Below are positions 1-64,000 of a stretch of 64,000 bases of DNA, piece after piece (position 1 is the stretch's first letter; each line of letters starts with the position of its first letter). Both the position numbers and the translations under genes were made by a program. The notes beneath the pieces are model-generated. The model had not been told where the DNA came from and did not search any database. It was given only the letters and a program-made list of their open reading frames with translations. This DNA is from Mytilus californianus (Eukaryota). The stretch spans positions 59,024,001-59,088,000 of the forward strand of contig NW_026262723.1 in NCBI RefSeq assembly GCF_021869535.1, written 5' to 3'.

Positions 1-670
1 AGAGGGGTCTAAATACAGCACAAACAACATTTTCCAAAAGGCCAAAAAAATTAAAAAGTATATTTAAACAAAACGCATTTGCCTAACAGGTCGAACAACG
101 GATGTTCTTTAACCCTGCTGACTGCCATTGGAGATTGCCATATAAACGGATGACAAGATGTAACAAAATGGATCTTTATAATTAATTTAATACCAAACAG
201 GAAACAATAAACTTGCGGAAAAGATGGTATACCGCAAACATGAGGTGCAAAAATTTGTACACCATATCCGGATTTCGACAATTAATGTCTCTTCAGTGAT
301 GTTAGGAATCGAAACGGTATTTGGAAGGCCATATAATTTACCTCAATTTAGGATAGACTCTTGAATTTTGAAGAGTCGAAATAGGATGAACGGATCATAT
401 AAACCCGAAAGTAAATATAATACAATATAATATATATATGTAACTATTACATCTACATTAACTATAGCCGGTAATATGGTGTGAGTTGCAAACAATATAA
501 TCTCGTTCAATTTTTCGATGAAACTATTAAAATTACATAAGTTGCTAAATACAGGAACTTTTCTATATGGATATTTACTAAATGAATTGTTCAAATTGAG
601 AACTCACATTAAAATATTACAATGAAACTTCACTTTCTAAGTGGCATGTTGGAGCACGTCTTTATGAAAT

Positions 671-795
671 AGTAAAAGCTCAATGATAAGTTAATATTGA
701 TATTAAAAGACCTCCGAACAAAAAGGGATTTGAACAGCCCTTTTTGTGAGGAGGTCTTTTAATGTCAATAGCAACTTAATCATTGACCTTTTACT
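671..795. repeat. Short foldback (imperfect palindrome, ~55-bp arms)
   Basis: caatgataagtt..attgatattaaaagacctcc..acaaaaaggg / ccctttttgt..ggaggtcttttaatgtcaat..aacttaatcattg are reverse complements around a ~10-nt loop. Confidence 0.8.
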
Positions 796-1473
796 AACTT
801 TCAAACTGTCAAAAACATTAGAAAAGTACACTAAAACACTTGCAGAAACCTAATTCCCCTGAATTGGTCGAGTCTAAATATATTCAACACAAATGATAGT
901 TAAACAGTACTCAGACTGATATAGACAAATAACAGTTACCTAATTGCATTCAAAACGGACCGATTAAATGGCATTACATCATTTAATTATTTATTTATTA
1001 TATTTTTTTAGCATCTAGATAGGACCATTAGATAGTTTTATGAAATTAAGGGGTAAATTTATATTTTTGAATTCCAAATTTTCAATATAACGATTTTCTA
1101 TTTGATAAATGAGGAAATCAAAAGCCCTATACAGACCTCATTTACAATTGACCAATGAATGTTCTGCACCAAAACTTCTTGTTATATATATTTGATGTTT
1201 TTAATCTGTCAGTAATCATGAAATAGATTCGTAAAGACACCAAATGAAAACAGTAGGTAAACTCTTCCAACAATTAGCTATTTAAACAGCATGTTTCACA
1301 ACTTCTAATCGAACAGACCTAGATGCATAAGGTCCTTCACAATATTCAGGTAAATGTTCATTTTGGTTTTGATTCTATAATTTTCCTACACTACGTTTCA
1401 TGCAAATGCAAAATAATTAGTGTTTTCTGTTCTGTCCAATTAATTAATAAATCGTATTTTTAGGTTTGATTTT

Positions 1474-1580
1474 GCGGTATGGGCTTTGTTCATTGTTGAA
1501 GGACGTACGGTGACCTATAGTTGTTAATTTCTGTGACATTTGGTCTTTGTGGAATGTTGTCTCAGTAGCAATCATACCTG
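1474..1580 (-). repeat. Partial copy of interspersed repeat family C
   Basis: Reverse complement of the ggtatgattgccaatgagac...ggtcaccgtac...caatgagcaaagccc segment at 21780-21885. Confidence 0.8.
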
Positions 1581-2294
1581 GCTCGATCAAAAAGTGTATA
1601 GATGGAATATTTTCTCAAGGTTGATAATCATTCTTAAATTGAAATACAATATATTATATGAAAACAAACACTTTTATTTTAGTCGTCCGTCATTCCCTTT
1701 TCACATCTAAATGTAGTATAAACAAACAACTTGAAAACAGCCTTTTACCTTTCTAAGTTTTATAGCCTGACAAAACCTTATATCATAAATCGCAATTAAA
1801 TCGTAGATAAGAACCATAGTAAAAACGTTAAAAAAGTATAGGTGTTTAGTTATGTAGTAAATTGCAATACCATAAAAAAAAGTTTGCACTATCATTGAGT
1901 AATTTAAATGGAAATTTTACAGAATAACATTTTACAAGATCTTGTCTTCGTGTACTATGTACATTGATCGATTTATGGAGTTGGTTGATTGTTGTTTGCT
2001 TTACCTCCAGTGGCAAATATTTCATGCATGTTCATGATGAGAACACATGAATTTTAAATACAATAGGTAGATCTTGCAATAGGATGTAGACATTGAGGTA
2101 GGACGTGAAAATTGGAATATCACTGGAAACTGAGGATATATTGAATAAAGACAGAATTTAGCCTTGCAGCAGCTGGCCACATCCGAACCCCTTAAATAAT
2201 TGGTGCAAAAATAGTGAATTTGCAGAGAGCATTGATCCATTAAATCTATTCAGAAGTCGGCCATCCATATTTACGTGTAGTTTCTAAAATAATT

Positions 2295-2520
2295 TTTTTC
2301 GAATCTCGACCGGGTCTAACAAAGACGTAAAAATGGTACATGTATTTGCTGTTTCAACGCTAAACTAGCGGTATTTCAAAGTAAGAGCACAGACTTGTCG
2401 GTTCGGAGCCAGAAATGTTTCCGGGTATGGTGACTATATTCTTCCTGCGAAATGATATCTTCATGTGAACTTACGCGTAAAAAAACTGGCTCAGCGTGTC
2501 GATCTAGTACAAAGCAGGGT
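2295..2520 (+). mobile_element. Degenerate SINE-like body
   Basis: B-box-like remnant (ttcgaatctcgaccggg) followed by sequence resembling, from memory, a mollusc SINE central domain; not database-checked. Confidence 0.4.
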
Positions 2521-2689
2521 TAATACTCATATTATATTTTTTACATGTAATTGTCCTGAGTATTCATTTATTATTCCATATTGATAGAATTTTAGTAGGG
2601 TTTTCTATATGAATTGGATTTTGAATAAAAAAGCATATTAACCTGCTGAAAAAGTATATTCACCGCGGAAAACGCCGCGTGCTTTTACG

Positions 2690-2992
2690 TGTATAATAAC
2701 GGTAAAATGTTTGACGTACAATTGGTTTTAATAAATAACTGTTATTAAATACATATTTTTCTCTTTCGGAACATCGTATAAAACAATTACTGTCTTTTGT
2801 TTCGGTAAATATGTGGTTTAATTGACTTTTGAAAAACCTAGTGACATTCACTTCGGCCGTTGGCCTCAGTGAATATCAGTTTTTCAAAAGTCAATAAAAC
2901 CACATATTTACCTCATCAAAAGACAGTAATTGTATAATATTCCACTTGACGTCATTCATTATCATCATTTATTTTACCGTTATTCTATACAG
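2690..2992. mobile_element. Foldback/MITE-like palindrome
   Basis: Inner arms acaattactgtcttttg (2783) / caaaagacagtaattgt (2917-2933) and ggtaaatatgtggttt..ttgacttttgaaaaac with its complement; outer aataacggtaaaa / ttttaccgttatt; GC-rich central loop. Confidence 0.8.
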
Positions 2993-3990
2993 TGAAGTGT
3001 TTTTCTTCTACTGGTTTATATTACACCATCTTTAATTTCCACCGATCGAAATTTAAAAAAAAGATGGCAGGTGATGTTTTTCAACCAAACACTTGTGCTT
3101 GTCAGGATATCTTTAACTGTAAATAATGTTGTGATAGATATTGTTAAATTAATTCCGTAATTTTCAGTCATGGGACAGTTTTGAGCTTATTCTGTATACG
3201 CATCTTTGACTCTTAGTATTTTGATTTTTCTGTGTCGTTGGGTAGCTGCCACATTAATGTATACCTTTATCTCATTTCATTCAAATCCAAAGGCTTGACT
3301 TGGGTATAGAAACATTGACCGCTCTGGATCTCTCTAGTCCGACAGTATACCCTTGCTAAAGGGGTGTGTCAGTTTGGATGTTCGGCTGCTTTTATAACAA
3401 CTATTATACCAGATATAAAAAAAAACTTGAAACAGCAAATTTTGTCCCTTAGACCCCGTTTACACTAGGACATTTAGATCGATTTAAACTAGATCGGTTC
3501 ACTTTAGTGACTGCCGTCGTTGTACGCTTATGATTTATTGCCACTCAATGCAGATTTTTTTTCTGTTCTTCGCCCCTCCTCCTAGTATGGTTGGATAGGA
3601 TATAATGTAACCCCTAATGTGGACTACGTTATTGTATGTTCAAAAAGATTAAATGCAAAGAGAAAAATAAGGAAAGAAATGGTGAAATTAACGCTTGAAA
3701 ATTAAATTTATAAATAATGGTAAACTGCCTGAGATAACTATCAACTAAAGACTAATGATTGTACATCACTTAATGGTGCTGATTAATAAATTGCTCCCTT
3801 GATGTCCAGTGGCAAATATGTCATGCATATTTACGACGAGATGTAAAGTGGATCAAACTTAAGCAAATGATAACAATTTTAGAGCATCACTTTAATAAGA
3901 TGTAGCGTTGACTAGAGGTAAAATGTATGCCGTTATAGAACAAAGTTGAACCACGATCAAAATCGTAAGTTAAGTTATGAGCTCCCCCCC

Positions 3991-5482
3991 TTTTTAGCTC
4001 ACCGTTCCGAAGGAACAGTGAGCTTCTGCCATCACTTGGCGTCCGTCGTCGTCTGTCGTCGTCCGTCGTCGTCTGTCGTCGTCCGTCGTCCGTCGTCCGT
4101 CGTCGTCTGTCGTCGTCCGTCGTCCGTCGTCGTCCGTCCTCGTCCGTCGTCGTTCGTCTGGTGTAAACTATTTCAAACATCTTCTCCTCTGAAACTATTG
4201 AACCAATTCCAACCAAACTTAAGCTGAATGATGCTTAGGGTATTTAGAATAAAGTATGTGTTTTATTAACTGTTTCGTAAAATAACATGGCCGCCATTGC
4301 TAAAAATAGAACATAGGGGTAAAATGCAGTTTTTGGCTTATATCTCAAAAACCAAAGCATTTAGAGCAAATCTGACATGGAGTTAAAGTGTTCATAAGGT
4401 GAAGTACTATCAGCCCTGAAATTTTCAGTTGAATCTGATAACTCATTGTTGGGTTGCTGCCACTAAATTGGTAGTTTTAAGGAAATTTTGCAGTTTTTGG
4501 TTATTATCTCGAATATTATTAATGATAAAGATAAACTGAACAGCAAAATGTTCAGCAAGGTAAGATCTGCAAATAAGTTCGTATGATCAAAATTGTGAAT
4601 TAACCCCTTAAGGAGGTATTGCCCTTTAAGGACAATTTTTACACAATTTCTTTATCATGTTTTCTAACTTTAAAAAGTCTTCTCTGAAACTACTAAACCA
4701 ATTCCAACCAAACTTAAGCTGAATGATTCTAAGGGTATCTAGAATAAAGTTTGTGTTTTATTTTCTGTTTCGCAAAAGAACATGGCCGCCATGGCTAAAA
4801 ATAGAACGTAGGGGTAAAATGCAATTTTTGGCTTATATTTCAAAAACAAAAGCATTTAGAGCTAATCTGATGAGAATTAAAAATGTTTATTAGGCCAAGC
4901 TCTGTCAGCCCTGATATTTTCAGATGAATCTAACAACCCATTGTTGGATTGCTGCCACTTAATTTGTAATTTTAAGCAAATTTTGCAGATTTTGGTTATT
5001 ATCTTGAATATAATTAAAGATAGAAATAAACTGTAAACAGAAAAAATGTTCAGCAAAGTAAGATCTACAAATAAGTTCGCATGACCAAAATTGTCAATTG
5101 TCCCCTTAAGGAGGTATTGCCCTTTAAAATCATTTTTTCACAATTTGTTCATTTAGTTTGCTTACTTTAAAAAATCTTCTCCTTTGAAACTGCTGAATCA
5201 ATTTCAGCCAAACTTGGGCTGAATGAGTTTCAGAGTATTTAATATAATTTTTTTATTTTATTTTCTTGTACGTGAAGAAACATAGGCACTATGGCTAAAA
5301 TGAAACATAGGGGTACAATGCATTTCTTTGATTTTGATGAAAATATAACAGATACAAAAAACATTTCAATGGAAGTTTTAAGCCATTCATTAATATATAT
5401 TGAAAAGCAAAAATAATCATTGATGAAAGATTGAAGCAATAAATTACAGGTGAGCGATTCAGGCTCTTGAGAGCCTCTTGTT
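3991..5482 (+). mobile_element. Non-autonomous Helentron-associated element (HINE/DINE-1-like) with internal tandem repeats
   Basis: T-run + agctcacc 5' subTIR, gttccgaaggaac hairpin, agtgagct inverted copy, (CGTC/GTC)n microsatellite, ~498-bp units starting ~4180/4678/5176, 3' caggtgagcg subTIR, aggctcttgagagcct stem-loop, T-run. Same architecture at 59455-60470. Confidence 0.7.
4040..4158 (+). repeat. (GTC/CGTC)n compound microsatellite
   Basis: Directly visible; explains the low-complexity ORFs 3887..4216 and 3946..4227. Confidence 0.95.
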
Positions 5483-7848
5483 TTTCCTCCGGTAGACAAA
5501 TGCCAAAAACGAAACGATATGAATTCACAATCAATAACGGCCACTGTGCGATATGGACTTATTTTGAAAATAAATTCCTTTTGCAGCCTGCATTTCCCGG
5601 TTTTGGACATGTTTGTATTTCCACTCAAATACCGTTTGATTATTGACCGGAGATATTAAATCAACCAACAGCACTTTATTTCACCGAAATTGTACATAAT
5701 GGTATTTCATTTTTTTACCCGATCCTATGTTGGACCCCCAGATTTTAAGAGGGCGTGTCTTATTAGTCATGCCCGATTGACTTTTAGTAAAAAAAACCTG
5801 CAACTTAAAGACCTACACCGGGTTAATAAGTTCGAGGTTCAATAAGTAAACAAAAGAGATCTTTTGTGTAGTGAGATCGTCCCAGGTGTCTTGGATATTT
5901 ATTTTGCTTTGAATAAAAATGAAAAATGCACGAACAGGTTTGTAATTGAATTTCAACCACATGAATAAGAAGCTTCACCTCCCGAAAACTCATATACCAT
6001 CTGTCATATATACAAATACGTGCTCGATACATGTGTTCTGCATGATAAAACTTAGTTATCACTTGAGCAATTGTTCATTGGGTAAAAACTTCTAATAACT
6101 TTATATCGTTCGGATCATTAAAGACCGCCCTTTTCAAAGTACTGATAAAACTACATTATGTTTAATTTATTATTTAATGTTGAACCGAAGAATATGTTTA
6201 CCTACGTTCAACTGAAGATAGTGAATGACATAAATATAGGATTTCATTGTTACCGATAAAAAACAAATTCAAAATGAGTAGTCGACCGAGTGTTTCATCT
6301 TTGTAATAAAAGACGTTTTATTGATTGAAAACGGTAAGATATTATTTTAATTTATTATTTTGGTTCTCGTTTTGTAAAAGAAAGTACACATCAATACATT
6401 TTGAAAAAGTATGAAGGGGTATACGGTATATGTATTTTTATATGTCATTTTATTGGAAATCGCTATTAGAAACATCCGTTTGAATATAACATTTACATAA
6501 TGTATTCCCTATGTCTTGCTCCTTTTGGAGTTCACGCGATTTTCCAAGTTTGTTGGTGGTTTTCTTTACCTTGCTTTGTATCTTCTTAGTGGATTAATAA
6601 CTACTGTTGCCTCTAACTTATACTTTTTGATAGTCCTTAAATGGATCTAACTTATTCAAATATTACTCATAGATATGACAAGGCAGTAATACGGTTACCC
6701 CAAGATGCAATTGCTATCAGTCAAGGTCATCACAAAATCTATATTTCTGCTTTATTAGTCTGTCTTATATAATATATACGACGAAAATAACAGATGATGA
6801 ACATAAGTGTTTAACATTGAAAATGTCCTTGACTTTATAATAAGTCCTCTATTATTTTGTACTTGATAATGTAAAAAGTAGTATACCGCTGTTCAATAGT
6901 CATAAATCGATTAAGCAGAAACAAATCCGGTTCACAAACCAAATACTTACATACATACATTATTATTTCATAAGTGACGTATTCGCTTCGGTGCTCTTTA
7001 AAATCTGTTTAATTAAAATATACTATTTTAAATTGGCCAATGTTCAAGAAAAAGAATTACAATTTTCATAAATCGTTTGGTTTTATTGAAGTTTGAATAT
7101 ATGGAAGTATTATATAAAAAGTCTGTAAGAGGTTTCCTAATTGGACTTTTGAAGATTATTTTTGTATACACTTAATATCGGTGTGTTTTATGAATTACAA
7201 TTTTAACCATTTGGAGGAGTTTTGATCTCCAACTTAATATATTTTACGTGGTCACTTTTTGTATTCACAGGAAACAATTTTCTGTACACACAATCACTTT
7301 CAAACAACCGTTAACCGATACAGATGACTGTATATACCTTAGGTGAATATCGAAAATGACAGGTTATTTAGATGGATGGAGTAAATGACTGTTTGATTCG
7401 TGTACATGTGCATGAAATAATTTTGTAGTATTATATAGAACCACAAAACAAAAAGTGTAGAAATTATTTATTCGTTATCAAATAAGACAGTACATGTAGT
7501 TATTCATTTCAATTTCCGCAATTTTCCTCTAAAAATTTTTTCGAAAGGTTTAAATTTTCTTTCTTTCCCAATTTATGTCATAACTGTACACAACTAAATG
7601 CAACGAATCAATAAATTTGTTTAAACGTCATCTGTTTTTTACTACATATGAGCCAGGTGTTAATGGTTGGTGTGGTCTGTTGTATTGTACGATATTAATG
7701 TCGATTCCTGTAGTAACTTTTTATGTATAAAAATGGTTTCGGCAAAGTATGTACATTATCCCATCACCCGTCCAGGGACCTTCCAGTATTATTTGTATTT
7801 GATATATTTGGTATTTCCTCTTCTTTTTCATCAGATAATCTACATAAG

Positions 7849-10800
7849 ATGGCCATGAATTCGAGCTACCTTCTTGTGGCCGCTATTGATTTTGGAACAA
7901 CATATTCTGGTTACGCCTTCTCGTTAAAGTACGCATTTGATAAAGATCCTTTGACAATTGATGCAAATCAGGCCTGGAATGCTGGTGGAAAACAACTACT
8001 TTCATTAAAAACACCAACATGTTTGTTGTTAGATTCTAACAAACACTTTGACTCATTTGGATACGAAGCTGAAAACAAGTATGCAGAAATTGTAATGGAA
8101 AACGAACAAGACAAGTATTATTATTTCCACAGATTTAAAATGTGTTTGCACAAAAATAAGGTAAATATGAAATATTCATGCATTTTAGGTTTAGACAATG
8201 GAAGAAGGAGAAATTTAAGTTATCTAAATTCAAGGCAATGTGTAAGAAATGTGCATTGTTAAAAAATAGATACTTTTACAAATTGTGACTTGGATGGAGA
8301 GTTGTCTCATTGGCACTCATACCACATCTTCATAAATCTAATTACGAGAAACCGAATAACAAAATGACGTATTTTTTTATGGATTCATGTTGTTCTCATT
8401 AAGACTTAAAAAAGAATGTTTGTTACTGCCTCAACTGGAAATTTAGGTCGAAATAATAAACATAGACATTGTAATAATATTGTTGTATACTTCCTGCATC
8501 TATATAAATAAGCTTTATTTGATTGAATTATGTGATAGTAAGTAAATTTTAACATGAACAAAAACGAATATTTCAGAATGTCTCAAGAGAAATGATACTG
8601 AAGGATATAACAGGCAAATCAATGCCAGCAATTGATGTTTTCGCTTTATCTATAATGGCTCTGAAGAATCATCTGATATCATATTTGGTCACGAAAGGTA
8701 CAGGAGTAGAGTCGAGGGATATAAGATGGGTTTTAACTGTTCCTGCAATTTGGACAGATAATGCAAAATATTTTATGAGAGAAAGTGCAGAAAAGGTAAT
8801 ATGATGTGTTATTCCGTATTTCAGATACTGTTATTCATCTTGTTTAATGGTCATTCGTAATATATAAAATAACTTGTAAGATCCTTCACAGTCATTTATG
8901 GGGTTCGTGTTGCTCAGTCTTTAGTTTTCTATGTTGTGTTTTGTATATTGTTGCTTGTCTTTTGAGCGTTTTTCATTTTTTGCCATGATGTTGTCAGTTT
9001 GTTTTCGACTTATGAGTTTGAATGTCCTTTGGTATCTTTCGCCTCTCTTATATACATGATATAACCTTATTAAAAAAATCGCAAGTGTTTTGTCATTGTT
9101 ACACTAGTGTGAAAAGTGTACCTGCATTTAGAACTACATCATATATTATGCGGTAAAAGGTAGCGTGTTAATGGCTGTGCAATATTAATTTAAAACAATA
9201 ACATTATACATATAAACAATATACTCATACTCACGGTTATTGTTTTTATAGTTTTAGCCTTATTCGTCATTTCGCCATTGTGTAAATCCGTCATTCCGCA
9301 ATAAACAGTTATACGGAATTCCTTTCTAAACGCCTTCTCACATTGAGCTAATTTCTAGTATGTTAGTATACTATGACGAGTTATAGATCGAGTTTACGTT
9401 TGGTTCCGATCAGCTGATTTTTGCCGAAATTATAGGCTTTGGACTTTGGAAATATCGTGAAAATAAGTTATACGGACTTTTTTTTTAAAAACGCATTCAT
9501 ATATTGAGCTGAAATTAGTATGTGAGTCTACTATGATGAGTTACAGATAGAGTCAACGTTTGATTCTGCTCCGCTGATTTTATTTTATTATACGGACTTT
9601 CATTCTCAAATTTCCACTCCTAAAAATGGCTTCAAGCTTTTTTGTGAGCTGGGCCATTCGTGTCGTTCCGACACATTTAGTTTGAAAGTTGTTTCTAATA
9701 CCCTGTAGAAGTAACGATTGTGATAATGCAAGGTATCACCCATTAAAGACGCCTTTATTAGAACATATTTTTATATTCTGGCAAGCCTTACAAAAAAAAG
9801 GAAAATAACAAAAATGCCGAACTCCAAAGAAAATCCCAAACGGAAAGTCCCCTATTAAATGGCAAAATCAAAAGTTGTAGAATGTAAACGACATAGGATG
9901 CGACAAGAGTAACGTCTTCATCTAAAGAAGGAAGGTTAAAACCGTCTCTTTTGTCGTATAATTTAGATTTATTTTGTAATTTTGTACCAACGCAGTTAAG
10001 ATTTAAAGTTGACAAACTGAATTGTAATTATAAGTAAGATATCAGTTAACAAAAGCATGTAAATAGAATAAAGTAATTGGCAAAGAAGGATTTGTACATT
10101 ATATATATTTTAAGAAAGGTTTTGCAACATAAATATATATCCATTGACCAAAAGCAGAAAGAAATTATGTAGAAAACAACACAACTATATTGAACAGCCA
10201 TCATAATTTCTCAAATTTGATGATTTTTATCAACAATTTAAATTGCCTCCAGTAGATAAAAATTATGATGATAACATTAAAGCTAAACCTAACTGATCAA
10301 GCTTAAGGTTGTATGTCAATTGAGGTTCATCAAAAGGAATTGAAAAATATGGTCGTGTTTACACCACAAAATCTTCTCTGAGTACAGACAAACCGATGAA
10401 TCTAGGAAAGTTTTAAAGTATGGCCGGACCTTAGATATATAAAAGTTATATGTAGTTTATGTTACAGAAAATCAAAACTTAGCTGGATTTTGTTGTGCAT
10501 TTTTCCAGTCTGCAAAAGATAGGAAAATAAATTAACACATAAGTTTTATTTAATACGGTCCACTCAGGTACACAGTTTAAATCACCTATTGTTTGCAGGT
10601 AACTATTGTCCTTTTAAATCAATATAACTCACAACATTTATGATATGAGGGGAGCTTCTCAAACATCTCTCTCAACTTAGTTTATTTTAGCACCTTCTGC
10701 AGGAATAATAAAAAAAATGAATATCAAAATTCAGTGAAGCTTTTAATATTCTGGAACTTAAAATGCATTTAAACTTTATATATCTAGCTATATATAGGTC

Positions 10801-13800
10801 CAGCCATGCTCCAAAACTTTTATATGTGCACAGGTTTGTCTGTACAAATTTGTGAAATTTGTGGTGTAAATACGGCCATATTTGCTAAAAGGTTATGATG
10901 AACCTTAAAGGTAGAAACTGATTAAGTACTATAATTATTTACTTCCACGTTGTTACAATCTATACATCGAATTGAATATCGTAAGATGACCTTTACCAAT
11001 TTATATGTAAAAGTATAATAACATTTTACATTGACTATTTATTACTTTGAAAGGCTGGTATACCGAAGGATAATCTCCTCCTCGCATTAGAACCTGAAGC
11101 TGCTTCCATATATTGCCAATACCTACCCACAGAAAAATTCACTGGTATAGAACCGGGATTCACAATGTCAGAACCAGGAACCAAGTATATGATTGTAGAT
11201 ATTGGAGGTAATTACAGCTTGTCATCCTTTTTACCAAAGTACTAGTACTCATAGTAAAATAGGGTTGGATCAAATACATTAAAACTATCTTCAGAAGAGA
11301 TTATTTCCTTCGATAAAAAGTATACAATAAAAACGTAGCAGGGTTAAATTGGCTAACTGGCATTGATGTTTATAAACCGTTCTTCTAGTAAAATACAATT
11401 TCATTTTAAGTTGGGTTTGACTTTTTTTTTAATAAAAATTACAAAATGTTAGCAAATATATATTTTTATGCATTGTAAAATATTAAAAAAATTATATAAA
11501 TTAAACAAATTCGATTTTTTGTTCCACGATCACATTAAAACAGAAACGCAGTAGATTTAGATATTTACAAATCAGATTTTGTGTCGCACTATTATCTGGA
11601 ATATTTTTAATCACATTGGTTGTATCTCGATATTGCTATTGATAATCAGTTTAAGGTTGTTATACAGAACGTGTTAAAATTTACAATCCACGAATGTGAT
11701 GTACATACAACAAGTCATGTGATCTATTTAATAGGTAGGCATATGGAAAGGGTTTTCCCGTTGAAATTCAATATACTTTTACTATACTAACTATATTTGG
11801 CCAACAAAAACATTAGAGGAAAAAAAAGAAATAAACCAATGACTTATAGGAAAGGCGAACATAAAAAAACAAGACACAGAAAACTATTTAGGCAACACGA
11901 ATCCATGAAAACACGAGAGTAAATTGAAATTTTCAAAAAGGTTATCAGCTCCTGCTTCACTAGTTGTGCCGTCGTGTTGCTCATGGCAAGTAAAATACTG
12001 TGATCAGCTTCATCAGCTTATTTCATGTATGAATGACAGATCAGGTAAATAGGATTATTGTATCAAGTGCGAAAAGTAAAATAACAAAATGCCGAACTTC
12101 CAGGAAAATTCAAAAGGAAAGTCCCTAATCAAATGGCAAAAACACATCAAATGAATGGAAATCCACTGTCATATTCCTGACTTGGTACGGCATTTCCTTA
12201 TGTAGAAAATGGTGGATTAAACTTGCTTTTTAAGCTAGCTAAACCTAAACCTTGTATGACAGTCGCATAGAATTCCATTATATTGACAACAATGTGTAAG
12301 CAAAATAAACAGACATAATAGAAAAAAATGTCAAAAAAATGGAGTATTGCAGTCACTATTATGTTATAATCTTAATCAGTATAAAAACAAACAACTATGT
12401 CAACAAAGAAAAACAAATTGGCATACAGACACTCTATAGACAAAGCATATAAGCAAAAATGAGAGACACGAATATAAAAAATGACCATAACACAATAACA
12501 CAATGGCGAGATGTATAAATACCGAGCCACGCCAAAAGGATAATACCATAAATACACTAAACAGTAAAGTTTAAAAATATCAAAGACAAATGAAAAGAAC
12601 ACTCTAACACGTAATTAAGATGATAAACAACGTCAGTACCTCGAATCTATACTTCAAGACAATCATGTATTATTTGTGGAGTTGATACGGAATATTTACC
12701 AACAAGGTCCTGGTATCTTTTTTTAGAAAAAAGGATTAGACGTACTTGATTTGGTTTAATAATTGTTTTGTCTTGAGCACCTCTAACAACCCTCATGTAG
12801 ACAAAACATGCGTCTTGCGTTCTCACTTTGAAGTCTCTAACCTTTTCTGAGTCTTTTTCAGAAGTAATTCTAACAGGACTTATTAATTCACATTAATTCA
12901 TAACATTGCACCAAATATCTAAAAAAAAAAATCATTTATTTTTTTCTTTTTATTTCAAAGTTATTTAGGATTTACCTAAACCAATTCATGCGTTTGTTAT
13001 TCTAATGCCCAACATATAGACGGGACACTTTCATTGTCTGTATTCTCTTAATCCATGCTCATAAATGAACGTATTGCACTATTTACAAATGTTTCAGCAC
13101 TTATTGCTATGCTAAATTTCCAGCTTTTGATCAGAAAAATTTAAAACAAAATATGTAAATGTTTCCAAAATATAGTGAGTATAATGTTTATCAACCATAA
13201 GTAATAATGTAGAAAACGATTTTTAAAGCACCATGATATTCTTTAGGCGGAACAGCAGACATCACAGTTCATAAAAAATTATCTGATGGTTGTTTGAAGG
13301 AATTATGTCGAGCTACTGGTGGAAAGTGTGGGGGCACTTGTGTTGATTCAGAATATATACAAATGTTAATCAGCATATTAGGCGAATCTCTTATTGAAAT
13401 ATTTAAACGAGAAAATCCTGAATCCTACCTTGACTTAATCAGAGAATTTGAAACTAAAAAGAGAACAATCACATTTTCACCAGATACGAAAAAGGTTAAC
13501 ATGGTTATACCAATGACGGTAGTAAACAAACTTTGTAAAACACACATAAACAAAGATTTTAAAAGTGCATTAGCATCGTCACAGTTTTCTGATTCCATAG
13601 TCATTCGCGGTGATAAAGTGCGAATCGACACTGATGTCTTCAAGAAATTGTTTGACAAAACAATTGCAGATATTCTAGAACTTATTCAAGAAATTTTCAA
13701 AATGAAAAAAGCAAACTCCCTAAATCAGATTCTTCTTGTCGGTGGTTTTTCGACATGCGTCCTTGTTCAAGAGGCTGTTCGACGTGAATTTTCAAACTGT

Positions 13801-14298
13801 AGAGTAGTTATACCGTTTGATCCGGATTTGGCGGTTTTGAAAGGAGCTGTTTTGTTCGGTCATAAATCAGACCTTATTTCATCTCGCATTAGTAAATTTA
13901 CATATGAAATATCATTTAATCCTAAATTCGATTCAGCGATTCACGACGACAAACATCGTAAATTCATAGATGGATTTTGGCGATGTAGACATGCATTCGA
14001 TAAAATAGTAGAAAAAGATACGGTAATTCGAATTGGAGCTACAATACAGAGAACGTATAAACCACAAAAGGATTATAGTAAAACATGGTTTAAGATATAT
14101 GCAAGCGAAAATTATGATCCAGTTCATACAACTGAAGATGGTTGTTTTTTTCTTGGTAAGGTTGCCATTGATCTTTCGAATTCGGAACGTCGGAAAGGTT
14201 TAGAAGTTGAATTCACCTTCGGAAACACTGAACTTGGCTTGACTGCTATAGAAACAAAAACAGGAATCAAATGTAACGCACAGTTTGCATTGATATAG
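7849..14298 (+). CDS. HSPA12: Heat shock 70 kDa protein 12-like (G1), intact, 578 aa
   Basis: join(7849..8160,8577..8795,11054..11207,13247..14298); all introns GT-AG, phases 0,0,1. Motifs AAIDFGTTYSGYAFS, LTVPAIW, LEPEAASIYC, DIGGGTADITVH, LVGGFS; no EEVD tail. Acceptor at 7833-7834 implies an upstream non-coding exon. Confidence 0.93.
8899..9049 (+). mobile_element. Family A repeat (3' end of a Penelope-like retroelement), G1 intron 2
   Basis: ggggttcgtgttgctcagtctttagttttctatg...ggtatctttcgcctctctt; same tail follows element coding-end sequence at 48680-49052. Confidence 0.75.
9252..9683 (+). mobile_element. HINE-like element with ~120-160-bp internal tandem units
   Basis: Repeated units (ttatacgga...attgagct...tactatga.gagtta.agat.gagt..acgttt..gctgatttt) at ~9307, 9466, 9589; terminal gtgagct and perfect hairpin gtgtcg-ttc-cgacac (9660-9674) before a T-rich end. 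Confidence 0.55.
9872..10050 (-). mobile_element. Degenerate Penelope-like RT fragment
   Basis: Translates KSKLYDKRDGFNLP..DEDVTLVASYVVYILQL, matching the LYDKRDDF..P....P..YGVYISQL region of this RT family. Confidence 0.7.
11054..11207 (+). CDS. HSPA12: G1 exon 3 (missed by the ORF track)
   Basis: aag|GCTGGT...ATTGGAG|gtaatt; AGIPKDNLLLALEPEAASIYCQYLPTEKFTGIEPGFTMSEPGTKYMIVDIG. Confidence 0.93.
11830..11985 (-). mobile_element. Degenerate family A copy (only minus-strand tail copy noticed), G1 intron 3
   Basis: caacacgaatcc...cagctcctgcttcactagttgtgccgtcgtgttgctc is the reverse complement of the family A 5' part. Confidence 0.6.
12072..12345 (+). repeat. Interspersed repeat family B (unclassified)
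   Basis: aaaagtaaaataacaaaa..ccgaact..ggaaaattcaaa..ggaaagtccct..aatggcaaaa..ctgtcatattcctgacttggtac; other copies ~9797, 14480 (-), 14924, 42962, 48425 (-), 51600. Confidence 0.8.
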
Positions 14299-14479
14299 GT
14301 TTATTTTTTTATATCGTATACTGGCATATGTTAAATGTGTCCTGTAGGCCTAACATAAAAAAGTTAACAATGTAAATAACAGGTTATAGAGTAAATGAAT
14401 CGATATTGCGAGCCAATGTCTTTGTAAATTGTTCTAAAATTCTTCAAATATTTAAATATCATTTGGATTTAATATGTAA

Positions 14480-14712
14480 AATGTTGGGACTGACAAAACG
14501 TATAAGAACTATAAACAACTGTCATACAAGTGGGATGTTTAGCTTGCTATAAAACCAGGTTAAGCCTACCATTTTCTTCGGAAAATGCCTGTACCAAGTC
14601 AGGAATATAGCAGTTGTTTATCACTTGTTCCGTTGATTAATAGTGTTTGCTTTTGTCAGTTTTTTTGGACTTCCCCTTTTTGAATTTGCCTTATGGAGAT
14701 CGATATTTTTGC
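14480..14712 (-). repeat. Family B copy (inverted)
   Basis: aaaatgcctgtaccaagtcaggaatatagcagttg is the reverse complement of the family B core. Confidence 0.75.
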
Positions 14713-14923
14713 TTGATGCTTTGGACATAAAACCGAGCACCAATCATCCACACCCGACTTCTTAAAAACACAGACGTACAAGAAAAGACATGTAATAATG
14801 ACAACACATGATCAAGATTGCCTGACCTGGTACAATCACAACATATGGTGGGGTACTTATGGTACATATAGTCACAAATCAATGTCTATTTTTATTTCAT
14901 GATATTTACTTCCGTTATGCATA

Positions 14924-15207
14924 AAAAGTAAAATAACAAAAATACAGAACTCCAAGGAAAATTCAAATCGGAAAGTACGTTATCAAACAGCAAAATCAAA
15001 AGCTCAAACACATCAAACGAATGGAAAACAACTGTCATATTCCTGACTTGATACAGGCATTTCCTTATGTAGAAAATGGTTGATTAAACCTGGTTTTATA
15101 GCTAGCTAAACCTCTCACTTGTATGACAGTCGCATAAAATTCCATTATATTGAAACCAATGTGTGAACAAAACAAACAGACATAATAGGTAAAAATGTCA
15201 AAAATAG
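14924..15207 (+). repeat. Family B copy
   Basis: Near-complete match to 12072-12345. Confidence 0.85.
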
Positions 15208-15343
15208 TGTAAAGTGTAAAAACAATATTTCGCAAATAAACCTCATGCAATTTGATCAATATTTTAACCTGTATTAATTGTCACAACTCGTATAACGATA
15301 AGAAGGAGAAAAAAAACGATTGAAATGTAATTGCAAATTTGTA

Positions 15344-15393
15344 TTTTTAAACATACTTTTGAACAATAGTTAGTTCAAAAGTATGTTTAAAAA
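15344..15393. repeat. Perfect 21-bp inverted repeat with 8-nt loop
   Basis: tttttaaacatacttttgaac-aatagtta-gttcaaaagtatgtttaaaaa. Confidence 0.95.
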
Positions 15394-16284
15394 TAATCAA
15401 CCATTTTCTAAATAAGGAAATGCACATTTAGGTAACAGGTACTAAAGATTCATAAAATTAAACTGCGCAGATGTTAATAAACCGATATTTAAATGTATTT
15501 AGTACTAAGTTTACAACAGTGCTAATGTTTAATGTTTAAACGTTGAATGAAAGACTGAGCATGATTTACTGGCTTATTGATTGTTTTTTTTTTGTTTTAA
15601 ATCGGTTCAGACCTAATTGACTCTTTCAGTTCAAAATATTTTCAATTGATGTAAGTTATCAACCTGACGCTAGCAAATTACCGATAAAGCGAACAAAAAT
15701 AATTTATAATACAGCGTAAATAGATATAAATAAACTCATCATAGTTACCAGGATATATAACTTTACCTTAAAGAGTGTACTTTAACATAAATTAAAATTT
15801 CCTTAATTTACACGTTCCTGTTCTATTTTACGGATGACTTATCTAATAATTTACAAGTAATAAGCGACACAATAGTATAAATACTGACAGATTCGTTTTA
15901 AAAGTCTCCTTACATTTAGCAATATGTTTCAAGCTTTGATTTGCTGTACACCAAAAAAATTTGATGATATTTATCATAAACTTGACAATAAACAAAAAGC
16001 TGGGTTATTGCTTGCTGGGAAAACCCATTAACCATGCTCATAGGAAATGAATGCAGTACAACAAGAAGATTTAAATATCCTTGCACCGAATTCTAACAGT
16101 AATGTTTGATTAAGTGCATTATATATTATAAATTAGTATATTACTGTATTAGATTTATTTTTTAGTGTTTATAACCACTGTATATATAATAATGAAATAT
16201 TAATCCTAAGTCAGTATAATACAATAAATGAATTTCCATTTTGATTTTATTATCATGTACCTCTACAGAGGTGCACATAAGTAC

Positions 16285-16452
16285 ACCATTGGTTTTGTCG
16301 AGGTTCGTGTTGTTCAGAATTTAGTTGTCTATTTTGTGTTTTGTTTAATGTTGTTTGTCGTTTTGTCGTTTTTCGTTTTTAGCCATGGCATTGTAGGTTC
16401 ATTGTCGACTTATAAGTTTTAATGTTCCTTTGGTATCTTTCGCATCTCTTCT
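16285..16452 (+). mobile_element. Family A (Penelope-like 3' end) copy
   Basis: Same tail as 8899-9049. Confidence 0.7.
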
Positions 16453-17868
16453 TAAATCGAGAAAGACATTTTAAACATCATGATGGGTTACAAGGTACAA
16501 AACAGCAGTGAAAAGACAAACTGATTAAGAAGTTCTTACGACTTGACACCATAGAATTCTAAATGAGGTATTGATATTTTGTGATACAAATTGGAAATGT
16601 CCATTTGACTTAGGGAATTGTGTAGTTGCTCATTAGTTTCTACCGTTTGGAACGCCGTTATTTTTAAGGACGAAGATGCACTGAGATTGGTGACATTATT
16701 AATCATTATTGAAAGGGATTAGGCAATCGATTTTAAAAATGAATTTGTTTTTCTTATCTATAAATCGTCACTTTTTAGCAAAGTGCTTTTGCTGTACGGA
16801 TTATTATAGTATTATCTTTTGTGTATCTGCTATTAGTTCATTAATCAAGGTTGTCTGATATCTAATCCCCACATAATTATGTGTCTGTCCCAAATCAGGA
16901 ACCTGCTCACTCACTGTATAATGTTATTCATTTTCTATTTTTATTAAGATAAAATTATGCTAATGGTAGATCTTTGATATATTCATAAATGATACTAATC
17001 AGCTGAACATTTTTAGCTTGACATATTTGTATAGACACATATCTTTTGTAGTAAAATGTGTTTTAGTCATTATAGTTATTGGGTTGTTGTTTCAATGACG
17101 TATAATCCAAAGCTCCCCTTTCGTTCATTTTTGAAATAAGAAAATCAGTTGAAAGCATGTTGTATGGCCTTCTTTTTATCTTTTCATATCTGTATTTTTA
17201 AGAAATGGTTTCGCGTGCGTCAATTTAAAAAAAAGACTAAATCAACGCTAAACATATGAATAAACTAATTGTAAAATATGTTTAAAACTTCTTAATATCA
17301 ATGAATTAAAAAAAACGCATAACCGACACTTTTGCGATTTTATTAAAGACGGTGTGTATCTGACGTTGTTTTGCGTTTATTAGTTCTTTTCTTAAGTGCT
17401 TTGGCAATTTAAATTCGGATTGCGGATCGAAGATACAAGCAATAAAACAAACTAAATTTTTATCCTTTGTTCTTTAGTCTACAAATATATGTCATATTTG
17501 CAATCATACCATATCTCCCTATTTAAATGATTTGTTTTATTGTACGTTACATCAAAATACAAGAATTTGATTGGTAAATAACGGGGAAGACATTTTACAC
17601 AATCCCATAGGTCAGCGGGAAACATTTTTTTTAATGTCATCCTCTCGTGCAGACCAATCAAAAATAGATAAATCAAAAGACAATGACCATTATTTTAAAG
17701 ATAATGCCAAAGTTCTACGTTTCGACCTCAGATTTTTTTCACAGACTGTCAACATATGTAATTTTTCTATTGACTGTAACGTTGATATGTACATGAAGTA
17801 ATGGTTTATAACTTTCAATTTAAAATTTAAAAGATAGAACATTCAGTATAATAAATTAAATAACACAT

Positions 17869-17985
17869 AGATGAAAGGGTGATAGAGTAGATTGTTTACT
17901 CATTGTAAACATTGTCAACCTTTTCTTTGTTTGGTTGACATTGTTTTCTCGGGGTAACATTTTGCTCGTTCACCTTCTATCTCAG
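17869..17985. repeat. Foldback element
   Basis: aaacattgtcaacc / ggttgacattgttt inner arms; gaaagggtga / tcaccttc outer arms. Confidence 0.7.
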
Positions 17986-18754
17986 ATATATCTTATTTAT
18001 ATATTGTGTATCAATATACGGTACGTGATTCTTTATGAAACGTACTCTATTGCATTTACGTGATTAGTGACCTGGCCAACATTAGTTATTTAAAGTTTCA
18101 GTAAGAATTAAGCTATTCGTTCAAATATACTCGAAAGAGAATTACAATTGTGCAAATATGGAACAATTTTATCGTTTACAATAGTATCGAGTATACACCG
18201 TTCAATGTTCCATCCAAATCGAGTCGTTAAAGGTATAACAAAGTACTTGGTAACTATTCTGTTATTTTGTCAGGATTCTGACAAATTCGTCAAGAATATA
18301 ATGTAGGAAACGACTTCAACATTCGAAAGACAGTACTCCGTTACAAATATTGTAAAACGAAACCACCTTTTTTATCGTTTAACTCCGTCGTTTCGTTGAA
18401 TAGGAAAAAGTTTCAATGTCCGTTCAAATAACATAAAGTAGAAGGCATATTATCCATTTTTTGTCATCTATTGTATTATTTGTTATCAATATATATTTGT
18501 CTAATAAATGAGAAATGTGAAATGGTGCTTCTGATTCTTTTAAAGTTAAAACTTGGTAGTGTCCTCCGTCTTAAACTACTATTTTTCTGTGCGTTTTGTC
18601 ATTAGTATGTTTATGAAGATTGTAATAATGTGTTTTATAGCAATAAAATGTAAAGCTTACGGTTAATAAGGAATTGTAAAAGAGAAACCATATTATAACT
18701 GTTCATTCTGTTTCTTGTCCTGAGTGAAATTGTTGATTTGAAATAGAAATCATT

Positions 18755-19151
18755 TTAAGGATGTTCGCTACTCTGTTTCAAAATAACAAACTTTTTAAAA
18801 GACTGTTATGAATTGATAGTATATAAATAAAGGAACTAAAAAAGTATAAAAAAGTTAAGGGTCCGTGTGCTTGTTTTCGAGATATAAGCCATTGAAAATT
18901 TGGCGGGAAATGATTCTCTCTAGATTTTTCATACATTTAACATTGGCACCTTTTTTCTTTCAAAAACATTGAAAAAATAACAAGGATTTTATAAGATTTT
19001 CAAATATGGCTTTTTAAACTATATGTAATAAAATTATGAAAAGAAAAGTAGGGGTTAGTGGACAAAATTTCTTAATGGAAAACATGGATAAAACCAGAGG
19101 ATTCCGAATATCTGACAAAAAATCAAAAACAAGAGGAGCGAACATCCTTAA
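18755..19151. mobile_element. TTAA-flanked MITE, Kolobok-type by terminal signature
   Basis: ttaaggatgttcgct (18755-18769) / agcgaacatccttaa (19137-19151) perfect inverted termini including TTAA; GG..CC ends fit Kolobok rather than piggyBac. Confidence 0.75.
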
Positions 19152-19464
19152 AGTTTTTTCTGTTTGCATAAGCTACAAACATGATGCTACAAATAAATGA
19201 CGGAAGAGGAATGCTGACAAATAGAACGTCAAAAGTCACCATGCTTGTTCATTATTTTAAACTCAATTTGGCCTACAATTAATGCCACCAATTACAACTA
19301 ATGAGGTATGGTTGCCAATGAGACAAACATTTACCGAGAACCAATCGACAAGGATGTAATGAACTACATATCAACACTCGGCTGTTAACGGCGAGTAAAA
19401 ACTAATCAAATATACCATACTTGTAAATGCCATATTGTATAGTATGGTTAAAAGGTCTGTACTT

Positions 19465-19690
19465 GCATGAGAACACGTCGGGTGCCACATATAGAGCAGG
19501 GACTACTTACTCTTCCAGAGCACTTGAGTTAACCCCTGGTTTTTGGTGGGGTTCGTGTTGCTCAATTAGTTTTCCATATAGTGTATTTATTAGTACTTTT
19601 CTCGTCCTTGTTTTTTCTTCATGGCGTTGTCAGACTTCTACGATTTATGATATTTGAATGTCCCCTTGGTATTTCCCGCCTCTCTTTTTA
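19465..19690 (+). mobile_element. Family A (Penelope-like 3' end) copy
   Basis: aacacgtcgggtgccacatatagagcagg...ggggttcgtgttgctc...cgcctctctttt. Confidence 0.8.
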
Positions 19691-19704
19691 AGAAGACAAG
19701 GTTA

Positions 19705-20630
19705 CATATTTTCATAAACATTTAGGTGTTACGATTAGCAGAGATGCAAAATGGAGCACTCATTCCGAAATTATAAAAAAGAATGTATCGAAACAAATTA
19801 ATGTTCTTAGAAAATTAAAATACATAAAAAGCAGAAAGAACTAAGAAAAGCTGTACTTTTCCTTTATTAAACCTTTACTTGATACTGCATGCGAAGTTTT
19901 GGATATTATGGGTGTAGGTTATTGTAACAATAGAGCAACAGCAGCTTGAGGCTTCCAGAATTATAACTGGTCTCCCTATTTTAACTAGTAGTAGATTCAT
20001 TTATAATAAAATTGGTTTCTGGACGTTCGATGAACGAGGAGAAAGGAGGAAGTTACAATTATTTTATAATATTTAACATAACAATGCACTAACATATGTT
20101 TGGAATTTAATTCCCCCAACATTTCAAATGACAGATGTTTACACCTTACGTAATGGATATGATACAATATACCATTTTGTAGACTCTTATTTAACCAAGA
20201 ATCGAACATTTCTGTAACGAAACGATTGTGGAACAACATTTATGTTTCCACTCGAAATATATACTGTCGAGGTAAAATTTTAAACCGAATTGATTAATAA
20301 TAAATTGAATTGAAATCTCAAAATATCATCACATTATAAATTTGGAAATCATAAACTCAACATCATTTTGACACAACTTCACCATAGCTTTGATGTCATT
20401 TCAGATCCACCATGTCGTTGTGGTACTTACCATGAAGATTACTTCTCTTTTTGATGTCCTAGGTATGCTAATAAAAAAGTATACTATGTTGTATTATGAA
20501 ATTGTAATCAGAAAACTGTTTACTAAATTTAGATATCTTAACCTCTGGCCATATATCCCTTATTAATGATAATGAAATCATTTCTTAAAAGTGCATATAA
20601 ATCTATTAAAAAACCAAAGAGCTTTTCTAA
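19705..20630 (+). mobile_element. Degenerate CR1/L2-like LINE 3' fragment
   Basis: Broken frames translate HLGVTISRDAKWSTH..LRKLKY..KLYFSFIKPLL..QLEASRIITGLP..RKLQLFY..LIPPT..LRNG..LNIILTQL..DPPCRCG, typical of the RT C-terminus of mollusc CR1-type LINEs. Confidence 0.75.
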
Positions 20631-21171
20631 ATGTGAAAAATACCATTTTAATTCGCATACTGAGTACAATTATTCACATCACAATTTTGACATAACATAA
20701 TCCAACAAATAATTTGTACTGTCTTTTTTTTTAATTCTTTTTTATATTTATGTTATTTTAAAATAACATGTTTTAAGTTTTTATTCAGCTCCTTCATGCG
20801 AGACAATTTAGCAAGTACTGAGATAAAAAAAAATAAAAACACACGCTGAGAATTTAAAATTACATACTTACATTTGTGAGCACATCTTATGAGTAAATAT
20901 CTAGTTAGCATACCTACGGTGCTTTACCCAAAACGGGACCATTTTACTCAGAGTTCCCACGCATTTCTAGTCAATTTACTGTCCATAGGCAAAGGCTTTA
21001 AAATTCCTTGCCATAGGTAAGTAATTATAAGTGAAAACTTAATTTCAATTTTAATACATATATCAGTTTTTAAAAAAAATCGAGTTTGAAAATGCACTTG
21101 TTAGTTATTTGATAAATGTAATGTTTTCTTTAGTATTTTATAATAAATATACTGATGAGTAAATTCCTGAT

Positions 21172-21730
21172 AACTGATATTTATAGTTTGTTCTTATGTT
21201 GTGCTGTTACACCACTATCACAGGTTATATTGAGTGTTAGGCACAGGCTAACATGTTACACCACGCCACATTCTAGAAGTACCTGTCCAATGTCAAGAGC
21301 CTGTATTTGAATGGTTGTCGTTTGTTGCTGTTTATCATATTTGTTTTTCGTTAATTGTTTTGTACAGTTTGTTCTAGAGTTCTAGAGTTAGGCTGTCCAA
21401 GGTTGGAGTAGGGTTGGGCGTTTGCTAACATGTTTAACCTAGCAACAATGTTTATGTGCCTGTCCCAAGACAGAAGCCAGTAATTCAGTGGTTGTTGTTT
21501 GTTGCTGTATATCATATTTATTTATTGTATATGAATCATGCTGTTAGTTTACTCGATTGAATTGTTTAACATATCGGTCATTTCGGGGCCTTTTATAACT
21601 TGCTTTCCGAAATGTTTTTTTTTATTGTTTTTCATTGAAGGTTGAACGGTGACATATAGTTGTTAATCTTCTACGTCATTTGATCTCTGGTGGAGAGTTG
21701 TCTCATTGGCAATCATACCCCATCTTATTA
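21172..21730 (-). repeat. Family C copy, left arm of a large inverted pair
   Basis: Colinear reverse complement of 21764-22335, including an internal ~200-bp duplication. Confidence 0.85.
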
Positions 21731-21763
21731 TTATTATTATTTTATTTTCTAGTGTGGGCATAT

Positions 21764-22735
21764 AATATAAAAATAAGAAGATGTGGTATGATTGCCAATG
21801 AGACACAAGAGACCAAATGACACCGACATTAACAACTATAGGTCACCGTACGTTCTTTAACAATGAGCAAAGCCCATATCGCATAGTCAGCTATAAAAGG
21901 CCCCGAAATGACAAATGTAATACAATTCAAACGAGAAAACTAACGGCTTAATTTATGTACCAAATAATGAACGAAAAACTAATATGTTACACAGCAACAA
22001 ACGACAACCACTGAACTACAGGCTCCTGGCTTGGGACAGGAACATACAGAATGTGGCGGGGTTAAACTAGTTAGATGGCATCAAACCCTCCCATAACCTG
22101 GGACAGTGGTGCAACAGCTCATCACAACAACACATTATACAATACAATAAACGAAAAACAAATGTGAAAAACAGCAAAATATAACAACCACCACTCAATT
22201 TCAGGCTCCTGACTTGGGACAGGTACATATAGAATATGGCGGGGTTAAACTAGTTTGAAGGCGCCAACTCTCCCTCTAACCTGGAACAGTGGTGTAACAG
22301 TACAACATATATAAGAAAAAACTATAAAAATCAGTTGTAAAAGGCTTAACTCATCAGATGGATACAAATAGAAGGACATCTAACAAGAACACAGAGTAGA
22401 CGTGGCAGGGTACTTATACATCCCCACAACAAAAAGACACTAATTACAGATCTAAGAGTACTCGCAGTTAATGACAGCTAGTTCAAAGCCTATAACAACT
22501 AATAAAAAAATCATGCATCTAAGACTAAAATATCAATCAGTACACATCCAACTTCCAATGGATTTAGTGTAAAGACGTTATTAACAGTCAGAAAAAAAAT
22601 GAACTTGTGCAATGCCAAGATACAGGTATCGACAGATTGTAGAGCCATGAATGTGCATATGTATATAAAAAATAATATTTAGTTTGTTGATGTGGAATAT
22701 AAACACAAAACTTAGTTTAGTATACTATTAGAACG
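21764..22735 (+). repeat. Long family C copy, right arm of the inverted pair
   Basis: aagatgtggtatgattgccaatgagac..ggtcaccgtac..aaaaggccccgaaatgac..ggctcctg.cttgggacagg (x2)..cagtggtgtaacagtacaac; right limit approximate. Confidence 0.8.
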
Positions 22736-23049
22736 TGCAATTTTAGTAGTATTCGCAGAAAAAAAATCACATTGTAATTACATATTTTTTCCCCTTTAGG
22801 GCATATTTATCCCATCGAAAACATTGATTGAGAAGTTTATCTAATTCATGTACGGGAGGAGAAATGTTTTTGGAAATTTAGTAAAGAGAGGCAGCAGTAC
22901 TAAACCGATAATAAAATCTCATAAATCGATTAAGAAAACAAATCTAGGTAAGAAATAAAAATAAAGCAATTGCATGAACTCCAAAAGGAATTCGACAGGG
23001 ACAGGGAAAGCCTTACTATGCATACAAAAATTAACCGCCATATGAATCA

Positions 23050-23400
23050 ACACTCATTCAAACTATCCCAAATATCGAGTAGGACAGGATTGCTTATCAA
23101 GCTCGTACAGTGTGAACAAGCACGACCGAAACTTACCAATTGACATATTTTAACGCAATTCGATGGGACAGAGGTTATGCTTACTACTGAGAAATTGGAA
23201 GTTGACAATTGGAGAGTTAAACTCATACATTCTAATTGGAAGTCGTCCATATGTGTCAGTATCGAGAAAAAAATCAAGATACGAAGCAGACCTTTTAGTT
23301 TCAGTAGTATCCTTAATCTCAAGTTCACTGTGATGACAATGTATGAGATGCAAGCACTCACTGAAAAGTTGGTTATTGAGTGACAAGACATCAATATATA
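23050..23400 (-). mobile_element. Degenerate Penelope-like RT fragment
   Basis: YIDVLSLNN..ELEIKDTTETKRSASYLDFFLDTDTYGRL..FNSPIVNFQFLSS..CQLVSFGRACS (frameshifted). Confidence 0.85.
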
Positions 23401-23661
23401 TATTAATGTAAAATTAAAAGTAAAGAACTTGAGTATTGTACTTTTTGCTTTTTCAATGTTGGTGTTGTTTATAACAGTAACAGCCTCGTCTATACTTTGT
23501 CATGACAAACGTGTTTCTATTTCAATTTTTCACATTCGGTCAAGTTTCGGGATTAGAACATTTACCTTACCGATGGTTTATTAATTTGGTGATGTCTTAG
23601 ATAAAAGTCAATTACTAATCCGCTATTTGGTAATACCATATCACTTAATACTTATCAACAA

Positions 23662-23900
23662 ATTTTATAGGACTAGCGCGACGGGTGTCACATGTGGTGC
23701 AGGATCTGCTTACCCTTCCGGAGCACCTGCGATCACCCCAAGTTTTAGGTGGGGTTCGTGTTGTTCAGTCTTTAGTTTTCTATGTTGTGTATTGTGTACT
23801 GTTATTAGTCTATTGGTCTTTTTCTTTTTTAGCCATTGTGTTGTCAGTTTATTTTCGACTTATGAGTTTGAATGTCCCTTTGGTATCTATCGCCTATCTT
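23662..23900 (+). mobile_element. Family A (Penelope-like 3' end) copy
   Basis: cgacgggtgtcacatgtggtgcaggatctgcttacccttccggagcacctg..ggtatctatcgcctatctttt. Confidence 0.85.
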
Positions 23901-24558
23901 TTGCAAGATTTGTATTTCATTTTGTCTTTGAAAAGCTTTTTGTATGAACTTTGCTTCATACGAGTACAAGAAAGTCGGCCGTTAGGGGTGGACAGTTAGT
24001 TCACATTGAAATATCAATCAATAAAGCTGAACCAATATGTTGTTGATAAAAAAAAGTCCAGCATTTTGATGATATTATCCTAGGTGTTTTTGTAATTGGA
24101 AACAATGTGGTTTTTCAGAAGGTAAGATTTGAAAGTAAGTTAAAATCGGAAAATATACTAGCTTACAGTAACTTTCAATACTCCTAGATCTGTGATTTGT
24201 GTCTTTTGGTTATTTGGTTTTTATCATTAGTGTCGATCTGAAGAGTCAAGCCCCTTTCTAACTGATTTTTTAAATTTTGTTCTTATGTTTTGTTGGTATA
24301 CCAATATCATAAATAAGAACGAGGGCTAAGCATTCACACACATGTTTAACTCCGCCTATTTTGTGTGTGTCTCGTGTGGTTGTCAAGCCAAGAATCTATA
24401 ATCAACTTGTAGTTGTTGTTTACTGACCGACATTATCGTTTTTCATTGTAAATATAATATATTTTAAAATAACAATAAGCAATAGAAGAAGAAGATTACA
24501 ATAAACAAAGAATAGTAAGAATTTTATAACAAAGTTTAACTGTAAATATGTTGAAAAA

Positions 24559-26721
24559 TTATGAATTGAAAGAAACTGCAACAGGAGGGTTGTCATACGA
24601 ATTTTTAACACCGCTGATCACTGCAGTCCAGAATAATCGTTTTCCTATTCCTTTTGTGTGCGATAAATATGGCGTTGTATAAAGTAATGTACGAAGGGCA
24701 CTTGTCATATGTTTGGAGTCAATCTGTTTTACCATTATCAGAACCATCGCATTTTTTCCTCGTCGGCGTCTCCTTTCTTGGACAAGATTAACTTCCCACT
24801 GATTCAATTCACTTCTAGCAAAGTTATTTGACATAATTACTATAAATTTCCAGCTTTTATTCATAAACTTTTCAATATCGTCAACAATATATTCGCCCAC
24901 CGTAAAATCTCTTAGATGTATACAGACTTTAAATCCTTCGTTTTCAAGGCGTTTCAAAAGAACATCGTGGACCCATTTACGATCTTTCTCGCAGTAAACA
25001 ACATAAACATCAAATTCGTAAGTTCCTGGTAAATCTGATCGAACAGATCTAGATCTACGCTGTCGACGTCGATGAAGGTGATAGAGGTATAACGCATTAC
25101 GAATATTGTTTTGACATTTTAAAGTCACACTTCCTATTAAAACAATCAATAAAGCACAGAATAAAACAGACCCAATAAAAATGTTAGTAGGATCTGAGTC
25201 TTTGCACGACTCTTTGGTTGGCATGTATTCAACTATTTTAACGTCCTTCAGTTCCTCTGGAAAGGAACACATGTAGTTGTCAGGCCACTTTACCAGTTTT
25301 GAAGATAAGTTGGAAGCACGGAGGTGATCTACAAACCATTTATTACTGCAAATACACCAAAATGGATTGTACGATAAGTCTAAACTTTTCAGAGATGCAA
25401 GAAGATTCTCGGGAATTGAAGTTTTATTGATAAGATTGATTGAATTTCCATTTAAATTTAAAACTTTGAGAGATGTTACATTATGGAAAAGTATTGGATT
25501 CCATTTGCTTATACTATTTCCTTGTAATATTAAAGTATGAAGAAAAGGTTTGTTTTGGAAAAACATGTCTGGCATGGTTGACGAAAAGGTCTTTTGCAAA
25601 ATTAAATTCCGTAAATTGTTCAAAGGTGCAAACATTTGGAGAAAAATAGATTCATTTTTTGGCAAATAGTTCCTCGTCAAATCGAGGTAAGTGAGGTTCT
25701 GCAAAAATCGGAAAACCAATTTTGAATCAAATCTATCCAAGTCGGTAAACTTGAAGTCATTCTGTATAAATTGTAACTTTTGCAAAGAAACACAGTTGAA
25801 AGCACGACTTTTAAGTTTTCTCAGTTTCATAAAACTTAGTGAAAGCCTTTCTAGACTTATCAATGGTAAAAATATATCATTGCTGATCTCAATTATTCTA
25901 TTGGTGTTCAGTTTTAACTCCCGCAAATTATTCAAACACCTGAAGGATCTAGAAGAAAGCGACCTTATAGCATTGTCAGATAAAGTCAACTTTTTAAGAT
26001 TTGGAGCAACAGTTGAATCATTTTTGGAACAAAAATTCGGAATAATGACAATTTGATTTGCAGTTAGATCCAATTCTTCAACTGTTTGGAAACCATTCGT
26101 TATTATCAAATGTTCAATTCTATTCCCTGTGCATGTGATTTTTCCAACTTGATTAAAAGGCTCTAATAAAGTTGCATCAAAAGTCAAAAGAATATTGGAG
26201 TTCAAAGACAGTTTAGAAATATTAGCTCCAGCTAAATATTTGAAAAGAGTGTTTGGAATTTTTTCCCATCCATTGTTTTCGAATCTCAATTTTTCAATGG
26301 TAGACACATTTACGCTCCGAAATGATGTTTCAAGGGTCGATAAATTAAGTTTCTTTTCATATGAAATTTCAAGTGTTATCATGGTATTCAGAGATTTGAA
26401 CGTGTCATTTGCTACCATCATAATCCTATTATCTTGCAGTAAGAAATGTCTGATATCATTATCGGTTACATTATAAAACGTATCCTTGTCCAGATTGAAG
26501 AAGGTATTTGACTTCAGCAGTAGTGTAAGAGAATATTCTGGAATTTTTGGAATGTATGTTAATGAAAAACACGATGTCTTTAAGCTATTTTGGCTGCACT
26601 TACAGAAATTTGTTAAACAACCTGTAGTTCCATCGACTAGATAAATCACAAAATAAAATCTTAACAAACAAACCATCATGTGTTCCTCAGTAAACCGATA
26701 AAAACTCTGTGTTATAAACAT
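24559..26721 (-). CDS. TLR: Toll-like receptor, single-cysteine-cluster type, intronless (720 aa from M1; likelier start M15/M16 at 26679/26676)
   Basis: Hydrophobic signal (MMVCLLRFYFVIYLVDGTTG), LRR-NT (CLTNFCKC), ~15-17 LRRs, LRR-CT (NPFWCIC..YMCSFPEEL..C), TM (IFIGSVLFCALLIVLIGSV), TIR (FDVYVVY..HLRDF..G..LFW). Confidence 0.95.
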   Translation of the reverse strand: MFITQSFYRFTEEHMMVCLLRFYFVIYLVDGTTGCLTNFCKCSQNSLKTSCFSLTYIPKIPEYSLTLLLKSNTFFNLDKDTFYNVTDNDIRHFLLQDNRIMMVANDTFKSLNTMITLEISYEKKLNLSTLETSFRSVNVSTIEKLRFENNGWEKIPNTLFKYLAGANISKLSLNSNILLTFDATLLEPFNQVGKITCTGNRIEHLIITNGFQTVEELDLTANQIVIIPNFCSKNDSTVAPNLKKLTLSDNAIRSLSSRSFRCLNNLRELKLNTNRIIEISNDIFLPLISLERLSLSFMKLRKLKSRAFNCVSLQKLQFIQNDFKFTDLDRFDSKLVFRFLQNLTYLDLTRNYLPKNESIFLQMFAPLNNLRNLILQKTFSSTMPDMFFQNKPFLHTLILQGNSISKWNPILFHNVTSLKVLNLNGNSINLINKTSIPENLLASLKSLDLSYNPFWCICSNKWFVDHLRASNLSSKLVKWPDNYMCSFPEELKDVKIVEYMPTKESCKDSDPTNIFIGSVLFCALLIVLIGSVTLKCQNNIRNALYLYHLHRRRQRRSRSVRSDLPGTYEFDVYVVYCEKDRKWVHDVLLKRLENEGFKVCIHLRDFTVGEYIVDDIEKFMNKSWKFIVIMSNNFARSELNQWEVNLVQERRRRRGKNAMVLIMVKQIDSKHMTSALRTLLYTTPYLSHTKGIGKRLFWTAVISGVKNSYDNPPVAVSFNS

Positions 26722-27459
26722 TTGTGTGAAATATATGCTTCCTGAAGCTATTTAAATTGAAATGGTATAAAGCTGAAAAATATTATATTTTATATAATTT
26801 AAAACTTTAAAGCATGCAACCTTCCTGTAAATGATGGAAATACAACTTATATATGTTGATCTTTATAATAATGTAGCATTTTGTGAAATCCTTTGGAAAT
26901 ACCCATTTTATGTTCCTGCTTATAATAATTGAATAAAACATTCTTTCCTGTTGAAGTATTAAAAAAAATCTTTTGAAATAGAAATGGAATTAACGGATCA
27001 TCAGTGACTTTCAAGACAATTTCTTCCTTTTTCCTAATTCAACTACTGACGTGTATTTTATAATATTACATTTGATGAACTATGACAGTAATTGTTCGAT
27101 TTTTTTTTGTCTTTCACGCATCGATGTTTTCCAATGCAAAAATGTATATCGGTGACAGCTTCAGACTCAAAATTGCATTTAGGATTGAGCTTTGAACTTG
27201 TGCTGAAAACATAAAACTTTTTTTTTATTAAAACGGCAATAAAAACCTGTTCCTTTACGTTGGGTTTTGTCTAGAAGTGCAAGTGGGGATCGTGCGTCGT
27301 AAATTAATACACCTTGTCTAATTTTAGTCGACTTTTACATTCCCCAACCGGATGTTCTTTATTTATAATCAACATGTGATTCGTTTGATCTCAGTTTTCA
27401 ATTAGGTCAATATACAATTACGATGGCAAGTATACTTGCTTTCCTCTAAGTTTGCTATT

Positions 27460-27499
27460 GTGACGTCACGAAATAAGCGACCATTCGTGATGACGTCAC
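27460..27499. promoter_or_regulatory. Two palindromic TGACGTCA (CRE-like) sites 30 bp apart, ~740-780 bp upstream of the TLR ORF
   Basis: gtgacgtcac at 27460-27469 and tgacgtca at 27491-27498; function unproven, may belong to a repeat. Confidence 0.35.
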
Positions 27500-28118
27500 A
27501 TAAAACGAGGACATCTCTGAGCAGATCACTGAAAATAGAAAGATAAAGTGTGACTACATTTGGGCTAAAGAACCTTGTTTCTGAAGTACACGCTATCTAT
27601 TCATCTCTCGAAAATAATCATCCGCTTATATTTAAAAAATACACAACAAAAATATTTTAAAACATTAATAAGTGTTAACTGCTAGTGACATTTTGAAGCA
27701 GAATTGCCGTAATCGACCTCAACCGAAGATGTATCAGTATATAGATCAACGTTGCAAATTTCCGGCGCCGAAAATGTCAACGTAAAATGTCATTAAAAGT
27801 TAAAAGTTGGACCCTTTTCTTCTTTTTAGCAATTTTTTGTATCTAGATGACAAGGAAGTCATACGATATGTTGAATCCGTATTAACGTTTTACCAACACA
27901 GGCCAAGCTTGGTAAAATCACAGCCCTATAGGCCTACATTTTATTGATTTGTTGATAAATATACATCTCTGACATCGTACAAGTTTCGTGGATCAATTTT
28001 TATTTCGTGAATTGTTACTGACCGAATAAAATAAATATAGTCAGTAATTAATAAATACTACTGAAATCAAAACAGTAAATATAACATCAAATAAATTCAC
28101 ATAAGCAAGATAAAAATC

Positions 28119-28271
28119 TTAACTGGGAAACACGTCTAATCGAATCGGCCCTGTCGTGCTGAATGGTTATATCCCATGAAGCGCGCGAATACAAATAACG
28201 GTCTATGGGTAGACAACTAGAAGAAATTAATTTCAATCTAATTCAGTTCCTTCAAACGGTTGAAATTACAT
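28119..28271 (-). repeat. 3' direct repeat (A2) of the YR element
   Basis: Ungapped match to 32570-32722, 6 mismatches by hand count. Confidence 0.95.
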
Positions 28272-28461
28272 TTCTTCTACGATTACTAACGCCCATAGAC
28301 TACCCAACACTATACACATAACACTAATAAAAACTAAACTAAAGTTCAAATTGAATACCCACACGACAGTGCCATGTGCTGAACTACAAAGAACGGGCAA
28401 TACAATTTTTATCTTGCTTATAGAACTTAATTCACTTTCAAAATAAAAAGTCATAATCAGG

Positions 28462-29457
28462 TTATAAACCTAAATTTTCAGAAACAATTAATCTGTCTTT
28501 TAAAGAGTCTTTAATATAACCGTCCTTGGCGGTCTCTGAACGCCATCTACCATGTCTTTTGAACAATCGATCGAAAACGCCTAAATTGGCACAAGTTGTA
28601 GCTCCACCAGACCGTAAACTGTGCAATCCATATTTTTTAATATCTGACACAAATGGTTGAAAAGCTCCAATAAATAATTCTCTCATACGTGTATAAGACA
28701 GTGGTTTGTTATCCTTCCGAAGTATATATCGATCCTTGAATTTTGTTAAATTTCTAAAAATAAATTCATCTGAATCCGGCGAAATATCAGCCCACAACAA
28801 ATATAACTTTAAATTCTTTACTGGACAAATATCGGAATCCATACAGGCTATTACTTCAGAATTGCTATCACGATAAATATCAGTTTTACTTTTCGGAATA
28901 AATATAGATACATAACCTAATTCAAACTTGATATCACATATCCGTATATTTAATCACTCGGACACTTTCAAAAATCCCGAATAAGCAAGTAAACACGCGC
29001 AAATAATACGCTGTGAAATAACATTGTATTCCTTAAATAATGAACTATACATTTTAGTTAGAAGCTCAGGAGTAACTGGTTCCTTTTTCTCAGTTCGTAT
29101 AGCTAAGCGCCGTTTTGCACCTTCTAAAACATTTTTCACAACTACATTTTTGGTAGGAGACGTTTGACGAATCATATGATGTGCCCATTGTATACTATAA
29201 AATGCTGAAATAACCGGACTAGCAGTGTTACTGTTATAAACTAATGAAGATAAATATAGTGCAACGTGCAAAGGTTTTGCCGGTAAAATATCACAACCAT
29301 TTATACCGTTATGAACGGCCCACTTTTTCCAACGGATAAATCCTGCATGATAAGTGTTAACGTTACTGTCAGCTTTAGATTCTCAAAGTAAATCCATAAG
29401 AACATCAACATTGGTATGCAGAGTTGGTGGCAAAAAATTAATCTCAGATTCATAAGC
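28462..29457 (-). pseudogene. Tyrosine recombinase of the element, disrupted
   Basis: One frame with in-frame TGA at 29383-29385 and 28954-28956; first catalytic Arg is Lys (GFLK, AAA 28966-28968); KSKTD, HSLRSGGAT, RHGRW and GY retained; first ATG at 29397. Confidence 0.9.
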
Positions 29458-29815
29458 CTGCAAAAACACATGTATAAACAATAATAAAACAATAATAGCA
29501 TCTTAAATGATGGAAACTACCAACAGAAAAATACTTGTTAGTACATCTCACAAGACTATACACAATAGTCTTAAACGCTTAACATACGCATTTGTATTTG
29601 TTAGTATATTAGTTCTCAACAAGGCCAATTATAGCCTTAATGCCAAAATCTGAAACCAATTCAGATATGCATTGTAACGTTAGTACACAAACAAGGCACT
29701 TATACAGCCTTTAAAATATCTTCTTATATCTATTTAAAATATCATCTGTAAAATTCAGATAAGCATAAACAGCTTCATAAACAAAATAGGTTTACAACCT
29801 TCATACATATCAGTA

Positions 29816-31786
29816 TTATATTCTGAAATCTAGCCTCAAAGCTAACATCTTAAATGTAAGATCAGTATTACCAAAAATGGCTTTCTTGCTTTTACCAGGA
29901 GTATAAAACTCCTTACCGCTTGGTAATTCTACATGTGCAATAACTTGATCTGTTAAATCGCCCCCATTTGGGCATAGCATAGGCCAATAACTTGCGGATG
30001 GCCAACAAGGAACAATCAATGTACCTACAGCGTTGCATTGTCTCATGTAATTAATAACACGTGGTATAAGAAATACAGGCGGTACAAAAAGACCGTTAAC
30101 CCCAAACCAATTAACTGTGAAAGCATCAATACCAGAAGAATTTTCATTCCAAAATCTTGAATAAAATACCAGTAACTTGAAATTGTGATCAGAAGCAAAC
30201 CAATCTACTTCATGAGGTCCCCATAAAGCTTCTATCAATTGAAATATATAATATGATATACCCCAATCATCATGATCAACGATGCGACTCAAAAAGTCAG
30301 CTTTTTCGTTTAGTGTCCTAGGTATCCAAACTATATCAATATTGACATTGTACTTCAAACATGCGCTAAATATGTCCAACGCTAAATTTTGTAAAATAGT
30401 TTTTGTACTGCCCTTGCTAACAATGCTCACAACATTCTGGTTATCTGTAAACCATTTGACCTTTTTTCCAGATATAAAAATAATTAATGACAGCAAAACT
30501 TTCTTAACCGCTGAAAGTTCCTTCCAAGTTGAACTATTACTACGTTCTGATTCAACCCACATACCATGTGTAATGTTTTGTGGTGTTTCTATAATATAAC
30601 CTCCAAAGCCTGTATCACTAGCGTCACTATAGATAATACTATGACATGATTCATCAACACTAAAATGTTTTACATTAACTTCACTAATATACAGTTTCCA
30701 GAATTGTAACTGTTCAATACTAGATTCAGAAAGTCTAATATAAGAATACCAAGACGCAGATGTGTTCACGTCTATAGTTAAATGTTTAGTCATTAAATAA
30801 ACTAAATTTCCAATAACTAAGTATGTAGATATTATCTGACCTACAACAGATGCAACTTTTTTCACGTACACGCTTTTAGGCCCAGTTAAACAAGATATAA
30901 TGTCATCAATAGAATGTATCATCTTATCTATTTTATTATCTGGTATTTTATAAAAGCCATACTCTGTATCAATAAATGTTCCTAACCAAACCAGACGTTT
31001 AGTAGGTTCCCACAATGATTTTTCGGCCTTAGGTACAAAGCCACTTTTAACTAAATCTAGCTTAACTTGTTCTGACACAATCTTACACATATCTTTATCT
31101 TGTTCAATACCTAACCCATCATCAAGATACATAATGACTTGTTTACCTTCAGATCGCCATTTCTTTACAAGCGGCCTAGTCAGTTTAGTAAAAAGAAAAC
31201 AAGCTGTACTTAATCCAAATGGTAAAACAAGAAATTTGAAAAATGTAGGACATCCATTAATGGTCCATGAAAAACCTAAATACTCTGTGTGTGGTTCAAA
31301 AATATCAACATGGTGATAAGCTGAGTGAACATCAAACTTAAACATAGAATAGTTCAATTTAATATGCTGTTGAGCAGTTCTCATATCCTCAAATTTAACG
31401 CTCTGTTTCCATAAATGTTTATTAACCGCTCTCAAATCAAGTATCAATCTTTTCTTTGAATTAGATTGAACTGATACAGTAAGAGGATTAACAACAAAAG
31501 GTCGCTTATCACACTGAACTATCAAACCTCTATGTAATAAATCCTGAAAAGCTGTATGCACAAAATCGGAATTTTTTAAAGCTGATACATTGTTACATAA
31601 ATACGTAGACGGAGGAATAGAATAAAATGGTAACTTATAACCATCTCTTATAGTGTCAATAATATAATCATAAGCACCAATATTTATCCAAAATTGGATA
31701 TTTTCCTTCAGCCTACCCTTAACAATTATATCAGTACCATCTTGCTCATATTCGAAATAATCATGTGTAAACGTTGGTTCAGACAA
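29816..31786 (-). CDS. pol: pol: RT + RNase H + methyltransferase-like domain (656 aa open)
   Basis: ILDLRAVN, VLPFGLSTAC, MYLDDG; YSDASDTGFGG, KELSAV, FTDNQNV, NEKADFLSR; VDWFAS..KL..FYSRF..DAF..W..VPP..LIVPCWP. Track start is TTG; the frame continues upstream past TAG 31817-31819 to ATGs at 31960/31975, overlapping gag. Confidence 0.93.
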   Translation of the reverse strand: MSEPTFTHDYFEYEQDGTDIIVKGRLKENIQFWINIGAYDYIIDTIRDGYKLPFYSIPPSTYLCNNVSALKNSDFVHTAFQDLLHRGLIVQCDKRPFVVNPLTVSVQSNSKKRLILDLRAVNKHLWKQSVKFEDMRTAQQHIKLNYSMFKFDVHSAYHHVDIFEPHTEYLGFSWTINGCPTFFKFLVLPFGLSTACFLFTKLTRPLVKKWRSEGKQVIMYLDDGLGIEQDKDMCKIVSEQVKLDLVKSGFVPKAEKSLWEPTKRLVWLGTFIDTEYGFYKIPDNKIDKMIHSIDDIISCLTGPKSVYVKKVASVVGQIISTYLVIGNLVYLMTKHLTIDVNTSASWYSYIRLSESSIEQLQFWKLYISEVNVKHFSVDESCHSIIYSDASDTGFGGYIIETPQNITHGMWVESERSNSSTWKELSAVKKVLLSLIIFISGKKVKWFTDNQNVVSIVSKGSTKTILQNLALDIFSACLKYNVNIDIVWIPRTLNEKADFLSRIVDHDDWGISYYIFQLIEALWGPHEVDWFASDHNFKLLVFYSRFWNENSSGIDAFTVNWFGVNGLFVPPVFLIPRVINYMRQCNAVGTLIVPCWPSASYWPMLCPNGGDLTDQVIAHVELPSGKEFYTPGKSKKAIFGNTDLTFKMLALRLDFRI

Positions 31787-31811
31787 ATTTTCTAAAGAAA
31801 TTGTGTCAAAA

Positions 31812-32561
31812 TTATACTAATCTTTTACAAAACAAGTTTCTTTTGTGTGATGCTGCTGTCTTGTTGTTTTGGAAGGGGCAGTTAACTCTCCAGTGCTTGT
31901 ACGACCCACAGTTGAAGCATGGTCCCCGTTGAGATTTTCCAGCATACTGGTCTTGGGCATACGGGAAACTTCCATACCAAGACGGCTGGCCCCCTCGAAA
32001 GGGCTGTTGAGGATTGAAGCTAGGGTTGGCGGTGGAAGGAACCTGCTGTTGTTTAGGAGCTGGATTGCTCTTTGCCTTTTTCTTCCTAATGGCCCTGTTT
32101 TCAGCTCTGATTATCTTGGACTCGTCTTCTGAATCACAAGCAATTGGGTTTGCCTCGTACTGGCGAGCTGTGTCCCATCCCCCATCAGAAGTGTCCGCGA
32201 TCTTTATTAACTCATTTCTTTGTTTAAGCCTATCTGTACATGATGCAATAATGTCTCTTGCATAGTCAACTTTGCCATTGTCAATAGCTCACAGAGCCTG
32301 GGTTAAATCTTCTAAATTTTCGGTATTACCATTGAACTGAATTTTATTACCTTCAGAACGCCATTTATACTGGGAGTCCGACTTCAACTTCTTGACTTGA
32401 GATTTCATACATTGGTTTGTTCCGTGGATTTCGTCGCGCAAACTATTAATCTTTTCGCTGATTTTGGTATCCATAAGAACTTCAATATCCTGCTTTTGAC
32501 GATTAACTGCGTCTAAAACTGTACGCAAAGATATTTCTTCAGAGGGTGTATCTGAATCCAT
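31812..32561 (-). pseudogene. gag: gag-like ORF (250 codons) with one premature stop
   Basis: TGA at 32289-32291 (likely W); frame continues AIDNGKVDYARD..KIADTSDGGW..YEANPIACDSEDE..CFNCGSYKHWRVNC (CX2CX4HX4C) to TAA 31812-31814. Confidence 0.88.
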
Positions 32562-32569
32562 GTTTTATA

Positions 32570-32722
32570 TTAACTGGGAAACACGTCTAATCGAATCGGC
32601 CCTGTCGTGCTGAATGGTTATATTCCATGAAACGCGGGAATACAAATAACGATCTATGGGCAGACAACTAGAAGAAATTAATTTCAATCTACTTCAGTTC
32701 CTTCAAACGGTTGAAATTACAT
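32570..32722 (-). repeat. 5' direct repeat (A1) of the YR element
   Basis: Ends 8 nt before the gag ATG; matches 28119-28271. Confidence 0.95.
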
Positions 32723-34619
32723 CAGGATCGACCAAACTTTAAAACATTCAATGAAAAAAAATACACTTCTGCAAAATGAAAGTTAAACACTTGAGGCCAG
32801 AGGGAAGATTCAGCAAAGAATTATCACTGTCATATAATTGCTTATGATTTATTTTGTTCTTTTTTACAACCGAATATGTGATTGCAAAATATACTGTTTT
32901 TGAAAATTTCATAACAAAAATAAAGTCAATATCTGAATTTATTACAAATTACATTTCACTTATCCAAATCTCCTTTTAATGTTGATGGGTCTCTAATGTC
33001 TAAAATTCCTCTTTTCACAACACTTGTGTGGGTAGTAGGAGCCCATAGTTTGCAAAGTCTCATTTATTAAATGCTGCATTAATTTCAGCAAACATTTCCG
33101 CTACATGTAATAATCACTCGAACAACCTGGGTTATCTGGTGGGGTAACCATCTAAGAATCAATTCTGCACATGAATAATATCTCTCTTAACACATTTCAT
33201 ATAAATTGCTGATTCCAGGTATTAAAATGTTATTCCTCTAACAGGATCTGTTGTTTACTGAAAATAAGAAAATGTTATTAAATTAAGTTTGTTAATTCAA
33301 TCAAAAGTTATGAAGAATGATAATTTTGATATTGTATTTCATTGTTATGTCCATCTTTGACCCCAATATGGTCTGCTCAAGTAAGTTCTCTTATCGGATA
33401 AAGAAATTGTCAAATTGAATAAATTTTCAATAATTTTGGTAAAGGTGGTTAGTACATTGTAAAATATTTTAAAATAAAAGCTTTCAGAAACCTCATGTTA
33501 ACACACTCGATCATGATATGATGCATATCATGTAAGAGTTACTTCTCTTATATTGTTTTCAATCATATATGTGAAATTTTAATTACTGTACCCTTCATTC
33601 TATGCAATTACAAAAATGTAAGTATTAAATCTGAAGTCAAATCTGAAGTCAATACTATTGACATTTACAGAACATAGATAATAGAATAAAAGTATACCAT
33701 TGGGACTTAAAGTCTGTTAAGGATTACTTGGCCCATCCTATAAATTTATTTTAAGTGCCAGCCCCTACTTATTCCATTAGAAACGTTCATGTCTGACCGT
33801 TAAATGCAGAATATTTGCTCAGTCGGTTTCTCTAATAAAAACAGTTTGAATACAATGTTCATGTATATTATATTTGTTTCATACTTTTGGGGATTGAAAA
33901 TATAGTACATTGTAAGTAGCACACTTTTGTAACCTCAAACAGACACTTTTTGGTTACTTACCCTTAATATTTTGTAGTCCTATTGGTTTCAACTTACAAA
34001 AATAATTTTGCTTCCAACATGTACAAATGTACTATGTGTACATCACTTCATTAAAATGTGTTGTTGCAATATGTTTTATATGTAAAAGTCCTCTGTTTGA
34101 ATCCATTAGTGAACATTTTTCTCCATCTTGTAAATACAAAGTATATGTACATACAATTACTGAAGGTTTTACCTAAATTCCTCACAGGAAAATTAAATTT
34201 TATCATTGTCATCATCAACACAATAATACAAATTTTCCAAAAGTTTACCAACAAAATACATGTATTATAAATAGTTATGCCCCCTATTAGCCCTAACATT
34301 TTTGCTAAATATAATTATGTGACAGGCAAAAAAAAAAGGATTATTAGATTTAACATTGAACAAATTTATGTTATACCAAACATTTTGATTACATTTTTAT
34401 ATTCAATATTGTACATAAACATCATTAACATGTACATCGTACGATGCATGTCAGATATAATGAAATTGTAAGAGGTATTATTTTGTTAGTTTCAGGGGAT
34501 ACATGTATAAGCTTTCAAATGGGTGGGTGATTGGTTAATTTCGTTTTGTAAATTTCTCTGATAAATTTCAGAGATATGAATTCAGAGGATGGCTATTTAA
34601 TTTGATTTATTTGATTTAT

Positions 34620-34629
<10 letters not shown>

Positions 34630-34650
<21 letters not shown>

Positions 34651-34652
34651 GG
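34630..34652 (+). repeat. G23 homopolymer after a T-run
   Basis: Directly visible. Confidence 0.9.
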
Positions 34653-36357
34653 TCACGGGGTATTAGGGTAATGCATATTCTGGTCTGGTACATGTAATCA
34701 TAGTAATAACTGAACATAATCTAAACATTGCTCAAGAGTGCTGATACAGGACGAAATGAATATTCTGTCCAATAAAATGCAGGAAATAATTGTCTAATTT
34801 GTGTACGGATTGAAAATAAATGTACGTGTAGCCAGGCGAACTTAATAAGCCATACTAGCAATATCAGAAAATGAATAGCATGTCCCCTTGAATTCGAAGG
34901 TTTTGACCACCTAAAATTTCAAAGGACTAACATAATTATGGAAATTTGCAATAGAAATAATAGTGAAGACCAGAAGACTTTCATCAAGGACCAACAGGGA
35001 AAAAATTATTTTGAGAACTCTGCCTGCCCCAACCCCAGAAATCCCTTAGTTATCTCTTTCCCTTTGTATTTTATATCAAGTTTAATTTTTAATTTAACTT
35101 TTCTATTGCCTTTATGGAAGTTTTTATAAATTTTGGGGTATACATGTATGAACTGGGACAAATATATTTATATTAGACCAGGTATAAAGAGGTCAACAGT
35201 TAAAGTGAATAGGTTTTACATTCTCATGAATTGGTACATGGTTCGAGTTGAACCTGAGACGTTCAGCAAATTAAAAAGTAACAAATCGCCTGTGGTCATT
35301 ATATTTAGGGCAAAATGCCCCTCCCCCTTTTGGAGAACTTACATGTCTGCCTGAGACGTGAACACTCATGCATTCAAATTTGATTCATTTTGGTCGGTAT
35401 TTGCTGTTTGATGTTTACAAGAATGTACTATTACCTGAGCACAAAGTGATAGCGGTCAGGGAGAATGTGAAAAACAATTTGAACTGTTTGAAAACGGATG
35501 TTGACAACTTGTGTGGGTATAATATTTCCGGAGACAATGGCGGATATCTCAGGCCGAAATCCGAATTTAATTAACCAACGTTGGGTGTAAATAGTGGATT
35601 CACTATATGAATGGGAAATGATGATGAATGGTATTTCATATTTAAAATAAATTTACACTTTATTTTTGCCGTTTAAATAATTTCCTGAAAGCACACTTAT
35701 TTGAAAATAATTATCTGAATATCTGAAATGTGCCTTTACCTTGTATGTTGTGTAGCATAAAGATAAAGCATCCAAGAATGTCATAAATCCAACTTTACAT
35801 CGTGATATACTAAAACCGACGTCAAACAATGGCCGCCATTACGTGTTGACAACGTCGTCTAGTGAACCGTATCACTGAGTACCGAAATCCTGACTTAGAC
35901 GCTTCCGGTTGTCCTACTGAATTGAGAATACGTAGAAAAAGATATATAACTCTTTTCATTTTCTACTTTATTTCCATTTAAAGTCCATGGTCAATGAAAT
36001 ATAAAGAATAACTAACCCGAGAATTCAAATATTCATCTTGTGACCGAACAACACCGATAATTAACTCATAAATTTTTAGGTTGTTCGGTCACTCGTTGGA
36101 TATTTTTCAATATTTAAATCTTGGACTAGTTATTCTAATGTGAAGTGCCGTCACAGTTGGTATAAAGAAAATAGGGATATTATATTATTTAAATTTTCTT
36201 ATAAATTTTGAAAATAATCTTAAACTAAGAATTTTTTCTCCCTTATACAAAGCTTTGATTTCTTGTCCGAGTTTAACTTTACATTTGTACCTTTCTGTGT
36301 TTGATAGCGCTACAACGTTTTTTATAAGGTTTTTGGAGTTTCTGTTATTTTGACAAC

Positions 36358-36400
36358 TAGCATCAATGACGAGACATTAATTGTCGAAATGCTAATCTTT
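36358..36400 (+). ncRNA. Decayed type I hammerhead-ribozyme-like motif
   Basis: ATGACGA-gaca-ttaat-tgtc-GAAA-tgcta-ATC: perfect stem II, C3 mutated. Confidence 0.45.
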
Positions 36401-36898
36401 TACCGTTAATGTTATAAAATAATTTTGCAGATATAGGTCTTGTGTTTTAACTGAAATAGTTTAGTTTTACCTCCTTATGATACGTCATCCTGATAATAAA
36501 AGAGTGTACAACATTATGCTTTATTTTACTGAAGATAACATAAAAAATTACAAAGATGTAACTAATGTTTATTTTTGAACTAATTTGTCTTTTGTGTCTT
36601 TGTTAGCTGTTTTTTCTTTTATGTGTAGCTTTGTATTGAAAACCACTGCAAGCACTAAGTTCAACACTTAGTATATGCCTCTCCCAATCTAAGAGAGCTG
36701 AGGACAATTGTTTGAAATATATTGTTGGATACAAAACTAAAACCAATTAGCAAATACATTTGTTTGTGCAGCTCAATGATTATTCGTTTATGTTGAATTT
36801 TTTCTGTATGATTCTGTTTTATCTTATCAATAAGAAGCGTTTAAATAGCTCATTCTAAATTTGGAAGCGCTATCTTGCCTTCAACAAAAGTATACGTA

Positions 36899-36926
36899 CG
36901 ACGTCAAATGACGTCAAATGACGTCA
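36899..36926. promoter_or_regulatory. Three CRE-like octamers at 10-bp period
   Basis: cgacgtca-aa-tgacgtca-aa-tgacgtca. Confidence 0.35.
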
Positions 36927-37320
36927 AATTGTATATATCGCAATGATGACGTTTTATGAAAAAGAAGAGTAAAGGGAAAAAAATAGCAAAAAATAATAAG
37001 CAAATTATGATTCAAATATATGAAATGTGCATAATGAATGAAGGAATGGGTATTTTTTAGAAATATTAAGAAAGGATAAAAAAAAAACTATTTTGTTACA
37101 CAAATGACATATATGGCATTTCCGCAGTTAGCCAGGGGAAGACACAAATGTCCCTCCCACAGTAAGAGGGTTAACCCGCTTAAGAAGATTTGAAATTGTA
37201 CAGCATTCACTTCAACGCAGATTTGATTTTTCTAACGATATTACCCGTATTAAATGGAGAAAAAAAACGTAACTTCTTTTGAAACACAAATGAAAAACTT
37301 TTGAAACACAAATGATAAAA

Positions 37321-37840
37321 AAACTCATCAAAGATATCAGGCTTATAATTTTGTGCATGCACGACAGACGCGCATTTCGTCTACTAACGCTCGAATGAAG
37401 ATAGTGAAAAGGCCTAATGAAGTACGATGTATAAAGGATTTAACAGGTATAAAATTTGTATTTGAAACATTTAAGTCGCAACGAAATTATTCCACGTTTT
37501 AATTATTGGAACCTGACACATATTGATATGGATAAAAGTTTGTGATATCTACATAGATATTATTATCGTCGTCTATCCCTATTCATAGGAGACCCAATTC
37601 CAACTATGGCTTCTAAAGAAGATAGAAAAAGCTAGCATCATCACTCACCTTTACTTAAATTATTGATGCTCTTTTTACTGAATAATTAGATAGATGTGGT
37701 AGCTAACAAACTCATCAAAGATACCAGGATTAAAATTGTGCACGCCAGACGCGCGTTTTGTCTACAGAAGACCAATCAGCGACGCTCCGATCAAAAAAGT
37801 TAAAACAGCAAAAAATAAAGTACGAATTTGAAGAGCATGC
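37321..37840 (-). repeat. Two family D repeats (~388 bp apart), each with a decayed hammerhead motif
   Basis: aaactcatcaaagata(t/c)cagg at 37321 and 37708; minus strand ...gtagacGAAAtgcgcGTC (core 5' half deleted) and CTGATTG-gtct-tctgt-agac-AAAA-cgcgc-GTC. Confidence 0.6.
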
Positions 37841-37929
37841 TAATCTATGCGATGATATATTTTCAAATAGTCCTCATTTCATATTTATTTTCATATTTTT
37901 ATAGAAATTCTCAAGCAAAACCGTTATTA

Positions 37930-38250
37930 AACAGTATATATTCCAGATTTGACAAGCTTTTTCAGAGCATGCAATTCCTTTCAGGATTTATTTAGGCTTG
38001 ATCTTTACAAGAAAATTGCTGAACCAAGCATTCTTCAATGTAAGTTGAAGTCCTTTCTTCGAAAATTTCACTTTGCTAATCGTAGTCACAATTGCATCAT
38101 CCGATCCTCGTTTTTGAACATGCCGCCTTAATTTATAATATACAAGAATATAACTATTTTTGTTTATCTCATGACAAACACCAGGGTTGCCTCTTGAAGA
38201 TCCGTACTTGGTTAAACCTCTTTTGTTTGGTATTATTCATGTTGCTAAAT
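37930..38250 (+). mobile_element. Degenerate Penelope-like RT C-terminus and 3' end
   Basis: FFRACNSFQD...KLKSFLRKF resembles YSRACxSYxDF..KLKSSLRKF; followed by a decayed family A segment. Confidence 0.65.
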
Positions 38251-39870
38251 TAATAGTCTTTTTAATTTGTAGTCTTTTATGGAATATTGTTTCGTATCTT
38301 TGATGAGGTTTTGACGTATGGCCATGGTTTTGTCATTTATTCTTGGATTATGAGTTTTATTGCCCAGATGTATCTCCTTAGTACTTTTTGTTAAATAGTT
38401 TTTATATGGAATTATGGAATATTTGATATTGTATATATACAATGACAATGCCCTTTCAACTCAAAATATGGATGCAATGTATACATGTGTTTTGTTTTCT
38501 TTTATTCTAAATATTTAAATAAATACCTAAATAAAATGGAAAGAGATAAGGACGATTTCAATAAACAAATACAAAATAGAATTATTTCAAAACCGGCGTT
38601 ATTGTCTAAGGTGACCAGTTCTCAGCATCTTTGAATTGTATTAAACAGATAAGTTATAATGTATTTTAAATTATTGGGTAATGATATGTTATACAAAATT
38701 GTGCATTTGTATCATCTCATCAATCAGGTAATTATATCCCTTTGTATTGTTCTTTTGTGCTTGTTTTATTGTGTTATTGTTTATGGTATGTTGTCCCATG
38801 TGTGCGTATCGAATTGAAATATAATAGCCTTCTTCTTCTTGTTGACGCATTCTCGTAAAGATTTTGAATGTGATAAATATATTCCGTTCTTACTGTATTG
38901 TAGATTTTTTTAAAGGTTATCAGATCTTAATTAGGGCTTTAATGTTAACATAATATGTAATGCAAGATGATATGACTTTTTTTATTTCATGGACGACGAA
39001 GACATCAACGTGCCAAAATTTCAAAAAGAAGTATGGCTAGGACAGTTTTACATTATAAGAACGAAATATATTGGTCACATGAAATGGAATAAAAAAACTC
39101 AACCTTACAAAACTTTACAACTGATTTCTGTTTGACATTAAGTGACCCTCTTATTACTATAACTGTTTAAATGCGCACTTTATTAATTTTATTATTTTTA
39201 TCTTCATAGTGATCACAATGTCTTCAATTTCTTCAGAATTTTAGCCTCGTCTAACAAACAAACCTATTTACGAACTTGATTGTCCCGAAAGTAGCGTGCT
39301 CTCCTTGATAGCTGGTGGTCGGTCGATTATAAACTCTGACTATTTATCCAGAATGTTTGTAAATCAATAATAAGCAAAGTGGATATAACATATCTATATT
39401 AATATTTATTTTATAATCCGTCATTTACAAACAAAGAATTTATCATAATCACAACATCCTTTCATTTGTCATTAACAGTACCACTCATTAAAACGCAAAT
39501 GATAGACATGGCCTCCTTTTAACATCTAAATCATATTGGAAAGAATGGTGAACCAACAACCTGACCTGCGGTTCCCTCTCTCTATAACCTTTTGTTTACC
39601 CAGTTAATCATTTTTCTAATATGATACCTAATTCATTGAGAGTATGAAAAAACTTGTACGTATTCTGAATTACCAAAATACTCTCCAAAATAAACAGGTT
39701 TTTCAAAAAAATCTCATTTTTATCATGTATTTTTGAAGATTTATGTAACTCTAACGGACTATGATGGTTACTTAACATTACTACAGTTATTTTTTTACAT
39801 TATTATTTTAGAAGGTGATCATATCAAAATGGTTACTTAAGACAACGGTTTGTTTATCAGAGTGAAATTG

Positions 39871-42800
39871 CTATTCTAATGTAAACTGTGCCATGCATTT
39901 GTTTCCCGATGCAGCTTCTATCACAGTCAAACTAAGTTCAGTGTTTCCAAAAATAAACCCAACTTCTAAAACTTGGCATCTCGACGAATCCGATACATCA
40001 ATGCCAATATTACCAAGAGAAAAGCAATCATCATCAGATGTATGAACTGGATTATGATGTTCGCTTGCAAATACTTTAAGCCATATTTTATTCACATTAA
40101 TTTTTGTGTTATACTTTCTCTGTATTACAGTTCCAATTGGAATTACCGAATCCTTTTCTAATATTTTATCAAAAGCATGTTTACATCGCCAAACCCCATC
40201 TGATAAATAACGATATTTTTCATCATGAATAGCTGTGTCAAATTTTGGATTAAACGAAATTCCATATGTAAATCTACTAATCCTAGATGAAATGACGTCT
40301 GATTTATGACCAAACAGAACAGCACCTTGTAAGACAGACAAACCCGGATCGAACGGTATTATTACTCTACAGTTTGGAAATGCTCGTCTCACAGCTTCTT
40401 GAACAAGAACGCAGTTCGAAAATCCACCAACAAGGATTATTTTATTTAAGGATCGCGCACTTTCCATTTGAAATATTTCTTTAATAAGCAATATAATATT
40501 TGCAATTGTTTTGTCGAACAGTTTCCTTAAAACATTAGCATCTATACGCACTTTATCGCCATAAATAACAATGGAATCTGAATATGGTGATGATGCTATG
40601 ACGCTTCGAAAACTTTCTTCTAGTTGTTTCTCACAAAGTGTGTTCAGTGTTGAAAATGGTATAGCCATGGTGACCTTTTTTGTGTCTGGATTAATTGTTC
40701 TCTTTTTTGTTTCAAAATCTCGTATTAAGTCTAGGTATGATTCAAGATATTTTTGCTTCATAATTTTAAGGACAGGTGCACCTACAATCTTTATCATTAA
40801 TTGAATGTATTCTGCATCAACACAAGTTCCGCCACAGTTGCCACCAGTAGCTCGACATAATTCCTTCAAACGGCCACCCAACATTTTTTCGTGTACCGTG
40901 ATGTCTGCTGTTCCACCTAAAATTATTAAGGTTTATTAAAAATCGGTTTAGTTATTATCACTCATACATGTAATTGAAACAAAAAATCTTGTTGTTCGGA
41001 AACATTGACAAATTTATTTTTCGAATTGTTATTAACAGTGATGTATAAATTTAATCAAAGTATTCGGTGTAGAGGCTTCTGTTTAAAGTTTTAAAGTATC
41101 AATTAGATCATTCTAACAACATGGAGTAGTGTAAGATATTAAGAACAGCAACTAACTTTAGTGTAAAAATAAAAATTAAATGTATTTCTTTTAAGGGTTT
41201 GGTACATGGATATAAAGAAGTGTTTGCAGTACTACTGTTGTCTAAGCTGATGTCATCGTTACTCGGTTGATCAAAATGAATTGATGGCCACTTGTCGTAG
41301 CCACAATGCTGTTACAGGTGTATATAAAAACACCGAAAGCTACGTCGAACTGACTTTGTTCTTGCCCTCAGCAAGACGGTTGACAGTAGGGTTGCAGGAG
41401 CTTCTTACTCTTATTGATCTTCTGCGTTCATCGTTTTGGTGTGTTCACTTGTTCATTATTCAATCTTGTTTGTAGTGTTGTAGTGTTGTTTTGTTAGTTT
41501 GGGGTTTTTTTTTTTTGCAATGGCTTTGTCTTTCGGTTTCCAATATTACACTTGGTATCTTGTTTACTTTTTAAAATCTTGCTTTCAGAAATGTTTGTTC
41601 TTCCCTCAACGGGATTCGAACCCTTGCTTCTGTGACATCGTGGCAACTCCGCCTGCGCTGTGTTCAGCGCAAATCTCAAGATCTAACATTGTCACTAACT
41701 AGAAATTATGGTTTGTTATGCATTTTTGGTAGACAATACACAGTCGGGACCTTGAAATAATCAAAGCAGGCCTTAAACTTTCTGACATGTACGGTTAAGA
41801 AATGTAGCATAAGACCCTGTACCTGATCCGCAGGAAATTGTTAACCCTTTACAACACTGTCAAAGGTTTAATCAGTGAACTCTAGCATTGGTGAACCTTA
41901 TAGTCAAATTCACATTGGTTTTAATGATGTGTCATAACTTTATTGGAAAGAATAACGGAGAATTTAATGGAGTCTTAGGCCATTTAGATCAACCACATAT
42001 AGCTTGTATAAAAACAAATAGTGAAATATAATAAGTACCTCCAAGATCTACAATCATATACTTAGTCCCTGGTTTTGCCATTGTGAATCCCGTTTCTATA
42101 CCAACCAGTTTGTCTGTAGGTAGGTATTGGCAATATATGGAAGCAGCTTCTGGTTCTAAGCACAGGAGAAGATTATTCTTTGATATACCAACCTGTCAAA
42201 AAAAATCAATATTTGCTTTATAATATCCTTTTACTTCAATATAAAGAAATATCATTCAGAAACTGTACAGTTATTTGTAATATAAGATGATATGATAAGA
42301 GCAAATTCCTAGATCCGGAAATTCACAAACCAGTAGCATTCCAACATCCTTTCATAATCATTCGAATTTTATGCATACCACTTGATATCAAATCTCGTTA
42401 TTTAATTTCATTAATATGTTGAAATTATGCAACTCGAGTTGATATCAAATATCTCACGAGTTATGAATCCTACGTTTATCTATAACCAGTGGTGTAGGAG
42501 TGGACTGAAGAGTGGGGTCAAAGTTTGAAAGTAACAAGCAAAAAAATAAGATTTGTATAGTCTAATAGTCTAGGAATTAGTCTGTTAAATTTTTAATATT
42601 TTTTTATTTTTCTAAAATTTTGTGATGGCTCCTACGCCAGTGTATATAACGAATGGTCATTATACTTGAATAAACATAAGAACATTGCATAGTTATATGC
42701 TTATTATAAGTAAAACATATACATAATTACATACTGTTTTACCTTTACTGCACTTTCTCTCATAAATTGTTTTGAAATATCTGTCCAAATTGCAAGGACA

Positions 42801-45093
42801 GACAAAACCCATCTAATATCTTTCAATTCTACTTCGGTGCCTTGCGTTTTCAAATATGACATCAGATGATTCTTCAGGGCCTTTATAGATAATGCAAACA
42901 CATCAATTGTTGGCATTGATTTCCCTGTTATGTCCTCTATTAACAGTTCCATTGAGACATCCTAAAACCAAAAAAATGAAACTCCAAAGAAAATTTAAAA
43001 AGGGGGGAGTCCACAAAATCAAACATTATCAATCAATGGAACGAGGGAAAACAATTTTCATATCCATGACTTTGTGCCGGTATTTTCTTAAGGAAACCAC
43101 ATATATATATTTGATTTTCTTATAAATTTGAAAGCAAGTTCTTGTAAAATAAATAATTTAACTAATATAGATTAAATTAAAAAGAATTGAATATAATACA
43201 AATACTACATACATGTATTCAAGTACAGTAATGAAATAATCCCACAATTACTAGTACGTATGAATTCATACAATCAGAAAAGAATAAAATATTTTTAATT
43301 TTAATTCAATTTGCTTTTACCCCATTTGCCTATCATCGACGTGCATAATTTCTTGCTTCATGAAATTGATCCCTATTTGAAGTTTAAAATTAATAAATGC
43401 CGGATAAAAAATGACGAATCAACTAAATGGTGTTATGTTGAATCACGAAAAAATCACTTTCGTGTTAATAATTTTTATAAAGACATGTTTTTTTTTCTAT
43501 ATAACAATTCAGGTTGTTTGTAGATCATTAAGGTTGAAATTATTTCATAGAGTGTCAATTTCTCATATGAATCATTCTGTCTATATTATGAGAAATTGTA
43601 AGTCTTGATTGTCTGACAGAAATAAGAAAAAAATCCTTCGTAATGTCTAGCACTGACGACAGAAATTTAATCGAGTAACGCTAGAGAAAAAGCCAGTAAG
43701 CAATGTAGATGACTACTCCATCTGAGATATCTTCAGACAACAAATTCTTTGAGTATGTCTGATGGATGAATACTTATATTTCCAAACCAACACCTAGACC
43801 ACCTTAGGTATGGTTGATCTTTAGATTCAATATATTTTGTAGGTCCATTAACCTCTGAAATTTTTACAGGATCTTGTTTGCACATGCAAAGGCAAAAATA
43901 TATTTGTACCAAATCTTGCGTTGGCCACGATCAGAATTTGTCATGTACAAACATTCAGTTTCCTCAGGGGTATATTGAAAGTAGAAAAACAGCTAACTCG
44001 TATCGAATATTGTATAAGCATCTCATACCATAATATCAAAACCGATGCAAAATAAATTCAGTTTTCCGTTTCATTTTCAAATTGATGATCAAGTGTTAGG
44101 AATATAAACATAGACAGCTACAGTTAACGATATTTTTAAATTTAAATTTAATTGAAACTTGGATAGGGTGTTTGTATAACTTTACCCTTTCCTTTTTTTC
44201 TTTGTTATGCATTGGATGTTACCAAACTTTTCTGAGAATATCTATATATGTTGTCAAATATTATTGCATATCTAAGCCGAAATTTGAATATTTTAATAGG
44301 GTGAAAGTTTCCATTAATGAAGAAAGATGTCATTATCTCACATGTTTGAAACGGTTGTATAAGTCACCAATCTAAGGCAATCACGTATCTAATGTAACAA
44401 ACTGAATTAAAACAACAAGTCAAGAGCACGATTTCATGGAAGTCTTAAATTTATCATGAATAATCTGAAGCATTGTCCAAAATGTTAAAAAGTCTTACCT
44501 TTGACCACATTTTAAAAAGATTCGCACAACCATAGAAATTTACAACAGATTTTCGTGCAATGACATCGTAATTATCTTCAAAATAAGGTCAAAATCAGCC
44601 TAGAGGTAGGTCAGTCCATTATTTATTTTCTTTATTTACGCTGCTTGTCATCGTACCATATGTTCATTCACTCATATGTCTATCTTTTACACAATGAACA
44701 TTTTCCTATACATTGACTATTATAAAGTACATGTAACTTAGTTCTCTAATCTCCTCATCGTCTAATACATTTTACATTTACCTTATTTTTGTGCAAACAC
44801 ATCTTAAATCTGTGGAAATAATAATAATCGTCTTGTTCGTTATCCATCACAATATCTGCATACTTGTTTTCAGCTTCGTATCCAAATGAAAGAAACTGTT
44901 TGTTAGAATCTAATAACAAACATGTTGGTGTTTTTAAGGACAGCAGTTGTTTTGACCCAGCATTCCAACACTGATTGGCATGAATTGTCATTGGTTGATT
45001 TTTAAACTCGTGTCTCATCGAAAATGCATAGCCAGAATACGTTGTACCAAAGTCAATAGCGGCTACAAGAAGGTAATTTTGATTCATGGCCAT
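39871..45093 (-). CDS. HSPA12: HSPA12-like (G2), intact, 576 aa
   Basis: complement(join(39871..40916,42039..42192,42743..42961,44782..45093)); GT-AG introns, same phases as G1; exon 3 (VGISKNNLLLCLEPEAASIYC..) absent from the ORF track; alternative ATG at 45099. Confidence 0.92.
41375..41572 (+). mobile_element. Degenerate family A copy, G2 intron 3
   Basis: gcaggagcttcttactc..ttttggtg..tggctttgtc..cttggtatct. Confidence 0.55.
41581..41702 (-). mobile_element. tRNA-derived SINE fragment
   Basis: Minus-strand B-box GGTTCGAATCC (41612-41622), decayed A-box, no full cloverleaf. Confidence 0.6.
42487..42642. mobile_element. Small MITE, G2 intron 2
   Basis: cagtggtgtaggag / ctcctacgccagtg inverted termini (12/14). 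Confidence 0.6.
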
Positions 45094-46769
45094 TTTCATT
45101 GGATTATCTGATAAATAGAAATATAAAACGGATAGTATATTAAATGCCAATAGTATCGAAAGAAGTAATATGGCAGTGTATATATATGTTTGTGTCAAAA
45201 TACTGGGAACTAAAATCAGGAAAATATTGTGTGAGTGTTACAATACACACAAGACGCCGTTGAACAAATTCCTTGATTCATAATTTTAGAAATAATTTAG
45301 AAATGACAAACGTTCACGATTTTCCTTTCGAAACAGTTATTTATATAGAGTCTAGTGTGTGTTTGTTGACTTAAAAGGATAGAAACACGATAAAAAGTAT
45401 AACTTGGTTAATTAATGGAATGTTCGAATATGCACCTTATGAGAGCTGCCAGTTTATATATGTTTCCTTGTTATCTAAATAATATCTGTGTCAATGCATC
45501 GTAAGCCAAAAGAATTAGAAACCCGCTAAGACGTTTCTTAACAATACTTACAGAATATTTATCGTCAATCCTTCCTAAACATAAATTTAATAAAATAAAA
45601 ACAGTCACTGTTGTCCTTAATTTAAACATTGGCAAATTTAAATTTAATTAAAAAAAGCATCGAAGCGAATACATCATTCAGAAAATCTAAAACGTGTTTG
45701 TAAATAATCCTATCAAAAGGCATAGACAAAATATATTTTTTAATTATCTGTCACTTTTGTCTTATTTATTTAGTGGGACATATCTATATAGGAGAAACAT
45801 TTATTACTATAATTATCTTGATTTTTTATGTTTGTTTACGCAGTATATTTTTGGATGACACTGACTAATATCATTTTTGTCGTGCGGTATCGTACTATAG
45901 TTTTGGCAGAGCCAGCAATTTGTGATATTCGATAATGAGTCAAATCCAATTTAGAAGATTAGAGATAAAAGAGAAATATTATCTCATTTATTTTGGCATT
46001 TTCATCTTTTCATGGTCAACAAATCTTTAAATTATACCATAAAACGTCTTCATATATTATCGTTATGTTCACTGAAAAACAATCAGCATTGAAAAAAGTC
46101 ACAAAGAATTGATTTAAAATTATGCTAGTTCATCTTAATTTGTTTTTGTTTTTCAAAGACCAACTTTAAAGTGCACCGAAGCTGCATTGATAGAGAGATA
46201 GGAACACCATACATTTTTTCTTATTCTTTTAATGACTTGACTTATTAATCAATTGAACCAAGATGATCTTTAAAAAACTTTGTTATAAGCTGCTAATGAT
46301 TTGAAATAATGAAAAGAATTACAGATTAAATTTGAAATCATCTTTTTCGAAAAATATATGTTTTACCTGTATGAACATTTACTTGAAGAAAAGGAGCTGT
46401 AGGGTATACGTTGATGTGTTCGTCCAATGAGTGCATACATTTTATTGACCGAGAAAAAGCCAATAAATCCACAAAAGATGAATAGTCTTTGCCTTTGAAA
46501 GGACTTCTAAAAATGCTGTCATTGTAAGCATTCAATGTCTCTTTTGCAAGAAACAGTAACATTCATGTATTTTTTTAAAGTTTTATATTAACATCAATAA
46601 TTTTCATACAACAACGTCATAAACGATAGGAGTAACGATCGTTTGCAATTCCAAAACTTAATCTGTGCACAAATATATCAAATATTTGAAGAAAACATTA
46701 GAACACCATGTGATGCTACATCACTATCTTAATTAGATTTCTCACCAAAGTTTTACTTACGATGAGCAA

Positions 46770-46992
46770 TACGATGGATGCCACATGTGAAGTTGAATCT
46801 GTCTATTATGCCAGAGCATATGAAAACAACCCTAGTTTTGGTTGGGTTAGTGTTGGTCAGTCTTTAGATGATTATGTTGTAGACTTAACTTTCTGTGTTT
46901 TCGCTGTTTTCCTGGTTTATTTGTCATGGGCTTGTCGGTTTCTCTTCGACTTTTAATTTTTTAATTGTCCGTTGGTATATTCTGTCTCTTTT
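46770..46992 (+). mobile_element. Degenerate family A copy
   Basis: atgagcaatacgatggatgccacatgtg..cagtctttag..ggtatattctgtctctttt. Confidence 0.7.
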
Positions 46993-47268
46993 GTATCAAA
47001 TTAATTAACTCATCATAGATGTTTATAGTAAATGTAAAAAAACATACAAAAAGTCCTAGCTTGTGAACTTTAGTTGAAGTTCGGAGCAAAAATGTGTTAT
47101 CGTATATCGAAACAGATTGACAAGGGTAAAACAATAAGTGAAAACGATTTTAGTTTTTTAGCATTATACATGTAGTTCATGGTTCTAAACAATTTAATAA
47201 GAATTGAATCTTTCACTACAATTGATACTAGCATTAGCTGTCTGATTGTTTTCTATTTAGAATTCTGG

Positions 47269-50200
47269 TTATATCATTTCTATTGTCTCCTCGCATTTTT
47301 TATGAGTTGCTGTTTCCTTGATTTTAACTCTAATTTCAGTTTCTCCGAAAATCAATTCGACTTTGATTTTGTCAGCTGTACCAGTGCCTGTAAGCTGCAC
47401 TGTTATTGTTCCTAAGACCGAACAACCATCTTCGTCGGTGTACATTGGATTATCCTTTTCTGTTTGATAGATACGAAGTGTAAACAATCCATTGTCCTCT
47501 TGTTTACATTTTGCTACGGAAGTAACTTTTTTGCCTAACGGTAGTATTTCATTGCGTTTCACTATTGGATCGAATACACGACTGCATTTCTCTTCTCCGT
47601 TTACTATTTCTAAATGGCTACTGTCATACTTCAGTGGATCAAACTTTTTACGTTTACTGAATCCATAGGTATACTTAGCAATTCTTTCAGAAATGGCATT
47701 GGGCTGATGACCAAATATTACGGCTCCTTTCAAAACCGCCATCTCACTATCTGTTGGAACAATTACATTTTGATCGGGAAAAGTAGATTGTACTGCTTTT
47801 TGAAGAAGGACACATTCTGCAAAACCTCCGACAAGAATAATTTGTGAAAGTCCATCAACACCTTCTCTTTTCAAAATTTCATCAATTATTTCGATTACGC
47901 CGGCAATAGTTGGCTGGAATGAGGAAAGAAAAGTGTCTTCCCTTATACGTATCTTGTCAGAAATTATCGAAATATCTGAATTAAACCTGGACGACTCGAT
48001 AGCGGATTCAAAATTTTTATTCAAGTGTTCTTTACAAAGATCGTCCAAAACTGTAAACGGGATCGTCATGTTAATTGTCCCAGATTTTCCAACACGAAGA
48101 CTTCTTTTTCTGCTTTCAAACTCTCTGGATAAGTCGAGGTATGAGTCCAGACTTTCTCTTTTGAAAGCTTTCATCGCTTCGGTACCAGTGATGTTCTCTA
48201 TCATTTTCATGAACTCCCGGTCAACACTTGTTCCACCATAATCACCACCTGAGGCACGACAAATCTCTTTTAGGCTTTCGTCGTTTCTTTTTTCGTGAAC
48301 TGTAATATCGACCGTCCCTCCTGAAATAGTATCGTAATATAATCATTTTGTTTTTAAATTGGACGTTTTTTTCCTTCTAAATCTATATAAATGGAACATA
48401 TATCTTAAGTATCAATTTCAATGTTCAAAGTGTATTTAAGCTTTTGATTTTGCCATTTGTTAAGGGACTTTTCGTTTTGAATTTTCCTTGGAGTTTGTTA
48501 TTTTTGTTATTTTACTTTTTTCAACAATTTCGACAATTTATAGTGCCAAAAAGCATAACGATTTTAACAAAAAGTCATTGTAAGACTATTAGATCTTTGA
48601 TATGATAATGTTTTTTTTTGGAATAACATAGTCCATTCAACCACAGAGTTCCCTAGATAGAAATACTGATTAATTATTAAGAGTTGGTTGACCCTTATGG
48701 GATATCTGTTTTACAGATAACAACGGATATGTTCCAATTGTCGCAACCACAATCACATCCCCTTTTCTTTGAATGTGACCTACCAAATTAGACTTATCAC
48801 CGGGTTTGTTACACATATGAGCAACACGACGGGTGCCAGATGTTGAGCAAGACCTTTTTACCTACCCTTCCGGAGCACCTGAGATCACCCCCGGTTTTTG
48901 ATGGGGTTCATGTTGTTCAGTCTTTAGTTTTTTATGTTGTGTTTTGTGTACTGTTGTTTGTCTTTTCATCATTTTTCGTTTTTTTGCCATGGCATTGTCA
49001 TTTTGTGTTGGACCTTTTGAGTTTGAATATTCCTTCGATATCTTTCTCCTCTCTTTTACAAAGTGTTGGCCATTAGTGTGTAATACTAAATAGAAGAAGA
49101 TTAATACGCCAGATATATCTGTAATGAGTTATATTTTCTTTAAAATCACCATTGCCAAAGAATCACACATGAACTTTTATATATAAAGATCCTAAAAGTC
49201 ATACATGTACATATTTTAGGACGGAGTGACATAATGTTTTCATCAAACATTAATCACAGGGAGATTACTATAACAAAACTCCTTCACATATGGACAAAAA
49301 AAAGGTAATCAATATAACCAAATGAAATCTACATTTTGCAATAGACAAGGAACTAAATGAACGATAAGCTAGCCCATGTACCATCATGAACCAATATCCA
49401 TACCCAAGCCCATTTCTTTATTATTCGAGGAGCCAGGAACCCTATCATTGGAGCCTTGACCTGTTTTATTTAAGCCTGTTTCCTAATGCGAAGTGGACTT
49501 TTAATTGGGAGCTTGGAGATCAACAATAATATTTGGATGGCGATATTTATAATCTGTATAATTATTCGCATATGCATCATACTAATGAATATGAAGGATA
49601 GCTCTTTCAAGTGCAATTATAAAATCACTAAAGTGGTTAATTCATTGAAATGCACTTTCAAGAAACGGTAACTAAAACACTGAGAATGAACAAATATAAA
49701 ATACAAAATGAATAAACATGGTAACTGTGACAAATATTGCATAATTACAATAAACTGAACACCCTTCAAGTTTAACCATTATATCCACTGTTTAATTCCG
49801 AAAAAATACAATTATTTCTACACGAGTTACCTCCTAAATCAACAACCATATATTTTGTTCCAACGGTAGCGACTGCAAATCCTTTTGCTCCTTCCAATTT
49901 TTCTGTAGGCAAATGTTGACAGTATATTGATGCTGCTTCGGGTTCAAGGGCTATTCGTAATTTATTCGATGATATCCCCGCCTGCAAATTTATTTAATAG
50001 TATATATAGTTAGCATCCTTATAAATATAATTATGATCATATTTTCGATTAGGAATCTTTGCTTTACAAGCTGCACAAATCCAACGAAATATAATTTCAC
50101 ACATAGATCTTTCTTTTAAAATTTTATTTAAGTGAAGAATTATCATGATAGTAAAAAGCTTTTTATAACCTAAATACAATTATAAAAAAAAAACACCACC

Positions 50201-52664
50201 AGTTTTTGGTTGGATTCGTTTTGCTCAGTCTTTAGTATTCTATTAAGTGCGTTGTGAACGTATTGTCTTTTCGTCGCCTTTCGGGTTTTTTTTTTACCAT
50301 TACGTTGTCAGTTTCTCTCGACTGATATCCCCTTGGTATCCTCTGCCTTTCGTTTTTTAAAAATCAAACATCAAATTATATGACTTTTAAAATGTGATAT
50401 TCGTGAACAAATACCAGAATTATAATGTTACAATTTAACTTCATATATCTGTTTACCATAAAAGTGAGGTAATTGTTCATGATAATAAAAAGAAAGAGGA
50501 CATCTTAAAAAAAATAAATCTGCTTTGTGCTACTTTTGGAATTATACAATATTTGATTTAAGCATGATACAAGCAGCCAAAGAACATAATTATTCTACAG
50601 GCAACGTCAAATAACTTTGTCTGCCAAATGCTCCAGTAAACCTCTTAACCTATTATTTACATCTAGTCCATCATTTAACAACAATTGCCATCACAAGTAA
50701 ATTCATCTGAATGTGAAATTAAAGGATTTTGCTTGATGCTTTTTCTTCTGGTCTTTTCCATTGATTTCTGCTTTATATTAGTACACAAACAAGTCGGCGA
50801 CCATGATAGCGTACTTAGTTCTCATTGGAATACCAAATATCAGTTTGATATCAATACTTTCAACATATATGTAACTTACAATCTTTGTAAACAACAGCTT
50901 ACATTTTTTTAATGTATTAATGAAGCTTAACGAATCAATCAAAAGATTTCCAACTTAGTTAATATAATAAAACACTTTAACAAAACATTACTGTCATATC
51001 ATTAGTCTAGTTTTTAGTTTTCTATGTCTTTAGCTCAGTCTTTAGTTTTCAATGTTGTGTTTTGTGTACTGTTTTTTGTCTGTTTCTCTTTTTCTTTTTT
51101 TAGCCATGGCTTGTCTGTTTATTTTCGACTTATGAGTTTGAATATCTCTTAGGAATCCTTTGCCTCTCTTATAATCGACTTATATGCTCGTGCATAAGCA
51201 AAAATTAAAAAAACACACAAACCTGATATAAAATGTGTTTATGTAAAAACCTTAATAGTTATACTTAAACAAATATGATATTCATAATACCATTTCAGCG
51301 CTCCTTCTCATGAACTGCTTAGCACCATCAGACCATATGGCGGGAACAGTAAGAACCCAACGAATATCATCAATTTGTATATCAACAAGTTGTTGTCTAA
51401 TAGAATTTAGTAAATGGTCTTTTAGAGCTTTTATAGACAAAGAGAATATGTCTAATGCTGAGGCGCTCTTTCCAGTTATATCTTCTATGATCAATTCCTT
51501 GCTTACTTTCTGTCAAATATAAAAATATATATTATATGAATATAAATCAAAGTAAGTATGAAAGATTACGAGTAGTCTATTTTGTTTGACCATCATTTTT
51601 ACGACAACAATAAAAGGAAAATACCTTCAGAACTTTGATGACTTGGTACAGGCATTTCATTATCTAGTAAGAGTATTAAGGAATATTCGACAGTGAACAA
51701 ACATTGCTCATTGTTTAGTGGTGATTTCATAGCGTTTTTTTTCTTATTTTGTAAGAGTAACTTTTAGATGGTTAAAATACTGACTGTATTCCTTCCTGTA
51801 ATAAAGTGTTAATTGCTATCACAACACCTATTGTATTTTGTTTGCAGTCATAAGTAACATACAAACTTCTAATGTTGGCATATGCTGAAGACATGTCTAT
51901 CTTAATAAGTTGTTCCTCATCAGTGTGTCATATCATATTAACGATAAATATCAACTTATTGATTGCCATTATCATTTATAAATAAGATACTATCAGAGTA
52001 TCAAATGTCGTTGTACAGTTAACTTATATACTGAGTAAAATATGTTTAGCAACATATTTTTTAATTAAAAAATAGCAAGTTTCCGAAGTAAAGGACATAA
52101 AATGATAGGAATAATTCTTTTCGAGTGAGAATTACTTATTTCTTTGTCACAATGGTTTAACTATTTTTGTTTTGTTTAGTTTCTTTTAATATATAATTTA
52201 AAGTAACCGTTTCTACACTTTTATTTAACTAACTCTATATTTAATTTGTTCACGTGTGTGTGTATATTGCATCAAATTACGTTATAATTTTGGTTTCAGG
52301 TTTACAATTAGTAAGGTAAATTACTTTAACTTCCAAATACCTTTGCATTGTAAAGTCTCATCTTGAATCTGTGGAAATAATAATAATCATGATGCTCTTC
52401 ATCCATTACAAGTTCGGCATATTTATTTTCTGCTTCATATCCAAATGCTACCATATTCTTATCCGAATCTAGCAAAAGACAAGTTGGTGCTTTTAACGAC
52501 ATGAGTTGTCTGCTTCCGGCATTCCACGCATGATTAGCTTGTATCTGTAGAGGATTTTTCTTGAAGTCACTTCGAGTCGAAAAGGCATACCCAGAATAGG
52601 TAGTTCCAAAGTCTATTGCAGCTACAATTAGGTAGTTGTCGTCTTCAGTAGTATTTTGCGCCAT
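47269..52664 (-). CDS. HSPA12: HSPA12-like (G3), intact, divergent paralog, 581 aa
   Basis: complement(join(47269..48320,49831..49981,51291..51509,52341..52664)); GT-AG introns; AAIDFGTTYSGYAFS, LTVPAIW, LEPEAASIYC, DLGGGTVDITVH, LVGGFA. Confidence 0.92.
48680..49052 (+). mobile_element. Longest family A copy, including the coding end of the Penelope-like element, G3 intron 3
   Basis: gagttggttgacccttatgggatatctgttttacagata..acggatatgtt (ELVDxYGISVxQ..TDM) runs into the gagcaacacgacgggtgcc..cttccggagcacctgagatcacccc tail. Confidence 0.8.
50195..50355 (+). mobile_element. Family A copy, G3 intron 2
   Basis: caccaccagtttttggttgg..gctcagtctttag..ccccttggtatcctctgcc. Confidence 0.7.
51000..51172 (+). 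mobile_element. Family A copy, G3 intron 2
   Basis: gctcagtctttagttttc..tttagccatggc..cgacttatgagtttgaat..gcctctctt. Confidence 0.75.
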
Positions 52665-53104
52665 ATTGTTGTGTGTTATATATCTCTTAGTATAACAGTT
52701 TTGCTAATATCACAAAATCCCATTAAAGTTGAATTTGAATTTTCCGCTTTATCTATATTACTGTGTTTTCGATATTTCTTCTATGCTGACAAAGACAAAA
52801 AATAATGCATACTATTTTACTTTCGGTTTAAATTCAAAGGAATTTGTCTGATGACACCGCTACTGCGACGCTTTAAATCAACGTTATTTACCTATAAATT
52901 TAAATAGATATAAATATCTATATTTAGAACTGGGTCGAAAGAAAAGAACAGGTTTTACCTGTACACTCCATAGTTTTCCCAGGAATACAATGTTTTCAAG
53001 GATTCATATGAATATATTATTTAATCCGTTTCAGATCTTGGTCCAAATAGTATTGGCGACAATAAGTTTGAAGTTAATGAGATCATCCCCATTTTGTTTT
53101 TTTT

Positions 53105-53292
53105 TTTTTTAGGGGGGTGGGGGAGGGGGTTGTGTTGCTCAGTCGTTAGTTTTATTTGACGTGTTTGTAGCCTCGTTTTTTTTTCCGTACATCTTTGTTT
53201 TTTTGTTGTGTTTATTTTTTGCCATGGCGTTGTCAGTTTTCCTTCGACTTATCATCTCTGATGTTCCCTTGGTATCTTTCGACTCTTTTTTT
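53105..53292 (+). mobile_element. Family A copy with G-rich head
   Basis: ggggggtgggggagggggttgtgttgctcagtc..gccatggcgttgtcagtt..cccttggtatctttcg. Confidence 0.7.
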
Positions 53293-53350
53293 TCAATTTA
53301 AGATTTTATAACCACCAAAATGCAAATGGCGTATATTACACTCGGGGAAG

Positions 53351-53688
53351 GGGGCACTTCCTATATACAAGGTGATAGGACGTGCCGCTGTAATAGGTTA
53401 CATTTTCCAGCTTGAAAATATGTGAATAGGTGGGGAAAAATATCAGAAATATATGATAAGATCAATAAAGATCCCATTACTTGATATATGAAAAGCCCTG
53501 TATTTTTTTTTTTGACAGCCGAAAGTCTCGCCTTAATTAAACATTACATGAGGAATCTGAGCCTCAGATCTGAGCTTCGAGCAAAGGTGATATTTTCTCG
53601 ATTTCACAAAATCATACCAATATGGGGAAAGGTGATATTTTTACCTACGCAATATACACCCTCTATCAATTAAGTATTGAAGTGCCCC
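53351..53688. mobile_element. MITE-like element
   Basis: ggggcacttc / gaagtgcccc perfect 10-bp inverted termini within G/C-rich ends. Confidence 0.55.
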
Positions 53689-54891
53689 TCTCCCACCCCA
53701 CCCATTCCACGAGATATTACAGTATGGAAATGCTAATACTTAAACACAACCACTATATTTAAACCTTATCACATCATCATGTAACTCATCAATATTTTAA
53801 CAGGAGTTACATTGAGGGTGTTACTAGTCCAACAACAAATACTGATCCTTCTGTAGTACCTGAGTTCACCCTCGGTTTTGGTGAGATTATTAGGTTGTCT
53901 ATTTAACTTCAATTAATGCTTCTTAACCCCTTATTATCTTCTCCCAATTTTTATTATATCAGATGTTCCACTAAAAATATAATTAAGAGTTGTTTTCAAT
54001 AAAACAAAACACGATTTTGGAATAATGCAATGGCATTATGCTTTAAATCATTTTGTTCCAATTTACCATTAAACATTTAGATAGCTTTACTGTTTTACTG
54101 TTTCTGCAAAGCTCATATGGATTTTGGACCATTGTCAACCAGAGCACTCAATGCCCCTATTAAAGTATATTCAATCTCTTTAAGTTCAGAGGCAATTAAC
54201 CATTTCGAAATTGATCGGAATTGAGAAGTACCTCTTGCTTTATTATGAGTGCCGTGTGTTTAATCTGACTTAATGAAATCAGTATCATAAATGTATTATT
54301 TATTTAAATTATGTAGCTTCTCCACATGTTATTTTAGATTTTCTTTTTAAAGTTTCATTGGTTGTTAGCATGAGTTACCAACAACCACTGAAACATAATT
54401 GTAATGAAGATGATAATACAATTAACCAAAATTTATAATAAGGCGATCCTGCATTCTATTTGTCAAGGTAGAAGTTCATGCCATTTGAATTCGAAAGTCA
54501 AAAAGTATAAGAAGACATTAGTCTATCAAACATCCGTATAAATATTTGAATTTTCATATTTGCATTAGAGATAAACTTTTTGCATCTGGTTGAAAACTTT
54601 AGAAAGTGCAAAAACAGTCTCATTTTTAGATATTGTCGTTCAGACTTAGCTTTAGGACAAGACAATACCCATTATAAATTTTTACAACATATTTTTCACA
54701 AAAATGTTATATATTAGTAATTAACGTGTAAAATATCGGTTTTGTTTGGTAAGGCCTTCGTTTATATCTATTTTTTCCCTAACCTACGCGTTAAATTATC
54801 ATTTTAGTTCAAATAGATCAATTTAGACACATAATAGGAACAGCACAAGTAATACTTTTACAACAACTCCAGTGATTTCCAAGGAGAATTA

Positions 54892-55140
54892 TTGATTGAT
54901 TTATTGTTGGTGTTTAACTCCTCTTTTATCACTATTTGCTATATCTTGGTGGTCAGCTTTTATTGGTGGAGGAACCCCAGAGACCCATCGATCTTCGGTA
55001 GGAAAACTGACCATCCTAGTCTATCAAGATTAGAGTCGATCGCACCTGCTACGTGCTTGGTTCGAACTCACTATCCTGGTGTTGACAGGCTAGTGATACA
55101 GCAGATGAACTACTTATACCTCTCGGTCACCAATCCCCTC
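54892..55140 (-). mobile_element. tRNA-derived SINE
   Basis: Minus strand: A-box-like GGTGACCGAGAGGT, B-box GAGTTCGAACC, ggttcctccaccaataaa central domain, (TCAA)n tail. Confidence 0.7.
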
Positions 55141-55909
55141 TTTCCAAATAGAAGGTTACCGAAAAGAATACGACAGACGATAGACAACAAGTGATGATAT
55201 GCTTGAATTGAGCTTAAAAGGGAAAATATTTACAAAGAAAATGGATAAATGCTAGTATCTTTAAGAATAATGATTAAAAACCTAAAGTATTTACAACATG
55301 AAAGTGGCGGCATTTAGATATATGAATTTTCCTCACAAAATGAAATAAAGATCTGATAAATCCAACAGAGCATACATTTTAAACAGACGTCAGAAAAGGG
55401 ATAGTTAGGGCGGATGAACTATCCTGTAATTTATACATGTTATATAACACAAACAGAGATCCTTTAATCAAATAACATAATGGTGATTCTCATAAAAATA
55501 CATATTTAGAAAGCGATGTATTCCAACGATAACGTCTGTGAAAAATTTGCTCTTATAAAGTTGGGTTGATGATTAGAAGGCATGTGAGGCGCTCTGGAAA
55601 TTATGAAGCTATAATGTATGTGTACATTTATTTGGTCTGTGAGTTTAATTAAGGTGCTTCTTGTTTACACAAATCTCTAGATGATTCATAACAATTGTAG
55701 GTCAAAACCATTTATGAATCCAATCGCACACCTTTCATACCAAACTGAAGTATTGATTCTTTCTGACAGTTTTCTTTAACAACCATAACACGAGAGAAAA
55801 ATATTACATACTGGTAGCTTAACTTTGTGAAAATTTAGAAAGATATCTCACTGTTTGCAAATGGTACTGATATAACCAAAATGTTATGGACTATACGTTT
55901 TTAAGTAAC

Positions 55910-56095
55910 ACAACGGTGTCACATGGGAACCATAGATCATACCCGGTTTTTGGTGGGGTTTCATGTTTTTCAGTCTTAGTTTACTATGTAATGTTATGTG
56001 AATTTGATTGTTTTTTCGTCGTTTATCTTTTTTTGCCATAACACTGTCAGTTATTCTTTATCTTATTGGAATTAAACAAATCTTAGTATCTTTTT
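55910..56095 (+). mobile_element. Degenerate family A copy
   Basis: caacggtgtcacatgg..ccggtttttggtggggtttc..cagtcttagttt. Confidence 0.6.
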
Positions 56096-56849
56096 TTTAT
56101 TTTTCTGTTGGGCTATATTATAATAGAAAACTAGTCCTCTCTTTAAAGGGAACAGTATATGCATAATTTTTCTAATTTTTAAATATTTGCATTTATTCTT
56201 TGTATTCAAAGAATTTGTTGACAAGAATTGCTCTACGAGATCTTCTCTCAGACTAGTTGAGTATCAAGGCGACAGTAGTTAACCGATGTTCAACTCTCGG
56301 AAATCGATAAGGAAGATTCAAATCAAGGTACCCAACAGAAACTTAGGAAATCGCATGAACTCCTAAAAAGGACGCGATTAGTCGCGTCGACAGGTTTAGT
56401 GTCTCCTTTTTTCCATGCATTGAGTATAACATTATAAATAGAAGAATAAAAATTCAAATAAGGTCAAACAAAAGTCTTAATTTTTTTTAACTGTAATACT
56501 TTTAAAGCGTACTATTTGTTTTTAAGTCAGGATGCTTACAATCAAGATTTGTAAAATAATTAATCATATCTACAGAATAAATCTTTTAATCAAATATCTT
56601 CTTCCATTTGGTACCGCAAAATATACAATACCTCAGAGAACAATTTTTAGTCAGCACTTGGTAATGTAAACTCGTAAGAACCTCTAACAATGACGCGTTT
56701 TCTCTTGACCTAATGTCTAATCAAAATGAATTCTAGATTCATCATGAAATTTGACGTGCACTTGAAAGTGAACAATACATAATAACCATAAGGAACCAAT
56801 TTAAAATACAAGATGTTCAAAGCAATGTTAACATTTAACTTTTCCCTTG

Positions 56850-56965
56850 TGTATAAACTAATTATAGATACCAGGATTAATTTATGTACGCCAGACGCGC
56901 CATTCGTGTTCAAAAGACTCATCAGCGCGCTCAAATAAAAAAAATACAAAGTCCAAATAAAGGTT
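56850..56965 (-). repeat. Family D repeat with decayed hammerhead motif
   Basis: Minus strand 56888-56932: gcgcg-CTGATGA-gtcttttgaacac-GAAT-ggcgc-GTC-tggcgt. Confidence 0.6.
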
Positions 56966-56983
56966 GAAAAGAATATGAAATTA

Positions 56984-57142
56984 CAGTGGTGGATCCAGAA
57001 CTTTTTGTAAGGGGGGAGGGGGGCACTGACTGACCTAAGGGGACCGCTCCAGTCATGTTTCAGTGATTCCCTATATAATCAACCAAATTTTTCCCACAAA
57101 AGGCCCCCCCCCCCCCCCCCTTGATCCGCCTATCCGCCTATG
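56984..57142. mobile_element. Short GC-rich MITE
   Basis: cagtggtggatcc / gatccgcctat(ccgcctat)g inverted termini; internal G- and C-runs. Confidence 0.55.
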
Positions 57143-57313
57143 TGAAAACCTTAAATTCCGAAAAGTTTTGCCAAATACAGCTAAGGTTATATATTCCTGG
57201 GATAGAAAATGTGTGTGTGACATCACTTTCTGTTAATAAAATGCACTTTAAAACAATGTTCAATTTTCTTTTTGGTACTTTTGTATAAAAAACTATATAG
57301 ATAATTTGTATTT

Positions 57314-57348
57314 AATTATTAATATTATTATAATTATTATTATTATTT

Positions 57349-57383
<35 letters not shown>
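57314..57383 (+). repeat. (ATT)n microsatellite
   Basis: Directly visible. Confidence 0.95.
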
Positions 57384-59169
57384 TACATTTCCTTACATTT
57401 TACTACAATTCATCTTCGTTATGATCAGTCCTCTTCTGTATGATCAGTTATCTTTGTTATTATCAGTAATATCGTTTAAGAATTTCCTGTATACTGAAAT
57501 CGTTTCAGAAAACTAGATTCAGGTTGATAGTTAACTTATGTAGATTAAATGTAAATCACAAGTAAACTAACTGTGAACTTCAATGGTAATTTTGATCTGA
57601 GCTGATCTTGAAAAAGATCTTGAAAAAGACTTGAAAGACTGAACAAACATTATAAATTATGCTTAGCCTTTCATAAAATTTTAAATTATATCCACTGTGG
57701 TAAATTCAGTAATGATCAAACATTTGCGTTCCATTATGGCTATTTCGGTCTATTTTAAGAATTTATATAAGCTGTTTTTTAATAAGCAAATCATTGAGCT
57801 TTTAATCGTCTCAAAAGTGACTGAGCAGTACTGAATTTATTGCAAGTCTGAACATTGGTGGATTAACCACCAGGAAAATATCTCAAGAAGCTAATGCTCT
57901 TAACGACTGATAAATGTTAATTTTAATCCATTTCAAGTGATATTGAGATTAAAATTGCTGTTTTAGAGAAATATTTATTTAACTAACGTCAAAGTACTTA
58001 AATTAATGTAAACTGTGCATCACATGTGATTGCCGTTGCAGATTGTATCACAGTCAAACTAAGTTCAGTGTTTCCGAAGGTAAATCCCAGTTCTAAAACT
58101 TGGCGACTCGACGAATCAGAAATATCAATGACAATGTCACCAAGGAAAGAACAACCATCATCGGTTGTATGAACTGGATTATAATTTTCGCTTGCAAAAA
58201 CCCTAAATCATATTCTACTTACATTTGTTTGTGTTGTATAATTTCTTCTTATTGTAGTTCCAATTGGAATGACCGAATCTTTTTCTTATATTTTATCAAA
58301 TGCATCTTAACATCGCCAAACGCCATCTGATAATCGACGGTGTATTTTGTCGTGAACTGCTGGATCGAATTTAGGATTAAATGAAATTCCATACGTAAAT
58401 CTGCTAACGCGAGAAGAAATGACGTCTGATTTATGACCAAATAAAACAGCTCCTTTCAAAACTGACAAGCCTGGATCAAATGGGATTATAACTTGGCATG
58501 TGGGAAACTCCCGTCGCACAGCTTCTTGAACAAGAACGCAGTTCGAAAATCCACCAACAAGAAGAATTTGATTGATTGAGCGTGCGATTTCCATTTGAAA
58601 AATGTCTTGAATAAGCTGTAGAATATTTGCAACTGTGTTTTCAAACATTTTCTTGAAGACATTAACATCTATACGTACTTTATCACCCCGAATAACTATG
58701 GAATCTGAATACGGTGATGATGCAATAGTGGTTTTGAAGTCTTCTTTCAGATGTGTTTTACAAAGGGCGTTTAGTGTGGTAAATGGTATAATCATGTTGA
58801 CTTTTTTAGTGTCCGAAGGTTTGTTTCGTTTTGCTGTTTCAAATTCTCTCATAAAGTCAAGGTATGATTCAGGATTTTCTCGTTTCATGATTTCAATGAA
58901 AGGTGCACCAACTATCTTAATTAAAACTTGTATGTACTCTGCATCAACACCAGTTCCTCCACAGTCTCCACCTGTAGCTCGATATAATTCTTTCAAACAA
59001 CCATCTGACAATTCCTCATGTACTGTGATGTCTGCTGTTCCACCTACAAGTTATTGAGATCCTTGAGTTTTTATCAATATCACTCATTAGTAAAACATAT
59101 ATACGTAACCCTCTTTTTATAAAATATAAAACACAACAGGACATCCTCAAAGAAAATAGTCATCAGAAT

Positions 59170-59320
59170 CAATTTAATTCACCCCGGTTTTGGGATGAAT
59201 TGTAGTTTCTCGGTATTTTCTGTGTGATGATTTGTGGACTGTCGCTTGCCGGTTTGGATTTTCATTTGTCTGCTGCTGCCTGTCATTATATGACTTATGC
59301 TGTTTCTTGGTATCTTATTC
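59170..59320 (+). mobile_element. Degenerate family A copy, G4 intron 3
   Basis: ttcaccccggttttggga..ttgtggactgtcg..cttggtatctt. Confidence 0.5.
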
Positions 59321-59454
59321 CCACTTTTTATTATTGTAGGACCTTTTGTTCGACAATCAATTATTCTTATAAATAAAAATATTTCGTATTGTCCGTTATG
59401 CTTTCAACAACCATTTAAAAATAACCGCAACTCAGATAATTTAGGAATAATGCC

Positions 59455-60470
59455 TTTTTTAGCTCACCTGGCCCAAAGGGCCAAGTGAGCTATTCTCATC
59501 ACTTGGCGTCCGTCGTCCGTCGTCCGTCGTCGTCGTCCGTTAACTTTTACAAAAATCTTCTCCTCTGAAACTACTAAGCCAAATTTAACCAAATTTGGCC
59601 ACAATCATCATTAGGGTATCTTGTTTAAAAATGTGTCCGATGACCCCGCCAACTAACCAAGATGGCCGCCATGGCTAAAAATAAAACATAGGGGTAAAAT
59701 GTAGATTTTGGCTTATATCTCTGAAACCAAAGCATTTAGAGTAAATCGATTATCAGGTCAAGATCTATCTGCCCTGAAATTTTCAGACAAATCTGACAAT
59801 CTGTTGTTAGGTTGCTGCCCCTGAATTGGTAATTTTAAGGAAATTTTGCAGTTTTTGGTTATTATCTTGAATATTATTATAGATAGAGATAAACTGTTGT
59901 AAACAGCAATAATGTTCAGCAAAGTAAGATCTACAAATAAGTTGTCATGACCAAAATTGTCCGTTGACCCCTTTAGGAGTTATTGCCCTTAATAGTCAAT
60001 TAATAACAATGTTTTGTAAATTTTTGTAATCTTTTACAAAAAATCTTCTTCTCTGAAACTACTGAGACAAATTTAACCATACTTGGCCATAATCATTATA
60101 AGGGTATCTAGTTTAAAATATTTGTCCGATGACCCCGCCTTCCAACCATCATGGCCGACTTGGTTAAGAACAGAACATAGGGGTAAAATGCAGTTTTTGG
60201 TTTATATCTCTGAAACTAAAGCATTTAGAGCAAATCGGACAGGTGGCAAAAATGTTCATCAGATTTAGATTTATCTGCCCTGAAATTTGGGTTGCTGCCC
60301 CTGAGTTAGTAATTTTACAAAAATTTTGCAGATTTTTGTTATTATCTTAGATATCATTATAATATCTAATATCTAATACTATTAATTATGATTTTAACCT
60401 AATTTTACATGATTTCCAAAGCATCAGTAAATACAGGTGAGCGACACAGGCTCTTGAGAGCCTCTAGTTT
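59455..60470 (+). mobile_element. HINE/DINE-1-like element in G4 intron 3
   Basis: T-run agctcacctg-gcccaaagggcc-aagtgagct, (CGTC)n, ~490-bp units at ~59556/60046, caggtgagcg, aggctcttgagagcct hairpin, T-run. Confidence 0.75.
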
Positions 60471-63299
60471 CTTTTTTTTTTCTGGATTTGTTTTATTTAT
60501 AATTAACGAAATATGTTTCGATTGAAAGCAATAACGATAAATACAACGGAGTTGCCTGGAACTTCATTCATTTTATACAATGGTAAATTGGTTACAAAGT
60601 GAAACATGAAACGAAATATATACCTCCCAGATCTACAATCATATACTTTGTCCCCGGTTCTGACATTGTAAAACGTGGTTCTATACCAGCTAGTTTGTCT
60701 GTAGGTAGGTATTGGCAATATATGGAAGCAGCTTCGGGTTCTACGGCGAGCTTGAGATTATCCCTCCGTATACCAGCCTTCCATGGAAAACAATATTTAC
60801 AGTTCAATATTATTTTACTGAAATTGCTAATGACTCATGTCGATTATTTTTGTTACTCGATTCGAATAAAATGATTCCTTAGCTCATCAACATTTACATA
60901 AATATATATAATTTCGATTTTCTTTTACAAAATTATGTTATGGGCCATTACCTGGAAAATCCAAAGGGGTATAGTTTTGACAATATTGTTCAAAATTTAT
61001 TGAATTTTGTTGTTAAATAAAGGAGATATTGATATTGCTTGCAATGAAATCTAAAATAACTTATGTGAAACATATCCTGTGATTTTCACGCATCTAACGG
61101 TCAACTATGCTACACACAAATATAGCTTTCGTTACTCGAGTTATGTGTTTCTTCGTCAGCTTGGTCTAGGGTTGTAACACATTACATAAGTATGCATCTT
61201 CATGCTAATTCTTGCATATACGGATACATCCACCTTAAGTTGAACAGTTATGGATCAACGTACAGCCTTCAACGACAAGCAAATCTGATACCATATAATA
61301 CACTTGTTTTGAAATGTTGTTGTTAGTTTATCTTCGACTAATGAGTTTGCATATCCCTTTGGCCTCTCTTTTAAAATGTCACGTGATGATAAGCTCTTAA
61401 TAAATTCAACAGAAAAAAATTGAATTTTTAAAAAATAGCCAATTCCAATGTTGGTCAATTTGCCTGAGGGAGTTTGAACCTTCGTTTCTTGATAATATCT
61501 CATTTTTATCAACGGTGCTTTTATGAAAGGTATGTTATAATCATGTAAGTACCAAAGCACTGACTTTTTAGCATATGATACGCTCTGGGACTGACAGTCC
61601 ACCAGCTGCGGTATCGATTCAATGCTCAAAATGATAATAACACTTTTTGAATTTGCAGCTAATGACCAAAATGGCCCATAATAGAATGCATAATACATGC
61701 TTCGTCAATGCAGTCCAAACAAAACTATGCATAATCATTGAATAGATAGAGCTTACTATTTGCGTACTTTCAATGATATATGTAATATATTTATGTAAAA
61801 CTATAACGATGGATAATATTAAGTCATACAAATATACAAATGATTCTGTAGTACTAATGTTCAAATTGTATTACCTTTTCTGCACTTTCTCTCATAAATT
61901 GTTTTGCATTATCTGTCCAAATTGCAGGAACAGTCAAAACCCATCTAATATCCCCCAACTCTACTCCTGTACCTTGCGTTTCCGGTTATGCTATTAAGTG
62001 ATTCTTCAGTGCCATTATAGACAATGCGAAAACATCAATTGCTGGCATAGATTTCCCTGTTATGTCCTCTAGTAACATTTCCTTTGAGACATTCTGAAAC
62101 ATACAATCTGGGCATCTGTTTTATCATTACCAAAATAAAAGTAGCTTCACAGTCATTGTACTCTCTTGAATACAAACGCACATTTAACGCACTATACCTA
62201 GTAAATATATGTATGAATGGATAACAGAAAATAATTAAATACTATCTGAATTTTCATTTCTTCTTGATTTCTTTCACTCGGTCTTTTTTAGATCAGGTTT
62301 ATTTAAGGTTTAATTTTTGGCACTGCAGATGCAAATTTAAACACTTGTCACTAAAGGTGAAAAGTTTAGCACTGTTGGGGAGTATTGTGCTTGAAATGAA
62401 ACTTATGCAGTAAACGTAAAGTCTTGCAATAAAGATATAAGGTCATGTGCCGGTAACATGAATGCTTACTCTAGTGGTGTAATTGTAAAGTCGTAGGCTA
62501 GAGAAATTAATTTTTGCACTAAGAGGTGTAAGATATACGACTATGTGGATGCTTTTTGATATTTGTCTATAGCACATAATGTATTTGCAAATTGAATGCA
62601 CCTTCGAAGAAAGACTTTACTTGTGCAAGGGCTACACTTAACAATGTAATTTTTCAGATATTTTTTTGTTGTGAATTCAATACATTTCATATAGTTGGCT
62701 TGTAGTTAACCCAGAACTGTGCAGACGCTTTTCAGACATTTCATTACGTTGTTTAATTTTACAGGTAAATAACATAAATACTGAACAGATCTTAAGTGGC
62801 TGTGAGCAAATTGTATGAACTGTACTGAATTTACCCCTGTTGATAAGTCTTAAAACTTACTGAAAGACTGAACATGACTAAAAAAAGTCATTGTTCGGTC
62901 TTTTAAGAGATTTGTATATCAAAATGATCTTTTCAGTTCAAAATTGGTTCACTAGTGATTATACGTAGTACGATCAGTCATTACCACTACAAGAAAAGCT
63001 TTTATTTTCATTGCTAGACTAAATATCGCCAGACTTTGCAATCGGGATTTAGCTCGTTCTTTGTGAGACGATCATGACTTAGAGAAGCGTAGTGTTCTGT
63101 CCGTCATTATTTTCTATCGCTTACATAATAAATATATACTAAATATTATCTGTTCATTAGAAATTATTAAGACACTTAGGCACCAACTCCCTCGGGAAAT
63201 GTTGACCTAAGATGAATTTAGCTATTCTATTTATATCCTTTTTGGTCATATAGTTCCTAACCTTGCAGCGTATTTACGCATCCTTGGCTTACAAATGTT

Positions 63300-63360
63300 T
63301 TCGTTTGAGTGTTCCCGATGCCGGTTAATCCAGAAAAGCGCTTGGGACGCACGACATTTA
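63300..63360 (+). repeat. Heavily decayed hammerhead-type repeat, G4 intron 1
   Basis: gagtgttc-ccgatgc-cggttaatcca-gaaa-agcgc resembles a CTGATGA..GAAA hammerhead repeat; several core changes. Confidence 0.3.
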
Positions 63361-64000
63361 TAAAGTTTTTTATTTCATTGACAAAAATTTTAGCATTATC
63401 ACTTTTGCAGTTAGATGAATTAATATACTACAGTTACCTTATTATTGTGTAAGAACATCTTAAATCTGTGGAAATAATAATAATTGTCTTGGTCTGTATC
63501 CATCACAATTTCTGCATACTTCTCTTCTGCTTCGTATCCAAACGAGTCAAGCTGTTTATTAGAATCTAACAGCAAACATGTTGGTGTTTTTAACGATAGT
63601 AGTTGTTTTCCTCCTGCATTCCAGGCCTGATTTGCATGAATTGTCATTGGTTCATTATTGAATGTGTCTTTCATCGAAAATGCATAACCAGAATATGTTG
63701 TCCCAAAATCAATAGCAGCTACGAGAAGGTAGTTTGAACTATCGGCCATTCTCTTTAATATTGTATCCTAAATAAAAGAAGAGACATTTTGGATATGCAA
63801 GATGCCAGTACTATGCTTGCTATTGAAAGAACTGATGTAACGAAGTATCAATTATTTGTGATAATTTTTCAAATGGTGGCAGTAAAAATCAAAGAGACGT
63901 AGTGTAAGTGTATTTCTATAAGTTGGCTTTTAATAAATGATTGGTTCCTTACTTTTATAGTGTAGTCAAATAAAAATGTGTTTAAAACAAAAATCGACCA

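What the first reader, a model, noticed from the sequence alone, without database searches (positions are those of the whole stretch)
28101..32722. YR retrotransposon with a hybrid terminal architecture and a fold-back 3' end
Seen (sense = minus): A1(153 bp)-gag-pol(RT/RH/MT)-YR-c'(28405-28421)-133 nt-A2(153 bp)-1 nt-c(28101-28117), where c and c' are a perfect 17-bp inverted repeat (ataagcaagataaaaat). Known: DIRS1-like elements have inverted termini plus an internal complementary region after YR; PAT/Ngaro elements have split direct repeats with both A and B duplicated. Here no second B copy was found, yet a half-ICR-like complement sits where DIRS1 has its ICR. Inferred: either a truncated PAT-like copy or an undescribed end structure in which the RNA 3' end folds onto c' to self-prime reverse transcription, with A1/A2 supporting strand transfer and circularisation. 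How both ends would be regenerated is not explained by this one copy.
Basis: partly seen in the sequence, partly recalled or inferred. Interest (0 to 1): 0.7.

Follow-up and report, generated by a model that had tools for sequence, protein, structure and literature searches.

The report
Truncated PAT retrotransposon, conserved end signals
This is a broken copy of a known kind of jumping gene that has simply lost its last 150 bases, but its relatives share a short signal, and some share a fold-back stem, around an internal repeat block, and these likely help the element rebuild its ends when it copies itself.

Summary
The coordinates are right, but the reading is not. The window copy is a 3'-truncated, dead PAT-type (echinoderm-form Pat1-like) tyrosine-recombinase retrotransposon. 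Of 20 family loci carrying the spacer, 19 run on into a second B repeat (A1-ORFs-B1-A2-spacer-B2); only the window copy stops early. So c is the start of the spacer, not the RNA 3' end, and 3'-end self-priming is refuted.

The c/c' stem is nonetheless real: 21 bp in intact copies, compensatory changes in a sister family, and an unrelated 20-bp stem at the same place in a distant lineage. No such stem is supported in the other 25 of 29 family representatives.

More general signals emerged: a pyrimidine motif directly before B1 (27 of 29, never before B2; also in other hosts), a poly(A) hexamer at spacer|B2 (24 of 29), and a spliced recombinase exon seen in RNA data. Most likely the motif marks where copying of B1-A2 stops and second-strand synthesis starts, with the stem as a lineage-specific helper; this is inferred. 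Earlier scan notes saw similar spacer, fold-back and poly(A) features in other genomes.

The parts
32570..32722 (-). A1, left direct repeat (153 bp); its start forms part of an inverted-repeat hairpin at the B|A junction; initiator-like CCATTC at about 32615 (predicted start site)
31812..32561 (-). gag-like ORF with CX2CX4HX4C zinc knuckle; premature stop at 32291
29816..32110 (-). pol frame (RT, RNase H, methyltransferase-like C-terminus); stop at 31819, open 31816-29819
28462..29457 (-). tyrosine recombinase exon behind a pyrimidine-CAG splice acceptor (29458); premature stops at 29385 and 28956
28401..28421 (-). c', 5' arm of the long-range stem (17 bp perfect here, 21 bp in intact copies)
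28383..28397 (-). conserved pyrimidine motif (core CCCGTTCTTT, 28397-28388) directly before B1; not repeated before B2
28272..28382 (-). B1 repeat (111 bp), 96% identical to B of an intact copy
28119..28271 (-). A2 repeat (153 bp); B1|A2 is the internal copy of the end-to-end junction
28101..28117 (-). c, 3' arm of the stem; first bases of the spacer
28033..28118 (-). surviving 86 of 125 nt of the spacer; the rest of the spacer, the poly(A) hexamer and B2 (150 bp in all) are missing

Best explanation
The window holds a dead, 3'-truncated copy of a PAT-type recombinase retrotransposon whose intact relatives end B1-A2-spacer-B2, and its c/c' repeat is a long-range stem that is predicted to loop out B1-A2 and likely helps reverse transcription stop and restart at the conserved pyrimidine motif before B1. 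Proposed cycle: RNA starts inside A1 (initiator-like motif about 45 nt before its end; inferred). It is polyadenylated a few tens of nt into B2, because the hexamer lies at spacer|B2 and not before B1 (position shown, use inferred). The first cDNA strand therefore lacks the outer ends and restores them by copying the internal B1|A2 junction (the generally assumed role of split repeats). Copying must end at B's 5' border. The motif sits exactly there and likely is left by RNase H as the primer of the second strand, in the place where LTR elements have their polypurine tract (inferred). In lineages that have it, the stem ends 17-21 nt before B1, about the polymerase-to-RNase H distance (recalled figure), and would act as a stall that keeps B1-A2 available as acceptor. 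The circle would then be integrated by the recombinase at B|A. Separate odds: identity as a truncated PAT copy about 0.97; stem under selection about 0.75; this particular mechanism about 0.35.
For: Layout: 19 of 20 spacer-bearing loci continue into B2. 33 of 40 further regions from divergent families show A1...B1-A2-spacer-B2; the other 7 are truncated or interrupted. Motif: 27 of 29 representatives before B1, 0 of 29 before B2. The exact 10-mer occurs 26 times in 650,722 bases (both strands) of 80 metagenome loci, always on the sense strand 9-219 nt after the YR stop. Poly(A) hexamer: 24 of 29 at B2, 0 of 29 at B1; flank background is 7% per 26 nt. Stem: P=0.003 against shuffles in the window family and its sister, pairing probability at least 0.9 in context, window copy's 3' region z=-4.2. 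Compensatory changes between window family, sister family and L113. An unrelated perfect 20-bp stem in L202 ends 21 nt before B1 and straddles A2's end, on a separate branch of the YR tree.
Against: No intermediate was observed; the motif's and stem's roles rest on position and conservation only. The stem is not general: no support in 13 of 16, 9 of 11 and 3 of 6 representatives, and the cognate-versus-swapped test gave median ranks 0.43, 0.36, 0.52 (P 0.28, 0.049, 0.64) for the other 25. In the sister family the main helix ends about 27-30 nt before B1 and starts 16 nt after A2, which does not fit the 18-nt argument. The motif is pyrimidine-rich and variably spaced from B, unlike a polypurine tract. 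The motif pattern was written after seeing the sequences. 28 of 59 metagenome tails lacked even the loose motif in their first 200 nt (some are short or of other clades). RNA data showed no poly(A) tail or start site, and one contig reaches at least 30 nt into B2. Variants shared by both copies of a repeat also occur in the transcribed end of A, which fits the rival internal-priming model at least as well.
Confidence: 0.45

Rival explanations
1. Internal self-priming. c is a primer-binding site directly after A2 and c' is the primer, freed by a cut in the RNA, as in fission-yeast Tf1 (recalled). The short cDNA copies A2 and B1, stops at the motif and jumps to B2 at the RNA 3' end, so A and B are each duplicated from one template.
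For: c starts at A2's 3' border in two separate lineages (-2 and -7), and in L202 c' overlaps the end of the YR coding sequence. A1/A2 identity stops sharply near the gag start codon (within 8 nt in 16 of 25). A variant 15 nt from A's end is shared by A1 and A2 in 4 of 9 copies, and no inherited one-sided variant was seen in that segment.
Against: 25 of 29 representatives have no supported stem. The sister family's stem is displaced by 16 nt and has G-U pairs and a mismatch. A cut after c' would leave about 20 nt of motif on the cDNA end that does not match the spacer. The variant-sharing evidence is one site in A and one in the start of B.
Confidence: 0.2
2. The stem regulates RNA processing rather than reverse transcription, for example splicing that skips B1-A2, use of the A2 promoter, or poly(A) choice.
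For: In another family a GT..AG intron runs from inside YR to an acceptor in the spacer and removes B1-A2 (6 raw reads from 3 starts and one contig). G-U pairs in the sister stem point to RNA-level pairing.
Against: That family (L085/L088) has no stem. No such joint was seen for the window family, though coverage was very low.
Confidence: 0.2
3. The stem is a neutral by-product: fold-back template switches between the end of A2 and the region before B1 occasionally create short inverted copies that hitchhike.
For: Patchy occurrence on the tree. L134 carries a 125-nt, 90% identical inverted copy of the pre-B1/B1 region right after A2 (may be an assembly chimera). 17-bp inverted repeats are common here.
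Against: Compensatory substitutions keep the homologous core paired across families 79% identical over the YR C-terminus.
Confidence: 0.12
4. One reading: the RNA ends at c and folds back on c' to self-prime, with no B2.
For: True only of the literal sequence of this one copy.
Against: 19 of 20 spacer-bearing loci have B2. Even this copy continues 68 nt beyond c in register with intact copies. Priming there would skip B1, A2 and B2.
Confidence: 0.02

Closest known systems
Echinoderm-form Pat1-like elements (PAT group, order DIRS; Szitenberg et al. 2014, PMC4157794, passages read)
   Same: Split direct repeats, MT-like domain, Gag zinc knuckle, YR on the same strand as RT, internal repeats after YR; reported there from a mollusc (Lottia) and a cnidarian.
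   Different: The passages read describe no spacer, stem, pre-B1 motif, poly(A) position or spliced YR exon. Tree placement with SpPat1 could not be tested.
VIPER/SIRE of Trypanosoma cruzi (PMC6681497, passages read) and TOC1 of Chlamydomonas (unique spacer before the last repeat; recalled, paper not held)
   Same: A unique stretch between A2 and B2 (about 30 bp in SIRE), and short A2-spacer-B2 derivatives like the 11 solo A-spacer-B loci.
   Different: VIPER lacks the MT domain (PMC3266345, passages). TOC1 is non-autonomous (PMC9940879, passage).
Ngaro retrotransposons (PMC9210276, PMC8547959, passages read)
   Same: A1-ORFs-B1-A2-B2 layout and isolated repeat remnants from recombination.
   Different: Ngaro lacks MT; here an MT-like domain follows RNase H.
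DIRS1-like elements (PMC7192593, introduction and passages read; PMC3266345, passages)
   Same: gag, RT/RH/MT and YR; an internal copy of the end junction; primer of reverse transcription unknown.
   Different: No inverted termini and no region complementary to both termini; c/c' joins two internal sites.
Tf1 self-priming LTR retrotransposon (recalled, no call)
   Same: A short arm complementary to a site directly 3' of the repeat, enclosing that repeat in a loop.
   Different: In Tf1 the primer is the RNA's 5' end. Here c' is internal, and most relatives lack the stem.

Membership tests
Echinoderm-form Pat1-like (PAT) | Split direct repeats A1...B1-A2...B2 | tested here: met
   Met by the family; the window copy lacks B2 by truncation.
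Echinoderm-form Pat1-like (PAT) | Methyltransferase domain after RT/RH | tested here: met
   Weakly: Pfam Dam E=0.012, below the curated cut-off, at the pol C-terminus. The region is conserved at 33-59% across families.
Echinoderm-form Pat1-like (PAT) | Zinc knuckle in Gag | tested here: met
   CX2CX4HX4C read directly in the ORF; zf-CCHC E=0.0066 and 0.012, below the cut-off.
Echinoderm-form Pat1-like (PAT) | YR on the same strand as RT, with internal repeats downstream of YR | tested here: met
   (PF00589 E=1.3e-6 for the intact copy L062).
Echinoderm-form Pat1-like (PAT) | Groups with SpPat1 in an RT tree | not testable with these tools
   No named PAT, DIRS1 or Ngaro reference proteins were obtained; the tree holds only unnamed relatives.
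DIRS1-like | Inverted terminal repeats plus an ICR complementary to both termini | tested here: not met
   Self-comparison of full-length copies shows direct repeats; the only family-wide inverted pair is the internal c/c'.
Ngaro | No methyltransferase domain | tested here: not met
   An MT-like region is present.
Tf1-type self-priming (mechanism) | Primer arm at the RNA end, freed by a cut, in all members | tested here: not met
   c' is internal and a stem is unsupported in 25 of 29 representatives. The cut itself is not testable here.

The most novel reading that the evidence does not exclude
PAT retrotransposons hide an LTR-like replication cassette inside their 3' end. B1-A2 acts as the LTR, the conserved pyrimidine motif before it is the second-strand primer, and the site right after it is the first-strand priming site, which some lineages serve by self-priming from c'. 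This would name the unknown primers of split-repeat recombinase retrotransposons.
Probability: 0.2. Interest if true: 0.75.

Novelty: new member of a known kind. Interest (0 to 1): 0.4.

Why it matters
The locus itself is an ordinary dead copy. The value lies in what the comparison gives. How DIRS-order elements prime reverse transcription is stated to be unknown even for DIRS-1 (PMC7192593, introduction). The motif fixed at B's 5' border across hosts, the poly(A) hexamer at spacer|B2 and the recurrent stem give exact nucleotides at which cDNA and RNA ends should map, which makes the question testable. The spliced recombinase exon explains how a YR frame without an early start codon is expressed. 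Whether these signals are already in print is open: nine full-text searches turned up no paper, by listing or by the passages read, that describes them, but the main primary papers on PAT, TOC1, kangaroo and Ngaro could not be read.

Tried and rejected
Hybrid DIRS1/PAT end: rejected.

General stem in all families: rejected.

Motif as a U7-type processing signal on the antisense strand (a recalled resemblance): the Rfam U7 search found nothing over the cut-off and the weak hits lack the motif, so it is unsupported. A tRNA primer was considered; no tRNA set was tested.

Mapping transcript ends: no listed holder is on record as RNA. The one raw RNA run gave 72 and 43 laid reads, many on flanks or adapters, with no start/end peaks and no poly(A) tail at B2; this is uninformative. 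Contigs that pass from A2 to gag are explained by graph merging of the repeats and are not taken as circles.

Variant sharing between repeat copies (54 A pairs and 55 B pairs from 62 loci) was too sparse to separate the two priming models.

A search for DIRS1- or Ngaro-type references in the genome gave only PAT-type elements among those resolved; 8 of 39 regions had no YR match to the query.

Three rows (L132, L179, L198) were dropped from the tree for frame breaks. The primary papers on kangaroo, TOC1 and PAT and one review were not held. No supplements were read.
Full report
Observation. On the minus strand the window holds A1 (32722-32570), gag, pol, YR, c' (28421-28405), 133 nt, A2 (28271-28119), one base and c (28117-28101), as described. 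A1 and A2 differ at 6 of 153 sites. Pfam finds RT (E 6e-12), RNase H-like domains and a weak zinc knuckle, a weak Dam-like methyltransferase (E 0.012) and, in an intact copy, a phage-integrase-family YR. This copy is dead, with stops in gag (32291), in the pol frame (31819) and twice in YR (29385, 28956). A 17-bp inverted repeat is not rare in this AT-rich DNA: 17 of 300 shuffles and 9 of 22 other 5-kb stretches have one.

The end is truncated, not hybrid. A search of the own genome with the 3' end gave 64 matches, of which the best 30 were fetched and annotated. Twenty carry the sequence that begins with c, and 19 of these continue through a 125-nt spacer into a second copy of a 111-bp B repeat. 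Eight are B1-A2-spacer-B2 and eleven are solo A-spacer-B remnants; some share flanks and are duplicates. Eight loci are A1 ends and two end in a single B. The only exception is the window copy, which follows intact copies to 28033 and lacks the last 150 bp. So c is the start of the spacer. The layout, MT-like domain, Gag knuckle and YR orientation match the echinoderm-form Pat1-like elements described in PMC4157794 (passages read). A unique stretch between A2 and B2 is known from VIPER/SIRE (PMC6681497, passages) and, from recall, TOC1. The host looks like a bivalve; this rests on earlier scan notes and was not tested.

The layout is general. Of 40 regions taken around diverged YR genes (49-97% identity), 33 show A1...B1-A2-spacer-B2 and 7 are truncated or interrupted. 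Spacers run from 87 to about 425 bp.

The stem is real but lineage-restricted. Intact copies pair 21 of 21 bases, starting 2 nt inside A2's end and ending 18 nt before B1; P=0.003 against dinucleotide shuffles, pairing probability at least 0.9 in context. The window copy's 3' region folds with z=-4.2. The sister family (79% over the YR C-terminus) has a homologous, imperfect stem (P=0.003) whose core shows compensatory changes, and L113 a further G-C to A-T change. A close relative in a metagenome keeps 21 of 21 with one changed pair, although that lies at a labile A/T run. L202/L204 (42% YR identity) have an unrelated perfect 20-bp stem with the same geometry, on a branch separated from the window clade by stemless lineages. 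Against generality: 13 of 16 representatives and 9 of 11 show nothing. L273 (P 0.007) pairs differently and L261 (P 0.04) and L136 (P 0.05) are marginal. Pairing each family's upstream arm with other families' spacers shows no consistent cognate preference among the remaining 25 (P 0.28, 0.049, 0.64 for three window choices).

Signals that are general. (1) A pyrimidine motif lies directly before B1 in 27 of 29 representatives and before B2 in none; the two misses contain the same core on inspection, and the pattern was written after seeing the data. Its commonest form, CCCGTTCTTT, occurs 26 times in 650,722 bases of 80 metagenome loci, always sense and 9-219 nt after the YR stop. Several of these loci are copies of one family, and 28 of 59 tails had no match to a looser pattern. 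(2) AATAAA or ATTAAA lies within -25..+5 of B2's start in 24 of 29 and at B1 in none, often straddling the border so that it exists only at B2. (3) A1 ends within 8 nt of the first ATG in 16 of 25, and initiator-like and sometimes TATA-like motifs lie in A's last 90 nt. (4) The YR frame starts behind a pyrimidine-CAG acceptor, and its first Met is 77 or more codons in for 9 of 11 families. RNA data confirm use of this acceptor. In a young family a GT..AG joint fuses 271 codons of the pol frame in frame to YR (one raw read and one contig). For the window family one contig from a run only guessed to be RNA uses the acceptor from a donor near the end of pol. A second intron in the young family skips B1-A2 into the spacer (6 reads from 3 starts, and a contig).

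Mechanism. Shown: layout, positions, conservation, splicing. Inferred: the transcript lacks the outer ends and restores them from the internal B1|A2 junction; the motif marks where that copying ends and probably primes the second strand; the stem, where present, loops out B1-A2 and stalls the enzyme near the motif. The main rival is internal priming at the A2|spacer border with a jump to B2, in some lineages using c' as primer. Variant sharing between repeat copies slightly favours this rival but rests on two sites. RNA data were too thin to map ends: no peaks and no poly(A) tail, window-family reads on the element all of one orientation (sense under the usual protocol), a few opposite-orientation reads in the young family, and a contig reaching at least 30 nt into B2.

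Literature. I read passages of PMC9210276, PMC6681497, PMC3266345, PMC4157794, PMC8547959 and PMC9940879, and the introduction and passages of PMC7192593, which says the DIRS-1 primer is unknown. Nine searches turned up no description of the motif, stem or spliced YR in listings or passages read. The primary PAT, TOC1, kangaroo and Ngaro papers were not available, so novelty of these signals is unproven. Earlier scan notes on other genomes mention the spacer layout, fold-back spacers beside a poly(A) signal and a junction hairpin; my poly(A) and motif observations preceded that look-up.

Verdict. The claimed new end structure is an artefact of truncation, and the element is a new member of a known kind. 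The comparison does yield precise candidate signals for an open question, so interest is moderate (0.4).

Noticed in passing
window 24559-26751 (-): Single-frame Toll-like receptor gene (LRR + TIR) about 1.3 kb downstream of the truncated element on the same strand. With B2 and the poly(A) hexamer lost, transcripts from the element's A repeats could read on toward it; untested.
   Followed up: no
window 28015-28047: An 8-bp inverted repeat spans the truncation point, one arm in the spacer and one in the flank, suggesting templated repair at the break.
   Followed up: partly
window 28218-28279; also other families: The B|A junction lies in a hairpin with arms of about 20 bp, and similar arms with a conserved core are visible in distant relatives; a candidate recombinase binding site.
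   Followed up: partly
window 13237-14295 (+), 39874-40932, 47272-48342, 58310-59050 (-): Four similar long exons of an Hsp70-like gene family (weak HSP70 hit for one of the two scanned), probably an HSPA12-type cluster (label recalled).
   Followed up: no
L088 1680-3061 and 3213-5252: Two GT..AG introns in a young family with more than 40 near-identical copies: pol N-terminus fused in frame to YR, and YR joined to the spacer skipping B1-A2.
   Followed up: partly
L134, 416-540 nt after the YR stop: A2 is followed by a 125-nt, 90% identical inverted copy of the pre-B1/B1 region: either a chimeric contig or an extended fold-back end.
   Followed up: no
L081, L085, L086, L091, L281, start of spacer: One clade has a C-rich run directly after A2 instead of c, G-rich on the cDNA strand; possibly another border signal.
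   Followed up: no
L009, L014 and L010-L030: Both deletion products of split repeats occur: elements ending in a single B, and solo A-spacer-B units.
   Followed up: partly
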